From an uncultured Bdellovibrio sp. (lineage in GTDB: Bacteria > Bdellovibrionota > Bdellovibrionia > Bdellovibrionales > Bdellovibrionaceae), in contig CAWVRN010000007.1 of NCBI GenBank assembly GCA_963932905.1, positions 1-64,000 of the forward strand: a DNA stretch of 64,000 nt, read 5' to 3'. Positions within the stretch are counted from its first letter, which is position 1, and every line of letters starts with the position of its first letter. The notes beneath the pieces are model-generated. The model was given only the letters and a program-made list of their open reading frames with translations. It had not been told where the DNA came from and searched no databases. Positions 1-64,000 of the stretch are shown here, piece after piece. The position numbers and the translations under genes were made by a program.

Positions 1-52
1 TAAATGAGCCTTAAACAAATACTATTCCAAATGCAAAGTAAGGGGCCAGTTC

Positions 53-697
53 TTACTTTTTTAACTCAAACAAAACGACATCCCCGATTTGATTTTCCAC
101 CGAAATATTAAATCCCGCATCGCCAATCCATTTCTTTAATTTAGATGTCGTGATCGTTTGTGTTTGATAACCTTCTTCAATCCATTGACGGATTTTCTTC
201 TGCCTCCATGGACTCTGAGGCAACAACAATGCAGATCCACGTACTTTACCGTCTGCCGATAAAATGCGATGAATTTCTTTTAATGCTAAGGGAACATCTG
301 GAAATGAATTCAAACCACCAAAACACGATACGACTTTGAATTGCCCGTTCGAAAAAGGCATCTTACCAACATCCCCCAAAACAAATTGGCATTTTTCTGA
401 TTTCAGATTTCTCCTGGCCTTGTTAAGCATATCCGGCGAGATGTCCAAACAAATCAACGATTCCACATTCACTGTCTTTGCAGGTGAAAGGGCAGCGGCG
501 GTCAAACTGCCGTCGCCAGTTGCGATATCTAGAATGATACTTTTCTCAGTCACTAGATTTTTGAAAAACTGTATGTGTTTAAAAATATTTCCGCGCCAAA
601 TAATGTAATAAGCCAGCAATGCCAATAACGGATAAAACCGAGCATACAGTGAATAACGTTCTTTTGTTTTTTGATTCAGTATTTCATTCGAACTCAA
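53..697 (-). CDS. Class I SAM-dependent methyltransferase (Methyltransf_11/UbiE-like)
   Basis: Motif I ILDIATGDG, acidic residue in CLDISPDML, GDVGKMPF and ALKEIHRIL. Start overlaps the upstream gene stop by 4 bp. Confidence 0.9.
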   Translation of the reverse strand: MSSNEILNQKTKERYSLYARFYPLLALLAYYIIWRGNIFKHIQFFKNLVTEKSIILDIATGDGSLTAAALSPAKTVNVESLICLDISPDMLNKARRNLKSEKCQFVLGDVGKMPFSNGQFKVVSCFGGLNSFPDVPLALKEIHRILSADGKVRGSALLLPQSPWRQKKIRQWIEEGYQTQTITTSKLKKWIGDAGFNISVENQIGDVVLFELKK

Positions 698-3297
698 AGT
701 ATTCCTCGATTCAGAGTAAATCCACGTTGTTTTGCCAGCTGACGAACTAATTGAACTCGCTCGACGCTTAAATCACCCAATGAAAACGAGCTTTCGAAAT
801 TTGACAGACCAAGAACGATTGTCTCTGCTAAACAAGCAAAACAGTCACCACTAAGTAGCGGTAACCACGAATGATCAATCTTCTGATTGTTGGGCAATCT
901 GGCTAAGCCAGCAGAAGCATACACATAATCTTTAGAACTACGAACGGCGCGCGATACATTTGACGGTACAGAAATATCCACTATCAAACAGCCTCTCTTC
1001 AAGTGTTCGGTTTGCAATAACTCTTGAGTTGAATTTGTACCAAGAACTATTATGTCACACTTCTTAAGATCACTAAAATCCGCTGTTGGGTGCAATTTAC
1101 ATTTATCAATTCGGCTGGACAATAGCAAATCATCCACTGCCGCTTGAAAGCGCGGGCTAGTATCAAATGCTTCTTTATAAACCAAAGTTAGATTCGAACC
1201 ATGAGCCGCTAATATTTGCGTAACCGCTCGTCCGATATTTCCACCAAAACCAACGATGCCAATATTTAAATTTTCTAACCGCAACTGCCGAGTCTTCACA
1301 AATGTTTCAATAGCCTCGATAGCGAAACCGGCGGTTAGACTGTTCCCCGTAGTGATGGCAAGGCCCTTTGAATCCAGCATCGTACCATTTTTAGTAACTA
1401 TACTTGTAAACTGCCCCAACCCTAAATAGTCGTTGCTATCGGTTTTAAGTTCATCCACAAATTCTTGAATCGTATCCACCATAATCGGCATCGGTCGCCT
1501 AATATCCGATTCAAAAAAATCAGACACCACTGTAAGGCCATACAAATTCAAGCGAACTTTCTGACCGTCAGCCGATTCGATGATTTGCTGGTGATAACGA
1601 AATGGTTTACTGAATTCGGCATACGAGGTAAAAAACTTTTTCAGTCGATCGATTTTCACATCACGCAGACTCGGATCTAACCGCTGGGCATGATCCCAAT
1701 TAATTATATGCCCAAGGAAGGCGACATCCTTGATTTCAGGCGGTTTGCTTAACAATGGTTTTTGCAGCAATGGAGGACGGTTGGGAATGATTTCGTCTTT
1801 TGAAAAAATATGTGAAAATAAATTTCCCAAACTGTACGTTTCCAAGGTTTCAAGTAGCTCTTCAAACGCTAGTTTTAATTGCTTAACAGCATCGGCAGAA
1901 ATATGTGCAGGTGGTTCGATGCGTAGGGTTTCTGGCGAACTTAATGTAACACCCACTCGAATTTGATGCCGGTTTAACAAATAACTCGTTAATAAATAAG
2001 ACGCATGCCCATTTATTGCCAGAGAATATAATAACGTGGGAACATGATCATTTTCCAAAAAGTTGAACTCAACACCTAGAAAAAATCCTTTACCACGGAT
2101 ATCTTTAATCCATTTTGGATATTTCTTAGATAAATTCTGAAAAAACATTTTTATATCGGCTTCGAATTCGTCCGCGCGTTTTTCTAAATCCAGTTTGTTA
2201 GACTCAAGGTATTGCAAAGTAACAATGGCCAGTCGAGACGAATAATCATCTTCGGCAAAGGTGGACGAATGAATTACACCCAGTTCGCGGACATAGGATT
2301 GGCTACGGCAAACCATCGCTGATATTTTTGCTAAACCACCACCTAAACTTTTTCCTAGAAGAATCATATCCGGCTGTAGCCCGAGGTCTGCGGATACCAA
2401 TAACCGCCCCGTACGATACAATCCTGATTGAATTTCATCGGCAATTGTAGGGATCTGTACCTGAGCCGCAAATCGAAATGCCTTTGATAGTTTTTCTAAA
2501 GGAATAGGACGAATTCCACCCTCGCCTTGTATCGGTTCAAAAATAAATCCAATGAACGGCGAAAATAAGAATTCCTTATCTTTAAATTCAATCGTCTTAC
2601 TGTTTTTTCTCAGCGAGGCTAGCGTGTAATCCCAGTCTGCTTCCGGATCTAAAAAAACGGTTTTAAATAACAACGACGAATACATTTTTTTATAGTAATC
2701 GCTACTTGAAGACAAAACGGCCGACGCTGTCTTTCCATGATAACTACGAGTTAAAGAAACAAGCACTGGAACTGTCGCATCAATTTCATTTATTAAAGCT
2801 TGATAGACCTGCTGTTGTTCTTCATCAGTGTAGCTAGATTGCACGAGTGACAAAAGATTCCTCTTCAGGCTATCTTTTTTATGCTGCCAAATCAGCATCG
2901 CATTTTTCAATGCTATTTCGGTTGCTTCGGTTCCCGTGCTAGCAAACGTCGAAATAAACGTATCGGACGTTCCCAGTTCCGTCGAAACCTGTGTGTGAAT
3001 CAATTGTGCTAATTGCGCGGATTCTGATCGCAGCGAAGCCTGCGCTTGAATCACCCTTTTACTCTTAAAGAACTGGTCAACTTCATCTAACAAAAACTTT
3101 GGGTTGTGGCCCAAGATAGCGGAACCATAGCCACCTAGAAAATCGAAAACAGTTTTTGACTTCCCAGACGACAAATAGGTCATCTGATCGCCCTCAGCGG
3201 CCTGAAAACTTTTGTCCAATCGCAAAATACGGATCAGCTGACCTAATTGAGGTTTTACATAGTTTTGGTAGTATTCGGTCAGATTTTCAGACATCAC
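694..3297 (-). CDS. Class III PLP aminotransferase fused to a C-terminal acyl-ACP/thioester reductase (TamH-like fatty-amine synthase)
   Basis: N-terminal half has DFLGGYG..LGHN, FEPIQGEGG, ADEIQSGLYRTG and LGKSLGGG (PLP Lys). C-terminal half has LGQFTSIV, TTGNSLT, Rossmann GIVGFGGNIG, VDISVP and FACLAE (catalytic-Cys motif of acyl-ACP reductases). Confidence 0.85.
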   Translation of the reverse strand: MMSENLTEYYQNYVKPQLGQLIRILRLDKSFQAAEGDQMTYLSSGKSKTVFDFLGGYGSAILGHNPKFLLDEVDQFFKSKRVIQAQASLRSESAQLAQLIHTQVSTELGTSDTFISTFASTGTEATEIALKNAMLIWQHKKDSLKRNLLSLVQSSYTDEEQQQVYQALINEIDATVPVLVSLTRSYHGKTASAVLSSSSDYYKKMYSSLLFKTVFLDPEADWDYTLASLRKNSKTIEFKDKEFLFSPFIGFIFEPIQGEGGIRPIPLEKLSKAFRFAAQVQIPTIADEIQSGLYRTGRLLVSADLGLQPDMILLGKSLGGGLAKISAMVCRSQSYVRELGVIHSSTFAEDDYSSRLAIVTLQYLESNKLDLEKRADEFEADIKMFFQNLSKKYPKWIKDIRGKGFFLGVEFNFLENDHVPTLLYSLAINGHASYLLTSYLLNRHQIRVGVTLSSPETLRIEPPAHISADAVKQLKLAFEELLETLETYSLGNLFSHIFSKDEIIPNRPPLLQKPLLSKPPEIKDVAFLGHIINWDHAQRLDPSLRDVKIDRLKKFFTSYAEFSKPFRYHQQIIESADGQKVRLNLYGLTVVSDFFESDIRRPMPIMVDTIQEFVDELKTDSNDYLGLGQFTSIVTKNGTMLDSKGLAITTGNSLTAGFAIEAIETFVKTRQLRLENLNIGIVGFGGNIGRAVTQILAAHGSNLTLVYKEAFDTSPRFQAAVDDLLLSSRIDKCKLHPTADFSDLKKCDIIVLGTNSTQELLQTEHLKRGCLIVDISVPSNVSRAVRSSKDYVYASAGLARLPNNQKIDHSWLPLLSGDCFACLAETIVLGLSNFESSFSLGDLSVERVQLVRQLAKQRGFTLNRGIL

Positions 3298-5722
3298 TTA
3301 AAATTAAGACACGTCCAGAGCTTCCATCAAGCTCTATCTGCATTCCCGTTTTTAATTTTTCAGTTGCATCGGGTATATTGAGCACCGCAGGAATGGAATA
3401 TTCACGTGCAATTAGGGCTGCATGTGATAGCAGTCCACCCGTTTCGGTGATTACACCGGCTGTTAAACCAAATAAAGGCGTCCAACCTGGATCTGTGTAT
3501 GGCACCACCATGATTTCACCCTTCAGTAAGGATGAAGAATCCTGAATCGATTTTAAAACTCGAACTTTGCCTTGAACTTTACCCGGGGAACAAGCTAAAC
3601 CCGATAAAGATTTATCATTTGAAATGTCCAGCAGACTTACCGACTTTCCAGCTAGCCCGACTTCGTTAGGGTTTTTAAACCGTTCAAATCCTCGAGCATA
3701 TCGTTTAGTTTCTTCGGCTTTGGCGCGAAGACGTCCCCGTTTTTCAGGCTTTTCAATAAATTCAAATATATCTTCTATCGATAGATAAAAGAAAACATCG
3801 TCGACCTGATATCTATGATTTAAAAATAACAACCATTGCCGAATGAAAAAATACATTCGCGTCGATCGATCGCGCACTTCTTCGCGTAACCACAAAAATT
3901 TCTTCAGACGCGCCAACCGATTTTCAAAAGTCGATTTTGACATTATTCTGGCAAGGGCATTACCGTCAAAATAGTTTTCTATTTTATCGAGGCTCGAGTT
4001 TTTATTTGGCTTTTTAGCTATGTCCACAGGATTTGCCAAAGTCGATTTTAATGTTCCATAAAAAAACGATTTGTCTTCTGCCCATCTGGGAACACGTAAA
4101 TCTAATTCTTTTGTACTATGATGATAATACTTTTCAAAAAACAGATTAATAGATTTCGCCAGTTCCGGCCGCAGTGCTGTGATTTGCGCATGCTTTACAT
4201 CCATTCCCAAATGGACGTTATCCAAAATTTTTAGAACCTGAGCCATAACCTGTGGATCTTTTTGAATTGCGGCGGCAATGTCTTGCAGAGAGTTCAGCGG
4301 GCTTAGCACCGATAGATTATCCATACTTTTAATAAGTTCAGTATAGTGGATGCCTTCGACTTTCTTTTGTATTGCCGTTAAGGTTTCGATGAAAAACATT
4401 TTTGCGTTAGAAGCATTGTAGATCGTAGTAAAGTAATCGCATTCTAATTTAAAATGTTCCTCGTAAAGTTCTTTCGATTTATGTAATAAATCAGTTTCAG
4501 ACAAAGTCGACCAAGTCACCGATTGCCATTTTTTTTCGATAGAAGAAAAGGTATGAATCCAGTTTTCCGCAATGGCTTCTTGTTTTTTGAATCCTGAGGA
4601 AATTTTCAATAATACCGGGATGGCCTTGATAATTTTTCCTAGTCCCCAACCCGATTCACGTCCGCGCCCCTCATAGACTTTCGGTATCGATAGATCCTGA
4701 TCAAATGTATCTTCTCGGAATCCCGGAAGTTGCAACTGAATCTCTTTTACAAGCTCAACATTCCAATAGGGTTTTGCATATAGAACTCGATACCACTTCA
4801 ATTTTTCTTTAGGAAAAGAATTTAACAAGCCAAGATAGCGAAAGTAGACTTCCATGGAAGAACTGAAAACGTTTCCATATAGTGACCACATCACAGGTGA
4901 TACCACTGCCGAAGAAACGCCGCCATCACGAAAATCTGCTGTCGTCCAAACAGAATCAAATCCTGTGTAGTTAAAGAATGTAATCGGACGCGATTGCAGA
5001 AAGTAAATAGTTCCTTTCTTGACCGTGAATTCAATATCCTGTGGTGATTGAAAATAGGCTTGCACCATTTTCATTTTTTGAATCAGATCACCTAAAAAAA
5101 TATCACGCGCAATAAAGTCACCGAAAACTTTCTGTTCTTTTCGTTCATTCAGAATCTGAAAACTGTCATCCGTAACTTCAATTTCAAAAAAATCAGGATT
5201 CACTTGCCCTGATACCAGTTTTTCACCGCTGCCATGAACAAGTTCAACTATCATTTGATTGTGATGGCCATTTTGAGGATTCATTGTAAATGCGACGCCA
5301 GAAAAATCACCGACAACGTATTCTTGAATGATCACGGACATATCTAGACTCAATGGATCTATATTTTTCGTTTGGCAATAGGCTGTGACCCGTTCAGTAT
5401 CAACTGCGTCCCAACATTTCAACACAGACTCGACGATATCTTTTTTCCCAGATACATCTAGGTAGGTAGAAAATAACCCGGCAAAAGATGCTGAAGCTGA
5501 GTCTTCTTTATTTCCTGAAGATCGAACCGCATATGTTTTCCCAGGATCAATCGCAATTTCTTTATCAATCCATTCAGATATAAGGTCACCACGATTAGGT
5601 TTGTTTTTGTGCTTACGAAAAAGCTCAGCACCCACTACCGAAAACGCAGGCACAATGAAACCACCGGAAGAGAGTTTAATTAATGATTCAGCTTTATTCC
5701 CAACTTCTGCTTTGCCTGACAT
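3287..5722 (-). CDS. PEP-utilising/PPDK-like phosphotransferase-condensing enzyme (PigC/RedH/TamQ/rifampin phosphotransferase architecture)
   Basis: ATP-grasp motifs GNKA, AVRSSG.KED..SASFAG, QDIEF and LQSRPIT; central helical domain; C-terminal phospho-His domain GGLLSHAALIAREY. Start placed at MSGKAE (5722), after an AAGGA-like SD. Confidence 0.85.
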   Translation of the reverse strand: MSGKAEVGNKAESLIKLSSGGFIVPAFSVVGAELFRKHKNKPNRGDLISEWIDKEIAIDPGKTYAVRSSGNKEDSASASFAGLFSTYLDVSGKKDIVESVLKCWDAVDTERVTAYCQTKNIDPLSLDMSVIIQEYVVGDFSGVAFTMNPQNGHHNQMIVELVHGSGEKLVSGQVNPDFFEIEVTDDSFQILNERKEQKVFGDFIARDIFLGDLIQKMKMVQAYFQSPQDIEFTVKKGTIYFLQSRPITFFNYTGFDSVWTTADFRDGGVSSAVVSPVMWSLYGNVFSSSMEVYFRYLGLLNSFPKEKLKWYRVLYAKPYWNVELVKEIQLQLPGFREDTFDQDLSIPKVYEGRGRESGWGLGKIIKAIPVLLKISSGFKKQEAIAENWIHTFSSIEKKWQSVTWSTLSETDLLHKSKELYEEHFKLECDYFTTIYNASNAKMFFIETLTAIQKKVEGIHYTELIKSMDNLSVLSPLNSLQDIAAAIQKDPQVMAQVLKILDNVHLGMDVKHAQITALRPELAKSINLFFEKYYHHSTKELDLRVPRWAEDKSFFYGTLKSTLANPVDIAKKPNKNSSLDKIENYFDGNALARIMSKSTFENRLARLKKFLWLREEVRDRSTRMYFFIRQWLLFLNHRYQVDDVFFYLSIEDIFEFIEKPEKRGRLRAKAEETKRYARGFERFKNPNEVGLAGKSVSLLDISNDKSLSGLACSPGKVQGKVRVLKSIQDSSSLLKGEIMVVPYTDPGWTPLFGLTAGVITETGGLLSHAALIAREYSIPAVLNIPDATEKLKTGMQIELDGSSGRVLILSDV

Positions 5723-5866
5723 ACCATCAATCCTTTCATGGTTGCTTTCGACTGTCATCAGTTTAGACAATCCAATCATTTTTACCAATAGTTCACAAAA
5801 ATGACCTAAATGGTCACCTCTTGGTGTATGAAGGCATCGGGTTTTTCTATATTAGGTGGGGTCTCT

Positions 5867-7084
5867 ATGTTTTCTAAGTTCTTTATATTTTTATCGGCAT
5901 CATTGTTTTTAAGCAGCATGTCTTATGCTTCGTATTTTCGAGCGATTGTTTCCTCGGAACAGACAATTGATTTAGAAAAACGAACACACGTTATTGTAGC
6001 TAGCCGCGGTAATGATCTGGGATTGCTTCCTCACCTATCCGCTGTCTCTAAAGCGAATAAAATTGCCGAACGTTTCCCAGACGATCAAGTGATCGTTTAT
6101 TTACCTCAAGATGGCTTCCTTGGAAAAGTTGAAATGAAGAAAATGGGACTTTCTAAGTTTGAACTGAATTCAGAATTGCTTAACCCAAAAACATTTGTCG
6201 CTGAACTTACTAAATTCACGAAAATTGCATCGTTTAGTTCTTTTGGTCATGGCGCCATCATAGAAGGTATCTTTTTAGACGCGGTTGGCGACAAAGACGT
6301 TCGTTGGTATCCATATGATAAAGAAACAAAAAAATTAGTTAGCCATTTCACGGATGATGCTTACGCTGTATTGAATGGATGCAATAATGGTCATCACCTA
6401 GCTGCCTATCTTTCAAAAATGTGGGGCATCCCCGTGGCCGGCGCGTTAACGGGAACTCACTTTGAAACCTTACACAAAGACGGAAGTTTTTATTTCGTAG
6501 ATCCCGCCAGCTCAAAAAATCTAAGTAGCACAAGTAAAGATATGCTTGCCTCAGAAAAGAATTGTTTCGGTGCATGTTATCGTATGAAACCGGATAATCA
6601 CGCCTACAATGGCCACTACGGTAAATATCAAAAAGGTTTAAATTTTTACAAATTCTTTTGCCCAAATATTTCCGAGGACAAATGTCTTGCCGCTATGGCG
6701 ACTTCATTGACTGTTCAAGTTTCAAACAAAAACTTAGCTAAATCATTAGATCGTGAAGAGTATGCTGCTTTAGCTAGAGAATGGCTTTGCCCATCGGGCA
6801 ACTATGGTTCAAAAATTCAATCGCAGTGTATGGCACAATTAGAAACTGTTTCAGCACAATTAGCTCTACAGGAACCATTGGAAAATTTGAAATTCTATAC
6901 GCCTTTCCGTGGGGCCAGTTTGAAATGCAGTTTTGCCACCTGCTATCAACCAGTGGCATGTCACAAAACGTATTGGACTATTGATCAATGCGCAAAAACA
7001 ATCAGCGCACCGCAAGCATCCGACACCTTTGTTCAAGAATATATCAGTTATTTAAAAGGTTACGATTTAATCAGAAGAATGTAG
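5867..7084 (+). CDS. Secreted Cys-rich protein, possible caspase-fold (His-Gly/Gly-Cys dyad) cysteine peptidase
   Basis: Signal peptide from ATG 5867 (MFSKFFIFLSASLFLSSMSYA) after AGGTGGGG; FGHG ... LNGCNNG ... WGIPVAGA pattern. Confidence 0.55.
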   Translation: MFSKFFIFLSASLFLSSMSYASYFRAIVSSEQTIDLEKRTHVIVASRGNDLGLLPHLSAVSKANKIAERFPDDQVIVYLPQDGFLGKVEMKKMGLSKFELNSELLNPKTFVAELTKFTKIASFSSFGHGAIIEGIFLDAVGDKDVRWYPYDKETKKLVSHFTDDAYAVLNGCNNGHHLAAYLSKMWGIPVAGALTGTHFETLHKDGSFYFVDPASSKNLSSTSKDMLASEKNCFGACYRMKPDNHAYNGHYGKYQKGLNFYKFFCPNISEDKCLAAMATSLTVQVSNKNLAKSLDREEYAALAREWLCPSGNYGSKIQSQCMAQLETVSAQLALQEPLENLKFYTPFRGASLKCSFATCYQPVACHKTYWTIDQCAKTISAPQASDTFVQEYISYLKGYDLIRRM

Positions 7085-7090
7085 CCAAGA

Positions 7091-8875
7091 CTACATTCTT
7101 TGTGGAACAGGAATACCTAACAGAGCTAAACCTTGCTCAAGAACTAGGCCCGTTGCGCGAGCTAAATTCACTCGGGCTTCTTTCAATTGTTCTGTCGGAG
7201 CCTGCGCAATTGGGCATTCATGATAGAAATAGTTAAATCGCTTCGCTAAATCATATAAGTATCCACACAATGTACTAGGCTTATAATTCTCGGCAGATAA
7301 ATACACATAGTGATGGAAGTACGACAAGAACTGAACTAAATCACGTTCAGGTTTTTCTACCATCGTATCCCAAGGTATTTGATGTCCCGGTTTTTCTGTT
7401 AATCCCACTTTTTGAATTAAACTATTGATACGTGCGTAGGAATATTGAATGAATGGACCACTTTCTCCATCTAATTTTAACCATTCAGACATTTCGAATA
7501 CTATTTTTTTACCCGGATCTTGCTTTAGCATTCCATACTTAATCGCACCTTGGGCAATTTTAGTTGCCGTCTCTTTGATTTCAGAATCTGGCCATTCACC
7601 TTTGTAGCGAGTTAAATAATCTGTCGTGATCTTGGCTTCCATTTGCTTAACTAGCTCTGACAACGGAACAATGTTTCCTTTGCGTGAGCTCATCGCACCG
7701 TCTGGCAATTCGACAAAGTTATATTGCAAATGATAGCAATTTTTAGCTTGCTCAAAACCGATAGTTTCAAGAACACGGAACACTTGTTGAAAATGCAACG
7801 CCTGCCTTAAATCGACGACATAAATAGATTTCTCGATTTTATAGTCGGTGAATTTACGTCGCGCCAATTCCAGATCTTTGCTGGCATATAAACCGGTACC
7901 GTCTGATTTTAAAAGCATGCAGAAACCCAGATTTTCGGCGGTTAGGTCCATACCGATCGCGCCTTGGGATTGAATCAGCTTGCCTTGTTTATATAAATCT
8001 TGAACTAGCGCTACAGAAGCACTGTCTACATCCGATTCCCAATACCACATATCAAATGTAACACCCGCCCATGCGTAGACACTTTTCATCAGTGCAATCG
8101 ACCATTCGCGAGTTTCTTTCCATAAATCGTAGAACTCACCTTTTTTATGTTCGAGTTGCTTCAAGATTTCAGTTAACTGACCGCGATTGATGTCTTCCTG
8201 AGGTGTACCTTTTTCTGCTTCTAATTTATTATTGGCAGTAGAATACATACGGCCAAGCCATTCGCCTTTACCCGTCGCTGGAATCGCTTCTTTGTTGTGA
8301 TACTTCATATACCATAAACATTTAGCAACGTGAGTTCCCACGTCACCCGGAAAAGTGGAAGACAGAATATCTTGGCCAGAGAATTTTAGTAGCTTGATCA
8401 AAGAATCACCCAAGCACAAGTTTCTCATATGCCCAACGTGAAGTTCTTTATGAGTGTTTGGCTGCGAGTATTCAATCATCGTTTTTGGCGACGATTGATA
8501 CATTCTCCGTTTGAAATACGATCTATCCAAAATTGGATTTAACACCCATTGCGCAAATGCCTTATTCGAAAATTTGAAATTTAAATAAGGACCTGCCGCC
8601 TGAACTGAAAACAAATCGCTAGCTGGAAATTCTTTTACCAAAGCACCCGCGATCATAGGCGGACCTTTTTTTAAAGCCTTGGCGAAAGTGAATAAACCAA
8701 AAGCAAAATCACCCATTTCTTTTTGAGGTGGCTCCGCCAAAGTGTCATAAATAGTTTTTTCACTGACGTCCAAACCCGTCGCCATAATATCGGCGTTCTT
8801 AGTCAAGACTTGGTGAATCCACGATGACAATTGTTTTTTCAGTTCATCAAATAAAGCTTTTTCTGCGGTCTTCAA
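7091..8875 (-). CDS. argS: Arginine--tRNA ligase
   Basis: IEYSQPNTHKELHVGH (HIGH), GAMSSRKG (KMSKS-like), GPFIQYSYARI, FNYFYHECPI and LLGIPVPQRM end. Confidence 0.97.
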   Translation of the reverse strand: MKTAEKALFDELKKQLSSWIHQVLTKNADIMATGLDVSEKTIYDTLAEPPQKEMGDFAFGLFTFAKALKKGPPMIAGALVKEFPASDLFSVQAAGPYLNFKFSNKAFAQWVLNPILDRSYFKRRMYQSSPKTMIEYSQPNTHKELHVGHMRNLCLGDSLIKLLKFSGQDILSSTFPGDVGTHVAKCLWYMKYHNKEAIPATGKGEWLGRMYSTANNKLEAEKGTPQEDINRGQLTEILKQLEHKKGEFYDLWKETREWSIALMKSVYAWAGVTFDMWYWESDVDSASVALVQDLYKQGKLIQSQGAIGMDLTAENLGFCMLLKSDGTGLYASKDLELARRKFTDYKIEKSIYVVDLRQALHFQQVFRVLETIGFEQAKNCYHLQYNFVELPDGAMSSRKGNIVPLSELVKQMEAKITTDYLTRYKGEWPDSEIKETATKIAQGAIKYGMLKQDPGKKIVFEMSEWLKLDGESGPFIQYSYARINSLIQKVGLTEKPGHQIPWDTMVEKPERDLVQFLSYFHHYVYLSAENYKPSTLCGYLYDLAKRFNYFYHECPIAQAPTEQLKEARVNLARATGLVLEQGLALLGIPVPQRM

Positions 8876-10659
8876 AAAACACCTTCCATCTCCATAACCT
8901 TCAGCGCATTTGTGCTAGGGCATGGACCCAATTTCTTTTTATAGTCAAAAGTCATTTTCCCATTTTCAATCGTGTCGGCAAAGTGTTCGTTGACCAAATT
9001 GCTGTACTCTTGATCCATTTGCGAAAGCTCAAGATCATGAGTCGTTACTAAACCAATGCTGGGAGACTGCAATAAGGCTTTAATATATTTTTGAGCCCCG
9101 ATCAAGCGCTCTCGGTTGTTTGTACCCCTAAAAATTTCGTCAATTAGGTAGATGCTGGTATGACTGATACATTCATCCCGAATCTCTTTTAGGTTCTTAA
9201 CTTCCGAATAGAAGGTGGAAAGGGATTCTTCTAAAGAATCCACTCGTTTTAATGATGTCAGAACTTGAAACGGAGATGCGTCCAGCTGACTTGCATGCAC
9301 TTTAGCACCTAAACGCATTAAAACCAAATTGATCCCTAGCGTTCTTAAAAAGGTACTTTTACCTGACATATTGGATCCCGTAATCAGCAGACATTTCCGA
9401 GTCGTCGTATTCAATTCCACATCGTTTGAAACCACATATCGAGCCGGTATTAATGGATGCCGCAAACCGCGACCCATCAAAGTCGCCTGTTCGTCCTTAA
9501 TCACCGGCCATACTCCATTTGTGATATTAGACGAATATTCTGCCAGCAATGCGATCGCCTCAAATTCAACTAAGTCTTCTACCCAACGTAGGTATATTTT
9601 TTCTAACCGTTTTCGTAAATTTTCCGCACGCGCTGTCCAATAAAAATCCCAAGGTAAAAAAGCATGAACGATGGCATACAAAATTACGTTTTGTCGCAAT
9701 CCCATAGCGCCGATAATTCGGTTCAATTCTTGGATCGAACTTTCAAACGACACTCCGTTTGTAGAATCTAAAAAGGACTGCAACATGGGAACGTTTTCTT
9801 TTTCGGCTTTGACGGCATACGAATGAACTATTTTTTTTACTTTTTGCAATCGATTCAATTGCGCTTCAAAACCACTTACCCAAGCTAACGTTTTGAAAAT
9901 TTTTACCTTGGTGTTCACCATTGGGAAAATAAAAAATAGACCAAACAATACTGCGGCGAACGCGGTTATGCCTTTGATCAAAAACAAGCCATAACACACA
10001 ATAAGAATCGCATAGTATGCGTAGACCGCGTACACCCAGGATTGACTATCGACTAACGATTCTTTCAGCAACACATGCGTTGAATTTACACTCGAAGATT
10101 CAGGATTTAAAGTCAGCAACGCCAAACCTTTGCGGCGCGGACCGCGGGACAAAATTTTCACACGATTCTGGCGTTCTTGAATTTGTTGTTTACTTAGTGG
10201 ATTTCGGCGCATCAAATTAATTATCGACTGCAATGATTCTGCATTACCCGTTGTGTGAATGGCTTGTAATAGGCCGTGCGCTTTCACTAAATCCAAATCG
10301 TCCCAGTGAGCCGATTTGTCCAAATTCATTTTAGCAACCAACTGCCCCCAGCGATTGGTCTCATCGGGAGTGTATTTAAAATCTGTTTGATTTTGGCACG
10401 TACGCCGTTCAGTCATTTTTTCGCGCTGTAATAAGTATTCTTTGAATTCACGAATACGTGCGCTTTTATACACCAGAGCCACAAATGCAATGATAAACAA
10501 TATACTGCTGGGATACAAAACAGCCATACCCGAACTAAAAATAACCGGATAAAACCAGCAGACTAAAACAAGCAGACCCACTATTAAGCGGGCCTTTGAA
10601 ACAGTTTCTAATTTTTGATTAACCGAATTCAACGACGAGGATAAAAATTTAGATTTCAC
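8872..10659 (-). CDS. Membrane-anchored MutS-domain-V ATPase (MutS-related protein)
   Basis: ITGSNMSGKSTFLR Walker A, DSLEESLSTFYSEV, LIDEIFRGTN and TTHDLEL. Two N-terminal hydrophobic pairs and no mismatch-binding domain. Confidence 0.9.
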   Translation of the reverse strand: MKSKFLSSSLNSVNQKLETVSKARLIVGLLVLVCWFYPVIFSSGMAVLYPSSILFIIAFVALVYKSARIREFKEYLLQREKMTERRTCQNQTDFKYTPDETNRWGQLVAKMNLDKSAHWDDLDLVKAHGLLQAIHTTGNAESLQSIINLMRRNPLSKQQIQERQNRVKILSRGPRRKGLALLTLNPESSSVNSTHVLLKESLVDSQSWVYAVYAYYAILIVCYGLFLIKGITAFAAVLFGLFFIFPMVNTKVKIFKTLAWVSGFEAQLNRLQKVKKIVHSYAVKAEKENVPMLQSFLDSTNGVSFESSIQELNRIIGAMGLRQNVILYAIVHAFLPWDFYWTARAENLRKRLEKIYLRWVEDLVEFEAIALLAEYSSNITNGVWPVIKDEQATLMGRGLRHPLIPARYVVSNDVELNTTTRKCLLITGSNMSGKSTFLRTLGINLVLMRLGAKVHASQLDASPFQVLTSLKRVDSLEESLSTFYSEVKNLKEIRDECISHTSIYLIDEIFRGTNNRERLIGAQKYIKALLQSPSIGLVTTHDLELSQMDQEYSNLVNEHFADTIENGKMTFDYKKKLGPCPSTNALKVMEMEGVF

Positions 10660-10680
10660 GATTCAACTCTGTTTCAACTG

Positions 10681-12399
10681 TTAGAGTGTCTGCAAGAAGT
10701 GAATCAGATCTTTTTTGTCAGCCGCCGATAAAATCTCTTGGCCGTCTACTATGAAAATACTTTCATCATGTCCCATGTTACCCATACCCTTTTTGCGAGT
10801 ATCAAATTTCAGCTCGGGATCTTTTTTCCATGCAACTGGAGCTACGCTAGGCGCGGGATAACCATTGCAATCGAAATCAAAATCTTTTGTCTTGTCCACA
10901 GCTGGTCCTTGATAAAACTCTTTCTTCCTTAAACGAGCGGGCGTTAAAAGCTCGCAAAGATTAGGAATTGAATTGTTGTGAAAATAAGGCCAACGCGCCC
11001 AAATACCGACAAGTGGTGGTGGGACGTAACCTTTCTGTGCTTGTATTACTATCCCATTGTTTTGCGAAATTTGTAATTGATTTAATTTCTCTAAGGACTT
11101 CATGCCAAGGTAACGATAGGGGTCAGTACCGACATCTTTCACCTGAGTTTGCTTTTTATATACGACCTTGTACGTTTTGATTTGCTCAGCAATGGGTGCC
11201 GATGAAAACTCATTCAAACTCCAATTTTTATGATACGTTCCGTGGCAGCTAGCACAGTTGTCTTTGAATAGTTCCTCGCCCCGTTGAGCACTGCGAATAT
11301 TGATTTGGTTTTCACTAAAGAAATCGGTGATACGTGGGGCCTCGACTGAAAATACGGCCGAAGTTAAATCACGAATAACATGTTCATTCTTATCGATCCA
11401 ACTGTTCAGCTCTACCAAATCAGTACCGCGCCCAATTTCATTCCACAGTATGTTTGTCAGGATCGGATTTCCACTGATAACACTACCATCACTTAGCCAG
11501 CGATTTTTATATTTCAAATTCCACCACACCGCCGGCTTACTGTCCGCAGGAATGGCGTCTAGGTAATCTGCACGTGGATGCTTTTCATAGTATGAATTTT
11601 TCGTCGACCATGCATCTGGATTTCGTTTTTGCAAACTCAGCGCGACTTGTGCCAACGATGTATCTAAACCCAAAGCCAGCGGCGTCACAGCGCCTACAGA
11701 TTTCAAATTTGATTGAACTTGTTTAAACAATTTCATTTCGGCCGGCGTGCTACCCGTATAAACTTGGAACATTGGTGCCGGTGCGACTTTGATAGCTTGA
11801 GTGGCTCTTAAGAAAAATTCGTTTGCACGAGGAAAACGATTAGTTAAACCAAAAACTGTTTTACCAAAAAGTGAACTTGAATGGCAGACTGTGCAGCTAA
11901 GTGTGAAGCCTGTAGCCCCGCCGCGAGCCATCATCCCCATACCAAATCGATGATTGATGATTTTATCTTCGGGAACGTAGACTTTGTAAATTCCGGTTTC
12001 GTTTTGATCAGGATAAGGATTTAACCCTAACCACTTCATCAAATCATCAAACGATTTAAAAATATTTATTTTTTGAAACAGATCTTGAAGAATGCGAATC
12101 AACGGATTTCTGAAATCGTTATCCAAGATTTTTTTAATTGGCCTTAACGGTGGCAAAATCCCAGTGACTTCAATTGGGTAGTACTGCGTATGCCACTGCC
12201 CTTGATTTTTCGAATTTTGAAACTCAGACTCGTCCAGCTGATACGGATTTGGTCTGGGTTCTTCCAGGCGATATTGAGCGGCCCACTGCAAATCCTGCGA
12301 TTTGGATTCCACTTGGGCGTTGGCAGTTATAGTTAAGGCAAGCATAAAGCACGCCCACGCAAGACGACCTTGTCTGAAAAACTGAAATTCCATTTTCAT
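10681..12399 (-). CDS. Exported dihaem c protein, rubber oxygenase RoxA-like
   Basis: Signal peptide ending ANA-Q; two CxxCH motifs (CTVCH, CASCH); DVGTDP, GYVPPPLVGIWA.WPYFHNNSIPNL and GMGNMGH. Confidence 0.75.
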   Translation of the reverse strand: MKMEFQFFRQGRLAWACFMLALTITANAQVESKSQDLQWAAQYRLEEPRPNPYQLDESEFQNSKNQGQWHTQYYPIEVTGILPPLRPIKKILDNDFRNPLIRILQDLFQKINIFKSFDDLMKWLGLNPYPDQNETGIYKVYVPEDKIINHRFGMGMMARGGATGFTLSCTVCHSSSLFGKTVFGLTNRFPRANEFFLRATQAIKVAPAPMFQVYTGSTPAEMKLFKQVQSNLKSVGAVTPLALGLDTSLAQVALSLQKRNPDAWSTKNSYYEKHPRADYLDAIPADSKPAVWWNLKYKNRWLSDGSVISGNPILTNILWNEIGRGTDLVELNSWIDKNEHVIRDLTSAVFSVEAPRITDFFSENQINIRSAQRGEELFKDNCASCHGTYHKNWSLNEFSSAPIAEQIKTYKVVYKKQTQVKDVGTDPYRYLGMKSLEKLNQLQISQNNGIVIQAQKGYVPPPLVGIWARWPYFHNNSIPNLCELLTPARLRKKEFYQGPAVDKTKDFDFDCNGYPAPSVAPVAWKKDPELKFDTRKKGMGNMGHDESIFIVDGQEILSAADKKDLIHFLQTL

Positions 12400-12471
12400 A
12401 TAGAAAAATTGCACCGCACGCCCAGGGCATTTGTCTAGCTTATTTGCTTTACTGGACCAAGAACTGGTCCC

Positions 12472-12828
12472 CTATTTGGTTTCGGTCATTTCCACAGAAC
12501 GGCCGTCAGGATCTAACACGATGGCTTTGCGGCCATCAGGAAAATCAGTGGGATCCAAAATTCCAATGAATTTGTTTGCAACAAACTGCTGAAATTTCGC
12601 ATCGATATCCTTAACTTCAAATGATAGAGTGTAATGTGGCTGCGGATCTTGTTTTAAATCCGGCTTTTCCAAGAAAGCAATCTCGAGCCCGTTTGCCATT
12701 GTCCAATAATACTCGGTGCCCAAACTGACCTTCTTGATTTTAAATGTCAGCCCAAGGTTTTCATAAAACCTTAAGACATCTTTTATCTGCGAAGTAGCAA
12801 TGACAAGCGATCGTAAACTGGCTGACAT
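12472..12828 (-). CDS. VOC/glyoxalase family protein
   Basis: FYENLGL, LSFEVKDID and AIVLDPDGRSVE. Start set at MSASLRS, downstream of TTGACA-N17-TGGAAT. Confidence 0.85.
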   Translation of the reverse strand: MSASLRSLVIATSQIKDVLRFYENLGLTFKIKKVSLGTEYYWTMANGLEIAFLEKPDLKQDPQPHYTLSFEVKDIDAKFQQFVANKFIGILDPTDFPDGRKAIVLDPDGRSVEMTETK

Positions 12829-12943
12829 TCCATAATTCCAAAGGGAAAGGCAATTTCTGTCAAACACTTTATTTTTGAGTGGATTCCGTACCCTTTTTCC
12901 TGCTAACTTAGGTCGCGAGCACTGCAAACGATATGAGGAATAA

Positions 12944-15535
12944 ATGGAAAAAACGTTTCTTAAAGATTATCAAAAACCCCACTACCAAATTCTAAAACTG
13001 GATCTTGAATTTAGTATATTCGATAGCTACGTAACTGTTGGGCAAAAAAGCCAATACCAAATGGAAGAAATTAAACCATTTTTTTTGAATGGCCTAGACC
13101 AAGAAATTTTAGAGCTGACGTTCACTGATAGAAATCAAACTTTGGAATTCAAAGTGGATAAAAAAAATGAAGGCTTAATGATTACGCCTACAACAAAAGA
13201 ATTCACACTGAATATTAAAACAAAAATAAATCCGTACGCAAATAAATCGCTGGAAGGCCTTTATGCTTCGAAGACATTCTTGGTGACTCAGTGTGAAGCC
13301 GAAGGATTTCGCAAAATCACATTCTTTCCAGATCGTCCTGACGTCATGACCATGTACACAGTAACTATCGAAGCCGACATTAAAAAATTCCCAATCCTTC
13401 TTTCTAACGGGAACCGCATTGATAAGAAGTTCGTGAGTGACACTCGTCATCGAGTCACATGGCAGGATCCTTGGAAAAAACCATGCTATTTATTTGCTCT
13501 ATTTGCTGGTGATGTGGATGTTTTAAAAGACAACTATACGACTCGTTCTGGAAAAAAAATAAATTTAGAAATCTATGCAGAAAAAGGTAAAGCGCCTCGT
13601 TGCCAGCACGCCATGGAATCGTTGAAACTTGCCATGAAATGGGATGAGGACAAATTTGATCGCGAATATGATTTATCTGAGTACATGATTGTGGCCATTG
13701 ACGATTTTAATGCTGGTGCTATGGAAAACAAAGGCCTTAATATTTTCAACTCTAAATTGATTCTTGCTGACAGTATGACGGCAACAGATACTGATTTCTT
13801 TGATATTGAATCGGTAGTGGCCCATGAATATTTTCACAACTGGACAGGAAATCGAATTACCCTGCGTAATTGGTTTCAATTATCGCTGAAAGAAGGCTTA
13901 ACTGTTTTTCGCGACCAACAATTTTCTGCCGATATGACAGAAAAAGGAATTCAACGTATTCGTGATGTAGATACATTGAAAAATCGTCAATTCCCTGAAG
14001 ATGCCGGACCAAATGCACATCCTGTCCGCCCAGAATCATGCTATTCCGTCGACAACTTTTTTACGCCAACCATTTATGAAAAAGGCGCTGAAGTTATCCG
14101 CATGATGCAAAATATTTTGGGCAAGAAACAGTTTAAAACAGCGATGGATCGCTATTTTAAAAAATACGATGGTCACGCGATCACGACAGATGACTACCGC
14201 ACCACTATTCTAGATGAATCGGGCTATAATTCTGAGCTCTTTGTAAACTGGTACCAAAAACCCGGTACACCTAAAGTTTCCGTCATCGACACTTGGGATT
14301 CTTTGAATAAGACGTACACTCTACGCCTAGAACAGATCGAGTCTGTTTTTGAAATACCCATCTTTATAGATCTATTTGATCGCGACGGAAAAAAACTAGA
14401 TACTAAGTCGAATCAAATACAAACAAACTCCGACGGCCAGAAACTAATTTTGCTAAGAACACCCACGTTAGATGTAAAATGGGAAGGTTTGTCCGGACGA
14501 CCCGTCGTATCGTTCTTAAGGAATTTTTCTGCCCCCATTATTGTTTCTTGGAACCGCCCCTTAGATGATTATTATTTTTTGGCACTTAACGACGACGACA
14601 CATTCAATCGTAACGAATCTTTGCAGCAGTATTGGTTAAACTCATTTAAGAGCCTTTATACACAGTTAATACTAGAAAAGAAAAGCGATGCTATCAACAA
14701 GTTGCACCCCTTGAACAGCCTGCTAGAATCCATTTTGAAAAATGAAAAACTAGAAGAACGTGTAAAAGCGAAACTGTTCAGCTTTCCGTCTCAATCCGTA
14801 ATCATGCAGTTTATGGGTTTCTTAGATGCAAGTGGTTTTCAAAAAACTGAATCGGCGATGAAAACCTATTTTGGAAAAAACCTAGGCAGCGCTTTGAAAA
14901 ATAAAGTATCCCAGCTAAATTCAGAACTAACTCAGCTAGAAGCTAAGTCTGATCGCTATGATCAAAACAGTGCTGCCAAACGTGAATTGAAAATGAATTT
15001 GGCCGACTTGCTAGAATCGGCAGAAGGACAACCTCACCCGTACCAAACTAAAAATTTTACGTCGGTATTATTCCAATTTGGTTCCCAGCTGAAAGTTTTA
15101 ACTGGCGATGCCCGCAAGCAAGAGATTGTAAAATTTTATACGCAATGGAAATCAGAACCGCTAGTGCTAAACAAATGGCTTCAAACCATTGCGACCAGTG
15201 ATCATCCCGAAACATTCGAAACTATCAAATGGGTTTGCTCCCAAGGGTATTTCAACCAGGAAAATCCGAATCAGGTTTATTCATTGCTTAGGAATTTTGG
15301 AAACAATTTGTTCTACTTCCATCAAGATAATTCTCATTATGATTTCTTCTTAGGAAAACTGGGGGAAATCGATGCGTTTAATCCGCAGGTCGCTGCGCGA
15401 TTAGCTACAACATTACAAGTTGTAGGCAGCTTGCCAGAAGATAAGAAATCGTATCTAGGAAAGTTAATTCAGCAAATGACAGCGTCGAATAAGCTATCCA
15501 AGAATGCATTTGAGGTCCTCTCTAAATTAGCATAA
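12944..15535 (+). CDS. pepN: Aminopeptidase N (M1 family)
   Basis: TQCEAEGFR, GAMENKGLN, HEYFHNWTGNR...LKEG, IYEKGAEV and NPQVAAR; SD GAGGA. Confidence 0.97.
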   Translation: MEKTFLKDYQKPHYQILKLDLEFSIFDSYVTVGQKSQYQMEEIKPFFLNGLDQEILELTFTDRNQTLEFKVDKKNEGLMITPTTKEFTLNIKTKINPYANKSLEGLYASKTFLVTQCEAEGFRKITFFPDRPDVMTMYTVTIEADIKKFPILLSNGNRIDKKFVSDTRHRVTWQDPWKKPCYLFALFAGDVDVLKDNYTTRSGKKINLEIYAEKGKAPRCQHAMESLKLAMKWDEDKFDREYDLSEYMIVAIDDFNAGAMENKGLNIFNSKLILADSMTATDTDFFDIESVVAHEYFHNWTGNRITLRNWFQLSLKEGLTVFRDQQFSADMTEKGIQRIRDVDTLKNRQFPEDAGPNAHPVRPESCYSVDNFFTPTIYEKGAEVIRMMQNILGKKQFKTAMDRYFKKYDGHAITTDDYRTTILDESGYNSELFVNWYQKPGTPKVSVIDTWDSLNKTYTLRLEQIESVFEIPIFIDLFDRDGKKLDTKSNQIQTNSDGQKLILLRTPTLDVKWEGLSGRPVVSFLRNFSAPIIVSWNRPLDDYYFLALNDDDTFNRNESLQQYWLNSFKSLYTQLILEKKSDAINKLHPLNSLLESILKNEKLEERVKAKLFSFPSQSVIMQFMGFLDASGFQKTESAMKTYFGKNLGSALKNKVSQLNSELTQLEAKSDRYDQNSAAKRELKMNLADLLESAEGQPHPYQTKNFTSVLFQFGSQLKVLTGDARKQEIVKFYTQWKSEPLVLNKWLQTIATSDHPETFETIKWVCSQGYFNQENPNQVYSLLRNFGNNLFYFHQDNSHYDFFLGKLGEIDAFNPQVAARLATTLQVVGSLPEDKKSYLGKLIQQMTASNKLSKNAFEVLSKLA

Positions 15536-15537
15536 AA

Positions 15538-15572
15538 AAAGGCGGCTTTGGTTTATCGCCAAAGCCGCCTTT
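15538..15572. terminator. Bidirectional intrinsic terminator
   Basis: Perfect stem AAAGGCGGCTTTGG / CCAAAGCCGCCTTT between convergent genes, with a flanking A-tract. Confidence 0.9.
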
Positions 15573-15598
15573 AAATCAAATCCTATAAATCTAAAAAG

Positions 15599-16030
15599 TT
15601 ATCGAGCCGTACGCAGAGTGCAATCCAAAGAACCACGTTTGTCACCTTGATACACGTGTTGAATCAAGTGAAATTCTGTCGGGATTGCTTCGTCGCGTGT
15701 GGCGCGAGCCGCGTGAGTTACTTTTAATTCAAAAGCCATTGCGCCTTGTTGAGTGGGCAAGATGCCTTGAAACATATCGTGATTGAAATACGCCATTTTC
15801 TTTTCAGATGAAATAACCGGAGGATGTTGGATTGTGAATGCCACGCCTTGAACATCAATGTCTACGCGTTCATTAAGAGGATGAGCTACGTTGTTAACGT
15901 AGTAAATTTTTTTAACAGTGAATTGGCAAGCTTGGCCATTGGCCTGAACACCAGCGTAAGTACCTATTTTTAAGTGAGCCAACGCTGCAGAGCCGATTAA
16001 AAGCATTAACAAAGAAAATTTTTGAATCAT
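15599..16030 (-). CDS. Secreted hypothetical protein
   Basis: Signal peptide ending ALA-H; SD AAGGGGA; 143 aa with a Cys pair. Confidence 0.75.
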   Translation of the reverse strand: MIQKFSLLMLLIGSAALAHLKIGTYAGVQANGQACQFTVKKIYYVNNVAHPLNERVDIDVQGVAFTIQHPPVISSEKKMAYFNHDMFQGILPTQQGAMAFELKVTHAARATRDEAIPTEFHLIQHVYQGDKRGSLDCTLRTAR

Positions 16031-16139
16031 ACGATCCCCTTTTTTGTTTTTATTTACGGCGAGGTAACTAAAAACCTACCCAAGTGTCGAGCAAAATAAG
16101 AAGAATAGTATTAATTGAAAAGACAATGAAAACAAAAGC

Positions 16140-16628
16140 CTATTTTTTAGGCGGAAGCGCCGATGAGGGCTTTACAGCTGCTTTTTGAGGTACTTGTGCC
16201 GGTGTCATAGGTAACTTCAAACGACGATTGATTTCGCCCACGGTATTTCCACTAGCGATATCAACGATGTTGTAGCGAACGATAACCATGTCTGCACTTT
16301 CCGGCTCATCAAAAAACTCAACCAGTAGTCGCTTCGTGCCTTTTTTATTGATGCCAACAATGGGACTTTTATCCAATGATTTTTGAACTTTTCTTGAATG
16401 ATACAAATACTTAACTTCCGCAATTTGAGTCCATGTCCCCGGTAGTTCTTTATTTTGTTCCGCTTGTTTTAAATCTTTAATCAACAAACCTTGAAAGTTA
16501 TTCGAATGCAGAGAACTGGAATCAGCCTGCTTACCACAAATCAAACAAAAATCGTCTTGGGTCCATGATAGGTAGCCAAAAACACCGGCTGCAACAATAA
16601 AAACAAGCGCTACAAATACTCGAAGCAT
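16140..16628 (-). CDS. Membrane-anchored hypothetical protein
   Basis: N-terminal TM helix followed by CLIC; Pro-rich tail; coupled to the upstream nuclease stop. Confidence 0.7.
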   Translation of the reverse strand: MLRVFVALVFIVAAGVFGYLSWTQDDFCLICGKQADSSSLHSNNFQGLLIKDLKQAEQNKELPGTWTQIAEVKYLYHSRKVQKSLDKSPIVGINKKGTKRLLVEFFDEPESADMVIVRYNIVDIASGNTVGEINRRLKLPMTPAQVPQKAAVKPSSALPPKK

Positions 16629-17512
16629 TATCTAAGCCCTCGAAGCCGCCCACCTACATCACTATCGCACAATTTATAATTGTCGTTGATGTATTTGCGC
16701 TGCTCAATTAGTTCGGCCACAGGCATGTTGAACTGATTTACATCGCAGTTATTGGCTTTAAATGCATTCGCGATGGCCTGTGTTTCTGGCGGAATCAAAG
16801 CTAGGCTCCAGATTCGCTTGATCTTCAACCAGTTCACTAGATACGCGCACGTAAAGGATTTATTTGGCGGCAAGTAACTGTATGGAGTGGCATCAGATTT
16901 CTTCATATTCTCTGTAGATGACACCGACAACAGGTGAGTTTTGAATCCAGTGTAATTCGCATACAAACATTTCAGGCGGGCATCCCATTGAAAACCACCC
17001 GAAATATAGACATGCTTTAAGGGAACAAAGTGATCGATTTGAATCTGAGCGGCATCCCCAAATCGTTGATTGCTGTATGGATCGTACCATTCGCCTGTTT
17101 TCACAAAGCAGCGATTAGTAGGATCTAAACCTATAGACGTCAATGAATCACGCTTTAATACAACTCCTCGGGTGTTCATGCAGTTTCCCTGGCGACCATC
17201 TACAATCCACGTTCCAAAATGTTTCGCACGATCGTAACGCTCTTTAGGTACCGGTAGTGGCTGTGATACCAAATTCCAAATCATCAAATTGATAGATGGC
17301 TGCTGTCCCGGCGCTAGTGATCGCACCGACGAAGAAATTATTTCAGCAGGTGATTTAAACCCGACTTGAGCCAATGATTTATCTGCGATTTGATAATAAT
17401 AACTGTACTTAAGATTATTTTCGGGCGCCGAGCCCGTGGGAGCCATAGTCAGAGCGAACGCAATCCCTGCGTTCAACGTCATAAGAATGACTGATTTCAA
17501 TAAACTATTCAC
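16628..17512 (-). CDS. Secreted HNH-type nuclease (DUF1524 family)
   Basis: NTRGVVLKRD, WYDPYS, QIDHFVPL, YAN...LLSVSSTENMKKSD and YLPP..C.Y..W. GTG start at 17512 after GGAGGG, followed by a signal peptide. Confidence 0.85.
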   Translation of the reverse strand: MNSLLKSVILMTLNAGIAFALTMAPTGSAPENNLKYSYYYQIADKSLAQVGFKSPAEIISSSVRSLAPGQQPSINLMIWNLVSQPLPVPKERYDRAKHFGTWIVDGRQGNCMNTRGVVLKRDSLTSIGLDPTNRCFVKTGEWYDPYSNQRFGDAAQIQIDHFVPLKHVYISGGFQWDARLKCLYANYTGFKTHLLSVSSTENMKKSDATPYSYLPPNKSFTCAYLVNWLKIKRIWSLALIPPETQAIANAFKANNCDVNQFNMPVAELIEQRKYINDNYKLCDSDVGGRLRGLR

Positions 17513-17645
17513 GACCCCTCCTTGGGTGTAACAGATTCTTTGATTCTCATTCATACCACCTTGAACTTCAATCCCAAGGCTCAAAAGACCTTAAGCGTTA
17601 TTGTTTTTTATTTGCCTAATTACCTGAAATTTTTTCTAAGAAGAT

Positions 17646-18404
17646 GTGATCGATTTTGAAACCCTTGAACGTCGTTTAGAAAATCTTTGGAATCAATTCC
17701 AAAATAAGCTCTTAAGCAAAGGTGACATAGTCAGCCTCTATTTACTGACTTACAATGACTTATTCCCCGTCGAACACTGGCTAAGCTGGAGCCCAACTCG
17801 GCAACACAGTTCTCAGAAACTTCACACCTTACTTTATCCCAAGCAGAATTCAGAATGGGTAACCTCTTCATTGATGAAAAAAATACCTCCGGAGCTTTCT
17901 TTGGGACAAGTTATGAATCAGTCAGTTTTTAAAAAAGAAACCTTAAGATCAAACAAGGGGCTTGTCCATATCTTCACGCAACCAGACACCGTGAAAATTT
18001 TAGATTACATTCCGACGCCTCTGGAATTGTTGGAAATGCAGGCTCACGGATATCGGTGTGTAACACTACTACGCACCCAGAACTGGTTTAAGTATTCGTT
18101 TGATCATAAACGTAATTTGCGTGACTTTGTCATCCACGACCTTGAGCACATTTGGCAAATGTTCGAAAATCCAAAACTGACCCAGCAACAGATCCAGTTT
18201 TCTAAAAAACTTTATGAACTGACCACCGCTGGCGGATTTGATACACTTCGTAATGATCCCGTATTTTCAGGTGAATTCAATTATATTATCTCTGACATGA
18301 ATACGCATCCCGAACATATGTACGCGACCCTTAAATCGCTTATTCAGCGACAGAAAACACAGCCTCAAGATATCTTGAATCACTTTGAACACTTGCGGAA
18401 ATAA
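17646..18404 (+). CDS. Hypothetical protein with an HDxxH putative metal-binding motif
   Basis: 252-aa ORF containing RDFVIHDLEH and FNYIISDMNTHP. Confidence 0.7.
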   Translation: MIDFETLERRLENLWNQFQNKLLSKGDIVSLYLLTYNDLFPVEHWLSWSPTRQHSSQKLHTLLYPKQNSEWVTSSLMKKIPPELSLGQVMNQSVFKKETLRSNKGLVHIFTQPDTVKILDYIPTPLELLEMQAHGYRCVTLLRTQNWFKYSFDHKRNLRDFVIHDLEHIWQMFENPKLTQQQIQFSKKLYELTTAGGFDTLRNDPVFSGEFNYIISDMNTHPEHMYATLKSLIQRQKTQPQDILNHFEHLRK

Positions 18405-18439
18405 ACAGAAAAGCCTACAATAGATGTACAAAGGCAATT

Positions 18440-19120
18440 ATGAGTACATCTACAAAACGCGACTCCTGTTTAACCTGCGAAGCCAAGCATCACAGTGCTT
18501 TGTGCTCATCTCCTGATGTCATTCAAGTGATCGACAAAGTCAAAGTCGTCTGCCAATACAAATCAGGCCAAATGATATTTCAGCAAGGACAAGATCCTTT
18601 GGGTTTATTCGCCGTACAATCCGGCCTTGTGAAACTAGAAGTAAATTCTTTGGAAGGCCATTCTCATACTCTGCGAATTTTGGGCCCGGGTGGTATCGTT
18701 GGATATAGGTCGCTTTTTGCACGCGAGCCTTATAAGGCTAATGCCATTGCCATGGAAGATACCTCCCTTTGCTATGTTCCCAAAACGGAACTATTCCAAG
18801 TTTTTGTTGAACATCCCGAAGCGACCCTAAACTTCATGCAGGCGATTTGCAAAGACTTGCGATCGGCAGAAGAAAAATGGATAGATCAAATGGACAAAGA
18901 AGCTTCTGAGCGTGTCGCTGAAGCTATCCTATTTTTACAAGATCATTTCAACGAGCAAAAATGGACTCGCAAAGAAATTGCCCAATGGGCTGGCACAACA
19001 CCCGAAACTGTCATGCGCACATTGGCCCAATTTGAAAAAGAGGGCCTGATTGATCAAGCTGGACGAAAGATTCTCATTCTGGATCGTGCTGGGATCCAAT
19101 CTAAAGCTTCCCATTTGTAA
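18440..19120 (+). CDS. Crp/Fnr-family regulator with an N-terminal Cys cluster (FNR-like O2 sensor)
   Basis: CLTC...C...C N-terminus, cNMP-binding fold, HTH TRKEIAQWAGTTPETVMR; lies just upstream of the cbb3 cluster. Confidence 0.9.
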   Translation: MSTSTKRDSCLTCEAKHHSALCSSPDVIQVIDKVKVVCQYKSGQMIFQQGQDPLGLFAVQSGLVKLEVNSLEGHSHTLRILGPGGIVGYRSLFAREPYKANAIAMEDTSLCYVPKTELFQVFVEHPEATLNFMQAICKDLRSAEEKWIDQMDKEASERVAEAILFLQDHFNEQKWTRKEIAQWAGTTPETVMRTLAQFEKEGLIDQAGRKILILDRAGIQSKASHL

Positions 19121-19136
19121 ATTAAAATTTCGGAAC

Positions 19137-19150
19137 ATGATGGCCGTCAT
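19137..19150. promoter_or_regulatory. Candidate FNR/CRP-type operator ATGAT-N4-GTCAT
   Basis: Palindrome ATGA-N6-TCAT 36 bp upstream of ccoI, same geometry as the FNR box TTGAT-N4-ATCAA. Confidence 0.6.
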
Positions 19151-19186
19151 ATTTAAATAAGTCCATATAGACGATTCTAATCGTAT

Positions 19187-21475
19187 ATGGAACTCTCGCA
19201 TTCATTCCCAAATTGTAAGTATTGTGATCAGCAATGCCTTGATGGTGCTGAGTTTTGCTGCCAAGCTTGCGAGCTATTGTTTCAAATAGACTATAAATCG
19301 TGGCTTCCCAAAGGAGATCAGTCCTTACAAAGTAAGAAAAACGAATTTATGGATTCAGAGGAGTTTAAATCTTTCTATAAGAATCCGGCCAACGAGAACG
19401 AATTTACGTTCTATATCGAAGGTCTGCAATGTGCCTCATGCATCCATTTATTAGAGAAAATTCCAGAGTTTACTAACCAAGTGACCTCGATCGAGGTGAA
19501 CTTTGGTCTATCTCTTGCCAAAGTCATCGTTAGTGATGATTTTAAAATCAGTCAGTTTTTAGGTTTATTAGAGGAACTGGGTTATCGTGGATCTCCCCTT
19601 TCAAAAAACGAAAATTTGGCTGACAAATATAAATCAGAAAACCGCACCAGTTTGAAACGGATCGCCATAGCAGGCGCCTGTGCCGGTAACATTATGCTAT
19701 TTGTAGTTCCCATCTATGGTGGCCTGACTGGTCCTTACGCCGTGGCATTTAATTGGATTAGTTTCTTTCTATTTTTACCAATATTATTTTATTCTTCCGT
19801 TCCTTTCTACCAAGGCGCCTGGAATAGCTTACGATATCGAGTCATCAACGTAGATCTGCCGATCGTTGTTGCTTTGCTAACGGGCTTTATTTTTTCTACG
19901 ATGAATCTGATCTTGGGCAAACCGGACATCTATTTTGATTCAACAGCCAGTTTCTTATTTCTAATTTTATCAACACGCTTTTTGGTAAAGCGCATCCAAC
20001 AAAAAACGCTAAGTGATTCTTCGATTCTTAGCTTCCTTCCGATTCAGACTATTGAGTGCAAAACACAGTCGGGGAAAACTTCTAAATTATCGCTGAATAT
20101 CAGCGTAGGCGACACACTAATTATTTATCCAGACCAAATTATCCCTGCCGATGGCGCTCTAAATTCTGTCAATGCCGACATCGACATTTCGATACTAAAC
20201 GGTGAATCACTACCGCACACATTGGCTTTAGGAATGGATGTTTATGCCGGAACCCGTTGCCTAAATAAATCTTTTGAAATGAAAGTTACTAAAGTTGGGC
20301 ACGATACTGAAATTGGCAAAATAATTTCTTCACTAGAAAAAGATTCTCTGAAAAAAACTCAGTTTGTAGCATTATCTGAAACCATATCACATTGGTTGAT
20401 CGGAATCGTTTTTTCTATCGCAGTGATTTTCTTTTTCGTTTATGGTGCCCTTGTTAATTACGACGACGCCTTCAACCGATCCTTGGCTTTGATCGTTATA
20501 GCGTGCCCGTGTGCATTGGCATTCGGCACCCCCCTGACTTACGCGCTTTCGTTACGAAAAGCTCGTGACCTTGGCATTCTAATCAAGAACGGAAATGTTT
20601 TCGAGAAAGTGCTTCAGTTGAAAACTATATTTTTCGACAAAACTGGTACGCTTACATCGGGGCAATTGGCGTTGGTTTCCAGTTTTCCCTGCCAAATTCC
20701 TGATGAATGGAAACAAATAGTATTGGCACTAGAAAGTCGATCTCTTCACCCACTGGCCTTTGCTTTTAGAAAATCCTGGTCGAACCTACCCCCAGTAAAT
20801 ATTAAAAATTTTTCTGAAATTATCGGCAAAGGGGTCAGTGGTGAATTTGCTGGCGCTTCTTATTCTCTAGAATCTAACTACTCGCGTGAGGAAAGTGGAC
20901 TCATGAGTGTTAAATTAAAAAAAGACAGTCAGACACTGGCGTATTTTTATTTTTCGGACGAACTTCATCCTGACACAAAAAATGTGATCCAGGAGTTGAT
21001 TCGTTGGAACTACGATATCGGAATCATTTCTGGCGATAGAAAAAGTATCGTAGATAAAATAGCTAACGATACGGGTATTAAACCTGAACTCGTTTATTCA
21101 GCTAGAAGCCCACAGCAAAAATTAGGCATTATTAGGACAGTTCCGTTTGCTTGCATGATCGGTGATGGCGCAAATGATTCCTTGGCGCTTAACAGTGCTC
21201 ACGTAGGCATTTCAGTAAAAGGTTCCGTTTCACTGAGCCACAATTCCAGTGATATCTGTTTTACTCGTCCTGGATTAAACTCGCTGTTAGATTTGATTCG
21301 TATTTCAAAACGATCCCAACAAATTCTGAAACTAAATTTGGCTTTTGCCCTGCTTTACAATTTTTTGGGAGGATCCTTGGCTCTACTGGGATACGTCAAT
21401 CCTTTGGTGGCCGCGATCTTGATGCCTATTAGTAGTTTGTTGATCATCGTAAATACATACCGGGGGCTAAAATGA
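19187..21475 (+). CDS. ccoI: Cu-translocating P1B ATPase for cbb3 assembly (CcoI/FixI)
   Basis: N-terminal CKYC..FCCQAC, HMA CASC, CPC, DKTGTLT, HP and GDGAND; cco gene context. Confidence 0.9.
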   Translation: MELSHSFPNCKYCDQQCLDGAEFCCQACELLFQIDYKSWLPKGDQSLQSKKNEFMDSEEFKSFYKNPANENEFTFYIEGLQCASCIHLLEKIPEFTNQVTSIEVNFGLSLAKVIVSDDFKISQFLGLLEELGYRGSPLSKNENLADKYKSENRTSLKRIAIAGACAGNIMLFVVPIYGGLTGPYAVAFNWISFFLFLPILFYSSVPFYQGAWNSLRYRVINVDLPIVVALLTGFIFSTMNLILGKPDIYFDSTASFLFLILSTRFLVKRIQQKTLSDSSILSFLPIQTIECKTQSGKTSKLSLNISVGDTLIIYPDQIIPADGALNSVNADIDISILNGESLPHTLALGMDVYAGTRCLNKSFEMKVTKVGHDTEIGKIISSLEKDSLKKTQFVALSETISHWLIGIVFSIAVIFFFVYGALVNYDDAFNRSLALIVIACPCALAFGTPLTYALSLRKARDLGILIKNGNVFEKVLQLKTIFFDKTGTLTSGQLALVSSFPCQIPDEWKQIVLALESRSLHPLAFAFRKSWSNLPPVNIKNFSEIIGKGVSGEFAGASYSLESNYSREESGLMSVKLKKDSQTLAYFYFSDELHPDTKNVIQELIRWNYDIGIISGDRKSIVDKIANDTGIKPELVYSARSPQQKLGIIRTVPFACMIGDGANDSLALNSAHVGISVKGSVSLSHNSSDICFTRPGLNSLLDLIRISKRSQQILKLNLAFALLYNFLGGSLALLGYVNPLVAAILMPISSLLIIVNTYRGLK

Positions 21476-21666
21476 ATATCATTTTTTTGATGATACCCAT
21501 GGCAATGGCATTTGCTGGATTTTTTGTCGTCGCTTTTTTGTGGGCGTCCTCTAAAGGACAATTTGATGACCTAGAAACTCCGGCGATGCGCATTTTAATC
21601 GACGATAAAAATAACAAAAAAAATAATGAGATATCCAATGAAGGGAGCAAAAGTGGAATCATCTAA
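21472..21666 (+). CDS. ccoS: cbb3 oxidase maturation protein CcoS
   Basis: FLWASSKGQFDDLETPAMRIL signature. Confidence 0.92.
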   Translation: MNIIFLMIPMAMAFAGFFVVAFLWASSKGQFDDLETPAMRILIDDKNNKKNNEISNEGSKSGII

Positions 21667-23824
21667 AAACAATCAACTAGTAAAAGTTATTTACGATGAT
21701 AAAATCGTAAAAGCTTTTCTGCTAGCAACGCTGGTATTTGCGGGCATAGCTTTTCTTGTCGGCGTGCTGATCGCACTGCAACTGGCATATTGGCCGTTCA
21801 ACATGAACCTCGAATGGTTTACTTATGGGCGCATGCGACCATTGCATACCAATGCCGCTATTTTCGCATTCGGTGGTAACGCCATTTTTGCGGGGATTTA
21901 TTATTCCACTCAGCGTTTATGTAAAACGCGCATGTTTAACGACACGCTCAGCTGGCTTCATTTTTGGGGTTGGCAAGCGATTATCTTGTCAGCGGCCATC
22001 ACTCTACCTCTTGGTTATTCGCAAGGAAAAGAGTACGCCGAACTAGAATGGCCGATCGATATCGCTATCGCAGTCTTTTGGGTCATCTTTGGGGTTAACT
22101 TTTTCGGAACGCTTTACAAGCGTCGCGAAAAACATATTTACGTAGCACTGTGGTTCTACATCGCAACGATCATCACTGTGGCCATGTTACATATTGTAAA
22201 CTCAATCGAATATCCAGTGAGTTTCTTGAAGTCTTACCCCGTCTGGGCCGGCGTTCAGGATGCTATGATTCAATGGTGGTATGGACACAATGCTGTTGCA
22301 TTTTTCCTAACAACTCCATTTTTAGGATTGATGTATTACTTTGTTCCTAAAGCAGTTAATCGCCCAGTGTATTCATATCGACTATCCATAGTTCACTTTT
22401 GGGCTTTGATTTTTATTTACATTTGGGCCGGTCCACATCACTTGCTGTACACGGCATTACCTGATTGGGCGCAAACATTCGGAATGGTTTTTTCTGTCAT
22501 GCTTTGGGCACCTAGCTGGGGTGGAATGATTAACGGTTTACTGACTCTTCGCGGTGTTTGGCATCTATTACGAACAGACCCTATCGTTAAGTTCTTTGTA
22601 ACAGCCGTCACATTCTATGGTATGTCTACATTCGAAGGACCTCTGCTTTCAATTAAATCGGTCAGCCACTTAGCTCACTATACGGACTGGATCATCGGTC
22701 ACGTGCATGGCGGAACTTTGGGTTGGAACGGATTTATGATTTTTGGTATGACTTACTTTTTAATTCCAAAACTATGGCGCACTCAAATGTATTCAAAATC
22801 ATTGATGACGACACATTTTTGGATCGGCTTAGCTGGCATTGTACTTTACTATGTATCAATGACCTCAGCTGGAATAACTCAAGGTCTAATGTGGCGTGCG
22901 ATGGACGGTAATGGAAATCTTCTTTACCCTGACTTTGTAGAAACTGTATTAAAAATCGTACCACTTTATTGGGTGCGTGCAGTTGCGGGCACTTTGTACA
23001 TGGTTGGATTTTTCATCATGGTCTACAACGTGTTTAAAACAATTCAATTGGCTCCTGCAAACCAAGCTGATTCTGAAGTGATGGTAGCAGCGGCTCCAAA
23101 AGAACTTCATTCTGAACCAGAAACAGGACACCGTCGTCTAGAAGGGTTAATTCCGACATTTTCGGTTTTAGCATTCCTAGCGGTTTTCGTTGGGTCTGTT
23201 TTAGAAATTTATCCTTCACTCAATTTGAAACAATACATCAAGGATGAAGTACCCGTATCACCTTACACGCCCCTAGAGCTTGCGGGCCGTGATATCTATA
23301 TCAAAGAAGGCTGCTACACTTGCCATTCGCAAATGATTCGTCAAGTAGCAGACGATGTTTTAAGATTTGGAAAAGCATCGACCATCTCTGAATCGATGTA
23401 CGATCACCCGTTTCAATGGGGTTCGAAACGTACTGGTCCTGACCTAGCACGCGTTGGCAAAAAATATCCTAACTTGTGGCACTACAAGCACATGCTGGAT
23501 CCGCGCTCGGTCACTCCAAAATCAATTATGCCGAACTACCCATGGCTTGCCGACAACGCGATTGATTTCGTTGTTATCCGTAAGAAAGTATCTGTGATGA
23601 GCGCGATCGGCGTTCCGTACGATGAAAAAACAATTGCACAAGCCGATGTCATCGCTGAAAACGAAGCGAAAATCATCGCTAAAGATTTGGCAGACCAAGG
23701 CATCACTCAACAGGGACTAGAGCGAAAAGAAATCATAGCGTTGATCGCTTACATGCAAGCTCTGGGACAAAAAGAAAAGAAAAAAGGAGACGACAATGGC
23801 AAAACTGTGGCTGGCTCACTTTAA
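21653..23824 (+). CDS. ccoN: cbb3-type cytochrome c oxidase, fused subunits I/II (CcoN-CcoO)
   Basis: RPLHTN, QWWYGHNAV, WAGPHH and IGHVH, then CcoO motifs EGCYTCHSQMIR and WGSKRTGPDL. GTG start after AGGGAG. Confidence 0.95.
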   Translation: MESSKNNQLVKVIYDDKIVKAFLLATLVFAGIAFLVGVLIALQLAYWPFNMNLEWFTYGRMRPLHTNAAIFAFGGNAIFAGIYYSTQRLCKTRMFNDTLSWLHFWGWQAIILSAAITLPLGYSQGKEYAELEWPIDIAIAVFWVIFGVNFFGTLYKRREKHIYVALWFYIATIITVAMLHIVNSIEYPVSFLKSYPVWAGVQDAMIQWWYGHNAVAFFLTTPFLGLMYYFVPKAVNRPVYSYRLSIVHFWALIFIYIWAGPHHLLYTALPDWAQTFGMVFSVMLWAPSWGGMINGLLTLRGVWHLLRTDPIVKFFVTAVTFYGMSTFEGPLLSIKSVSHLAHYTDWIIGHVHGGTLGWNGFMIFGMTYFLIPKLWRTQMYSKSLMTTHFWIGLAGIVLYYVSMTSAGITQGLMWRAMDGNGNLLYPDFVETVLKIVPLYWVRAVAGTLYMVGFFIMVYNVFKTIQLAPANQADSEVMVAAAPKELHSEPETGHRRLEGLIPTFSVLAFLAVFVGSVLEIYPSLNLKQYIKDEVPVSPYTPLELAGRDIYIKEGCYTCHSQMIRQVADDVLRFGKASTISESMYDHPFQWGSKRTGPDLARVGKKYPNLWHYKHMLDPRSVTPKSIMPNYPWLADNAIDFVVIRKKVSVMSAIGVPYDEKTIAQADVIAENEAKIIAKDLADQGITQQGLERKEIIALIAYMQALGQKEKKKGDDNGKTVAGSL

Positions 23825-23966
23825 CGATGTGCCGCTGGCGTTAGCGGCGTTGATATTATTCGCAGGTACTTTTGGTTTCGTTTTAGTATGGACCTTTAGA
23901 AAAAATGCAAAACCTTATTATGATAAAATTTCTCAAATTCCTCTAAAAGATGGAGATGACTTATGA
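23796..23966 (+). CDS. ccoQ: cbb3 oxidase subunit CcoQ (56 aa, absent from the ORF track)
   Basis: Translated by hand: MAKLWLAHFNDVPLALAALILFAGTFGFVLVWTFRKNAKPYYDKISQIPLKDGDDL. SD AAGGAG, one TM helix, IPL tail, ATGA overlap with ccoP. Confidence 0.85.
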   Translation: MAKLWLAHFNDVPLALAALILFAGTFGFVLVWTFRKNAKPYYDKISQIPLKDGDDL

Positions 23967-24526
23967 GCAATGAAACAGACAAAGAAATAGCAGGGCACGA
24001 CTACGACGGCATCAAAGAGTACGACAATCCACTACCAGGCTGGTGGTTGATGACGTTCTACGGAACTATTATTTTTGCTTTTATTTACGTTATTCACTAC
24101 GAATCTGGCAGCGGCAATACCTTGAAAAAGGATCTCGAGATTGCGCTGGCGCAAATCGAATCGGTAAAAACAAGCACTGGACCTAAGGTTTTAGATAGTG
24201 AAGAAGTTTTACTAGAAAAAGCGAAAGATCCAAAACTGCTGGCCGTCGGTGCTGAGAACTTTCAATCCAAGTGTGCTTCGTGCCATGGCGCTGAATTGCA
24301 GGGAATGATTGGTCCCAATTTAACCGATGACTTCTGGATTCACGGAAAAGGGACAATGACAGACATCGTTACCACTGTGCGATCGGGAGTTCCAGAAAAA
24401 GGCATGCCGCCTTGGGAAGGCATTATGAAAAATGAAGAAGTGCTTGCTGTAGCATCGTTCATTCACTCGAAGCACGGCAGTAAACCAGCAAACCCGAAAG
24501 AGCCTCAAGGGCAAAAAGTAGAGTAA
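23963..24526 (+). CDS. ccoP: cbb3 oxidase subunit III (short monohaem CcoP)
   Basis: HDYDGIKEYDNPLPGWW, a single CASCH, GPNLTD and MPPW. Confidence 0.92.
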   Translation: MSNETDKEIAGHDYDGIKEYDNPLPGWWLMTFYGTIIFAFIYVIHYESGSGNTLKKDLEIALAQIESVKTSTGPKVLDSEEVLLEKAKDPKLLAVGAENFQSKCASCHGAELQGMIGPNLTDDFWIHGKGTMTDIVTTVRSGVPEKGMPPWEGIMKNEEVLAVASFIHSKHGSKPANPKEPQGQKVE

Positions 24527-24530
24527 CTCT

Positions 24531-25982
24531 ATGACAGACGATTTAGGACAATCTTCCAACGGTACTAATCTGGGTTTAGACCCAAATCGCCTGTCAATGC
24601 TGGACAAGGATGGATCGCGTTCTCGTATTATTCCGGCTGAAGTCACTGGCTACTGGATGAAACGAAGAAACGCGGTCTATGCATTCTTAATTATTTTGTT
24701 TCTATTTTTGCCTTGGACAAAAATAAATGGTGAGCAGACTATTTTACTAGATATTCCTAATCGCAAGTTCGCTTTATTTGGGATTACGTTTTGGGCTCAC
24801 GACGCGCCGATGATTTTTCTAATCGTTGCCATCTTTGCGTTTGGATTAACATTAGTAACGTCTATTTGGGGCCGCGTTTGGTGCGGCTGGGCGTGCCCTC
24901 AAACCGTGTTTATTGATTTCATCTATCGCCGAATCGAACGTTGGGTAGAAGGCGACTATATTCAGCGTCGTCAACTAAACAATTCTGAACTTTCATTTAA
25001 CAAAATTTTTAAACTGACTCTAAAGTGGTTTCTGTTTTTTATCGCCTCTTCATTGATCGCCCATTCATTCACCGCGTATTTTGTTGGGTCCGATCAGCTG
25101 ACGAAATGGGTCTATTCCGGTGATATCTCAGCCCATCAAACGACATTTTTAATTGTTCTATTTATTACCGCGATTCTTTTGTTCGACTTTGGTTGGTTTC
25201 GCGAACAATTTTGTATTATCATGTGTCCCTACGGTCGCTTCCAAAGCGTTTTGATGGATCAGCGTTCACTTGCCGTTCTGTATGACGAAAAACGAGGCGA
25301 GCCAAGGAAAGGATTAGAAAGTCCAGGAAAACCTCGCGGAGACTGCGTTTCCTGTAACCGTTGCGTTCAGGTCTGCCCTACTGGCATTGATATACGCAAG
25401 GGCCTGCAAATGGAATGTATCGCCTGCACCGCCTGCATAGACGCCTGCGACACAATAATGACCAAAGTAAACAAACCCACAGGTCTAATCAAGTACGCAA
25501 CCGTATCTGGCAAAACAAATCATATTTATAAAGGGCGTCAGTTACTGTATTTAGCTATTTGTTTAGTTTTGTTTATCGCACTGTTGTACCTTGTTTCAGT
25601 TAGAAAATCTGTCGACGTCGCCATTTTGCGAGCTCAAGATACCCCTTACCAAACGATTGAAACAGCAACCGGTAAAAAAATTCTGAATCATTTCAAACTG
25701 CATTCAAAAAACCAAAACACGAAAGACCTTAAACAAGAAATCTTTTTTCCTTCAGATTTAAATCTCGAAGTTAGGATGCAAAACAACCCGTATGAAATAA
25801 AAGGTGGCGAAAGCTTAACTACACATTTCTTTGTTCTTTTTGATCCTGCCATTTTAGATTCTACTGGCGCTAAAAAAATAAATTTGAAAATTAAAACCGT
25901 TTCCCACCACGAAGAAGAAATAGAACTCTCTCAAGAAATTTCTTTAATTGGGCCTAACCAACCGAAGCGGGAGGAACCATAA
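24531..25982 (+). CDS. ccoG: CcoG/FixG 4Fe-4S accessory protein
   Basis: GRVWCGWACPQT, REQFCIIMCPYGRFQ, CVSCNRCVQVCPTGIDIR and ECIACTACIDAC. Confidence 0.95.
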   Translation: MTDDLGQSSNGTNLGLDPNRLSMLDKDGSRSRIIPAEVTGYWMKRRNAVYAFLIILFLFLPWTKINGEQTILLDIPNRKFALFGITFWAHDAPMIFLIVAIFAFGLTLVTSIWGRVWCGWACPQTVFIDFIYRRIERWVEGDYIQRRQLNNSELSFNKIFKLTLKWFLFFIASSLIAHSFTAYFVGSDQLTKWVYSGDISAHQTTFLIVLFITAILLFDFGWFREQFCIIMCPYGRFQSVLMDQRSLAVLYDEKRGEPRKGLESPGKPRGDCVSCNRCVQVCPTGIDIRKGLQMECIACTACIDACDTIMTKVNKPTGLIKYATVSGKTNHIYKGRQLLYLAICLVLFIALLYLVSVRKSVDVAILRAQDTPYQTIETATGKKILNHFKLHSKNQNTKDLKQEIFFPSDLNLEVRMQNNPYEIKGGESLTTHFFVLFDPAILDSTGAKKINLKIKTVSHHEEEIELSQEISLIGPNQPKREEP

Positions 25983-26665
25983 CTCCGAATCACCTTCCCT
26001 GGGACCAACTCGGGGTACCTTTTGTATCTCTGTTGATTTTAAGTACTAGTTTTTTCGGTAGCTGGCATTGCTTAGGTATGTGTTCTCCGCTTGCCAGTAT
26101 TGCGGCTCAGAAAAAACAACTGCTTTCGTATCAAATTGGTCGCATCACGAGTTACACGGGATTGGGCGTACTCGCTGGATTTGTTGGTCAGTTTTTTCTG
26201 TCGTCTAACTACCAATGGTTGCAGTCTGCCAGTATTATTCTGCTTTCTGTTTTATTGATTGGCCTAGGGATATATAGTTGGATGGACTATGAACATCGTT
26301 CCAAATTGAAATTTAATTCTATAATGAAATATTTTTTTATGTTTCAACGCAGATTCAGTTTGTCGTCTGGTTTTTCGATTGGCCTGTTCACTGGACTATT
26401 TCCCTGCGGGTGGCTGTATACATTCTTGCTAGCCGCCGCTACAACAAAAAATCCCGTCAGCGGTGGCTTTGTCATGCTGCTGTTCTGTTTGGGCAACATA
26501 CCCGCACTCAGCGCCGTCTCGCTGATGGTAAAAAAAAATGTCTCTATGGCCCCAACAAATAAGAAACGTCTAGCTGGTACAATACTCATATTGGCTGGTC
26601 TGTATTCTTTAGCTTCACACTATATTTTCGGGTTCCACTTGGCCGATTCGCTTTTTGGACTATAG
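25979..26665 (+). CDS. DsbD_2/TauE-like membrane protein of cco clusters
   Basis: SWHCLGMC, YQIGRITSY and LFPCGWLY. The ORF stays open upstream to an ATA at 25979 behind GGGAGG; the track start is TTG 26033. Confidence 0.85.
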   Translation: MTPNHLPWDQLGVPFVSLLILSTSFFGSWHCLGMCSPLASIAAQKKQLLSYQIGRITSYTGLGVLAGFVGQFFLSSNYQWLQSASIILLSVLLIGLGIYSWMDYEHRSKLKFNSIMKYFFMFQRRFSLSSGFSIGLFTGLFPCGWLYTFLLAAATTKNPVSGGFVMLLFCLGNIPALSAVSLMVKKNVSMAPTNKKRLAGTILILAGLYSLASHYIFGFHLADSLFGL

Positions 26666-26704
26666 TCGACATCAAGTTTCCCTTGTTATATTCGAAATGA
26701 ATAT

Positions 26705-29458
26705 ATGAAATTCGAAAAACTACCCCTATTAATTGGCTTACTGGTCAGTTCACTTTTAGCATTCTTTTCGCACATTTATTATATAAATAGAAACTCTCCG
26801 GACAAGGCCAAATCACAAAATCCTCTTTTAATCAGTTTTGAAACTTTAGACAGTCGCTACAACGACATCAAATATCAAATTCGTGGCGCCAGTCCATCGA
26901 CGGCGCCGGTTGCACTCATTGCTATCGATGACGATTCCGTGCGTGAAATCGGTCGTTGGCCATGGACACGAGAACTGTTCGCACAAATGACCGAGAAAGT
27001 TTTAACCCAGTACGGTGCTGCAAGTATTGGCTATGATGTTATTTTTTCCGAGCCAGAACGCGAGAACCCAAAAGCCGACGAAAACTTTGCGGCCGCTATA
27101 GAAAAGCATTCGGATAAAGTTATTTTGGGAACGTTTAGCGATAGCGAAATCCACCATCTAAATACATATCAAGACTATTGCATCAACGAAGCATTTAAGG
27201 CCAATCAAGGAGATCAAATAGTTAAACTAAACGCCACGTTGATCATTGATGATGAGACTGATAATTTTGACGACTTGGATTGGTCTCCTTTCTTCAACCA
27301 GGTTTTCTCGATACTGGCTGAGGACGTCACAGATATAAAACTTAAAAAATATAAGAAAACTAACATCGAAGAACTTCATCAATTTCAACGAAACGCCTTG
27401 AAACTAGAAATCACAAAAAAGATATTTGAGTATTGCAATGAGTGGCTAACCCCGAACGATTTTACTTTAAGCTCCCAAGCTCACTTAGATTTTTTTGCTT
27501 CAAAATACGAACAAGTTTTCAAAAAACATCAAGACAAACTAAAACTGATTCCAATTACGCCCCTATCTTCTAAAGACTCTAAAATACTTCATAAAGTGTT
27601 AGTCGCAGCCGCTGCGGGCACCAGCACCAACGACTGGAAGTCTTCATTAGTACGTCTTGTGCAACAAACCGTGCTCAACCCCATTCCGCAATTTGGCGAA
27701 TGGACACCCAATGTACCGGCCATTCAGGAAAAAGCTATGTACACTGCGAGCTTCGTGGCCGATCAGGATTTAGATGGTTACGTTCGTCGCTACCCAATGT
27801 TTTTCCGCTCGGGAAACCGCCTTGGATTAAGTTTTATCCCTTCTCTCGCATTGCAGTCTTTTCTTGTTGCCAAAGGTTACCGCGCAGACATTAAACTTCA
27901 GAGACGCTCTTCCGCTAACAGGCATATTAGCAACGACGAAAAACGTATTACTTCATTTCAAATCACGGATTCTGATGACAAAAAAGTTATGGATATCCCA
28001 GTAGATTCATCGGGTCGCGTCCTAATTAAATACTATGGTAAACAAATGACGTTACCCTACGTTCCCGCATCCGAGATTTTTTCTGAAAGTGAGGAGATGT
28101 TCTACTACATAAAAAAAACGAATCCGGAAAATAAACAGATTGAAGTTAAAAAAATATTTACAACTAAAAAAGAATTTTTTAAAGGTCGCTCTGTGATTGT
28201 TGGAGCTACGGCCGTTGGTATTTACGATTTAAGATCAACTCCACTAGAAGCTAACTACCCAGGGCCTGAAATCCACTTAACTTTGCTTGCAAATTTATAT
28301 GAGCGCGCAATGCTGAAATATTGGCCTGAGGAAAGCCAGTATTTCCCGTGGATCATATTCGTCTTCGGTATTTTGATTACTCTGTTTTGGTCGCAACTTG
28401 GTGCCGTTAGCTCGTTAAGTTCAGTCTTGATAACAATTCCTTTAATTTTTGCTGTGGATATGTTCTTGTTTCAAAAAATGGGTCTCATATTTTCGGGTTT
28501 CCTATTGCTGATCATTGTCTCTTTTATCACCAATATCGCGATTACGTTCTACAAATACTTCACGGAAGAGCTTAAGAAAAAACAACTCAAATCCACATTC
28601 TCGAAATACGTCTCTCCGGCTGTCGTCGACGAGCTGTTAAAGTCAGAAGAAAATCTAAAACTGGGTGGTCGTCGTCAACGAATGAGTGTCTTTTTTTCGG
28701 ACGTTCGTGGCTTCACTACCATTTCAGAGAAACTGGCCCCCGAAGAACTCTCCCGTGTGTTGAACTTGTATCTAACACCAATGACCGAAATAGTATTCGC
28801 AAATAAAGGAACTCTGGATAAATACATCGGCGATGCCATCATGGCTTTTTTCGGTGCACCGATTACCGACGACAATCACGCAGAACAGGCCTGCCGCACG
28901 GCTCTACAAAGTTTAGTAAAGCTAAAAGACTTACAGCAAATTTTCAAAGACCAAAACCTTCCATTTATCGATATCGGAATCGGTATCAACACGGGTGAAA
29001 TGAGCGTGGGTAACATGGGCAGCAATATCGTGCAAAACTACACAGTCATGGGTGATTCAGTGAATTTAGCATCCCGCCTGGAAGGAACCACAAAAGAATA
29101 CGGCGTTCGCATTATCATCAATGAAACGACGAATGAAGAAGTGAAAGGCAAATTCATCACACGCGAAATCGACCGCGTAAAAGTAAAAGGAAAAAATCTA
29201 CCGGTCGCCATTTTTGAGCTTGTGGCAGAAACAAAAAACACAAAATCCGATTCATTTAATTATTTGAATGAATTCAAAAAAGGCTATGAATTCTACCTAA
29301 TCAAAGACTTCCAAAATGCCATTACTGAATTTGAAAAAGCATTGGCCATAAAAGACGACGATCCTGTTTCAAAAATCTATATTAAGCGCTGCAAAGAATT
29401 CTTAGAAGAACCCCCTCCCGCAGAATGGGATGGTGTCTACGTTATGAAGACGAAATAG
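26705..29458 (+). CDS. CHASE2-domain class III adenylate cyclase with C-terminal TPR
   Basis: IAIDD.S...IGRWPWTR, DLDGYVR, D..STP...PGPEIH; 3 TM helices; FSDVRGFT, DKYIGDAIMA and YTVMGDSVNLASRLEG; WDGVY tail. Confidence 0.93.
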   Translation: MKFEKLPLLIGLLVSSLLAFFSHIYYINRNSPDKAKSQNPLLISFETLDSRYNDIKYQIRGASPSTAPVALIAIDDDSVREIGRWPWTRELFAQMTEKVLTQYGAASIGYDVIFSEPERENPKADENFAAAIEKHSDKVILGTFSDSEIHHLNTYQDYCINEAFKANQGDQIVKLNATLIIDDETDNFDDLDWSPFFNQVFSILAEDVTDIKLKKYKKTNIEELHQFQRNALKLEITKKIFEYCNEWLTPNDFTLSSQAHLDFFASKYEQVFKKHQDKLKLIPITPLSSKDSKILHKVLVAAAAGTSTNDWKSSLVRLVQQTVLNPIPQFGEWTPNVPAIQEKAMYTASFVADQDLDGYVRRYPMFFRSGNRLGLSFIPSLALQSFLVAKGYRADIKLQRRSSANRHISNDEKRITSFQITDSDDKKVMDIPVDSSGRVLIKYYGKQMTLPYVPASEIFSESEEMFYYIKKTNPENKQIEVKKIFTTKKEFFKGRSVIVGATAVGIYDLRSTPLEANYPGPEIHLTLLANLYERAMLKYWPEESQYFPWIIFVFGILITLFWSQLGAVSSLSSVLITIPLIFAVDMFLFQKMGLIFSGFLLLIIVSFITNIAITFYKYFTEELKKKQLKSTFSKYVSPAVVDELLKSEENLKLGGRRQRMSVFFSDVRGFTTISEKLAPEELSRVLNLYLTPMTEIVFANKGTLDKYIGDAIMAFFGAPITDDNHAEQACRTALQSLVKLKDLQQIFKDQNLPFIDIGIGINTGEMSVGNMGSNIVQNYTVMGDSVNLASRLEGTTKEYGVRIIINETTNEEVKGKFITREIDRVKVKGKNLPVAIFELVAETKNTKSDSFNYLNEFKKGYEFYLIKDFQNAITEFEKALAIKDDDPVSKIYIKRCKEFLEEPPPAEWDGVYVMKTK

Positions 29459-29507
29459 AATGAGATCATTTTGAAAATGGTTTGAGTCTTAACAAATCAA
29501 TAGCTGA

Positions 29508-29798
29508 CTATTCTTTTGGCGGATGGTTTCCCCAGTAGGCACAGTCATTATCATACACAGTGAGATCTTGAATTCCAAGATCTTCCCGATACCATACGCT
29601 TTGGTTTCTATTATCTAAATAGTCTGCACAAACCCAACCATTCCAAGTTGATATTTTTTTGAAAGAAGTTAATTGAGTTAATTCAATTTTAGGAACTGTT
29701 GTTTGTGTTTGAACTGGCAAAGCCGCTACGTGCGTTTTTTTTACATCGTTTGAGGCACAAGCAAAGTTGAGCAAAGCAAATAAGAACAATTTTTTCAT
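29508..29798 (-). CDS. Small putative lipoprotein
   Basis: MKKLFLFALLNFAC lipobox-like start; upstream TTGACA-N16-TAAACT at 29828-29855. Confidence 0.65.
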   Translation of the reverse strand: MKKLFLFALLNFACASNDVKKTHVAALPVQTQTTVPKIELTQLTSFKKISTWNGWVCADYLDNRNQSVWYREDLGIQDLTVYDNDCAYWGNHPPKE

Positions 29799-30017
29799 AT
29801 CATTTCCTAGAAATTAAGTTCTATTTGAGTTTAAAATACTCAGTTTTTTTGTCAATAATGTATTAAAATGTTTCATTAATTGTAGTCTTTTGCTATTCAA
29901 GAAAAATACCCTAAATAAATCAGGGACACATCGCAAATTTCGAAAATCAGGGAAATTCGTTGCCAAAGGTCCGCCCAAAACATCTTTTCTTCTAGCGAAG
30001 CATTATGGGAACCTAAT

Positions 30018-30380
30018 TTATAGCTTCACGGCTGCCTTTACTTCTTTAATTAGATGATTTTCGTCAAATGGTTTCTCAAAGACACCAATCAGATGAGGGG
30101 ATTGAGAAAGATCGTTCAAATTCAAATTATTTGTATAGCCTGATACGATAGCTATGGGAACAGGATGCGCGCTTGAAAACACTCGTCGAGAAAACTCTAC
30201 ACCATCACACTTAGGCATAATGACATCGGAAACTATGACATCCGGATGCTCAGCGAGGAACACTTCATAGCCTATTAATCCGTTCTCGGCCTCGACAGTT
30301 TCGAAACCTTCCGATCGAAACATGTACACCAAAACCTCTCTTAAAACCTCGTCATCCTCGACGATTAGTATTTTTTTCAT
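30018..30380 (-). CDS. Single-domain response regulator
   Basis: ILIVEDD, VSDVIMP (phospho-Asp), SG and EKPF; SD AAGGAAGG. Confidence 0.93.
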   Translation of the reverse strand: MKKILIVEDDEVLREVLVYMFRSEGFETVEAENGLIGYEVFLAEHPDVIVSDVIMPKCDGVEFSRRVFSSAHPVPIAIVSGYTNNLNLNDLSQSPHLIGVFEKPFDENHLIKEVKAAVKL

Positions 30381-30399
30381 TTAGCCTTCCTTGGTTAAA

Positions 30400-31782
30400 T
30401 TATTTTATCTTGGGGAAACTAACAATGGTTTTCCTATTAGCAGAATTGAAATCAAATTCTATTTTACCGTTCTGTCCTTCAACAATCGCTTTGGCAACCA
30501 CCATACTTAATCCTAAGTTGCTGTAATTTTGAATGTTAAATGATTTTGTTTTTACTTTCTTAAGGTCATCATCTGCAAAATGGCTATTATTCTGACGAGA
30601 ATCAGAAAAAGAAATTAAAATATTTTCCTCGGACTCCAGAAGTTCGATCCGAATCCATGGGGAAACGGAGCTGTCAATAGCTTCAATAGCTTCACTTAGG
30701 AAATTTCGTATCGCCTGAACGGTTTCATTTTGATTTCCAATTATGTTAAAGTAACTCCCCCGATAAGCCGTCGAGAATTGAATATTTTTTTGAGCGCAAT
30801 ATTCAAATGTCGATCGCTCGATATCCTCGACAACCGTTTTTAAGTCAATTTGGGTACGATGGCTTATTTTTTTCTCTCCGGCAGCCTCCCTTAAAACTGA
30901 CGTCATTTTCGATATGTTTTCAACAACGCTTTTAATTTTAAAAGCTCGTTCAGAAACTGAATCTCTATCGATCTTATCTGACGAAACCAATTTTAAAATA
31001 GATTGTGCTGTAATTGAAATCGAGGCCAGAGGGCTGTTGAGTTCGTGGGCTAAGACTCCCGAGAGTTGTCCCAGACTGGCCAGCTTGTTAGATTCCCAAA
31101 TTTGCAGGTCCGCTTTTCTTAGGTCAGTCAAACGATGTTGAATTTCCATCTCTAAATTTTGATTCTTTACAAACAAGGAATACTCATTAATAACCATGGG
31201 AATTAAGGCTGACAATGTGTGAATGATGAGAAATGCAATGGAAAGTGCCAAAATGAAAAACTCTGGTTTATTCTTGAAGTAAGCATAATCTAAATAATGA
31301 AGGGTCAGTAAAAGTGCGATAGAAAAAAACAACGTCTGACCACTAGAGAACTTGCTGCGTTTTTCCTTAAACACGAGATAAAAAGCCAAAAACACAGGAA
31401 ACGCCGATCCAAACGAAAGCAAATAGCCAAAAATTTCAAACGGCACCATAAAAAACTGTGCGCTTATAACAGTAACTATAAATGCTACTATAAATACGAG
31501 CGCTCCTAATTTTTGATTATAATTTACATTTCTTACTTTACATATAACCAATGCTAAAATCGTTTGCGATACGAATGTCCCTATACCAACCAACGGAAAA
31601 ATAAGGGATTGTTGATCCTGGACAACTAAATTAATAACCGTGCTTAAAAGAATTGAGGCCCAATATAGTACTGAGTAAAAATAAATTTGTTTTTTCTCAA
31701 TAACTAACTGAAATACCGCCATGAACAAGGCTACTATGATTGTCGCGGTAAAAAGAAGATACACTACTTTAAGAGAATCCAT
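30400..31782 (-). CDS. 7-TM sensor histidine kinase with a degenerate ATP-binding domain
   Basis: About 7 TM helices; H-box KLASLGQLSGVLAHELNSPL; N, G1 and G2 boxes altered (NFLSEA, DSRQ, SNLGLS). Confidence 0.85.
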   Translation of the reverse strand: MDSLKVVYLLFTATIIVALFMAVFQLVIEKKQIYFYSVLYWASILLSTVINLVVQDQQSLIFPLVGIGTFVSQTILALVICKVRNVNYNQKLGALVFIVAFIVTVISAQFFMVPFEIFGYLLSFGSAFPVFLAFYLVFKEKRSKFSSGQTLFFSIALLLTLHYLDYAYFKNKPEFFILALSIAFLIIHTLSALIPMVINEYSLFVKNQNLEMEIQHRLTDLRKADLQIWESNKLASLGQLSGVLAHELNSPLASISITAQSILKLVSSDKIDRDSVSERAFKIKSVVENISKMTSVLREAAGEKKISHRTQIDLKTVVEDIERSTFEYCAQKNIQFSTAYRGSYFNIIGNQNETVQAIRNFLSEAIEAIDSSVSPWIRIELLESEENILISFSDSRQNNSHFADDDLKKVKTKSFNIQNYSNLGLSMVVAKAIVEGQNGKIEFDFNSANRKTIVSFPKIK

Positions 31783-32128
31783 GTTCCTTGCCTTTTTCTA
31801 GTTACGTCCATCATTAGAACATTTCTCACAACCTTACTATCGTCGCGTTTTTACCAAATCATAAGTTAAGTTATCTGGACATTCTTAAAATGAAACACGG
31901 GCGCGTTGCCAAGCGTTTAATTGTCACTGACTCCCCGTTGTTCTCAATCTAAGTCAGGTAAATATGATCACAGCGATGTTATTTAGAGGCGCCTTGCTTC
32001 GCGTAAGCTAAATCAAATTTAATAAAACACAGTGCTGGTTTGGAGGAAACACAAACTACTCTTTTCGCTCAGCAATCAGCGTTTGTGACCGTTGTGATGC
32101 CATTCGAGGTTTATGGAAACTTCGGATT

Positions 32129-33166
32129 TTAAATTTTTGGATATATCCAAGCTTCGAAATCGGGATGATCTGATGGATGAGGTTTTACGAGACTTTTCGA
32201 GGCAGTCCACCTTTTAAGCGCATCTTTCGAATCGCCTTTGGCAGTCAGGTCATACACTCCACTTTGTCCTTGACCCCACTTCAAAAAAAACTCTTCAATA
32301 CTTTCCGCGATCAATTCAAATTCTCCAGTATCGCAAAGTTGAACCACAGGAAAAGGTGCTAATGCTTGATCTGAATACTTCCATATAGCGATCTTGGTAC
32401 CATCGATAACTGAGAGGAATTCTCCAAAAAAAGGGCGTAGATGTGTGTTGATTTGCCCAAAATATGGATGCGGATTTTCCATTCGAAAGAGTCCTATCGA
32501 TTTCGGAGCTTGACGTCTAAGCCAATCACCAAACTCTTGAAGAATCGAGGGAAATGGTATCTGTGACGGCCAATGAGCCTTGATGCCTTCAATGTCGACA
32601 TGGTAGCCATTCTTAATAAAGCCGTTTTTTTTCCAGGCAGTAAAAATTTCTTTAAACTTTGGATCCTGAGCTAGAGTAACAAAAGTAGGATCGAATTCCA
32701 TTTCTCGCGTTTCTTCGTATCCATTTTCAGCCGCTAGACGAATCATTTCGATTGCTTCAGATTTCTTTCCTGACAACATGAGGCAGCAAGCGTAGTTGTG
32801 ACCAAAATGCGGGTTTTGTACAACACAGCTTTTAAATGGCTCTAGCAATTGATAAGACTGGTCCCCCATGTTTTTCGAGTAAAGTAGATGTGCCAAATTA
32901 TTAAGGGCTATCAAAAAATTTTGCCGATCAGCTTCCACGACGGAATTCCCGTGTTTTTCAGCGAGTGGCGGATGAGGCATTTTTATAAGGGCTTCCAAAA
33001 ATTTAATTTTGTGAGTCTCCGGACATTTTACAAAAATAAACTGCATGACCTCTGAAATAGTCATTTTGTGGAATTGAAATAAACTTAAAATATCATGAAT
33101 GTTGTTTTCCGCGGAAGAAAGAAGGACATTATTGATTTTTTGCTGTTGTATACCTTCAGACTTCAT
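32129..33166 (-). CDS. TPR-end domain fused to an SMI1/KNR4 (SUKH)-like domain
   Basis: HNYACCLMLSGKKSEAIEMIRLAAENGY...DPTF..L..DPKF, then DGTKIAIW...PVVQL.DTGE..LIAESIEEFF. Start at MKSEG, 6 nt after TATAAT. Confidence 0.6.
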   Translation of the reverse strand: MKSEGIQQQKINNVLLSSAENNIHDILSLFQFHKMTISEVMQFIFVKCPETHKIKFLEALIKMPHPPLAEKHGNSVVEADRQNFLIALNNLAHLLYSKNMGDQSYQLLEPFKSCVVQNPHFGHNYACCLMLSGKKSEAIEMIRLAAENGYEETREMEFDPTFVTLAQDPKFKEIFTAWKKNGFIKNGYHVDIEGIKAHWPSQIPFPSILQEFGDWLRRQAPKSIGLFRMENPHPYFGQINTHLRPFFGEFLSVIDGTKIAIWKYSDQALAPFPVVQLCDTGEFELIAESIEEFFLKWGQGQSGVYDLTAKGDSKDALKRWTASKSLVKPHPSDHPDFEAWIYPKI

Positions 33167-33395
33167 TCGTTTATTATAAGTCAGCATCTTGTGTTGGTCA
33201 TTAAAGGAATCCTTTTATACGCTGCTTGGTCATATGCGGCTCAGCCATTTGAACCGCTCTCTTGGAAAGAACGTCAATGCGATCGACCTCGCAACTCTAT
33301 TCAATAAATGCGGTATTCCTTAAAGCAAGTGTACGGAATGATCGAAACTATAAACTAAAAGTGTCAGATAAAATCTAAGTTTATGCACATTAATG

Positions 33396-35408
33396 TTATT
33401 TTTTAGAATAGCTACCCGAGAATGAATAAATGAATCCTAAAACCATTTTATTATATTTATAGGCTTCAACATTAGAATTATTCACTAAGTATGACAATGT
33501 AAGGGAAATATTGTTTCTCTTACTCAAATCTTGAGCAGCCCCAAGAGTTAAGCCATAGATCGTGTCTTTTCTTTCATTTGAATTATTTGTATATTTCAAG
33601 TCCGAGTAATCCAACCGAGCGCTTCCTTTATATTTCGCACTCCAAGGGAAAGAGTACGTTCCCGCAACAATCACTTTGTTATACGTATTATTTTTTCCTT
33701 CGGATGCGTTGGAAATATAGCCAACGTCGGCAAGAACTGATTTATCACCCGTCTGATTTAGCAATTTCAGCCAATTATAGTTAATCGACATGCGTTTTGC
33801 CGACTGGTCATCATCAGTACTTGAAACTTCTAAAGACGATTTATCCACGACGTAATCAAATTTCACGATATGGAACTTGTTACTGTCCTGATCCCACTGG
33901 GTATCCAATGCTAAACCAGACGAATTCAAAATCTGCTTTCGGGATCCACCATCGTCACTCATGTTCAACATAAATACATAAGGAATAACATTCGAGCTAA
34001 ATGATCGTTTCAACCAAGTGTACGTGTAATTAATAGGAAGACGCACGCCATACTGCAAGGGATCTGCAGCTTGAATAGTGCTGCTACTTTTAAAATTCTT
34101 ATCCACACTATACATATCGGATAAAACCGCTTCCGCAGCGTATTTGGAAGACATAGTTCTATAGTAATAATACGTTAACGAGCCGCCATATAACAATCGA
34201 TATGCTTCTGAACCCGTGGTTAGATTTTGGGTAGAGATATTAAGAACATTTCCATCGTATTGAAGACCCGTATATAAATTGTACCGTAGAATTTCTTTTT
34301 GAGATTCAAGAAAACTCTCAATACGATCAATCTCTTCGATTCTTGCTTCCGCTTTCTTATCTAACTTGGGATCTTTTGAATTATCCAAAACAAATTGATA
34401 ACGTTCTTTAGCTTTTGGATACAAGGCTTTTTGAAATTCAATCGTACCGGCGTAAAATGCCGCCGGTGGACTCAATTCAACATCTTTTTCCTCTTGGATA
34501 TCTGCAAAATCTTCTAACGCTTTATCTAGTTCGTTTAACTTTAAATGATTTAGACCAACGTAATAGCGATGCTCAATCTGATTTTGATCGCCGCCTTCGG
34601 CCATCGACAGAATAGAAAGTGATTTGTTGTAGTTTCCTACTTTGTAGAGAGCAACTCCATATTTATATAGGAAGGAATCATTCTCCGGATCTAACTCATA
34701 AGCTTTCTGGTAGCTCGTTGCGGCCAGCTGAAACTTACCCGCACGATACTCTTTATCAGCTCTGTCCGCCAAGATCTTGGCCTGTTGTTTAGATTGGCGT
34801 TTAGCTTCTTCACTTTGCGCCTGTTGTTGTTTTAGTAACTCTTCACGCTTAAGTGCTTCCTGAGTTTCAAAACTTAAACGTGATTGTTCTTGAATACGGT
34901 CGTTCAAGCGAACGATGGTTTCTTTCTTATCTTGAACTTGATCTGGATTTAAACCTTTTGCCGTCTTAACTTCTTGGAGTTTCTTTTTTAAGTCTTCAGT
35001 GGCTTTATTCATAAACTGAACTGAATACGCTTGCCATTCTTTTTCTGTTTGAAACAATACGACCGACAATGCTTTCTCTGACGTGTTGGTGTTGGGAAGA
35101 ACAAATGCATATAATTTATTACCGGTCTTTGTTTCAAATTCTAATAACTGACTTGGGTACTTTTCCAAATTCATTTGAATGCGAAAATAACCAGTTAAAA
35201 TGCTCTTATCCTGCACCGTAGGCATTAACTCGACAGAGGCCCTTCTTTTAGTTTGCACTTCGGTCACGGAAATAAATTGAGATGTATTCGACGATTTATT
35301 TTGAGTCTGAAACTCGATATAAATCGGCTGATTTTCTAGAAGTGTAATTTGTTGGCCTAACGCCAACGCCATCGACGTTGAAAAAAAGAGTAGTAAGAAT
35401 TTTTTCAT
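33396..35408 (-). CDS. TPR-containing outer-membrane beta-barrel protein
   Basis: Signal peptide, coiled coil, 4-5 TPRs, GLQYDGNV barrel-start motif, alternating beta strands and an aromatic-rich final strand. Confidence 0.75.
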   Translation of the reverse strand: MKKFLLLFFSTSMALALGQQITLLENQPIYIEFQTQNKSSNTSQFISVTEVQTKRRASVELMPTVQDKSILTGYFRIQMNLEKYPSQLLEFETKTGNKLYAFVLPNTNTSEKALSVVLFQTEKEWQAYSVQFMNKATEDLKKKLQEVKTAKGLNPDQVQDKKETIVRLNDRIQEQSRLSFETQEALKREELLKQQQAQSEEAKRQSKQQAKILADRADKEYRAGKFQLAATSYQKAYELDPENDSFLYKYGVALYKVGNYNKSLSILSMAEGGDQNQIEHRYYVGLNHLKLNELDKALEDFADIQEEKDVELSPPAAFYAGTIEFQKALYPKAKERYQFVLDNSKDPKLDKKAEARIEEIDRIESFLESQKEILRYNLYTGLQYDGNVLNISTQNLTTGSEAYRLLYGGSLTYYYYRTMSSKYAAEAVLSDMYSVDKNFKSSSTIQAADPLQYGVRLPINYTYTWLKRSFSSNVIPYVFMLNMSDDGGSRKQILNSSGLALDTQWDQDSNKFHIVKFDYVVDKSSLEVSSTDDDQSAKRMSINYNWLKLLNQTGDKSVLADVGYISNASEGKNNTYNKVIVAGTYSFPWSAKYKGSARLDYSDLKYTNNSNERKDTIYGLTLGAAQDLSKRNNISLTLSYLVNNSNVEAYKYNKMVLGFIYSFSGSYSKK

Positions 35409-35428
35409 ATAGATAACAGTGTAAACTA

Positions 35429-36301
35429 TTATCTTGTCGGGACAATAATAACTTTTGTTTTCAGACTCTTATTAGAAATAATGTCAGTCGGTACTGGCGG
35501 CGGAACCACAGGAGGTTTCACTATAGGAGGTCCTGAAACAACGGGTGGCGGAGGAGCATCAAATGCTTTCGGAACATTCTTTACATCCACAGCTACATCG
35601 GCTTTATCTACCATACCACTACTACTACCAGGATTTGCTTCTGATGCTGGACTACGGCCTTGTTCTTTGCTTTCATTCTTCGCAGTAGATCCATTAGCTT
35701 TATCCAAATCTTCTTTCTTCATCTGTTTAGGCGCTTCCGGCGCGGCTTGACCTTGAGTCACAGAGGACGTTTCGCCTTTTTTAACGATCACCGGTGGCGT
35801 ACTTGAGCCCGGTAAAGAAAGCGCCACCGCACCTTTGAAGGTAACAATTTCTGTTCGTCTAGTGGCTGGATCAAATGATGTTAAGAATTGTGTTCCGCGT
35901 ACACCGGCCACAGCCGTTGGCGTTTTGATCATAAATTGACTTTTCTCGCCGTCATATTTCTGCTCGACGTTACTGCGCACTTTACCTTTTGATAAATCAA
36001 TCTCTACGTTTTTCACACCCGTGGTAGAATCATTTTCGTATTTGTTAATAGTCATTTTTGTATCAGTAGAAATATTGAAAACATTTCGATCAGACATAAC
36101 GATTTTTGCACGACTATCCGCACCCGTTGTGACTAAATCACCCGCGTAGACTTTGGAAGCTACCTTTGCTTTAAATTTCCCGGTTTTTTTGGATTCAACT
36201 TCGACGTCGCCTTTCACTACCATAAAAATTCCATGGAGTTCTTCGGCAAATGTTTTAGATTGAGACGCTAATAAAAATAAAACAATCAATACGTGCTTCA
36301 T
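35429..36301 (-). CDS. FecR-domain periplasmic protein
   Basis: Signal peptide; VKGDV, GD.VTTGADSRA, IKTPTAVAGVRGTQF and FKGAV; Pro-rich tail. Confidence 0.9.
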   Translation of the reverse strand: MKHVLIVLFLLASQSKTFAEELHGIFMVVKGDVEVESKKTGKFKAKVASKVYAGDLVTTGADSRAKIVMSDRNVFNISTDTKMTINKYENDSTTGVKNVEIDLSKGKVRSNVEQKYDGEKSQFMIKTPTAVAGVRGTQFLTSFDPATRRTEIVTFKGAVALSLPGSSTPPVIVKKGETSSVTQGQAAPEAPKQMKKEDLDKANGSTAKNESKEQGRSPASEANPGSSSGMVDKADVAVDVKNVPKAFDAPPPPVVSGPPIVKPPVVPPPVPTDIISNKSLKTKVIIVPTR

Positions 36302-36406
36302 GTATATATTGTAGCATTGACTGCGAAAAAGTTTCCAAGAATTTCTTTAGCTAGCCCTAAAACAAGTTGGTACTAGTCTATAATAAAACGGCTTACGCCT
36401 AAGGTC

Positions 36407-36706
36407 TTATGGACAATAATAAGCTGTACCAGATACAGCCGTCTCATATGCAGATGCCGTTTCCATGACTAGGTAGTTGGCACCTTTATACGCGGCTTCT
36501 TTTTTCATATCCTCAATAGCTCCCTCAAGGTCGGGTTTAACGCTAACGGTTTTACCCTGGACTCTACCTAAGTTTTTACACTCAGGATCCTTTGGCGTTT
36601 CGCGACTAATTTTAATGCTGTCAGCAGACGGAACAATCGGAGTTGAAGAACAAGCCATTAAAGAACCAACAGAAACGAATAGAGCAAATTGGATAAGTTT
36701 TTTCAT
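36407..36706 (-). CDS. DUF4156-like small lipoprotein
   Basis: LMAC lipobox, CKNLGRV, AAYKGANY and GTAYYCP. Confidence 0.8.
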   Translation of the reverse strand: MKKLIQFALFVSVGSLMACSSTPIVPSADSIKISRETPKDPECKNLGRVQGKTVSVKPDLEGAIEDMKKEAAYKGANYLVMETASAYETAVSGTAYYCP

Positions 36707-36788
36707 AAAGCTAGGGTTTCAAAATCCGTTTTCTCTGTCAAATTTAAATTTGCTTTATCCCAAAAAACAGGTAGAAGCTTAGAATTAC

Positions 36789-37685
36789 ATGCGAATTAAA
36801 TCATTTTTTATTGTTGCTTTCTTGCTGCTATCGGCTTGCACCTATGATCACGAATTAGGGAGCGAAAAGAACCCGGTCAAACTGTTTCTGATTCCTGGCC
36901 AAGACCCGAAAGTTCTTGAAGATAATGGTAACAAAGTTGCTGACTTCCTTCGTAAAAAATCAAACCTACATTTTGAAGTTAAAGTTCCGCCAAGTTATAT
37001 CGCTGTAGTAGAAGCATTTGGTTCTAACCGCGCAGATATCGCCATTATGAATACATTTGGCTACATCTTGGCTCACGAAAAATACGGAGTCGAAGCTCAC
37101 TTAATGGGCGTGCACTTTGGACAGAAAAGCTACCAAGGCCAAATCATTGCGCGCAAAGGTAAGTTCAAAAAAATAGAAGAACTAGACGGTAAGAAATTTG
37201 CCTATGTGGATCCCGCATCGACTTCGGGATTTCTGCTACCGACAGAATTGTTTAAAAAGAAAAATATCAAACCCAAAGAATTTGTATTTGGCGGCAAACA
37301 TGACACTGTTGTCACCATGGTTTACCAAGGGCAAGTGGATGCCGGTGCTACATTCTACACCCCCGTCCAAGAAGGCAAACCTCAGGACGCGCGTAAGCTG
37401 GTCCTGACGCAGTTTCCGGATGTTTTTGAAAAAATTGAAGTTTTGGCCCTCACCGATCCAATCCCAAATGATCCTATTGTATTCCGCAAAGACTTATCGT
37501 TGCCCATGAAAATAAAAATAAAAGAAGCTTTGGTTGAGTACCTGAAATCGCCAGAAGGCCAAGATACATTCATGAAGTTATACAATATGAATGATGTCGT
37601 CGCAGTTACAGATGAACACTACGACGAAGTCAGAAAAGCCCTGCAACGCCTTGGTAAAACAGCGCAAGAATTTATTCGTAAGTAA
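36789..37685 (+). CDS. PhnD/PtxB-family phosphate/phosphite/phosphonate-binding lipoprotein
   Basis: LSAC lipobox, AYVDPASTSGFL, GKHD and IPNDPIVFRKDL. Confidence 0.9.
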   Translation: MRIKSFFIVAFLLLSACTYDHELGSEKNPVKLFLIPGQDPKVLEDNGNKVADFLRKKSNLHFEVKVPPSYIAVVEAFGSNRADIAIMNTFGYILAHEKYGVEAHLMGVHFGQKSYQGQIIARKGKFKKIEELDGKKFAYVDPASTSGFLLPTELFKKKNIKPKEFVFGGKHDTVVTMVYQGQVDAGATFYTPVQEGKPQDARKLVLTQFPDVFEKIEVLALTDPIPNDPIVFRKDLSLPMKIKIKEALVEYLKSPEGQDTFMKLYNMNDVVAVTDEHYDEVRKALQRLGKTAQEFIRK

Positions 37686-37701
37686 TCAAATTAGAAACTA
37701 G

Positions 37702-38151
37702 CTATCTCATTACCATTCGTTCGCAAACGATAAACTTACCGGTAGTTCCATCAGATACTAATTTAGCTTCATGTAGAATCACTTTGTACGTTTGTGTTTG
37801 CTGATCCAAGAACAGACTCGCGGTCACTTTCTTTTGTGTACCTTTTTTATCTGTGTATGTTTTCGCTCCAAACAAATCACCGCTGCTGTAACTTTGCATC
37901 GAGAACTGTTCTGCCCGCGTCGCTACCCATTTCTTGTCCACTACTTTCAACAGACTGAAAGTCACATTGTACTTGGGCGAAAATAAATCTTCTTGACTGG
38001 AATTAACCATCAACGCACACGTGCCGCCGATATTTGATCCAACACCAACTTTACCAACCATCATACGCCCGCTATTGATCGAAATACCATCAGCCATGGC
38101 CGACACCGCCGCGATAGCCACCAGCAAACCACTCACTATATAACGCTTCAT
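37702..38151 (-). CDS. Secreted hypothetical protein
   Basis: Signal peptide ending AMA-D; SD GAGG; two Cys. Confidence 0.75.
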   Translation of the reverse strand: MKRYIVSGLLVAIAAVSAMADGISINSGRMMVGKVGVGSNIGGTCALMVNSSQEDLFSPKYNVTFSLLKVVDKKWVATRAEQFSMQSYSSGDLFGAKTYTDKKGTQKKVTASLFLDQQTQTYKVILHEAKLVSDGTTGKFIVCERMVMR

Positions 38152-38188
38152 AAGACCTCACATACATTCAGGTTCTAACACTTAGTAG

Positions 38189-38203
38189 GCACAATCGGTG
38201 CCA
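38189..38203 (-). promoter_or_regulatory. Sigma54 (-24/-12) promoter candidate
   Basis: Minus strand TGGCACCGATTGTGC (GG-N10-GC), 37 bp upstream of the ATG at 38151. Confidence 0.65.
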
Positions 38204-38360
38204 CCCCTTCTCAAATTGAGACGACCTTGAAACACCATGAAACTGGGCTGTCATGACAGGTGTCTAATTCTGAGACAGTAATTCGATCCATAAAGTCTAG
38301 TTATGCCTCTCACTGCGCGGCTTTCCTTTAACTGATAGTGGGGATTCCGAAAATTAAGAA

Positions 38361-38599
38361 GTGAAATCCATTGCGGTCGTTATCACATTCTTAAGCCTAC
38401 TGCTGTTAGTATTGCGGTTCAAAGTCCTTTGGGGTCATCGGCATCTTTTGAATTTTCGTCTCTGCTTCCGAACCAGAATGCGTGCCTTAAATTTTACAGC
38501 GGCAAAAACAACTATTTTAGTTCAGTTCTATTTATCGCACACAAAGCCAAGCTAAGGTCCCAAGAAACTATTTCGGAAGATGAAATTCGCAATTCCTGA
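38361..38599 (+). pseudogene. Possible frameshifted remnant of a secreted protein gene
   Basis: Signal-peptide-like start VKSIAVVITFLSL; a shifted frame continues TAVSIAVQSPLGSSASF...NACLKFYSG to TGA at 38599. Confidence 0.3.
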
Positions 38600-38716
38600 C
38601 CTACCCAGTAGGTTTTATTTTTGATTTCATCTCGAAACTAAAAATCGTTACATGAAGCAAACGACGCGCGAGAAAACATTAGACAGTGTATCGTATCATG
38701 ATGAGACTGATTTTCT

Positions 38717-39334
38717 TTAGACAGCGTTAAAAATATCAGCGAGTTTTTCTATATTGGGATACAGGGAAAGCAATACAATTCCTAACAATCCATAAAATAA
38801 AACCATGGCTAAACCCAAAAGCCAAGTTTGCCTTAAAACTTTGAATACAAAAATATCGTCGTCGGCTTTTTTGATTTTACGATACAAGAACGAGGTCGCC
38901 AAGCTAGATAAAATCACCTCGATCATCAATGCGGGAACTTCAAACAACAAATAACTGCTGGAATATATAAGTACTATAAACGCGACAACGACCAAAACTC
39001 CGATCAGCAAATCATGCCAGTCAGCATCTATCCAATTTACAAAATCAAAATCCCAATAGTCCTTACAGCTGCGAGTCTGTTCCACAGGTTGTGCTTGTTG
39101 TTGATTTTGCTTCACCTGAATGGGAGGCAAACTTTCTAGGTATATCTTCCAAAGGTACATCAAGATGATAAAAACAATATAGGAAATAAAAGCAGCCAAT
39201 GGGTAGCGAACTTCGATATTTACCTGTCCATACCTCAGCATCAAATGCGACGACATAAAACCGCACAATGCCACAATCACTATGATCAAGCGAGCATGAT
39301 AACGAAGGTAAATTCTATTGAATAGCTGAGACAC
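38717..39334 (-). CDS. Hypothetical integral membrane protein
   Basis: About 5 hydrophobic helices; GTG start 2 bp after the NADAR stop. Confidence 0.75.
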   Translation of the reverse strand: MSQLFNRIYLRYHARLIIVIVALCGFMSSHLMLRYGQVNIEVRYPLAAFISYIVFIILMYLWKIYLESLPPIQVKQNQQQAQPVEQTRSCKDYWDFDFVNWIDADWHDLLIGVLVVVAFIVLIYSSSYLLFEVPALMIEVILSSLATSFLYRKIKKADDDIFVFKVLRQTWLLGLAMVLFYGLLGIVLLSLYPNIEKLADIFNAV

Positions 39335-39336
39335 GT

Positions 39337-40065
39337 TTAGTGAATAGAAGTTAATTTATATTTTTTGGCAAAATCTTTATACCAATCATCGTTATATAAT
39401 TTTTTACCTGGATTCTGCTGAAGTTCTTTGCGTAACTTCATATAGATGTCGTAATACTTCCACGCTTTAGTGCCATCTTTATCTTCATGATGGTCAGGAC
39501 GCAGTTTAAGATCCCCTGTCGCCATCAATACACGTTGAACTTCTGGATTCTGATCGATCTTAGCACGGGTTGCCGCTTCGATAATTTCATAATAAGCGTC
39601 CGCGTGTTGACCTTTGTATTCTATTCTATTTCCATGAAAAGACACCCACGTGATTCCTTTGTCTTTCATAATGGTTTCGGCAGCCTTACCAGCATTCAAA
39701 GCATCAAATGCCGTCAAACCTTCAACGACTTCGCGTTTGTTCGGCCATACTTTATTAACATTCATACGATGATCTTTCCCATCTTCAGGAAACTTCATGG
39801 ATTGCCATAAACCTTCCACACTGGCGTACTTTCTATTTAGCATTGTAAACGGAGTGGCTGAAAAATTGGACATAATCCCTAATTCATTACGCTTAGAAAT
39901 AACTACTTCGTTCGTCTCTTTAGAAGCTGCTTGTGGCAGGATTTCCCAGCTAGGAACTACCTTATCCGTCACCGGTTTCCACCACAAATCAGGGTACGCT
40001 GTTTGCGCCGCTATAGTCGTCAAACTAACTAACAACGTTGTAACTAAACCAGCTAATACCTTCAT
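39337..40065 (-). CDS. NADAR (DUF1768/YbiA-like) family protein with N-terminal signal peptide
   Basis: MSNFSATPF....YASVEGLWQSMKF, RAKIDQNP.V..VLMATGD and MKLRKEL; N-terminus MKVLAGLVTTLLVSLTTIAA; SD AGGAG. Confidence 0.8.
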   Translation of the reverse strand: MKVLAGLVTTLLVSLTTIAAQTAYPDLWWKPVTDKVVPSWEILPQAASKETNEVVISKRNELGIMSNFSATPFTMLNRKYASVEGLWQSMKFPEDGKDHRMNVNKVWPNKREVVEGLTAFDALNAGKAAETIMKDKGITWVSFHGNRIEYKGQHADAYYEIIEAATRAKIDQNPEVQRVLMATGDLKLRPDHHEDKDGTKAWKYYDIYMKLRKELQQNPGKKLYNDDWYKDFAKKYKLTSIH

Positions 40066-40077
40066 AGGAGACTCCTA

Positions 40078-40473
40078 CTATTTTTTATCTTTCTCGTTCA
40101 ATATCATTGTGTCGACAACGGCTTTAGATTCATAAGCCTTATCCGACTTAAATCCGCGAATTTTTTTCGAAGACGATTCATCACGATCTAATTGTTCTTT
40201 CATATCGATAGTAACATCACCAAAGCAATACACTTGGCAAGAAAGACGTCGACCATCAAGGAAGTAATTGGTTCCCACGATGTTCAATTCAGTACGCGTA
40301 GGAGGATTAATATTGTTCTCCCCCTCTACGATCTTAATACGGCATTCGGCGCAACTTGGGACACCTTTGCAGATTGATTTAATCGGAATGTTGTTAGCCC
40401 AAGCAATCTCAAGCAAACTTTTTTCCGAATTCGTATCTATCGTGATGTCTTGTGGAAGAAACTTTATTTTCAT
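40078..40473 (-). CDS. 2Fe-2S ferredoxin-type protein
   Basis: [12 protein letters not shown] ... RLSCQ. Confidence 0.9.
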
Positions 40474-41705
40474 GCTTTCTCCACGATAACTTTAAGGAAT
40501 TTTTTCTTGCCGGCTTTTAAAATAAATTCTTTACCTGCTTCTAGATCAATTCGGATTTTTGAATTAGACACTTTTTCACTATCGATACTTACACCGCCAC
40601 CTTCAATCAAACGAGTCGCTTCCGAATTCGTTTGCGTGATCCCAAGCTGAGTCATCAGTTGATTAAGAGCAACATCCTTAGCTGGTTTAACCGCTTTCTC
40701 TTCAATCGTGTCCGGTAGACCTTTTTGAACGAAAATGCGATTAAACTCATCTTCGGCATTTTGCGCATCACTCGCCGAATGAAAGCGCGCAACCAAAAAT
40801 TTAGCTAAATCTACTTTAACCTGACGAGGGTGTTTGTTACCGCTCTTCACGTCTTTCTTCAGCTGTTCCAATTGCGTTGGTGAAATATCAGAAAGCAATT
40901 CGTAATAACGGTACATCAATTCATCTGACACACGCATCGTTTTACCGAACATATCCTTAGGCGTATCCACAACAGAAATGTAGTTGTCTAACGATTTAGA
41001 CATTTTATTAACACCATCTAAACCTTCAAGGATGGGCATAGTTAAAATGCACTGAGGTTCTTGCTGGTATTGAGATTGTAAATCACGACCGACTAGCAAA
41101 TTAAACTTCTGATCGGTTCCACCCAGTTCCACATCTGATTTCAAAGCGACCGAATCGTAACCTTGAGTCAGGGGGTACAGCAATTCATGTACGGCAATTG
41201 GCGTGTGATTTTTCAAACGGTTCGAAAAATCATCACGTTCCAAAATGCGTGCTACTGTGTAGCGTGAAGCCAGACGAATAAAATCAATTGATGTCATCGG
41301 CGCTAGCCATTTGGAATTGTATACGATCTCGGTTTTTTCAGGATCTAAGATTTTAAAAATCTGCTTAGCATACGTCTTTGCATTCTCTTCGATTTGCTCA
41401 CGGCTCAAGATAGGGCGAGTCGTGTTCTTACCCGATGGATCGCCAATCAATGCCGTGAAATCACCAATCAAGAAATGAATGTGATGACCTAAATCTTGGA
41501 ATGTTTTTAATTTATTAATAACAACAGTATGGCCAATGTGAATATCCGGACGCGTAGGATCCGCACCAAACTTGATCAACAAAGGCTTCTTAGTTTCAAC
41601 ACTGCGTTTCAACTTCTTCAGCATGTCTTCTTTAGAAATTAAATCAACGGTACCGAAACCAATGCGTTCTAATTGTTCTTCTGGTTTTAAACCCAACAAA
41701 CTCAT
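40470..41705 (-). CDS. tyrS: Tyrosine--tRNA ligase
   Basis: [26 protein letters not shown] and C-terminal S4 domain (AGKKKF). Confidence 0.97.
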
Positions 41706-41708
41706 GGA

Positions 41709-43274
41709 CTACCTGGCCATATCAATCGAACGAGTTTCGCGTACAACTGTGACTTTAGTTGAACCCAAATGAGGCAGCTCGCGCTCTACCTTACGGGCGA
41801 TATCACGTGATAATAGAACCGCCAAGTCATCTGTTACTTTTGCACTTTCAACTAGAACGCGAATTTCACGGCCAGCCTGAATTGCAAATGTTTTAAGAAC
41901 ACCTTCAAAACTATTACCGATCGATTCAAGATCTTGTAGACGGTGAATGTAATTATCCATTTGCGGTCGACGGGCACCGGGACGGGAATGCGACAATATA
42001 TTGGCTGCATGAATGATCCAAGCTAGCACTGAGTTTGGTTTTTCATCATCATGATGAGAACGAATCGCATGACATACATCTTCGGATTCACCATATTTTT
42101 TAGCCCACTCAGCCCCAACGATAGAATGGCTGCCTTCAACTGCATGATCGATCGCTTTACCAATATCGTGCAGAAGACCCGCACGCTTCGCTAATTTAGG
42201 ATTTACGCCTAATTCAGATGCCAGCAACCCAGCTATGTAGGCCACTTCCATCGAATGATTCAATACATTCTGTGCTTGCGACATTCTGTATTTCAACGAA
42301 CCTACCAACTTTACCAATTCCGGATGAACTTGGTTTAAACCTAATTCAACCACCACTTGATCACCCGCCTCACGGATAGATTTCATAATTTCAGCTTTTT
42401 GTTTTTCAACGACTTCTTCGATACGAGCCGGATGCACGCGGCCATCTTCCATTAATTTTTCGATCGTGCGTTTTGCGATCTCACGACGAATTGGATCAAA
42501 GCCCGAAATAACGACAGCTTCCGGTGTATCATCCACGATTAAATCAACACCGCAAAGTGCTTCCAACGTGCGGATGTTACGACCTTCACGACCGATGATT
42601 TTACCTTTCATTTCGTCATTCTGAAGGGCTAGCACGCTAACCGTTCTTTCCGAAGTGTACTCGGCTGCGAATCGCGACAAGGCTGTTGCAATTGTTTTCT
42701 TTGCACGCAACTGTGATTCGCGTTGAGTTTCTTGTTCGATCTCAGAAATACGTTTAGCCGCTTCTGCTTTCGCTTCTTCTTCTAACGAAGAAATCAATTC
42801 CCGCTTAGCCTGCTCCTGTGTCATCTGTGCCACTGTTTGCAATTTATTTTTTAGATTATTTAGTTCTTCTTCCGATTTCTTGTCTTGATCGGCCAGTTTC
42901 TGTTCCTGAACTTTTAGTTTCTCTTCGCGGTCTTTTAATTGACCCATAAAACGATCATTGTCGTCTTTGCTTTTGCGACTTTGATCATCCAGTTCTTTTA
43001 ATTTTTTTTCCAGCTGCTGCTCTTTTGTGCGCATACCATTTTTTTGCTTTTGAATTTCAGCTTCTAGATTTTTGCGTGAACGAGCTTCAAAATCTTTAGA
43101 CTTTGCTTCTGAGTCTTTCTTGATTTTGTTTGCTTCATTTTTTGCTTTACTTAGAATTTTCTCAGCTTCAATACGCGCTGATTTTTTCTGAATTTCATCT
43201 TTGTATTTTTTTACAAAGAAAACGGCGGCACCGCCCACGATCAATCCGATGATGACCGAAATCACTATTTCCAT
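41709..43274 (-). CDS. rny: Ribonuclease Y
   Basis: N-terminal TM, coiled coil, KH motif GKIIGREGRN, HD motif LLHDIGK, RPGAR and VTVVRE. Confidence 0.97.
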   Translation of the reverse strand: MEIVISVIIGLIVGGAAVFFVKKYKDEIQKKSARIEAEKILSKAKNEANKIKKDSEAKSKDFEARSRKNLEAEIQKQKNGMRTKEQQLEKKLKELDDQSRKSKDDNDRFMGQLKDREEKLKVQEQKLADQDKKSEEELNNLKNKLQTVAQMTQEQAKRELISSLEEEAKAEAAKRISEIEQETQRESQLRAKKTIATALSRFAAEYTSERTVSVLALQNDEMKGKIIGREGRNIRTLEALCGVDLIVDDTPEAVVISGFDPIRREIAKRTIEKLMEDGRVHPARIEEVVEKQKAEIMKSIREAGDQVVVELGLNQVHPELVKLVGSLKYRMSQAQNVLNHSMEVAYIAGLLASELGVNPKLAKRAGLLHDIGKAIDHAVEGSHSIVGAEWAKKYGESEDVCHAIRSHHDDEKPNSVLAWIIHAANILSHSRPGARRPQMDNYIHRLQDLESIGNSFEGVLKTFAIQAGREIRVLVESAKVTDDLAVLLSRDIARKVERELPHLGSTKVTVVRETRSIDMAR

Positions 43275-43290
43275 TTCAACCCTCTATTTC

Positions 43291-43920
43291 CTAAACACTT
43301 AGTTTCCGCACATCAATGCACTTAGTTTCAGTGATAATATAATCCATTTTGATGTCCCAACTGTCTGTAGGAAGCGAAGCTTCACTTAACTGACAATCAA
43401 AACAAACTCCAACTTTTAAACCTTTAAAATTTTTCAAATAACGATCGTAGAACCCTTTACCACGACCAACACGTTCCCCACTCAAACTAAATCCAAGCCC
43501 AGGGATCAACATAAGCTGAATATCAGATGCCGGAACGACTTCGACAGACGATGGATGTGAAAATCCCAACGAAGACACGACCCATTTTTCAGCCGCGTAA
43601 TTAGCTACAGACGTAAATTCCATAACCCCATCAACAGCCGTCAGTTTAGGGAACACAAGAGAACACGACGTAGAATGATAAAACGAAGCCAGATCCACTT
43701 CGTCGGAAAGGGCATTAAACCCAGCCACACAAACCGCAGCCGCCCCTGACAAAGGAGCCATCTCAGAAATCGTCAAATTAGAAATTAAATTCTGAAGAGC
43801 CAAAACAATACGCTCTTGAGCCGCCGCCCGAAGGGTCGGCACCTGAACAAAAACCCGAGCCCGCTCTTTAAGCTCTTTACGAACCGAAGCCTTAGTAGAA
43901 AGAGAAACACCAGATATCAA
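43291..43920 (-). CDS. 5-formyltetrahydrofolate cyclo-ligase (YgfA family)
   Basis: K..VRK, IPGLGF..SGERVGRGKGFYDRYL and WDIKMDYIITE. Start uncertain; TTG 43920 is preferred. Confidence 0.9.
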   Translation of the reverse strand: MISGVSLSTKASVRKELKERARVFVQVPTLRAAAQERIVLALQNLISNLTISEMAPLSGAAAVCVAGFNALSDEVDLASFYHSTSCSLVFPKLTAVDGVMEFTSVANYAAEKWVVSSLGFSHPSSVEVVPASDIQLMLIPGLGFSLSGERVGRGKGFYDRYLKNFKGLKVGVCFDCQLSEASLPTDSWDIKMDYIITETKCIDVRKLSV

Positions 43921-43983
43921 AGAAACCCCAAAAGAAAGTTGTTCCCAAGAAAAGGGCGGCCGAAGGCACGCCAAAACATCCTA

Positions 43984-44108
43984 TGAAAGTTCTAAAGGCG
44001 GCATATGCAAGGCGGACAATGCGAAAAAGCGCGAAGGCGTGGCAGCGCCACGTCGGAGCGATTTTTCGTGTTGTCCAACGCTGTCAGATGACGGCTTTAG
44101 GACTTTCA
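43984..44108. repeat. 125-bp imperfect palindrome (structured element A) between zapA and ygfA
   Basis: Outer arms TGAAAGTTCTAAAGGCGGCAT / ATGACGGCTTTAGGACTTTCA (18/21 complementary); inner arms GGACAATGCGAAAAAGCGC / GCGATTTTTCGTGTTGTCC; apex CGTGGC-AGC-GCCACG. Confidence 0.85.
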
Positions 44109-44110
44109 CA

Positions 44111-44458
44111 CTACTTCTTGGAGTTTTCGATATCTACGGAGAGCTTCAAGACGCGTTCTTCTATTTTTTCTAGTTCGCGGTGTGCCTTACGTTTCAATAA
44201 AATCAATTCTTCGGCTAAATTAAGCGCAGTTAGAACAGCTGCGTTTTGATAAGAACCATGTTTTGTTAATGCCAGAGATTCTTCCATCTTTTTATTGATA
44301 AAGGCGACCAACTCTTGAACTGTTGCGTCATCATGATTGGTTTTAAGACGATAAGGGATGCCAGCAATCAAAAATTCATAGGCCCGCGCCTCGACAGGCC
44401 GCGCCTCTTTAGAGCTCCCTTTAGATCCTTTAACCAAATCATTTTCAGAGTGAATCAT
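44111..44458 (-). CDS. zapA: Cell division protein ZapA
   Basis: IAGIPYRLK...VQELVAFINKKM...AAVLTALNLAEEL; synteny with ygfA-rny. Confidence 0.88.
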   Translation of the reverse strand: MIHSENDLVKGSKGSSKEARPVEARAYEFLIAGIPYRLKTNHDDATVQELVAFINKKMEESLALTKHGSYQNAAVLTALNLAEELILLKRKAHRELEKIEERVLKLSVDIENSKK

Positions 44459-44528
44459 TATTCAACCTTCTTAGATATTCGAAAACTTAGAAATAATTAT
44501 ATATTCTAAATGTTTAATGTCCATCAAT

Positions 44529-45125
44529 TTATCGTTTCAAGCACAAACAAAGAACGCCTTGGTCCTTCTTGTTTTCACACTTCAGCTGAACCTTGCCACC
44601 ACCGTGGTTAAGATCGAGTTCCTCAACGGAATCATTGCTAGTTTTGTAGGACATTTCAGTTTTGTTTGGCTTCGTGTCAAGCCACAACGACTCATCCTCA
44701 AGGATCTTCACATCCAAAAGGTACTTTTGCGGAACTTCCTTAACTGGATTTTTAAATTTGTCCTTCGTGATAGGAACGATCTCGGCAACGTCATCCTTAT
44801 CTAACTTTTCCAAATAATAATCATATTGTGGTGTACCCTTAACCCACTTTTGCAAACTGATCGTCAAACGATATGATTCTGGACCTAGCTTCGCGTCTGT
44901 GTACAAAACGCGGCGGTAACGCAAAACAGATTTTACCGTCGGATGTTTTTGATCGATATCTTTTTTCAAAATATTCAAATCAACTTTGAATTCCATCTTT
45001 TCATTTTCAAGCTCGGAATAGCATTGAACAATATTTTGATAAGAAATAGATGGCAGTTTTTTACTCTTTGACTGAGCGAACACACTCGCAGATAAAGATA
45101 AAAATAGAAAACTCCACATGATCAT
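44529..45125 (-). CDS. Secreted hypothetical protein
   Basis: Signal peptide ending VFA-Q; C-terminal C..CLC. Confidence 0.75.
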   Translation of the reverse strand: MIMWSFLFLSLSASVFAQSKSKKLPSISYQNIVQCYSELENEKMEFKVDLNILKKDIDQKHPTVKSVLRYRRVLYTDAKLGPESYRLTISLQKWVKGTPQYDYYLEKLDKDDVAEIVPITKDKFKNPVKEVPQKYLLDVKILEDESLWLDTKPNKTEMSYKTSNDSVEELDLNHGGGKVQLKCENKKDQGVLCLCLKR

Positions 45126-45197
45126 CTACCCATACTGGCAGCAACGTAAAGACCTTGTCCACAAAATTATGAATGTATCATTTTGATACAAAGCCGG

Positions 45198-45212
45198 TGG
45201 TCCTATCGTTGC
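45198..45212 (+). promoter_or_regulatory. Sigma54 (-24/-12) promoter candidate
   Basis: TGGTCCTATCGTTGC (GG-N10-GC with TTGC), 14 bp before ATG 45227 and preceded by the perfect palindrome TGTATCA-TTT-TGATACA. Confidence 0.6.
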
Positions 45213-45226
45213 TCTGAAAGTTAAAT

Positions 45227-46525
45227 ATGAGAAATCTAATCTTTGTTTTATATTTTATTGGTGTTTACCAAGCCTCTGCGGAAATGAACAACCAAGACAT
45301 AAACATGTGTCGACATTTTTACGCCTCTTCTAAACTTCGCTTCCCTGTTTTTAAAATTTTTGATTCTAAACTCTACGGTGAAGTGGCTAATCAAGAACAC
45401 TTTATCACTCTAAAAGAAAAGGCCGACAAAATCGCTAATGGTGAGTTGAACTATTCTAGAAGTGAGAATTGGATGATCAGGCATGCCTATTTGATGACCG
45501 AACAAATTAGACTGTTCAAATTTTTAGCTCAAGGGAATCTTCAAAATATAGATCAAAATACAGTCTGGCGCTTTCATGCCTCCTATTCACGAATTATGGA
45601 AGCCATACCTTACCTTATCAAACAGAAGAGAAGCTTCGCCGAAATTCACTATAAACAGTTTTTTAAAATTCTAGACGATTACCGCGCCGCCATTGCGGAA
45701 ACGAATATATTTTCTAAATTTGAAGGACTAGGTTTCACTTTAGTTCCTAGAGCTAACGAGACTATTAAAGATTCTTTGTCAGCCAACGACAGAGATAAAA
45801 TTGATCTGCTAAGATTATACGTCGCTACGATCAGAATCGATAACTCACTCATGGCAGACTCCAGCATAGTAGAAAAGGCATTCTATTTTGCCGTAAGCGG
45901 TTTTAAAAAAAGCACACTATTGCCTTCGTTTTTTACTGAATTAAATTCCTTTCTTGAACACTTACATGAAGAGTATACACTTGGTCGAACAAATGTGACT
46001 AAGGTCACTCAACTTCTTGAAGATATCGACACACTCATAAAATCCGGTGACTTTCAAAAGGTTTACAAATTAAAGAAAAGCACATCTGCAATACACCAAC
46101 AAATTGCTAAATTCTATCGACTTAAAGTTCAGTTTGAAAATGCTGTCACCTATACAAAAAAATCATTTTTAGAGGCCGTTCCATCAGAAAAAGACAGCGT
46201 ATATAAACCGATCACGAATGAACTGATCGCTGACTACAACAAAGAATTTGAAGCAGGAATGCGCACACCTTCATTCTTATACAAAACAGGTGCGTCAATC
46301 AAAAAACTAGAAAAACAACTAAAAGAAAACCCAGCATTCGAGGATCCCGAAACTAACGTGGCAAACCTAAATGCGTTGCTTGCCAGATACAATTTATTAT
46401 TAAATCATTATCCAAAAAACTTTTTTACTGGATTTTTCAGTCCCTATCGCAAAGAAGAAATCAAACAGGTCATCGAAAGCCGAAAGAGTGTTGAATCGAT
46501 CCGCAGTCTACTAAAAGACAAATAA
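45227..46525 (+). CDS. Secreted helical hypothetical protein
   Basis: Signal peptide ending ASA-E; 432 aa. Confidence 0.75.
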   Translation: MRNLIFVLYFIGVYQASAEMNNQDINMCRHFYASSKLRFPVFKIFDSKLYGEVANQEHFITLKEKADKIANGELNYSRSENWMIRHAYLMTEQIRLFKFLAQGNLQNIDQNTVWRFHASYSRIMEAIPYLIKQKRSFAEIHYKQFFKILDDYRAAIAETNIFSKFEGLGFTLVPRANETIKDSLSANDRDKIDLLRLYVATIRIDNSLMADSSIVEKAFYFAVSGFKKSTLLPSFFTELNSFLEHLHEEYTLGRTNVTKVTQLLEDIDTLIKSGDFQKVYKLKKSTSAIHQQIAKFYRLKVQFENAVTYTKKSFLEAVPSEKDSVYKPITNELIADYNKEFEAGMRTPSFLYKTGASIKKLEKQLKENPAFEDPETNVANLNALLARYNLLLNHYPKNFFTGFFSPYRKEEIKQVIESRKSVESIRSLLKDK

Positions 46526-46526
46526 T

Positions 46527-47114
46527 TTATTTACATTCAGATAGGTCCCAGCACTGGGACCCTTGTTGATCTAGAACTTTGCAAAGTTGGCCTACGCCAT
46601 TGCTATGCACCCTAAAGTAACTGGTTTGATCAGCCACTTGCTTACGTGAACCATCCGCATCGGTGATAAAATATCGGCAGGTGTAGGTCCACTCATATTT
46701 TTGATCTGTGTGATCGATTTTATCTTCGCATTCAGGACTTAATGTTTTATCAATTTTATCGCCTTCAATAAATTCGCGACCCATTTTAAAATTCAATGCC
46801 TTTTCATCGGATTTGATTTCAAGCAGAGGTTGCTCTGTTAAGTCAGCCATGATTTTTGTTTTAGAAATTTTTGAAACTGCGTACCACACGCTATCTTTAG
46901 TATCACAAACAAATTGCCCAGGTAGCTTAATCGCCGGTTTTTCTTTAACTTCCTGAGTCTGCGCAGATGGTGCCGTATCCTTAGAGGCTGTCGACGTTTC
47001 TTTCTTTGTATCTTTCGGCGGCGTATGGGTTGAAATCGTTGCCGTTTCCGGTCGACCACCACAGGCCCCAATTACTAATGATAGCATCAGAACAATAAAT
47101 ATCTGCTTCATCAT
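46527..47114 (-). CDS. Putative lipoprotein
   Basis: IGAC lipobox, Thr/Lys/Pro linker and 6 further Cys; SD AAGGGGA. Confidence 0.75.
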   Translation of the reverse strand: MMKQIFIVLMLSLVIGACGGRPETATISTHTPPKDTKKETSTASKDTAPSAQTQEVKEKPAIKLPGQFVCDTKDSVWYAVSKISKTKIMADLTEQPLLEIKSDEKALNFKMGREFIEGDKIDKTLSPECEDKIDHTDQKYEWTYTCRYFITDADGSRKQVADQTSYFRVHSNGVGQLCKVLDQQGSQCWDLSECK

Positions 47115-47120
47115 GTCCCC

Positions 47121-49583
47121 TTAGTTTACTGCCGCCGCTTTGATCGCCACTGTTTTAGCACTTTGATCACCGCGTACTTTATATGACCCCGGAAATACTA
47201 ACACTGTCCCGCTGCCGGCCATTGGCGCTACTAACAAGCGACGCTTGTGGTTGATCTTAACACGATCTCCTGGTTTAGATAACCAAGATTGAGTGTATTC
47301 TCCATCTGAATACCTATCGGCTAACGATGCGGCACCAAAAACAAACAATCCATATAAACCTTCTGGTGATTTCGCGCCGTTATACACTTTGCAAACATCA
47401 GCAGCTTCTTCTGTCAAGCTGGCACCCTTAACCATACACAAACTATAATCAATGCGTTCGTTCATCACCTTCATGCCTAAAGACGAAATATAATAGTCAC
47501 CAAAATCATACTGAGAAAACTTCAAAGGCGATTTGGCAAAATAAAAATTTTCCATCAGAATACGCTTTTGTTCGATACCGGCATTCAAATCGTGGAACAC
47601 CCGGACTCGAGGTTCGCCAGCAAGTACATCGGGTATGTTCAATTCAGACATTTTAACTAATTTGCTTGCACGTGACGCTAACGAAATTACGTCTGCATAG
47701 ATTTGATTCTCAAAAATTGCGATATAGTCGCCGGAATCAATCGTATAGTTGACGTTGAAATCCAACGCATATTTCAGTTCACACGAATTGCGTTTGTTCT
47801 TAATGCACTTATATAACTTTACGATTTTAGAAACATGGTTACCATTCACCATTCCCAAAAATCCAATCACCGATTTGTTTTCAGGAATGGCTTGCAACGC
47901 ATCGGCAACTTCGGGTGGCCTTAAATTGTCGGTATCTTCCGTCAATGCGGAATCTTTGGATTTTAAAATTCCCGAAAGTCTAAGGTCAGAACCATAAACG
48001 TCATCAGCAAATCTCATGACGCCGTCCCCAGTGATATCCGTTGTGATGAACGTCGCATATACAGGCAGTGTTTTCTTAACTTTAATTCGAGTCGGTTGTG
48101 GATCATTCGCTGAGTTCAAACCTGCATTTATGATTTTGTTTATACCGTCCATATCGTACGCAGGTTGGTCACGCAGCAGGTACTCGGCTAAAACAAATGG
48201 CTTTTCTAAACGGATGCAGCCACTACTTAACAATCGCTGATCTTTAGAAAACAAATTTCTTTCGTTGGTGTCATGTAAATAAATTGCCCATGGATTCGTT
48301 AAGGGAAATTTAACTAATCCCAATGCATTTTCATTTCCAGAACCTTGAACGATTCGATAGTTGAAGTTATTCTTCGTTACTGCGCTCCAGTCCACTGACT
48401 CTGGGTCAACAACCGCGCCAGAACTACCATCATATAGAGTCATATTGTGATCAGATAGGTATCCTGGGTCCTGTTTTAGTTTCGGCAATTTGTCTTTTAC
48501 AGCGATACTATACGGAACAGACCACGTAGGGTTAAGCTCAACAACAGTTACCAAATCCTTCATCGTTGGCGTACGGCGAAATTTCTGTCCGTTGATAGTT
48601 TTCATCTCAATTTTCAATTGACCGTTTTCAAATAATTTAAACTCTTGAAATGCAAGATTGACGAAAATGTGGTTGGGTTCAAATTCGTCTGATAACATTC
48701 TTGCTTTTTCCATCGCTAAGAATATTTTTTCTTTCCGAAAATCTGCACTGTAACCCAAGGTTTTAACCAAATTAGCCGTGATGCCCCTTTCGCCAGTTTT
48801 GTAATACTTGTGGAACAGAGCTACGTGCTTGCTCAGGTCGTCGTCATAAATATTATCTAGAACTCCGATTTTAAATCCATAGTTGGACATTTGGATTTTA
48901 AGGTCTTTGATAAACGGATGTTCACCACCTAAAATTAATTTTTCTTTAGGCAAACTCAATGTTTTCCACGTCTCGTCCGCTTCAGCTTGTAGAACATGTG
49001 CTAATGCTGCTTTCAAAGATTTGTAGATTCTGTTTTTAGGTTCCATTTTTTGCAAAGCCGGTCGAACATCGGATGCGTCTGAAAGTGACAGCATAGTCGA
49101 GGCAAGTTCATCCCAACGATTAAATGTTTTTCTTGGCAATTTCGTATCATCATCTAAAACATAGAAATCAGCCAAACGTCCCATGTAGAGATATTTAGAC
49201 ATTTGAATCCATTTATCTGTCAGAAGAATTTCGATCCAAAATAATGTTGATGCTTTTTTTTCAGTACCTAATAACAACTGATCTAATTGAGGATCAATAA
49301 AATCAGCGGCAGCAAATCCAAACTCATTTGGATTCTTTAAAACTTCGATAAATCCAAGGGCCGCGCTAGAGAGAGCTTTGTCCTCGATCCAGATGGGTTT
49401 GTATTGATTCTTTTCATAAACCAGTTTAACGGAGTCAGCTTGAATCAAATATTTACCTAATTTTTGCAGAGATTTATCTTGAGCCGCCCATTGCTTGATG
49501 GACTCGGAAACAGTCTGCGCGTGCAGAGTCCCCATAAATAAAAACCCAAAGATTATCACCAGTCTAAACATTCGACACCCCAT
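47121..49583 (-). CDS. L,D-transpeptidase (YcbB/LdtD-like) with a long C-terminal extension
   Basis: Signal peptide, scaffold and PG-binding region, NPTWSVP, NALGLVKF and IYLHDT...SSGCIRL; about 270 extra C-terminal residues. Confidence 0.9.
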   Translation of the reverse strand: MGCRMFRLVIIFGFLFMGTLHAQTVSESIKQWAAQDKSLQKLGKYLIQADSVKLVYEKNQYKPIWIEDKALSSAALGFIEVLKNPNEFGFAAADFIDPQLDQLLLGTEKKASTLFWIEILLTDKWIQMSKYLYMGRLADFYVLDDDTKLPRKTFNRWDELASTMLSLSDASDVRPALQKMEPKNRIYKSLKAALAHVLQAEADETWKTLSLPKEKLILGGEHPFIKDLKIQMSNYGFKIGVLDNIYDDDLSKHVALFHKYYKTGERGITANLVKTLGYSADFRKEKIFLAMEKARMLSDEFEPNHIFVNLAFQEFKLFENGQLKIEMKTINGQKFRRTPTMKDLVTVVELNPTWSVPYSIAVKDKLPKLKQDPGYLSDHNMTLYDGSSGAVVDPESVDWSAVTKNNFNYRIVQGSGNENALGLVKFPLTNPWAIYLHDTNERNLFSKDQRLLSSGCIRLEKPFVLAEYLLRDQPAYDMDGINKIINAGLNSANDPQPTRIKVKKTLPVYATFITTDITGDGVMRFADDVYGSDLRLSGILKSKDSALTEDTDNLRPPEVADALQAIPENKSVIGFLGMVNGNHVSKIVKLYKCIKNKRNSCELKYALDFNVNYTIDSGDYIAIFENQIYADVISLASRASKLVKMSELNIPDVLAGEPRVRVFHDLNAGIEQKRILMENFYFAKSPLKFSQYDFGDYYISSLGMKVMNERIDYSLCMVKGASLTEEAADVCKVYNGAKSPEGLYGLFVFGAASLADRYSDGEYTQSWLSKPGDRVKINHKRRLLVAPMAGSGTVLVFPGSYKVRGDQSAKTVAIKAAAVN

Positions 49584-49712
49584 TTACGTAAAGGGCATAT
49601 CAATTCCTATACCAGCAATATCGAGCTAATCATTTGAATTTGAACGAGTTTCCAATGTGTTACTAAGCAACACATAGGTATAATTTTCACGATTGATTTT
49701 ATAATCTAGATT

Positions 49713-51296
49713 TTAACGAGACGTACCCAGTGTCGAAGTCCCGTAGCTAGGCAAACCACCTAATCCACCGTTGATGCCGTAGTTATAATTGCTGCCGTAG
49801 TAACTTGAACCACTTTGCACTTGTTGAATCCTTTGAATCAATCCAGATAGTTCAGTTTGCAAACCAGACATGGCTTGAGTTTTTTGGATCGCATTTTGAT
49901 AATATTGCATTTGTTGCTGCATTGATAACTGCTGTTGCTGCAACTGATACTGCAGTATTTGCGTATTGTTTCCACCAAGTCCTGACAAACCGTTTAGACC
50001 GTTTAGACCGCTTAATCCTGTTAACGAGTACGGTGACGTACCACCCATCATCGACAAACCGCCCATGTTCATTCCAGAATTCATATTTAATCCACCCATC
50101 ATCGACAGGGCATTCAGCGGTGACGATTGTGCCCATTGAGGCATTCCAAACGCGCCTCCAATTTGTCCACTCATTTGACCGCCAAGCCCACCCATCATCA
50201 TGGCGTTGAGACCGCCGCCCATCATTGAAGAATTCATTCCACCAGACATCATTGACTGACCGCCCATCATGGCGCTTAAGCCTCCGCCCATCATGCCAGA
50301 CATACCACCACCGGATTGGCCCGAACAGCCAAAGCTGCCTTGACCCATCCCAACGTTGATTGCCCCAAGAAGATAGGGAGCGGCCGCCATAAAAGGAGAA
50401 CTTGCGGGCATAGGTGTGGGGAACCCCAAGTCAGCATTTTTGTCGGCCATCTCCCCATAGAAATTTTTGGTTGATGAATACGCCATCAGAGCCATCAAGG
50501 AATTAGTCACAACACCCGTTAGGTTGCCGTCAACATTTTGATTTCCTCGCTGACCACCACGACTACTACCACCACCGCCAGCTAAGCATTCGTAACAAAT
50601 GCCGCCTTCAGTTCTATCGGCAGGATCAACGATATCTGATGGATCTACTTTTTGTTTACGTGCTTCCGCCAATGCGGCTTTGGTTTCGGTGATAGATTGT
50701 TTTAATCCTTCGAGTTCTTTTACTAAACGATCAACGTTAGATTTTGCACGTGGGTATTTCACTACAGAATCTTTGCAGGTCGCAAGGTCGGGTCTGCTTA
50801 AGAGATTTTTTTTCGCGCAAATATCTGTTTTGATTTTGCCGCGAGGGTTATTTTCCATATCACACACACTAGCCCACGCGTTGGCCAATTCTTTAGGTTC
50901 GATTTCTGTGATAGATGATTCTTCATCTGGTTTTTTATTTTTGTTATCACCAAAGCCGATGTAGTCTTGGCAACGTATTCTAGAATCCATGTGACTTTTC
51001 AAAAACGAAAACACGTCCGTATCGAATGTCATCTTCATACCCATTTCTGATTTACGAAGTTCTATTTTTGATTGTTGCAGTTCTTTACTTTTCTCTTTGC
51101 GTTGCTGTTCAAGATCTTTGATCTGTTGTTTCAGATCAACCACTTCGTCCGATTCGCTTTGAGCTTGCATGCCCATTTGTTGTTGGTAACCACAACCTTG
51201 TTGCCCACCCATCATTTGACCGGATCCCCAATAGTTCATTTGGGCCATCAGCAGTCCAGGCAAAAGCAATAGGGATAATGTCAGTGAAGTTTTCAT
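49713..51296 (-). CDS. Secreted coiled-coil protein with Gly/Met/Gln low-complexity regions
   Basis: Start MKTSL after AAGGAG; signal peptide; MMGGG repeats, poly-Q, and 9-bp tandem repeat ACCGTTTAG x3 (third copy imperfect) at 49989-50015. Confidence 0.8.
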   Translation of the reverse strand: MKTSLTLSLLLLPGLLMAQMNYWGSGQMMGGQQGCGYQQQMGMQAQSESDEVVDLKQQIKDLEQQRKEKSKELQQSKIELRKSEMGMKMTFDTDVFSFLKSHMDSRIRCQDYIGFGDNKNKKPDEESSITEIEPKELANAWASVCDMENNPRGKIKTDICAKKNLLSRPDLATCKDSVVKYPRAKSNVDRLVKELEGLKQSITETKAALAEARKQKVDPSDIVDPADRTEGGICYECLAGGGGSSRGGQRGNQNVDGNLTGVVTNSLMALMAYSSTKNFYGEMADKNADLGFPTPMPASSPFMAAAPYLLGAINVGMGQGSFGCSGQSGGGMSGMMGGGLSAMMGGQSMMSGGMNSSMMGGGLNAMMMGGLGGQMSGQIGGAFGMPQWAQSSPLNALSMMGGLNMNSGMNMGGLSMMGGTSPYSLTGLSGLNGLNGLSGLGGNNTQILQYQLQQQQLSMQQQMQYYQNAIQKTQAMSGLQTELSGLIQRIQQVQSGSSYYGSNYNYGINGGLGGLPSYGTSTLGTSR

Positions 51297-51451
51297 ATGG
51301 ACTCCTTGGCCCGTTGTTGGCCAAAGAATATAGGGGAATAATTGAAAGACTGTGGAAGAGGTCCTGTACGGGTGTCTCAATATGAAATACGCAGCGAAAC
51401 TAGTCCATAGTTACGCTGGGATAGAGACCCGAAAAAAAGAAAATAATGAAA

Positions 51452-52627
51452 CTAAATAATTGAGTCGACGTATTCTTGTTGTGAGAATGGTTTCAAATCG
51501 TGGATACGCTCACCTATGCCCAGTATCTTAATGGGAATCTTAAGTTCATTTGAAATACCGATGACAACCCCGCCTTTGGCCGTGCCGTCCATCTTCGTCA
51601 AAATCACACCCGTCAAATTCAACGCCTGGTGAAATTCACGCGCTTGAATCAAAGCGTTCTGGCCAGAATTCGCATCTAGGACAATCCAAATATTATGAGG
51701 TGCATCCGCACTGTTCTTAGCCATGACACGTTTCACTTTTTTAAGCTCTTCCATCAAATTCACCTGAGTGTGCAAACGCCCAGCTGTATCCACGATCACT
51801 AAATCATAACCTTGCGCTTTCGCTTTGGCGACAGCATCAAACGCAACCGCACTTGGATCGGCGACACCCTCGGGTGAAAAAATCTCAACCTGCGCGCGAT
51901 CCGTCCACACTTTCAATTGATTCTGAGCGGCCGCACGAAACGTATCTCCAGCAGCCACAAGAACACGCTTACCTTGCCCCGCCATCAACGCCGACAATTT
52001 CCCAATCGTTGTAGTTTTACCAGCACCATTCACACCCACGATCATCAAAACAGTCGGCCCTTCCGAAGCCCAGCGAATACGCTGAGCGATTTCAAGATGA
52101 TCGTGTTCAACAGAACCATTCGAAGCATGCAATATCGAAAGAATTTTCTCACGCAGAGTTTTCTTCACAGTATCCAGATTTTTTTTATCTGAAGACGACA
52201 GCGTTTCGTCCAAATGACTCATCAAAGACTGAACCGTCGTTGAGCCGATGTCCGCCGTGTACAACACTTCTTCAACATCTTCCAACGGTTGAGCGGCATT
52301 TGAAGAGAACGCATTTTTAATACGACCCCAAAAATTCTCACGAGTTTTCGATAACGCTTTTTCAACGGTGTTTGTTTCATCCCCAGGAAGAACCACTTCC
52401 CCAGAAGCAGAAACGGGAGCCAAAACTTTTTCCTTAGATGGAGTCTGAAGAGATTCAGTCAAAGAATCAGATTCACGAGCCGCAATTTGCTCAACAGCCT
52501 CAGACGTTTCAGAAGATTTATTTTTCTTAAGAGCTTTAAGAATAAACGGCGTAAAAATAGCTAAAATAATTAAAGCGACACAAAAAAATAAAATCCGAAT
52601 CGCATCCTGATGTGCTTCTGGCATCAT
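51452..52627 (-). CDS. ftsY: SRP receptor FtsY with N-terminal TM anchor
   Basis: GVNGAGKTTT, DTFRAAA, DTAGR and TKMDGTAKGG; start MMPEAH after GGAG. Confidence 0.96.
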   Translation of the reverse strand: MMPEAHQDAIRILFFCVALIILAIFTPFILKALKKNKSSETSEAVEQIAARESDSLTESLQTPSKEKVLAPVSASGEVVLPGDETNTVEKALSKTRENFWGRIKNAFSSNAAQPLEDVEEVLYTADIGSTTVQSLMSHLDETLSSSDKKNLDTVKKTLREKILSILHASNGSVEHDHLEIAQRIRWASEGPTVLMIVGVNGAGKTTTIGKLSALMAGQGKRVLVAAGDTFRAAAQNQLKVWTDRAQVEIFSPEGVADPSAVAFDAVAKAKAQGYDLVIVDTAGRLHTQVNLMEELKKVKRVMAKNSADAPHNIWIVLDANSGQNALIQAREFHQALNLTGVILTKMDGTAKGGVVIGISNELKIPIKILGIGERIHDLKPFSQQEYVDSII

Positions 52628-52799
52628 AAAAAAACTCCATTGAGATATGCCGGGAATATACACACTACTTGCTTGTTTATTAAGGAAAAAGAGAGAGTTT
52701 GCTGAAGAACTGAGGATTTCTTGGTGAAGGGCAAAAGCCCAAACCAAAGGAACCAGCGAAGCGCAGTTCCAGACAAAAAAGATCACCAGCCAACAACGA

Positions 52800-52920
52800 G
52801 CGCGCTCTATTGGCGGCGCGGACGAGGCGACTAGGAGAGCCCCGCGGAGGCGTAGTGTAAACTACGCCGCACAAGTGGGCCGACGACGGCAACGAAGGCC
52901 CCGCCGTCAATAGAGCGCGC
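52800..52920. repeat. 121-bp imperfect palindrome (structured element B) between smc and ftsY
   Basis: Outer arms GCGCGCTCTATTGGCGGCG / CGCCGTCAATAGAGCGCGC (18/19 complementary); apex GGCGTAGT-GTAA-ACTACGCC; GC-rich island in AT-rich DNA. Confidence 0.85.
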
Positions 52921-52932
52921 ATAAAGCCGAGA

Positions 52933-55900
52933 TTAGTGAATATCTTGTAGGGAAACAGAAACCATGGTCGACACCCCACGCTCTTGCATCGTAACCCCGT
53001 ATAACTTCTTAGCTACTTCCATCGTGTGTTTATTATGCGTAACTACTATGATTTGTGATCGTTTCGACATTTCACGTACTAGATCGTTGAAACGGAATAC
53101 GTTCGCATCATCAAGTGGCGCATCAACCTCATCCAGTAAGCAGTATGGAGACGGTTTTACCAGGAAGATAGAGAATACTAGAGCTACCGCAGTCAGGGCT
53201 TTTTCACCACCCGACATTAGAGTTACGTTCTGCATTTTCTTGCCCGGAGGACGAGCGATGATTTCAATACCAACTTCTGTTTTTTCTGGATCTTCATGAA
53301 GTTCCAGTTTCGCCTCACCACCACCGAATAGGACTGGGAATACGCGAGTGAAACGATCATTAACTAGATCGAATGTCTCTTTGAATTTTTTCGAGCAGAT
53401 ACGGTTAATACGATCAATTACTCGACGTAATTGTTCTTTTGCTTCAACTAGATCGTCATATTGTTTTGTAAGGAACTCATAACGTTTCGTTGTTTCATCA
53501 TACTCTTCGATTGCAGATAGATTCACTTCGCCGATACGAGATAATTTTTCTTTTAATTCTTTAAGCTCAGCTTCTGCTAAGTATGAATCACCTGTGCGAT
53601 CAACATATTTGTGAACCACTTCTGGCAACTGCAACATATAACGTTCACGAACTTGGTCAACTAGGTACTGCTCTTTCAAACGAGCTTGATCCAATTTCAA
53701 CTGAGCATCGTTCATCAATGACAAACGATCGTTCTTAGCTTTTTGCAAGCTAGCTAACTGATCAGCGTATCCCGATAATGAATTCGACATTTCTTCGAAT
53801 GTATTTTTGCCGATCGAGAAATCTGATTTCAATGATTCTAAAGCATCTAACCATTTTTCAAATTCGATTTTCTTTTCTTCCAGTGCGTACTGACTTTCCG
53901 TCATTTTTTCAGAGTACATTTCTGTCTCTTCAGTCATACGAGATAATTGTGATTGCAGATCCGTTAATGATCTAGAAACCATATCTAGCTGGCGAGTCAC
54001 ACCAGTGTACTCTTGGCTTTTCGTCGCTAGCTCAACTTGAAGCTCAGTTACGATTTGTTGTAATTCAGGGAAACCTTTTTGAGTGACATCTAGTTCTGAA
54101 TCCAGTGACTGAACAAGCTCTTCAATTTCATGCTTTTTCAAACGGGTTTCTTCGATACTCGAATTAAACTCATTTTGCTTTTCATTTAAAACATTCAAAT
54201 TATCTTGGATTTTCTTAATCTCGCGATCTTGTTTTTCAACTGCGTACTGTGCGTTTACTAATTCTTGTTCGGCGCGATCCAAATCTTTTTGCAATTCACG
54301 TACTTTGATTTCTTGCTCGATTTTGCGTTTCTGCGCACCTTCAAAATCAGTTACGATAGTTTGTAATTGCTCTTCTAGTTTTTTCAATGCCATTTGAGCT
54401 AAAGATAATTTACCCGCCCATTCGTCTTTCTGAGCCGTTAATTCTTTGATTTGGTTTTTACGGTGTAAAATACCCGATTCGGAATTTTCTTTAGATCCAC
54501 CCGAAATAACGCCTTCATGAGTTACTGAGTCGCCATCCATAGTAACGAATGTCCAACCTGGGAACTGTGAACGCAATTCAACCGCGCGTTCTAATGTTTC
54601 CACTACCGCGATATTATCGACAAAGTAGCTGACTGATTTTTCAAATTCTGGTTTTGATTTAACAACATCACGAAGCAATACTTTAACGCCGTCAAGTCCT
54701 GCTGGCGTTTGTTCAGTCATATCTTGTCTGGAAGAATCTACTGACAAGAAACTCGAACGACCTGAACGGGAATTTTTCAAATACTGAATTGCATCGACGC
54801 TGGCTTTAGGATCTTGCGCTAACAACATCTGTAAACGCTGACCTAATGCGGATTCCATGGCTACTTCGTAACCAGGCTCAACTTCCACTACATCGGATAC
54901 TGGTTGGAATTCAGAGAATGACGAATCATCAGATCCAGAAACTTCCGTTTCATACGTCGTGACACTGCCATCCGCATGCATTTCTGTTTGCGTCGCCGTT
55001 TGTTTCTTTTGAACTTTAGATTTCTGCCATAACAGAACAGACTTAACACCTGATTCGAAACCTTCAAAACTAGATTGCAAGTTTTCTAAACCATACAAGC
55101 TAGATGTCGTGCGGCCCAATAAATCTTTGAATTCTTCAACTTCTTCTTTTTTCTCGAAAACTTGCTGATTCAAGATTTTTTTATTCGCTTCGAATGAATC
55201 CACATCGCTGTTTAAATCCATCGACAGCTGACGGTTTTTTTCTAATTCCGAGAAAATACGATTTCTACGTGATTCAAATTCCATGTGCTTTTCACGTAGC
55301 TCATTAAGAACCAAACCTTCGTTAGTTTCTTTTTCTTCCAGGTCCGTGATTTGATTGTCTAAACCTTGAGTCTTAGCTTCTAATGCATTCAATGACTGAC
55401 CAACGGCGAATAATTCACGACGTTTTTCAGTTAATAAATCATCCACTTCTTGGATGCGAGCTTGGTCACGCTTGAACACTTCATTTTTATCAGCGAACTG
55501 AGCAGACAGTGTATCCACGTCTGTTTTTAATTGTTCTGATTGCGCTTTTAAGCTGTCTTGATCACGAACAAGCAATTCTAAACGAGCTTGTTGTTCTTGC
55601 ATCAAGCTACCCGTCATTTGTTCATTACGACGAGCTTGTTCGATTTCAAAACGTAGCTCTTGGATTTCCATTTCTTTCTTGGAAACTTGAGACTGTTTTT
55701 CGTAGTATGAATTTTGAAGCGTTTCGACTTCTTTTTCTTTTTCTAAAACTTGTAATTTTAAAGTTTCAAAATCAGATTGCAATGACGCCAATTGAGATTC
55801 GCCTTCGACTTCCATCGCTTGCGCTTCGTTGAATAGACGTTGAGCTTCATCCGCAGTGTTTTTTAATTCTAAGTATTGTTTAGATGACAACCAAAGATCT

Positions 55901-56583
55901 AAATCCTCAACTTGGTTTTTCAAGTTACGGTAGCGTTCTGCGCGCTGTGCTTGTCTTTGCAATGAATCGATCTGACGTTTTAATTCACCGATGATATCTT
56001 GCAAACGAACTAAATTTTGATCTGTTTGCTGTAATTTTCTTTGAGATTCTTTTTTACGCGCTTTGAATTTAGTGATACCCGCTGCTTCTTCGATCAAATG
56101 ACGACGATCTTCTGGTTTCGACGTGATGATTTTACCGATCATACCTTGTTGAATGATAGAGAAACCTTTAGAGCCCGCACCCGTATCCATGAAGATTTCT
56201 TGTACGTCTTTTAAACGAGCCGGTTCTTTATTGATAAAGTATTCACCTTCACCATTTCTGTGAAGACGACGAGTCACCATGATTTCAGTGTGTTTTAAGT
56301 ATTTAAGTGGAAACGGACCACCATCATTTTCAAGAGTTAGGGATACTTCACACATTCCAAGAGGAGCATAACCTTCGGCGCCGGCAAAGATGACGTCGGT
56401 CATTGTAGATCCACGTAAATCTTTCGCGGACATTTCACCCATTACCCAAACTAAACCATCCACGATATTTGATTTACCGCAACCGTTCGGTCCAACGACA
56501 CCTGTGATACCAGCATCGAATTGAATGACTGTTTTATCTTTGAAAGACTTAAAACCAACCAGTTCTAATTTTTTAATTCTCAA
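52933..56583 (-). CDS. smc: Chromosome partition protein Smc
   Basis: GFKSF, GPNGCGKSN, long coiled coils with a hinge, MSGGEK, LLDEVDAPLD and VTH. Confidence 0.97.
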   Translation of the reverse strand: MRIKKLELVGFKSFKDKTVIQFDAGITGVVGPNGCGKSNIVDGLVWVMGEMSAKDLRGSTMTDVIFAGAEGYAPLGMCEVSLTLENDGGPFPLKYLKHTEIMVTRRLHRNGEGEYFINKEPARLKDVQEIFMDTGAGSKGFSIIQQGMIGKIITSKPEDRRHLIEEAAGITKFKARKKESQRKLQQTDQNLVRLQDIIGELKRQIDSLQRQAQRAERYRNLKNQVEDLDLWLSSKQYLELKNTADEAQRLFNEAQAMEVEGESQLASLQSDFETLKLQVLEKEKEVETLQNSYYEKQSQVSKKEMEIQELRFEIEQARRNEQMTGSLMQEQQARLELLVRDQDSLKAQSEQLKTDVDTLSAQFADKNEVFKRDQARIQEVDDLLTEKRRELFAVGQSLNALEAKTQGLDNQITDLEEKETNEGLVLNELREKHMEFESRRNRIFSELEKNRQLSMDLNSDVDSFEANKKILNQQVFEKKEEVEEFKDLLGRTTSSLYGLENLQSSFEGFESGVKSVLLWQKSKVQKKQTATQTEMHADGSVTTYETEVSGSDDSSFSEFQPVSDVVEVEPGYEVAMESALGQRLQMLLAQDPKASVDAIQYLKNSRSGRSSFLSVDSSRQDMTEQTPAGLDGVKVLLRDVVKSKPEFEKSVSYFVDNIAVVETLERAVELRSQFPGWTFVTMDGDSVTHEGVISGGSKENSESGILHRKNQIKELTAQKDEWAGKLSLAQMALKKLEEQLQTIVTDFEGAQKRKIEQEIKVRELQKDLDRAEQELVNAQYAVEKQDREIKKIQDNLNVLNEKQNEFNSSIEETRLKKHEIEELVQSLDSELDVTQKGFPELQQIVTELQVELATKSQEYTGVTRQLDMVSRSLTDLQSQLSRMTEETEMYSEKMTESQYALEEKKIEFEKWLDALESLKSDFSIGKNTFEEMSNSLSGYADQLASLQKAKNDRLSLMNDAQLKLDQARLKEQYLVDQVRERYMLQLPEVVHKYVDRTGDSYLAEAELKELKEKLSRIGEVNLSAIEEYDETTKRYEFLTKQYDDLVEAKEQLRRVIDRINRICSKKFKETFDLVNDRFTRVFPVLFGGGEAKLELHEDPEKTEVGIEIIARPPGKKMQNVTLMSGGEKALTAVALVFSIFLVKPSPYCLLDEVDAPLDDANVFRFNDLVREMSKRSQIIVVTHNKHTMEVAKKLYGVTMQERGVSTMVSVSLQDIH

Positions 56584-57124
56584 TGGATTTCCCTCTTCTA
56601 ACTTTTTCTAACTACGTACCGCTATGTAAACAGGCTTGCAAGAGCAAGCTCAAAAGGCCAACTAGGCTTTTAGCCAGTCTAGCCCCCAAATTGTGGGGAA
56701 TATTTACTTATGTTTCAAGAATATTCGTAAGAACGCCCGCTTTTTGAGCTGAGTTTTGGCGATGATTGAAGGGGATTTCTGAGATTTCAACGCCTTGCGT
56801 TTTTCCGAGATCCTAGAAATGCTCAAAGCCACGTTCAGAGACCTAGCTCTGCGACTGAATGTCTAGCAGACTGCGATCAGACGTGGGCGCCTAGCCCCAA
56901 GCATCACGCTCCGCGAAGCTCTTTCCAATTGATCTCTAATTGCCTGCTTAATAGATAGAGCCTTACGTTGTTTGTTTAACGGTGATCTCATTATTCGCTG
57001 GTCCAGTTTTTTAAGATGTTGGGCAACTTATTGCGCCTTACTGATTTTAGCTCTTCAAGACGTTTACAGTTTGGGCCAAATCCCTGTATTCTAATAAGCA
57101 GCAAGGGGATAAAATAAGGGACGT

Positions 57125-58141
57125 ATGATTTTAATTTTACTCTCTGTTTTAGCATTTGCTGGCGAACCAGATAACTTTTCGGGAAGAAACACACCTCCGC
57201 AAAACGAAGTGGTAAATAAATACATTCAGGAAAAACTTGATCGAATTGCAAGCTCTCATAATAAAATTAATTATGGACATTCAATTTGCAACATCGGGGA
57301 GCTCAATAAGTTACTTGAAGATACATTTGATCGCAATTGGCCAGATGTGTATGCGTTAAAATGGGAAGTACAGGTGGATGGTCCTGAAGACTTTGACAAG
57401 TCAATTTTAAAAGGGACCATGCGATCCCAATTTATGATTCCTTCAGTTACCTTGAAACTAAATGAAAAAAACTACTCGGTAGGAATTGATAAAATTGATC
57501 ATCTTTTCTCTCATGGATACTTATTCTGGAAAATAATTAACAAGGATCCAAGTATGCCAAAGCAAAAGGTGTTGAACGCCCTAAAATTTGGAATGGCTCA
57601 GGAAAATGGTACGTGGGGGCTAAAGGCCGCAGGTCAAAAATCCTTTGGAGACTTATCTGCAAATTATTTAGGGATGAATTTTTGGCGAGATTTATGGAAT
57701 GGAGACCCTTCATTTTTTAAGTGTGGGAATGGACAATTGAGTGTTCAAAGAAAGTTTAAAATTGAGGACTATTTTGATGGGTCGGTTGATGAGGCCATCA
57801 ATTGCAATACTTATGAAAATAAAGAAATGGCCGCGACAATTATCACAAGAACAGAAGCACTTGGAAGAAAATGCCCAATTGACAAAACTGATTGCGATCA
57901 ATTTATTAAAAAAATTCCTACCGAATATCAGCCCTATCTTCTGCATCCATTGTGTCGTGGTCAGCAATCTAATCAAGTAGAAAGCCCCTCCGCTTTAACG
58001 ACGAAGGACATTCTTGATGCAGGCTCAGCACTTGTGGATGGAGGTGGAAATTTTTTAGAACTTTTCTTTCCTCCTCCTACACAAAAATCAGCTCCAGTTC
58101 TCATTAAAAAAGGAACTACCCCGCTTGGAGTTGTGAGATGA
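57125..58141 (+). CDS. Secreted hypothetical protein with DKxxH...E...SxGDLxAN motif
   Basis: Short signal peptide ending AFA-G; GIDKIDHLF, QENG and SFGDLSANYLG; several Cys. Confidence 0.75.
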   Translation: MILILLSVLAFAGEPDNFSGRNTPPQNEVVNKYIQEKLDRIASSHNKINYGHSICNIGELNKLLEDTFDRNWPDVYALKWEVQVDGPEDFDKSILKGTMRSQFMIPSVTLKLNEKNYSVGIDKIDHLFSHGYLFWKIINKDPSMPKQKVLNALKFGMAQENGTWGLKAAGQKSFGDLSANYLGMNFWRDLWNGDPSFFKCGNGQLSVQRKFKIEDYFDGSVDEAINCNTYENKEMAATIITRTEALGRKCPIDKTDCDQFIKKIPTEYQPYLLHPLCRGQQSNQVESPSALTTKDILDAGSALVDGGGNFLELFFPPPTQKSAPVLIKKGTTPLGVVR

Positions 58142-58560
58142 AGCGGTATTTTATTATTGGTGTCTTATTGGGAATGGTCACTTTGAAGGTTTATGCCGAT
58201 AGCACTTATATATCGAGTACTAAGAGCCATAATCACTTGGAAGCTAATAAGCTATGGCGAAAGTTTATCGGTTGTGGAAATCCGAAGAATAGCGAAAAGC
58301 TAACCAAAGCCTGCCTGCAAGAGACTGGTGCATATTCCTTCTCAACATTTGAAGTCAGTAAGGCGTTTGAATTTCTATCCTTAGGCCTCGAAGTTACGGG
58401 GCTGAAGGAGTGTTCAATTGCTCAAAAAAAGTCAGTTATTAAATCTAAAACGAATGATTTTCTTTGTTTTAAAATTTTAGGAAACAAGACTTCATCAACT
58501 GGTTATGTCTATTTCACAAGAAAAAAAGACACATTGAAAATTTTAAAGATAAAATATTAA
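58138..58560 (+). CDS. Small basic secreted hypothetical protein
   Basis: Signal peptide ending VYA-D; ATGA overlap with the upstream gene; 4 Cys. Confidence 0.7.
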   Translation: MKRYFIIGVLLGMVTLKVYADSTYISSTKSHNHLEANKLWRKFIGCGNPKNSEKLTKACLQETGAYSFSTFEVSKAFEFLSLGLEVTGLKECSIAQKKSVIKSKTNDFLCFKILGNKTSSTGYVYFTRKKDTLKILKIKY

Positions 58561-58645
58561 TGACCATAATCCCCTAGCTTCAGACTGGCATCGTAAATTT
58601 GAATGAGGTTTTTATTCAGATCAAAACCTTATAGAGAAGAAGTTC

Positions 58646-58673
58646 AACGGCGCCTGAGAAATTGAGCGCCGTT
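58646..58673. terminator. Probable terminator hairpin between convergent genes
   Basis: AACGGCGC ... GCGCCGTT stem. Confidence 0.6.
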
Positions 58674-58702
58674 TGAGTTCGTAAGAAGTGGTTTTGGACG
58701 AC

Positions 58703-59227
58703 TTAATAATTCAATAGTGCAGAAAAGCATTCTTCGCCATTAAACCAAACCACCTTAAGCTCGCCATTTAGGTCAACGGTAGAAGTTATGTATTCGACTT
58801 CTCCGGAAAGGTCTGCGGAGCCCGATTTAAGAGAAAATTTTGGGTTGCCAGATTTAAAGTAGACCTCAACTAGGTTGTCTATGAATTTAATCTCTGCGTG
58901 AGCCTTAGATCCATACTCTGTTTTTACTACGATATCCGTACCGCTTTGTTGGTGGATACATTGCGATCCAGCTAGCTCCAGATTCGTTCCTGATACAGTT
59001 ATAGTTTGGTTGCAGGTATCGCTTGTATTTCCATTTAGCTTCTTTTCTGCGGATTTAAATATTGAAATGTACGGCAAAGCAGTTGTCTTTGCGCTGCTCC
59101 CAAAAGACAAACACCAGTTATCTGGAGAAGTTCCGCAGGAAAGCCTACATTGTTCAGGAGTGCGACTAGCATAAGCCAATGCACTGTTCGCAAAGGCTAA
59201 TAAGAAGGTTAAAATGATAAGTTTCAT
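58703..59227 (-). CDS. Secreted Cys-containing hypothetical protein
   Basis: Start MKLII after GGAG; signal peptide ending ALA-Y; 6 Cys. Confidence 0.7.
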   Translation of the reverse strand: MKLIILTFLLAFANSALAYASRTPEQCRLSCGTSPDNWCLSFGSSAKTTALPYISIFKSAEKKLNGNTSDTCNQTITVSGTNLELAGSQCIHQQSGTDIVVKTEYGSKAHAEIKFIDNLVEVYFKSGNPKFSLKSGSADLSGEVEYITSTVDLNGELKVVWFNGEECFSALLNY

Positions 59228-59549
59228 AAAAGCTCCGATAGGTTTAATCATATTCAATCAATCTTCGTGGTCAACAAGGGAATACTTCTATACGCTACTT
59301 GGTCATGCACCACTTAGCTTGTTGGGGCGCTTTCTAGGAAAGAACGGCGAAGCTTCAAACCTCGCCTCTCGTTTCTAGAAATACCATTTATTTCAATGAC
59401 TGTCAGACGAAGTCGAAACCAACAGCGAGAAGTGTCGATCAAATCTAAGTTTATAGAGTTTAAATCTTGCGGAAGGCAGCATCCCTGGCGCACACATTCA
59501 CAAACTAACAGAACCTGACCCAGTTTACAGAATCAGATTACTGAATGAG

Positions 59550-62255
59550 CTAATGTTTTAATTTCTGCGACAGTAAAGTCGCACGGGCTGCTGCCAATCG
59601 CGCAATCGGTACGCGATACGGTGAACAGCTGACGTAGTCCAGCCCGACGCCATTGAAAAATTCAATAGATTCTGGATCACCGCCGTGTTCGCCGCAGATA
59701 CCTACTTTTAATTTAGGTTTTGCTCGACGACCGCCATCGACCCCCATGCGAACCAGGGCGCCGACGCCTTGAGTATCTATCGTTACAAACGGATCTTTCG
59801 GGAACAGACCTTTAGATACGTAAGTACCCAAGAAACGACCAGAATCATCACGTGATAAACCTAACGTTGTCTGAGTCAAATCATTCGTACCGAAACTAAA
59901 GAAATCGGCGTGTTCCGCGATCGCTTCAGACATAACGGCCGCGCGAGGTAATTCGATCATTGTACCGATTAGGTACTGGAACGAAACACCTTTTTCTTTT
60001 TGGACTTTTTGAACTTCTTGATTTGTTAGTTCGCGCAGTTCTTCTAATTCTTTTTCCATTGCGATCAACGGAATCATGATTTCTGGAACAAGCGTTACAC
60101 CATGCTTAACTAAGTCAGCGGCCGCTTCGGCAATTGCGCGGACTTGCATCGCATAGATTTCTGGATATGTGATAGCCAAACGGCAACCACGGTGACCTAG
60201 CATTGGATTAAACTCATGCAAGTTTTTAACTTTCGCATGCAATTTGTTTTCATCCCAACCGATGCGTTTTGATAAATCCTCAATTTCTTTATCTGTGTGA
60301 GGCAAGAATTCATGAAGCGGTGGATCCAGCAAACGAATGGTCACCGGGTAACCTTGCATGATTTTAAATAATTCAGAGAAATCTGCACGCTGCATAGGTA
60401 ACAATTTAGCCAGTGCACGTTCACGCTCCACTTTTGAATCAGCCAAGATCATTTCACGAACCGCATCGATACGATCGGCGCCAAAGAACATATGTTCCGT
60501 ACGGCACAGTCCAATACCTTGCGCACCGAAATCACGTGCTGTTTGCGCATCTTTCGGAGTGTCCGCATTCGCACGAACTTGAAGGCGGCGTTTCTTATCT
60601 GCGATAGCCATGATCGTTTCGAAATATTTATCTAACTTAGGCTCCACTGTTTTAACTTCACCCAAAAACACTTCGCCCGTTCCACCATCAAGCGTGATCA
60701 CATCACCTTTTTTCAGAACGTAGCCTTTTACCTTCATTGTTTCTTGGCGATAATCGACCTCCACTTCACCGCAACCAGCTACACAGCATTTCCCCATACC
60801 ACGCGCCACAACAGCTGCATGTGATGTCATACCTCCACGAGTCGTCAAGATCCCACGCGCGGCTACCATACCCGCGATGTCCTCTGGCGAAGTCTCTATG
60901 CGAACAAGGATAACTTTGTGACCCTTTTCTTTCCACTCAACAGCTTCTTCAGACGAGAACACAATTTGACCATGAACACCGCCGGGGCTGGCTGGCAAGC
61001 CTTTCGCTAACTGAGTTTTGTGAGCTTTAGGATCTAGAGTTGGATGTAATAATTGATCCAAAGACGCCGGATCCACACGAAGTATGGCTTCGTCTTCGTT
61101 GATTAATTTTTCGTTAATCATATCGCATGCGATTCTTAATGAAGCAGCTGCCGTACGTTTGCCATTACGAGTTTGTAGCATCCACAATTTTGATTTCTCG
61201 ATTGTAAATTCGATATCTTGCATATCACGATAGTGTTTCTCTAATTTTTGGTAAATCGCCACCAGTTCAGCAAAGGCCTTCGGCATGATTTCTTCCAAAG
61301 ATTTATGAGCTGTGTCTTTCGCAGACTGAATCGTTAACGGTTGCGGTGTTCTGATACCCGCCACAACGTCTTCACCTTGTGCGTTTACAAGAAATTCACC
61401 GTAAAATAGTTTTTCGCCAGTAGAAGGATCGCGAGTGAATGCAACACCCGTTGCGGAATCATCACCCATGTTACCGAATACCATAGATTGAACATTTACC
61501 GCTGTTCCCCATGAGGCTGGAATATTGTGTAGTTCGCGGTACGTGATGGCGCGTGGAGTATTCCATGAACGGAAAACCGCAGAAACGGCTCCCCACAATT
61601 GTTCCCAAGGATCGGCTGGGAATGCATGACCTGTGATTTGATGTACTAGGTCTTTGAATTTTTTAACCAACTTTTTTAGATCATCGACAGTTAATTCTGT
61701 ATCTAGGTGATATTTCTTTTCTTCTTTCAAATCTTCCAAAGTGACTTCAAGCAATGATGAATTCATACCCATCACTACGTCAGAATACATTTGGATGAAC
61801 CGACGATAGGAATCCCAAGCAAAACGTGGGTTACCTGATGATGCCGCTAAGCCCTCTACTGTTTGATCGTTCAACCCAAGATTCAAAATTGTATCCATCA
61901 TACCCGGCATCGAGGCGCGTGCACCTGAACGTACGGAGAATAGCAGAGGATTTTTTACGTCGCCGAATTTTTTGCCAATTTTGGCTTCCACGCGGTTCAT
62001 GGCTTCGATGACTTTTGGTTTTACCCAGTCAGGTAGAGAGTTATTGTTTTGATTAAAGTGTGTGCAAATCTCTGTGGAAATTGTGAATCCCGGAGGCACC
62101 GGTAATCCCAAGGCTGTCATTTCGGCTAAATTAGCGCCTTTGCCACCCAGGATATTTTTCATCCCTGCATTTCCTTCGGCTTCACCCGCCGAGAAGAAAT
62201 ATACGAATTTTTCTGGAACTCTAAGTGCGCTTTGGTTGCTTTCCGTCGTCTGCAT
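59550..62255 (-). CDS. ppdK: Pyruvate, phosphate dikinase
   Basis: LGGKGANLAEM, SVRSGA..SMPGMMDT, GGMTSHAAVVAR, GLCRTEHMF, FSFGTNDL and GICGEHGG. Confidence 0.98.
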   Translation of the reverse strand: MQTTESNQSALRVPEKFVYFFSAGEAEGNAGMKNILGGKGANLAEMTALGLPVPPGFTISTEICTHFNQNNNSLPDWVKPKVIEAMNRVEAKIGKKFGDVKNPLLFSVRSGARASMPGMMDTILNLGLNDQTVEGLAASSGNPRFAWDSYRRFIQMYSDVVMGMNSSLLEVTLEDLKEEKKYHLDTELTVDDLKKLVKKFKDLVHQITGHAFPADPWEQLWGAVSAVFRSWNTPRAITYRELHNIPASWGTAVNVQSMVFGNMGDDSATGVAFTRDPSTGEKLFYGEFLVNAQGEDVVAGIRTPQPLTIQSAKDTAHKSLEEIMPKAFAELVAIYQKLEKHYRDMQDIEFTIEKSKLWMLQTRNGKRTAAASLRIACDMINEKLINEDEAILRVDPASLDQLLHPTLDPKAHKTQLAKGLPASPGGVHGQIVFSSEEAVEWKEKGHKVILVRIETSPEDIAGMVAARGILTTRGGMTSHAAVVARGMGKCCVAGCGEVEVDYRQETMKVKGYVLKKGDVITLDGGTGEVFLGEVKTVEPKLDKYFETIMAIADKKRRLQVRANADTPKDAQTARDFGAQGIGLCRTEHMFFGADRIDAVREMILADSKVERERALAKLLPMQRADFSELFKIMQGYPVTIRLLDPPLHEFLPHTDKEIEDLSKRIGWDENKLHAKVKNLHEFNPMLGHRGCRLAITYPEIYAMQVRAIAEAAADLVKHGVTLVPEIMIPLIAMEKELEELRELTNQEVQKVQKEKGVSFQYLIGTMIELPRAAVMSEAIAEHADFFSFGTNDLTQTTLGLSRDDSGRFLGTYVSKGLFPKDPFVTIDTQGVGALVRMGVDGGRRAKPKLKVGICGEHGGDPESIEFFNGVGLDYVSCSPYRVPIARLAAARATLLSQKLKH

Positions 62256-62344
62256 GGAATCTGCCCCTTTTTTTGAGAATGATCGTCTACCCGCTCAGAG
62301 GTAGCAATTGGGGGCGAATTAGTCCATCGGAAGTCAGAAATTAA

Positions 62345-62375
62345 CAGGGTGCGCGGTCAAAACTCGGGCACCCTG
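62345..62375 (-). terminator. Probable terminator hairpin after the 62397-63386 gene
   Basis: CAGGGTGC ... GCACCCTG stem about 20 bp past the stop. Confidence 0.55.
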
Positions 62376-62396
62376 AATTTAGCAAAACTAAATACT

Positions 62397-63386
62397 CTAT
62401 TTTACAGCATTGGCGCTGCCCGATTTTATTTCCGCCACCGCATCCGCCACCGTACGACTCCAACCTAGAGCCGCGGCGGCGCGACCGCAGGCGGGTGTTT
62501 CTCGCATTTTATTTTTATAAGCGGCTAATAAATTTTGATTAGCGATTAGTTTTTCATTTTCTTGGTCGTAATTATTACGGCAACTTTCTTGAACCCTATT
62601 TTTTAGCGCTTCATATTTTGCAATGGGGTCTTTCAAAGCGGCTAAGCACTGCTCGTTTTGTGCGATATGCATCGGCAAGGCGCCCGAGCTTTTATCATAT
62701 GTTGACCCTTCGACCTTCATCGTTACGTTCACGGTTGAATTCACGCGTTGGACTTGGGACCAAACAGCATCGGCTTGGGATGACACTTCGCTAACGAACG
62801 CTTCTACCTTACAGCTAACCGCTTTTTCTGCGGCAGCTAGCAAATCGGCGCATTGAGGCTCATTCTTAAGTGCACTGACGGCTTGCTCGTAATTCTGAGT
62901 TTGCTTTTGTTTGTCGTCCGAAGCCTTTAATTTATCAGAACGGCACGAAGCCAAAGCACGATTTAAGAAACCCATTTTCTTTCTAAGATCGCCAGCCGCT
63001 TGACTGGAAGCACAACTTTTATATTTATTTGAACTCTCTGTCGTCGAATAGCCGGATTGAAGAATACGGAAACGATTCCATAAATTGTCGGCTTCAGTAT
63101 TAATTTTTTCAACCTCGCTTGAAACGTTACAACCGGAAACTCCAGAACTTGTCATCGTCGATGCCGTTCTGCCACTAGCAGCCCTGCAACGACTAAATCG
63201 TGGATTGCGTTTACACATATCGACGACAGCGTCATCTAAGTTCAGTTCGGCTCTGATTTTTTCGTTTCCTCTTTTAGCCGATGCCAATCCCGCAACCACA
63301 ACAGCTGCCACAGGAATTACCGCCACTGCAACTGGAAGCAACGACGCTTTAACAGACCCCTTAAAGATCTTACTAAAAAACCCCAT
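62397..63386 (-). CDS. Hypothetical Cys-rich helical protein with amphipathic and hydrophobic N-terminus
   Basis: MGFFSKIFKG then LLPVAVAVIPVAAVVVAGLA; two roughly similar Cys-bounded helical blocks; SD GGTGGGGG. Confidence 0.75.
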   Translation of the reverse strand: MGFFSKIFKGSVKASLLPVAVAVIPVAAVVVAGLASAKRGNEKIRAELNLDDAVVDMCKRNPRFSRCRAASGRTASTMTSSGVSGCNVSSEVEKINTEADNLWNRFRILQSGYSTTESSNKYKSCASSQAAGDLRKKMGFLNRALASCRSDKLKASDDKQKQTQNYEQAVSALKNEPQCADLLAAAEKAVSCKVEAFVSEVSSQADAVWSQVQRVNSTVNVTMKVEGSTYDKSSGALPMHIAQNEQCLAALKDPIAKYEALKNRVQESCRNNYDQENEKLIANQNLLAAYKNKMRETPACGRAAAALGWSRTVADAVAEIKSGSANAVK

Positions 63387-63410
63387 GCTAAATCCCCCAC
63401 CTGATATAAT

Positions 63411-63437
63411 TTATCGGTGTATCGGTTTAATTTTATA
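63411..63437 (-). promoter_or_regulatory. Sigma28/FliA-like promoter candidate
   Basis: Minus strand TATA-N15-ACCGATAA versus consensus TAAA-N15-GCCGATAA, 24 bp upstream of ATG 63386. Confidence 0.5.
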
Positions 63438-63513
63438 GAAGAATTTTCAGTAAAAATTTTAGAATATTGTCGACATTAAACTATGAATGAATACTTTTTT
63501 GTCAGTAGTTTTA

Positions 63514-64000
63514 TTACTCGTGCCTCAAGGCGTCTATCGGGTTTAGTAGCGCTGCTTTACGGGCCGGATACACTCCAAAAACGATACCGATCATGGCCGA
63601 AAAAAAGAAAGACACTAAAACGGATGATAATGAGACATAGGTAGTCCAACCAATCAGCGACGATAAAATCAACGTCAAACTCCATCCCAAAAAGATACCA
63701 AACAAGCCCCCCACGACACTGACTACCAATGATTCAGACAAGAACTGCGACAGTATATCTTTTCGTTTGGCGCCTAAAGCCTTACGTAGACCAATTTCGC
63801 GCGTACGTTCTGTAACTGATACTAACATGATATTCATGATACCAATTCCACCGACAAGTAATGAAATCGTGGCAATAGCCGCCAACAGCAAGGACATGGT
63901 TTCACCGCTTTGCTGCATAGCTTTTTGAATGTCGGCCATATTTCTGATTTGGAAAGCTTCACTTTGTTGAGACAATGGAATTTTGTGCTGATCGGTTAAA
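63514..64000 (-). CDS. MacB/FtsX-family ABC permease, C-terminal part (5' end outside the window)
   Basis: ISLLVGGIGIMNIMLVSVTERTREIGLRKALGA and GVYPARKAA.LNPIDALRHE. Confidence 0.93.
   Translation of the reverse strand, partial: LTDQHKIPLSQQSEAFQIRNMADIQKAMQQSGETMSLLLAAIATISLLVGGIGIMNIMLVSVTERTREIGLRKALGAKRKDILSQFLSESLVVSVVGGLFGIFLGWSLTLILSSLIGWTTYVSLSSVLVSFFFSAMIGIVFGVYPARKAALLNPIDALRHE

What the first reader, a model, noticed from the sequence alone, without database searches (positions are those of the whole stretch)
53..5722. Compact TamQ/PigC-like + TamH-like + methyltransferase operon without pyrrole genes: candidate new fatty-amine pathway
Seen: three overlapping minus-strand genes encode an ATP-grasp/phospho-His enzyme, an aminotransferase-reductase fusion and a SAM methyltransferase. 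The operon starts here because the next gene is divergent. Established: in tambjamine synthesis TamH (N-terminal omega-transaminase, C-terminal thioester reductase) converts acyl-ACP to a long-chain amine, and TamQ (PigC/RedH family, same layout as rifampin phosphotransferase) condenses it with a bipyrrole aldehyde. Inference: no proline adenylation, PCP or PigH/J-type genes are visible, so this module may attach a fatty amine to another acceptor, or phosphorylate and methylate it. That would give an unusual amine-containing lipid or toxin.
Basis: partly seen in the sequence, partly recalled or inferred. Interest (0 to 1): 0.78.

Follow-up and report, generated by a model that had tools for sequence, protein, structure and literature searches.

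The report
Fatty-amine lipid pathway core, Bdellovibrionota
These three genes open a roughly 21-gene lipid cluster in a Bdellovibrio-type bacterium; one likely turns fatty acids into fatty amines, and its recurring partner likely phosphorylates the amine (or a derivative) to start an undescribed amine-containing membrane lipid rather than a tambjamine pigment.

Summary
Observation confirmed; interpretation partly right. The trio is real, but not stand-alone. The window starts at a contig end formed by a small insertion element. Synteny in four relatives shows the cluster continuing on contig C17 with 18 more lipid-type genes (join inferred). No bipyrrole genes were found in the 98.6%-complete genome. 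The 866-aa protein is a TamH-type transaminase-reductase with all catalytic residues. The 811-aa enzyme is neither a TamQ/PigC nor an RPH orthologue; it belongs to its own RPH-fold clade. That clade occurs in 24 of 25 fusion-bearing genomes among 401 searched. In metagenome loci it sits beside a CarS-like or other nucleotidyltransferase (never both in one locus); a minimal four-gene cassette adds a CDP-alcohol phosphotransferase. Best reading (0.55): acyl-ACP to alkylamine, then phosphorylation, CDP activation and head-group transfer, giving an amine-containing phospholipid. Main rival: amide ligation (0.22). The methyltransferase is a genus-level accessory. This scan had already noted the C17 half and a relative's fusion. 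The dedicated kinase clade and minimal cassette were not in the notes I retrieved.

The parts
3287..5722 (-). RPH-fold small-molecule dikinase (ATP-grasp, central substrate domain, C-terminal His swivel), 811 aa; member of a clade that travels with the amine synthase
   Evidence: Pfam/NCBIfam; AF2 pLDDT 91.8; best fold RPH 5hv1, Foldseek E 1.6e-33, VIA Z 28.5 with rmsd 11.6 over 717 residues; keeps K10, R67, T86, E231, Q243, R245, R613, E614, R617, H767; trees
694..3294 (-). TamH-type fusion: class III omega-transaminase (about 1-490) + acyl-ACP-reductase-like thioester reductase (about 520-866), 866 aa
   Evidence: PLP Lys315, G682xxG685xxG688 and Cys821 kept
53..697 (-). Class I SAM methyltransferase, 214 aa; small family (41 clusters), accessory tailoring gene, substrate unknown
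1..55 (-). Left end of a 565-bp IS-like element (full copy C2:289743-290307, 14-bp terminal inverted repeat). It causes the contig break; the right end opens contig C17, where the other 18 genes of the cluster lie

Best explanation
The trio heads a larger lipid gene cluster in which the fusion protein likely converts acyl-ACP to a long-chain primary amine, and the adjacent RPH-fold enzyme likely phosphorylates that amine or a hydroxylated derivative, feeding a predicted nucleotide-activation and head-group route to an amine-containing membrane phospholipid. Step 1 (inferred from the characterised TamH): Cys821 takes the acyl chain, NAD(P)H releases the aldehyde, and the PLP domain (Lys315) transaminates it. 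Step 2 (inferred): ATP phosphorylates His767, which swivels to the central domain (Arg613/Glu614) and hands the phosphate to the lipid. I put N-phosphorylation (TalE-type phosphoramidate) slightly ahead of O-phosphorylation, because minimal cassettes show no hydroxylase or acyltransferase among the neighbours I labelled. Step 3 (inferred from gene context): a nucleotidyltransferase (NTP_transf_5 here, CarS-like in other lineages) activates the lipid phosphate for head-group transfer. In this genome an Spt-like enzyme, further kinases, PSD, DUF3419, P450, a fatty-acid hydroxylase and the methyltransferase would build or tailor the product, and an MMPL-like protein would export it. No step has been shown experimentally.
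For: Cluster continues on C17 with lipid enzymes. Co-occurrence: among the same 401 phylum genomes the fusion is in 25 and the kinase clade in 28, with 24 shared; 12 of those 24 were not seeds of the clade profile. The clade is a 15-row group with SH-aLRT 100, apart from TamQ/PigC and RPH; AU tests reject query+TamQ/PigC (p 2.9e-6) and query+RPH (p 9e-6). In 72 de-duplicated metagenome loci found by the kinase's central domain alone: AT/AAR in 36 (32 within 1.2 kb), CarS-like in 22, NTP_transf_5 in 7 and never with CarS, CDP-alcohol phosphotransferase in 13. L234, L235 and L261 hold fusion + kinase + CarS-like + divergent CDP-alcohol phosphotransferase, with no second PEP-utilizer in 18-21 kb, so the kinase is the likely source of the lipid phosphate. 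Amine and amide N-phosphorylation by this enzyme class is shown for TalE and Cj1418 (PMC6482885); Cj1415-1418 make a CDP-phosphoramidate from Gln, ATP and CTP (PMC11800397).
Against: No product is known and no assay was run. G000 itself has no CarS-like or u27-like gene. NTP_transf_5 is an uncharacterised family and, in the loci seen, lies next to the second PEP-utilizer, not this one. L235 also carries a DAG-kinase-like gene that could supply the phosphate. The whole clade as sister of TamQ/PigC is not rejected (p 0.10), so condensing chemistry stays open. 22 of 45 metagenome loci of 10 kb or more show no AT/AAR (some have it just beyond the flank, as in G434 and G091; others unchecked). G037 has the fusion without the clade, and fusions in Pseudomonas, Haematobacter, Metabacillus and Photobacterium sit in other contexts. 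No ACP or acyl-AMP ligase lies in the cluster, and TamH needed its own TamA-ACP (PMC9594044). The C7-C17 join is inferred, not bridged.
Confidence: 0.55

Rival explanations
1. Amide ligase: the RPH-fold enzyme activates a small acid (for example glycerate) as an acyl phosphate and joins it to the alkylamine. The CarS-like and CDP-alcohol enzymes (or PLD) then attach phosphatidyl, giving an N-glyceroyl-alkylamine-type lipid like those of Thermus and Deinococcus.
For: Such lipids exist (PMC3398001 passages). The minimal cassette fits this equally in gene count. Deinococcota pair an AAR-like domain with a PlsY-like domain (45 of 61 genomes have the AAR-like match; 2 of 2 proteins scanned hit G3P_acyltransf), a parallel acyl-phosphate logic. 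PigC/HapC show phosphorylate-then-condense chemistry on this fold (PMC13534948).
Against: Neither the fusion nor the clade was found in 101 Deinococcota genomes. A dedicated CarS-like gene would be redundant if ordinary CDP-DAG were the donor (inference). Carboxylate activation was not described for this family in the papers I read.
Confidence: 0.22
2. TamQ/PigC-type condensation: the enzyme joins the fatty amine to a carbonyl made by the cluster's alpha-oxoamine synthase, giving a two-tailed enamine or imine (a ceramide substitute or a monopyrrole tambjamine analogue).
For: An Spt-like AOS is in 15 of 29 genome-level clusters. G000 lacks a tandem-GNAT of the kind found in the other cluster type. 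Clade-as-sister of TamQ/PigC is not rejected.
Against: The same clade occurs in clusters with no AOS (AOS 8 of 72 loci, never with CarS or UbiA). The AOS has no ACP domain and groups apart from TamD/PigH. The clade's conserved central-domain residues differ from TamQ/PigC.
Confidence: 0.12
3. The two genes act on separate substrates in one lipid island: the dikinase phosphorylates a sphingoid base or other lipid alcohol, and the amine has another use.
For: G037 has the fusion alone; some loci have the kinase with CarS but no fusion nearby (L227, L231, L239, L243).
Against: 24 of 25 co-occurrence and frequent direct adjacency across very different surrounding clusters.
Confidence: 0.08
4. Known pathway: a split tambjamine or prodiginine cluster, or a stand-alone rifamycin kinase.
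For: Shared folds with TamH, TamQ and RPH.
Against: No PCP, TamD-ACP, TamJ or TamR match in G000, while each hits at least one of the two control pig clusters; other tam queries hit only housekeeping paralogues. No amino-acid adenylation domain over cut-off (188 of 317 bits); one true KS; PigA best 240 of 500 bits; RPH model 242 of 999 bits.
Confidence: 0.03

Closest known systems
TamH (tambjamine YP1, Pseudoalteromonas tunicata; PMC9594044) and PigE
   Same: N-terminal omega-transaminase + C-terminal AAR-like thioester reductase; PLP Lys, GxxGxxG and catalytic Cys conserved; 28% identity over the full length to a TamH. PigE has the same two domains in reverse order.
   Different: Own clade, not sister to TamH; no TamA-type ligase-ACP or bipyrrole genes; sits among phospholipid enzymes.
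TamQ / PigC / RedH / HapC condensing enzymes
   Same: Three-domain layout with C-terminal His swivel; ATP-site residues, the RE pair and the following Arg are kept (PMC13534948).
   Different: About 25% identity; 255-259 bits against 826-997 for TamQ; monophyly with the query rejected; no MBC substrate available.
Rifampin phosphotransferase RPH (PDB 5hv1, 5fbs; PMC4844700)
   Same: Best structural match over all three domains; K22/R117/T136/R666/E667/K670/H825 equivalents present (K670 as Arg).
   Different: About 22-24% identity, far below the family cut-off; embedded in biosynthetic clusters.
TalE (phosphoramidon) and Cj1418 with Cj1415-1417 (Campylobacter phosphoramidate)
   Same: PEP-synthase-type kinases that form N-P bonds; the Campylobacter route goes on to a CDP-phosphoramidate. 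This cluster likewise has a nucleotidyltransferase and P-loop kinases.
   Different: Their substrates are a dipeptide and glutamine, not a lipid. I did not compare sequences with them, so this is an analogy of chemistry only.
Archaetidyl/phosphatidyl-serine head-group route (CarS or CdsA, PssA, PSD)
   Same: CarS-like, CDP-alcohol phosphotransferase and PSD genes flank the kinase clade in many loci.
   Different: The lipid phosphate would come from an alkylamine branch; G000 has PSD and NTP_transf_5 but no CarS-like gene.
N-glyceroyl alkylamine phosphoglycolipids of Thermus/Deinococcus (PMC3398001)
   Same: Membrane lipids built on a fatty amine; AAR-like domain present in that phylum.
   Different: Deinococcota have a PlsY-AAR fusion instead; neither this fusion nor this kinase clade was found in 101 genomes.

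Membership tests
TamH-type transaminase-thioester reductase | N-terminal class III transaminase fused to C-terminal AAR-like domain | tested here: met
TamH-type transaminase-thioester reductase | PLP lysine, GxxGxxG, catalytic cysteine (K340, G707-713, C887 in PtTamH) | tested here: met
   K315, G682/685/688, C821
TamH-type transaminase-thioester reductase | Converts acyl-ACP to primary amine | not testable with these tools
   needs in vitro assay
Tambjamine / prodiginine cluster | MBC genes (prolyl-AMP ligase, PCP, prolyl-PCP dehydrogenase, KS, ACP-AOS, oxidase) | tested here: not met
   with pig clusters as positive control; genome 98.6% complete, 58 contigs
Tambjamine / prodiginine cluster | TamQ/PigC orthologue | tested here: not met
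   (AU p 2.9e-6); sister relation of the whole clade not rejected
RPH-type small-molecule dikinase (fold class) | ATP-grasp, helical substrate domain, C-terminal His swivel, catalytic residues | tested here: met
Rifamycin phosphotransferase (Rph) | NCBIfam NF041857 cut-off and grouping with RPH | tested here: not met
   242 of 999 bits; AU p 9e-6
N-P bond-forming kinases (TalE, Cj1418) | Phosphorylates an amine or amide nitrogen | not testable with these tools
   no reference sequence fetched; needs 31P NMR
Bacterial ceramide pathway (Spt, bCerS, CerR) | Serine palmitoyltransferase | tested here: inconclusive
   C17 AOS: best PDB hit SPT (232 bits, KBL 225), GTFSK motif, but 324 of 640 bits and an own clade with weak deep support
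Bacterial ceramide pathway (Spt, bCerS, CerR) | Tandem-GNAT ceramide synthase | tested here: inconclusive
   a profile of the type-B GNAT finds one protein each in a Novosphingobium and an Emticicia genome but none in G000; that these are bCerS is recalled, not shown
Deinococcota alkylamine-lipid route | Same amine synthase and partner as in that phylum | tested here: not met

The most novel reading that the evidence does not exclude
A four-gene cassette (fatty-amine synthase, dedicated dikinase, CarS-like CTP transferase, CDP-alcohol phosphotransferase), spread over many bacterial lineages, makes membrane lipids whose chain is joined to the head group by a phosphorus-nitrogen bond (N-alkyl phosphoramidate lipids). 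This acid-labile lipid class would be missed by standard lipid work-up.
Probability: 0.27. Interest if true: 0.9.

Novelty: new variant of a known kind. Interest (0 to 1): 0.66.

Why it matters
TamH is known from a pigment pathway. Here the same enzyme type anchors a widespread family of lipid clusters with a dedicated, uncharacterised kinase clade. The minimal cassette gives a small testable unit for how bacteria build fatty amines into membrane lipids, and possibly a new P-N lipid linkage. It also offers fatty-amine biocatalysts of other chain specificity, and it warns against annotating RPH-fold genes as rifamycin resistance or PigC.

Tried and rejected
Pyrrole genes elsewhere in the genome: not found. 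The FAAL-ACP-ACAD locus on C39 is a fatty-acyl system, not PigI/G/A. Idea that this is the Deinococcus/Thermus alkylamine route: rejected (0 of 101 fusions; best clade score 72 bits). A recalled role of Cj1419/1420 as phosphoramidate methyltransferases was dropped: PMC11800397 says they have no assigned function. Single-sequence AF2 failed (pLDDT 35.7) and was redone with 108 rows. In the fusion tree row L152 is a wrong-strand ORF that I picked by mistake; ignore it and the drawn root. Both large trees were quick searches without bootstrap. Promoter scan: 12 sites against 18.6 expected, no signal. No RNA holder listed. Public contigs did not bridge the IS break. Plasmid collection: one fusion (Photobacterium, KS-type context), no match for the dikinase at 1e-30. 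The genome-contig scan covered only 2 of 64 parts. Atlas gave only hypothetical clusters for the 550-aa secreted protein. ORF-based labelling missed genes in GC-rich loci, so counts come from tblastn. Literature searches listed no paper describing this cluster or cassette (listings and abstract starts only); Bale et al. 2025 (PMID 40339506) is not held and may bear on novelty.
Full report
Observation. P0001 (811 aa) has an ATP-grasp and a C-terminal His-swivel domain. P0002 (866 aa) has a class III aminotransferase and a Rossmann domain. P0003 (214 aa) is a class I methyltransferase. Named homologues place the host among Bdellovibrionaceae-type bacteria (81-85% identity); the phylum name is inferred from these.

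The unit is larger than three genes. Window base 1 is the start of contig C7. Bases 1-55 match the left end of a 565-bp IS-like element (whole copy C2:289743-290307); that end occurs at 9 contig termini, and the right end opens C17, among others. In G006, G003, G009 and G008 the methyltransferase lies tail to tail with a phosphatidylserine decarboxylase, and in G000 that gene is the first on C17, abutting the element's right end. C17:251-20584 carries 18 genes in the order seen in G006 and G009: PSD, DUF3419, MMPL-like, a 550-aa secreted protein, a PEP-utilizer without ATP-grasp, a 163-aa ORF, P450, SDR, ThiL-like, DAG-kinase-like, TMK-like, Spt-like AOS, epimerase, HAD, second ThiL-like, second ATP-grasp-less PEP-utilizer, NTP_transf_5 and a fatty-acid hydroxylase. 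The join rests on synteny and element orientation; no contig bridged it.

Not a tambjamine cluster. I fetched a tam cluster (G784) and two pig clusters (G708, G520) as references. In G000 the tam PCP, TamD-ACP part, TamJ and TamR queries have no match, whereas each hits at least one pig control; the other queries reach only housekeeping paralogues. Family searches agree: no amino-acid adenylation domain over cut-off, one true KS, PigA 240 of 500 bits, three ACPs with none in the cluster.

P0002. It aligns end to end with the tam-cluster TamH (28%) and keeps Lys315, GxxGxxG and Cys821, the equivalents of K340, G707-713 and C887 named in PMC9594044 (passages). That paper shows TamH making C12 amine from an ACP-bound acyl chain but not from acyl-CoA. 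The fusion was found in 11 of 61 relatives (frameshifted in G008), 25 of 401 phylum genomes and, in other contexts, in several other phyla.

P0001. An alignment-based model (pLDDT 91.8) matches RPH best. The residues that PMC4844700 (passages) shows essential are kept. It scores 242-259 bits on the RPH, PigC and RedH models, against 826-997 for the real TamQ on PigC/RedH and 1500 for a real RPH. In a 49-row quick tree it lies in a 15-row clade (SH-aLRT 100) apart from both. AU tests on 20 rows reject query+TamQ/PigC and query+RPH, but not the whole clade as sister to TamQ/PigC (p 0.10).

Co-occurrence. Those loci were gathered through the fusion, so I searched again with the clade's central domain alone. 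In the same 401 genomes it hit 28, including 24 of the 25 with the fusion; 12 of the 24 were not seeds. The four without a fusion hit are three fragmented assemblies (hits on 3-5 kb contigs) and one weak hit; G037 has the fusion alone. Kin are not independent. In metagenomes 289 stretches encoded a relative; the best 80 were kept, 72 after de-duplication, some being the same organisms as G000, G008, G040 and G434. AT/AAR lies in 36 of 72 (32 within 1.2 kb; 23 of the 45 loci of 10 kb or more), CarS-like in 22, NTP_transf_5 in 7 (never with CarS), CDP-alcohol phosphotransferase in 13, UbiA-like in 15, AOS in 8 (never with UbiA or CarS), PSD in 12, this methyltransferase in 3. Of 29 genome-level clusters, 15 are AOS-type and 10 CarS/UbiA-type, with no overlap in the DNA fetched. 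L234, L235 and L261 reduce to fusion, kinase, CarS-like and a divergent CDP-alcohol phosphotransferase (E 2.4e-5, DGxxAR kept), plus sulfotransferase and phosphodiesterase genes.

P0003. Orthologues occur in exactly the 8 genus members that have the pair, and not in G040, G058 or G037; also in G394 and L281. The family is small (41 clusters) and has no characterised close relative in the PDB. It is accessory; N- or O-methylation of the product is a guess.

Mechanism. The sequence shows the domains, residues and gene neighbourhoods; everything else is inferred. The recurring pair plus a nucleotidyltransferase is most simply read as amine synthesis, phosphorylation, nucleotide activation and head-group transfer (0.55). 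N-phosphorylation has precedent in TalE and Cj1418 (PMC6482885, parts 1-2 of 3 read), and the Campylobacter route continues to a CDP-phosphoramidate (PMC11800397, passages). Against it: G000 has no CarS-like gene, and its NTP_transf_5 sits beside another PEP-utilizer. The amide-ligase rival (0.22) would give a glyceroyl-alkylamine lipid as in Thermus (PMC3398001, passages). Deinococcota, however, lack both core genes in 101 genomes and carry a PlsY-AAR fusion instead. PigC-type condensation with an AOS product (0.12) cannot explain the AOS-free clusters.

Literature and earlier notes. Also seen, as passages: PMC6667630, PMC13534948, PMC13274423, PMC12167813, bioRxiv 2025.08.11.669332 (116), PMC6148460 (B. 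stolpii has an SPT and a sphingophosphonolipid). No supplements were read. Nine searches listed no description of this cluster or cassette; Bale et al. 2025 was seen only as a reference title. Earlier notes of this scan cover the C17 half, an 881-aa fusion of a relative and the Deinococcota PlsY-AAR protein; look-ups by P0001's sequence and by the cassette's words returned nothing.

Verdict. Known enzyme types in an undescribed, widespread arrangement, with a small testable core and an unknown product: new variant of a known kind, interest 0.66.

Noticed in passing
window 1-55; G000 C2:289743-290307: 565-bp IS-like element with 14-bp terminal inverted repeats and two short overlapping ORFs (85 and 83 aa, the first Cys-rich); its ends sit at about 17 contig termini, and its terminal TAA supplies the stop codons of both flanking genes at this site.
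   Followed up: partly
window 5810-7084 (+): 424-aa secreted-looking protein with no Pfam or NCBIfam match, inserted between argS and the trio in G000 and G008 only; a homologue lies in L034.
   Followed up: no
window 10681-12414 (-): 577-aa di-heme cytochrome c protein with a RoxA-like motif, conserved next to a MutS-V-domain protein and argS in the genus.
   Followed up: no
L031-L034 (G028, G004, G007, G017): A sister cluster in genomes lacking the fusion: a 720-aa protein with an AAR-like C-terminus and unknown N-terminus, epimerase, DAG kinase, PEP-utilizer (PRK06241.2-2), UbiA-like, hydrolase-AMP ligase, DUF3419 and an ABC exporter. G004 and G007, the two genus members without the trio, carry this one.
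   Followed up: partly
L193-L195: Gammaproteobacterial clusters with an HMG-CoA-reductase/kinase fusion, UbiA-like, PEP-utilizer, tandem GNAT and AMP ligase (CarS-like in two, MMPL in two): a thioester reductase of another family in the place of AAR.
   Followed up: partly
L333-L348 (Deinococcota): PlsY-like + AAR-like fusion of about 560 aa; AAR-like matches in 45 of 61 genomes. Candidate for their alkylamine lipids; already noted several times by this scan.
   Followed up: partly
L027:6779-9369 (G008): The fusion gene is frameshifted into 268- and 586-aa pieces in this assembly, and in the matching metagenome contig L218.
   Followed up: no
G000 C39:7074-15824 (L167): FAAL-ACP-ACAD-luciferase-like monooxygenase-acyltransferase-P450 cassette; a possible but unlinked source of acyl-ACP.
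   Followed up: partly
L175:9922-24808 (Photobacterium sp. DA100): TamH-type fusion inside an ACP/KS/SDR/MMPL cluster without a PEP-utilizer, another orphan context.
   Followed up: no

Follow-up and report, generated by a model that had tools for sequence, protein, structure and literature searches.

Gene flanks of palindromic repeats in an uncultured Bdellovibrio genome: A/C-rich before the hairpin, G/T-rich after it

The zapA-ygfA-rny locus and hairpin A

The window analyzed in this study is a 64,000-nt stretch of an uncultured Bdellovibrio genome. Three genes lie in order on its minus strand: zapA (44111..44458; PF05164), ygfA (43291..43920; 5-formyltetrahydrofolate cyclo-ligase, PF01812, E 6e-25), and rny (41709..43274; RNase Y, with the Pfam RNase_Y_N, KH, and HD domains). 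This synteny was kept at 30 of 30 loci. The longest ygfA ORF extends to 43974, and translation probably begins at a conserved TTG at 43920. A sigma-70-like promoter candidate (44496..44523, minus strand; TGGACA, 16-nt spacer, TATAAT, 11 of 12 positions) is located upstream of zapA and was the sole promoter-like site in a consensus scan of 43200-44700.

The spacer between zapA and ygfA holds hairpin A, which was placed on the plus strand by a covariance model (43986..44105) and is antisense to both genes. A small GC hairpin followed by a T-run (43946..43972, minus strand), read in the sequence between hairpin A and ygfA, looks like an intrinsic terminator. It appears in minus-strand folds, and no terminator was called there by the consensus scan. 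On the plus strand, RNAfold of the 3′ flank in seven relatives placed a 13-bp stem-loop with a U-rich tract within the zapA tail (44116..44171). The stem was retained at loci L001, L002, L004, L005, and L006, and a plus-strand RNA could have its 3′ end here. Assembled RNA contigs of relatives from four RNA runs, which are strandless and give no levels, cover zapA and 34-121 nt of the hairpin; no contig covered ygfA at 90% likeness. For B. bacteriovorus, no attack-phase small RNA is described at zapA or ygfA in the accessible portion of PMC3627812.

Hairpin A is one copy of a dispersed, structured repeat of ~120 nt, named R1. Like the repeats of REP/REPIN-RAYT systems, R1 is dispersed, extragenic, and palindromic. 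Of 41 genomes, 23 contain R1 matches; this genome has 10 copies and its relatives have 0-57 each, in places arranged in tandem. Hairpin A scored 132.7 bits against the R1 covariance model on the plus strand and 60.5 bits on the minus strand, and its MFE is -79.3 kcal/mol on the plus strand versus -69.9 kcal/mol on the minus strand. The family alignment holds compensatory changes in 23 of 45 pairs, and the G-U pairs fall on the plus strand. Hairpin A had no Rfam match, and no Rfam family reached its gathering score in the window.

The 6S RNA (ssrS) sits between zapA and ygfA in many proteobacteria. Hairpin A resembles it as a structured, RNA-like hairpin in the same spacer but differs in being multi-copy and in folding better on the opposite strand. 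Identity with 6S RNA was rejected: the Rfam model RF00013 was unmatched at E<=10 in 43700-44300, and it had no match at E<=0.1 in 20 orthologous zapA-ygfA loci. The true 6S RNA of the genome was located elsewhere (G000:C1:17627-17802, 70.1 bits).

Codon endings around hairpin A and around other repeats

K3 denotes the share of T+G at third codon positions, and K4 denotes the T+G share at fourfold sites. The preliminary description had counted 87 T/G endings among 100 minus-strand codons of ygfA (43621-43920) and 5 among the last 24 sense codons of zapA, and the recounts were identical. The ygfA codons end in T 51, G 36, A 8, and C 5 times, and the zapA codons end in A 10, C 9, G 4, and T 1 times; the last ~25 zapA codons (44114-44185) are mostly A/C-ending. 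Across the 3724 ORFs of the genome, 87 T/G endings were reached in 11 of 958,975 windows of 100 codons. This genome maximum belongs to ygfA, and the next-best gene reached 83. The whole-gene K3 of ygfA is 0.767, ranking second of 3724 (genome mean 0.516, sd 0.054), and its K4 is 0.862 (n=123), ranking first of 2161 leading-strand ORFs (mean 0.566, sd 0.064). Given its own amino acids and the genome codon usage, 159 of 208 T/G endings were seen against 109 of 208 expected (z=7.2). The skew of the zapA tail alone is weaker: five or fewer T/G endings occur in 0.53% of all 24-codon windows and in the last 24 codons of 51 of 3724 genes. The analysis confirms that the flip around hairpin A is real and beyond chance.

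The ygfA skew spans the entire ORF and ends sharply at rny. K4 along the gene drops from 0.93 to 0.75-0.78 with distance from the element, and at the junction the pooled K4 steps from 43/55 in the last ygfA bin to 28/67 in the first rny bin (30 codons). The rny gene, which is the downstream limit of the skew, has 267 T/G endings in 521 codons (K3 0.51). The composition of ygfA is shifted at all three codon positions, and its Lys codons are unshifted (AAA/AAG 10:2). When folded in 240-nt pieces, RNA antisense to ygfA showed unusually little structure (z +2.1 to +3.4).

The flip recurs at palindromic repeats on either strand, with A/C-rich DNA before the hairpin and G/T-rich DNA after it. The A/C-rich stretch before the hairpin measures roughly 60-250 nt. 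Averaging the skew over copies of the element, as proposed in the preliminary description, bore out the 5′ side: the 5′ flanks of 71 other R1 copies are A/C-rich, with T+G of 0.435 in the first 100-nt bin and 0.454 in the second (baseline 0.485-0.50). These first 100-200 nt are often non-coding low-complexity runs. The genes beside most R1 copies are ordinary in composition. A weaker R1 copy (52801..52918, plus strand; 33.7 bits) lies just upstream of ftsY (51452-52786, minus strand; K4 0.76). The idea that the ftsY composition is linked to this element failed, since K4 of ftsY has no association with R1 presence across relatives.

A second palindromic family, REP-B, shows a strong switch that fades with distance. 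It was found in the gap at the purH locus and occurs with a RAYT-type transposase. REP-B, whose palindrome was read in L172, is a multi-copy, short, palindromic extragenic repeat as in REP/REPIN-RAYT systems. It has 39 arm matches at ~20 loci, and the gaps adjoin 29 gene tails and 9 heads. Its hairpin scored weakly with the R1 model (16 bits). A nicking-enzyme family of the Y1/HUH, RAYT-like type is present in the genome and flanked by repeats. One such ORF (C5:24792-25415) matches PF01797 with 30.2 bits (cut-off 23), carries an HFHL motif, and is flanked by REP-B matches at C5:24755-24786 and 25456-25494. The repeat on either side of a second RAYT is a different one, a perfect inverted repeat of 25 nt. 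Beside either PF01797 gene, no R1 match was better than 11 bits. The purH gap of two sister genomes (G003 and G006) holds GGTGCCAGG-type inserts, and three palindromic families, R1, REP-B, and the GGTGCCAGG-type inserts, show the flip.

Tail-to-head contrast was compared over 955 same-strand gene pairs (mean ~0.02). The top two were the purH pair (0.74) and zapA to ygfA (0.65), and their gaps are alike, at ~130 nt with an MFE of about -53 kcal/mol. The mean contrast was 0.318±0.069 for REP-B gaps (n=8), 0.220±0.094 for R1 gaps (n=6), and 0.017±0.004 for other gaps (n=941). With both index loci (zapA-ygfA and purH) excluded, the 29 REP-B-adjacent tails gave K4 values of 0.23, 0.30, 0.40, 0.47, and 0.52 per 20-codon bin outward, versus 0.53-0.56 for 448 control gene tails. 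This gradient holds in 15 leading-strand and 14 lagging-strand genes. Of these 29 tails, 16 have at most five T/G endings over their final 24 codons; with the tail upstream of purH, which belongs to the 120-aa ORF set, they make up to 17 of the 51 strongly A/C-ending gene ends. In that purH-upstream tail, the third positions of the last 24 codons are C 14, A 9, T 1, and G 1. At the three profiled REP-B loci, the 5′ side has a GC skew of -0.1 to -0.44, and the A>T skew equals or exceeds the C>G skew.

The heads are less affected. Nine other REP-B-adjacent heads are mildly G/T-rich (K4 0.51-0.71 vs 0.52-0.56 in controls), and strong G/T-rich heads occur at two loci only, ygfA and purH. In purH, the first 80 codons beside the hairpin have a T/G share of 0.82, and the codons beyond have 0.57. 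Generic strong hairpins have a small effect (46 tails with K3 of 0.43, 0.43, and 0.48). Generic hairpin stability was rejected as the driver, as gap MFE and contrast correlate at r=-0.11 over the 955 pairs. In one convergent pair, a gene with its own intrinsic terminator still has a weaker skewed tail (6/24), which looks like an effect of distance rather than of need.

Repeat-free orthologues and sequence divergence

The preliminary description had tied the codon bias of ygfA and zapA to the element, and the element-free orthologues agree with it. The bias is absent from element-free orthologues of ygfA, the zapA tail, the purH head, the purH-upstream tail, and a third gene. In the last zapA bin, the pooled fourfold T+G was 6/52 at L001-L006, 6/28 at L007-8, and 91/182 at 22 element-free loci. 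At purH, three genomes with a structured gap of 162-263 nt have 66-71 of 80 T/G endings in the head and 1-2 of 24 in the upstream tail. The 25 loci with short, weakly structured gaps have 36-56 of 80 in the head, and the 23 of them with an upstream ORF have 9-19 of 24 in its tail. The purH locus of G009 is intermediate. In the third gene, G001 has T at positions where the five genomes with the repeat have C. Since repeat-free orthologues at three loci are ordinary with the same amino acids, the composition was derived together with the element; the repeat-bearing genomes at these loci form one clade, and the contrasts are thus independent by locus and not by lineage.

The two halves of the flip can occur separately. 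In the G001 genome (locus L006), just 66 nt of the hairpin remain and the zapA tail is normal, but ygfA has a K3 of 0.79. The K3 of ygfA also exceeds that of rny in 18 of the 22 element-free loci. In zapA-tail codons common to deep lineages, the A/C class is conserved and not the exact base. A relic of horizontal transfer was rejected, given the synteny at all 30 loci and a bias that persists across lineages with dS above 1.

Divergence was low at the skewed sites. The pS values were 0.405 for ygfA and 0.135-0.167 for zapA, below all 11 and all 16 compared neighbors (0.45-0.74). The dS of zapA is 0.07-0.34 versus 0.28-1.8 for rny; the dS of ygfA is 0.63 versus 0.93 for rny (L001-L002), and it was lower in 7 of 7 pairs with both values estimable. 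The ygfA gene is under purifying selection (dN/dS 0.11-0.26), and its protein is fast-evolving, with 51% identity where rny has 92%. Per available site pair, ygfA and rny exchange G<->T about equally (0.40 and 0.37), and the transition:transversion counts of T/G<->A/C changes are alike (42:19 and 119:65). By two-state arithmetic against rny, A/C->G/T change is raised about 2.2-2.7 times and the reverse is 0.5-1.05 times. Third positions were variable at 7 of 25 sites in the tail of the purH-upstream gene versus ~21 of 33 in its body (first 100 columns), and by eye at ~25% in the tail of the third gene versus 55% or more in its body. This lower-than-usual synonymous change indicates that hypermutation is not the cause. 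Substitution-rate modelling on pairwise counts did not separate selection from repair bias.

The proposal that the hairpin seeds strand-asymmetric mutagenesis was upheld in part: the flip is tied to hairpins, and a repeat-flanked family of nicking enzymes is present. Its mutagenic part found no support. The accompanying idea of a diversification footprint does not fit the pS, the G<->T exchange, and the dN/dS given above, and error-prone mutagenesis is further opposed by the lower third-position variability of skewed tails compared with the bodies of their own genes. No reverse transcriptase was found near the locus, as the only PF00078 match of the genome lies on another contig (C30). Neither the nearby reverse transcriptase nor the hypervariable target of a diversity-generating retroelement or retron-type diversifier was found here.

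Explanations for the flanking composition

The best reading, to which a probability of about 0.4 is assigned, holds that transcript composition is under selection around REP-type hairpins, which would act as a Rho-type terminator or attenuator. The A/C-rich, G/U-poor gene tail would be unstructured and resemble a Rho-utilization (rut) site, and the stable hairpin after it would complete a Rho-type terminator or attenuator that also protects the 3′ end, a role shown for E. coli REPs. Where two genes stand in tandem, sense transcripts of the following head, rich in G/U and poor in C, would be resistant to Rho, whereas RNA antisense to that head would suit Rho ideally. The ygfA gene may be the extreme case because 66 nt separate it from the hairpin and it is under the weakest constraint of the genes there. 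Rho is present in the genome (Rho_RNA_bind match, 122.5 bits). A Rho-dependent terminator or attenuator needs, upstream of its termination zone, about 80 nt of unstructured RNA rich in C and poor in G; the third positions of the purH-upstream tail, the negative 5′ GC skew at the three REP-B loci, and the little-structured ygfA antisense RNA agree with this.

Transcript-level selection is supported by the generality of the flip, as seen in the top contrasts and the REP-B gradient, by the derived state at three loci, and by constraint without mutagenesis. Against it, selection for rut sites explains only C>G, and the A>T part calls for a further assumption, selection for unstructured RNA. Ribosomes would cover a rut site within an ORF tail, the G/T-rich heads are strong at just two loci, and the gene with its own intrinsic terminator is still skewed.

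The REP/BIME elements of E. coli are said, in work by Espeli and colleagues in 2001 that PMC6061677 cites, to be partial Rho-dependent terminators. In the accessible portions of PMC6061677 and bioRxiv 10.64898/2026.03.23.713779, E. coli REPs are both partial Rho-dependent terminators and stabilizers of mRNA 3′ ends, and the REP motif itself is without C>G skew. The repeats described here are alike in being short, palindromic, and extragenic, just past stop codons and mostly convergent or intra-operon, and in having RAYT-type Y1 transposases flanked by repeats. A C-versus-G asymmetry near REPs has also been linked to Rho in E. coli, according to the available text of these sources. The E. coli enrichment, in the accessible portion of Dar and Sorek 2018 (PMC6061677), is mild, of C over G, and downstream of the stem-loop; this is the opposite side from here and counts against transcript-level selection. 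In contrast, the skew in this genome is strong (K4 0.23 vs 0.54), involves A/T as much as G/C, and lies upstream in the coding tail, mirrored as downstream G/T-richness. No mention of codon recoding of REP neighbors was found in the available text of PMC6061677 or of bioRxiv 10.64898/2026.03.23.713779, in which the word 'codon' occurs 0 times.

The main rival acts at the DNA level and is possible, although doubtful: hairpins would seed strand-biased repair. Nicks or breaks at the extruded hairpin, made by a RAYT-type HUH enzyme, a structure-specific nuclease, or gyrase, would be followed by excision and resynthesis outward, with one strand per side always corrected and the lesions of the other strand fixed. 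The outcome would be a miniature origin-like keto skew of 100-600 nt on each side (up to 210 ygfA codons), with no rise in the overall substitution rate, similar to a biased gene conversion tied to mobile hairpins. Such repair fits a polarity that is strand-symmetric (A/C at 5′ and G/T at 3′ on both strands) and independent of the replication strand, A/T and G/C components of similar size as in replication skews, and a decay with distance resembling a repair tract. It is also consistent with the flip at three palindromic families and slightly at generic strong hairpins, with heads being affected besides tails, and with the repeat-flanked RAYT-like genes, and it could yield the changed A/C->G/T and reverse rates relative to rny. 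However, tails are far more affected than heads, the neighbors of the ftsY copy and of most R1 copies are ordinary, and the transition:transversion ratio has not moved toward transitions, the shift expected from a bias based on deamination. The polarity is unpredictable without knowing the excised strand, and no such nick-directed bias was found described for REPs in the available text of the literature examined. Error-prone resynthesis at the hairpin with a diversification footprint in ygfA, the version of the preliminary description, is most improbable. A skew centered on the element and strongest nearby (K4 of 0.93 falling to 0.75-0.78) and the fast evolution of the YgfA protein would suit it. 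It is opposed by the low dS and pS of ygfA, the alike G<->T exchange, the dN/dS, the abrupt ygfA/rny step, and the absence of a reverse transcriptase or diversity-generating retroelement nearby. In addition, the flux needed for a K4 of 0.86 would predict a fourfold divergence of ~0.50, and 0.354 was observed (n=96, L001-L002), ~3 SE lower.

It is very unlikely that the repeats merely entered sites already A/C-rich at 5′ and G/T-rich at 3′. Y1/HUH transposases recognize single-stranded DNA targets, according to the available text of PMC3333891 and PMC2817692, and the A/C-rich first 100-200 nt at 5′ of the 71 R1 copies and the REP-B share of strongly A/C-ending gene ends are compatible with such a preference. 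The ordinary repeat-free orthologues at three loci argue against it, as does the occupation of the same skewed purH gap by different repeat families in sister species. A cause specific to ygfA and unrelated to the hairpin, either relaxed codon selection exposing leading-strand and transcription-associated bias or a translational reason, is also very unlikely. All 15 genes of highest K4 are on the leading strand, and the raised ygfA K3 in most element-free loci and in G001, with its hairpin remnant only, points the same way; yet leading-strand genes average a K4 of only 0.566, and the purH head is skewed for just the 80 codons by the hairpin. As for translation, none of the 35 detected tRNAs has C34 in a fourfold box, and all NNT/NNG fourfold codons are wobble-read in the genome; this decoding explanation is at odds with the unshifted Lys codons and with first codon positions that shift too. 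Some local candidates were rejected. An overlapping antisense gene forcing NNK codons was dismissed, as the in-phase antisense frame is broken differently in each relative (longest open stretch 33-142 codons, L001-L008), and no other ORF of at least 50 aa was found on the ygfA strand. The zapA tail and the ygfA head have only short, out-of-register matches instead of an extended inverted repeat, and the 461-nt minus-strand fold is unremarkable (z -1.46).

If the flank pattern holds, the extragenic palindromes, or the function they serve, would determine which codons are used over the final 60-80 codons of the preceding gene and sometimes over hundreds of codons of the following gene. In REP termination or attenuation, the rut-like signal may then come from recoded coding sequence. 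The assumption of synonymous-site neutrality is touched, as about one third of the strongly A/C-ending gene tails adjoin one repeat family, and studies of codon usage or skew would be affected where they dismiss such regions as noise. No earlier description of flank recoding around palindromic repeats was found in the accessible portions of the literature searched. The same genes with and without the repeat in congeners provide a clean natural experiment between selection and repair bias.

Transcription-associated asymmetry reportedly involves, after Francino and Ochman, an excess of C->T and A->G on the coding strand, and transcription-coupled repair. An E. coli preprint (10.64898/2026.05.22.727198) treats transcription-associated strand asymmetry in its available text. 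On the coding strand, the G/T-richness of the ygfA and purH heads has the expected direction, whereas the repeat-adjacent gene tails are A/C-rich on their own coding strand; sense transcription therefore cannot explain the general pattern. The flip also resembles the skew around replication origins, which, in the accessible portion of PMC2099444, is a G+T excess on the strand running 5′->3′ outward from the center on both sides and is clearest at fourfold sites. It differs in scale (0.1-0.6 kb versus megabases), in having many centers that are each a palindromic repeat, and in a local amplitude far above that of the genome. Simple replication skew was rejected as the explanation, as it is too weak genome-wide (K4 0.57 in leading and 0.50 in lagging genes). 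Cumulative GC skew has no turning point that would mark a chromosomal origin at hairpin A: it runs from -0.06 to -7.2 over 41000-47000, with a local uptick of ~0.16 units at 43900-44199.

The zapA-ygfA-rny locus and its hairpin repeat

The window corresponds to contig C7 of a 4.55-Mb genome (G000) with 40.7% G+C. On the minus strand, zapA (44111-44458) is followed by a 190-nt spacer, by ygfA (5-formyltetrahydrofolate cyclo-ligase, 43291-43920; the longest ORF extends to 43974) and by rny (41709-43274), which starts 16 nt past ygfA. This order was conserved in all 30 orthologous loci taken from 41 relatives. The zapA-ygfA spacer is the usual 6S RNA location in many proteobacteria. A 6S identity was ruled out for hairpin A (43986-44105), the hairpin in this spacer: no Rfam family matches, and the canonical 6S RNA of G000 sits apart from it on contig C1 (C1:17627-17802, 70.1 bits).

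A covariance model of the repeat family of hairpin A, R1, was made from a nine-sequence alignment (seven orthologous copies and two paralogues) and run on G000 and 41 relatives. Ten places were matched in G000, including 52801-52918 within the window, C3:188144-188264, C1:111393-111526 and C24:67872-68017; among the relatives, 23 of 41 genomes were matched, with 0-57 matches per genome, some in tandem. Hairpin A is therefore a single member of a dispersed family of structured repeats. Compensatory changes were present in 23 of the 45 pairs. The G-U pairs sit on the + strand, which is antisense to both zapA and ygfA. The folding energies agree, being stronger on + than on - for hairpin A (-79.3 vs -69.9 kcal/mol) and for the consensus (-42.1 vs -23.2). 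R1 is a new structured repeat family of about 120 nt with no Rfam match; the motifs conserved in its internal loops include four GGA (+ strand), and G039:C78 carries a tandem triplet.

Third-position skew around palindromic repeats

The preliminary description counted T- or G-ending codons as 87/100 in ygfA (43621-43920) and 5/24 in the zapA tail, and both counts are exact. The share in the entire rny gene is 0.51. The ygfA value is the genome maximum (87 vs 83 in the next gene; 958,975 100-codon windows, 3724 ORFs). Its T+G share at fourfold-degenerate sites (K4), 0.862 (n=123), ranks first among 2161 leading-strand ORFs (mean 0.566, sd 0.064), and 159 T/G endings were observed where 109 of 208 were expected from its amino acids (z=7.2). 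CGG, GGG and other rare codons are over-represented. The bias spans the full ORF (pooled K4 per 30-codon bin: 98/105, 98/121, 96/111, 88/99, 82/109, 48/63 and 43/55), and pooled K4 falls to 28/67 just past it, at the rny start. First codon positions are also shifted (0.61, compared with 0.546 in distant orthologues); the protein has more Ser, Val and Ala and less Gln, Lys and Glu. ygfA is the extreme case because it begins 66 nt behind the hairpin and is under less constraint than the other genes here. In the whole of G000 (58 contigs), ARAGORN detected just 35 tRNA genes, with C34 absent from every fourfold box and one U34 tRNA each for Ala and Pro; as far as this assembly shows, all T- or G-ending fourfold codons are wobble-read.

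Contrast was calculated as the third-position T+G share (K3) of the downstream gene's first 80 codons minus that of the upstream gene's last 24; ORF calling used a longest-ORF heuristic. The 955 same-strand neighbouring pairs average about 0.02, and two stand well above all others: the purH pair of contig C6 (0.74) and zapA-ygfA (0.65). The third-ranked contrast is 0.44. Within the purH gap is a 133-nt hairpin belonging to REP-B, a palindromic family distinct from R1, for which BLAST with a single 45-nt arm gave 39 arm hits in G000. Mean contrast was 0.318±0.069 across gaps with REP-B (n=8), 0.220±0.094 with R1 (n=6) and 0.017±0.004 with neither repeat (n=941). Computed without both index loci, K4 in 29 REP-B-adjacent tails was 0.23 (n=248), 0.30, 0.40, 0.47, 0.52, 0.51, 0.55 and 0.58 per 20-codon bin going inward from the stop, vs 0.53-0.56 in 448 control tails. 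The gradient appears in both replication classes (leading strand, 15 genes; lagging strand, 14). A mild G/T-richness (0.51-0.71) is seen in nine REP-B-adjacent heads, and the effect is small in 46 tails beside strong hairpins of other kinds. At three directly profiled REP-B loci, the repeat marks a switch from A>T with C>G to T>A with G>C, and the A/T and G/C components are similar in size.

A Y1/HUH transposase gene (G000:C5:24792-25415, 207 aa, HFHL motif) has REP-B on both sides (region 24755-25494, locus L171) and therefore bears the signature of a RAYT. A second RAYT-like gene (212 aa, HFHL motif; region G000:C12:65708-66471, L170 1302-2065) is flanked by a perfect 25-nt inverted repeat starting GGTGCCAG. 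PF01797 hits number 1-7 per congener.

For R1 alone, the switch attributed to the hairpin is real when averaged over copies, but it is small and short-ranged. Across 71 other copies, read on the element sense strand, the two nearest 5' bins of 100 nt have T+G of 0.435 and 0.454; the value is back at 0.48-0.50 farther out, and is 0.507-0.511 on the 3' side. Genes positioned like ygfA have a mean K4 of 0.589±0.017 (n=39). The highest values in this set belong to the housekeeping genes ftsY, serS, gltX and rpsD, and ftsY K4 did not track R1 presence (0.77 and 0.64 with R1 upstream; 0.73, 0.62, 0.61 and 0.66 where no R1 was found).

Across relatives, skew accompanies the repeats. In G000, G006 and G003, the purH gap is 162-263 nt (MFE -62 to -94), the head has K3 66-71/80 and the upstream tail 1-2/24, while the remainder of purH is ordinary (K4 0.56-0.58). 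G009 has a 127-nt gap (MFE -27), with 59/80 and 5/24. The 25 other loci have gaps of at most 115 nt (MFE above -22), heads of 36-56/80 and, at the 23 with an upstream ORF, tails of 9-19/24. The gap contains REP-B in G000 (L140) and 255-263-nt GGTGCCAGG-type inserts in G006 (L141) and G003 (L142). The flank skew is common to all three genomes despite these different palindromic families in sister species, which suggests repeat turnover at a fixed site already recoded. Similarly, ygfA K3 is 0.63-0.84 in eight congeners with the hairpin or a remnant vs 0.50-0.63 in 22 loci without it, and zapA-tail T+G splits likewise (6/52 and 6/28 vs 91/182). In a third gene (contig C23), the five repeat-bearing genomes carry C at those third positions that are T in G001. 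From these comparisons, which are independent by locus and not by lineage since the repeat-bearing genomes form one clade, the skew arose together with the repeats. In the G001 spacer (L006:2122-2187), hairpin A is reduced to a 66-nt remnant; zapA-tail codons are ordinary there, yet ygfA K3 is 0.79, so the two halves of the flip can decay at different speeds.

Substitution patterns and candidate mechanisms

Hairpin-seeded mutagenesis with a diversification footprint, as proposed earlier, was not borne out: synonymous divergence is lower than in neighbouring genes, G<->T exchange is rny-like and dN/dS is purifying (ygfA, 0.11-0.26). dS rises from zapA through ygfA to rny in all pairs with estimable dS, and ygfA pS is below that of rny in 9/9 pairs. 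Against G003 and G006, pS is 0.405 for ygfA and 0.135-0.167 for zapA, under all 11 and all 16 other neighbours (0.45-0.74). Between L001 and L002, fourfold G<->T differences occupy 13/96 sites in ygfA and 11/191 in rny; after division by 2*pi_G*pi_T the values are 0.40 and 0.37, so both genes run on the same neutral clock. Transition:transversion ratios for T/G<->A/C changes are 42:19 in ygfA and 119:65 in rny over three pairs. Throughout the analysis, pooled site counts are non-independent and deep pairs approach saturation. An added A/C->G/T mutation flux giving K4 0.86 would predict a divergence of about 0.50 and a fixation-type bias about 0.40; the observed ygfA fourfold divergence for L001-L002 is 0.354. 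Divergence is no higher in the purH head than in the remainder of the gene (15/38 vs 73/150; 13/37 vs 78/151). Third positions vary less in skewed tails than in gene bodies: variable ones number 7/25 in the skewed tail upstream of purH vs about 21/33 in the gene body, and by eye about 25% vs at least 55% in the C23 gene. No reverse transcriptase was found near ygfA.

These data require a hairpin-centred, directional, fixation-like pressure. Sense transcription-associated mutation was ruled out as the general cause: the coding strand of the gene tails is itself A/C-rich, opposite to the direction that such mutation would give. Transcript-level selection around REP-type hairpins is ranked first, tentatively, at a probability of about 0.4. 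In E. coli, REPs act as partial Rho-dependent terminators and also stabilise 3' ends, and the C>G skew is absent from the REP motif itself (PMC6061677; bioRxiv 10.64898/2026.03.23.713779). Rho is encoded in this genome, and the recoded tails, C-rich, G-poor and unable to fold, would offer it a rut-like stretch; the ygfA antisense RNA was exceptionally unstructured in a folding survey. However, the A>T component is just as strong, the G/T-rich heads are left unexplained, and the rut-like stretch falls within ORFs, whereas the C>G enrichment described for E. coli REPs lies on the other side.

Strand symmetry, independence from the replication strand, the keto/amino axis, decay with distance, the involvement of several unrelated palindromic families and the presence of HUH nickases all fit a hairpin-seeded, strand-biased repair process. 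This explanation, ranked second and somewhat less probable than the first, accounts neither for the stronger effect in tails than in heads nor for the ordinary neighbours of R1, and no precedent was found in the literature.

Constraint and predicted pairing in zapA

Synonymous divergence is unusually low across the entire zapA gene (44111-44458; dS 0.07-0.34 vs 0.28-1.8 for rny), and RNA contigs assembled from runs on rhizosphere, wastewater and sludge are 90-99% alike across the gene. The zapA sequence is constrained by something besides its protein. Antisense within the zapA tail, 44116-44171 on the + strand forms a 13-bp stem that includes G-U pairs and precedes a U-rich tract; the stem is retained in five congeners via synonymous changes. 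This element may be the end of a + strand RNA of about 190 nt containing hairpin A. In the minus-strand minimum-energy fold of an RNA running from zapA through the hairpin into ygfA, the final zapA codons (44120-44145) pair through a shared GATATC palindrome with 43905-43935, which holds the ygfA Shine-Dalgarno sequence (GGGG) and TTG start. Such pairing, which lacks clear covariation, could couple ygfA translation to zapA.
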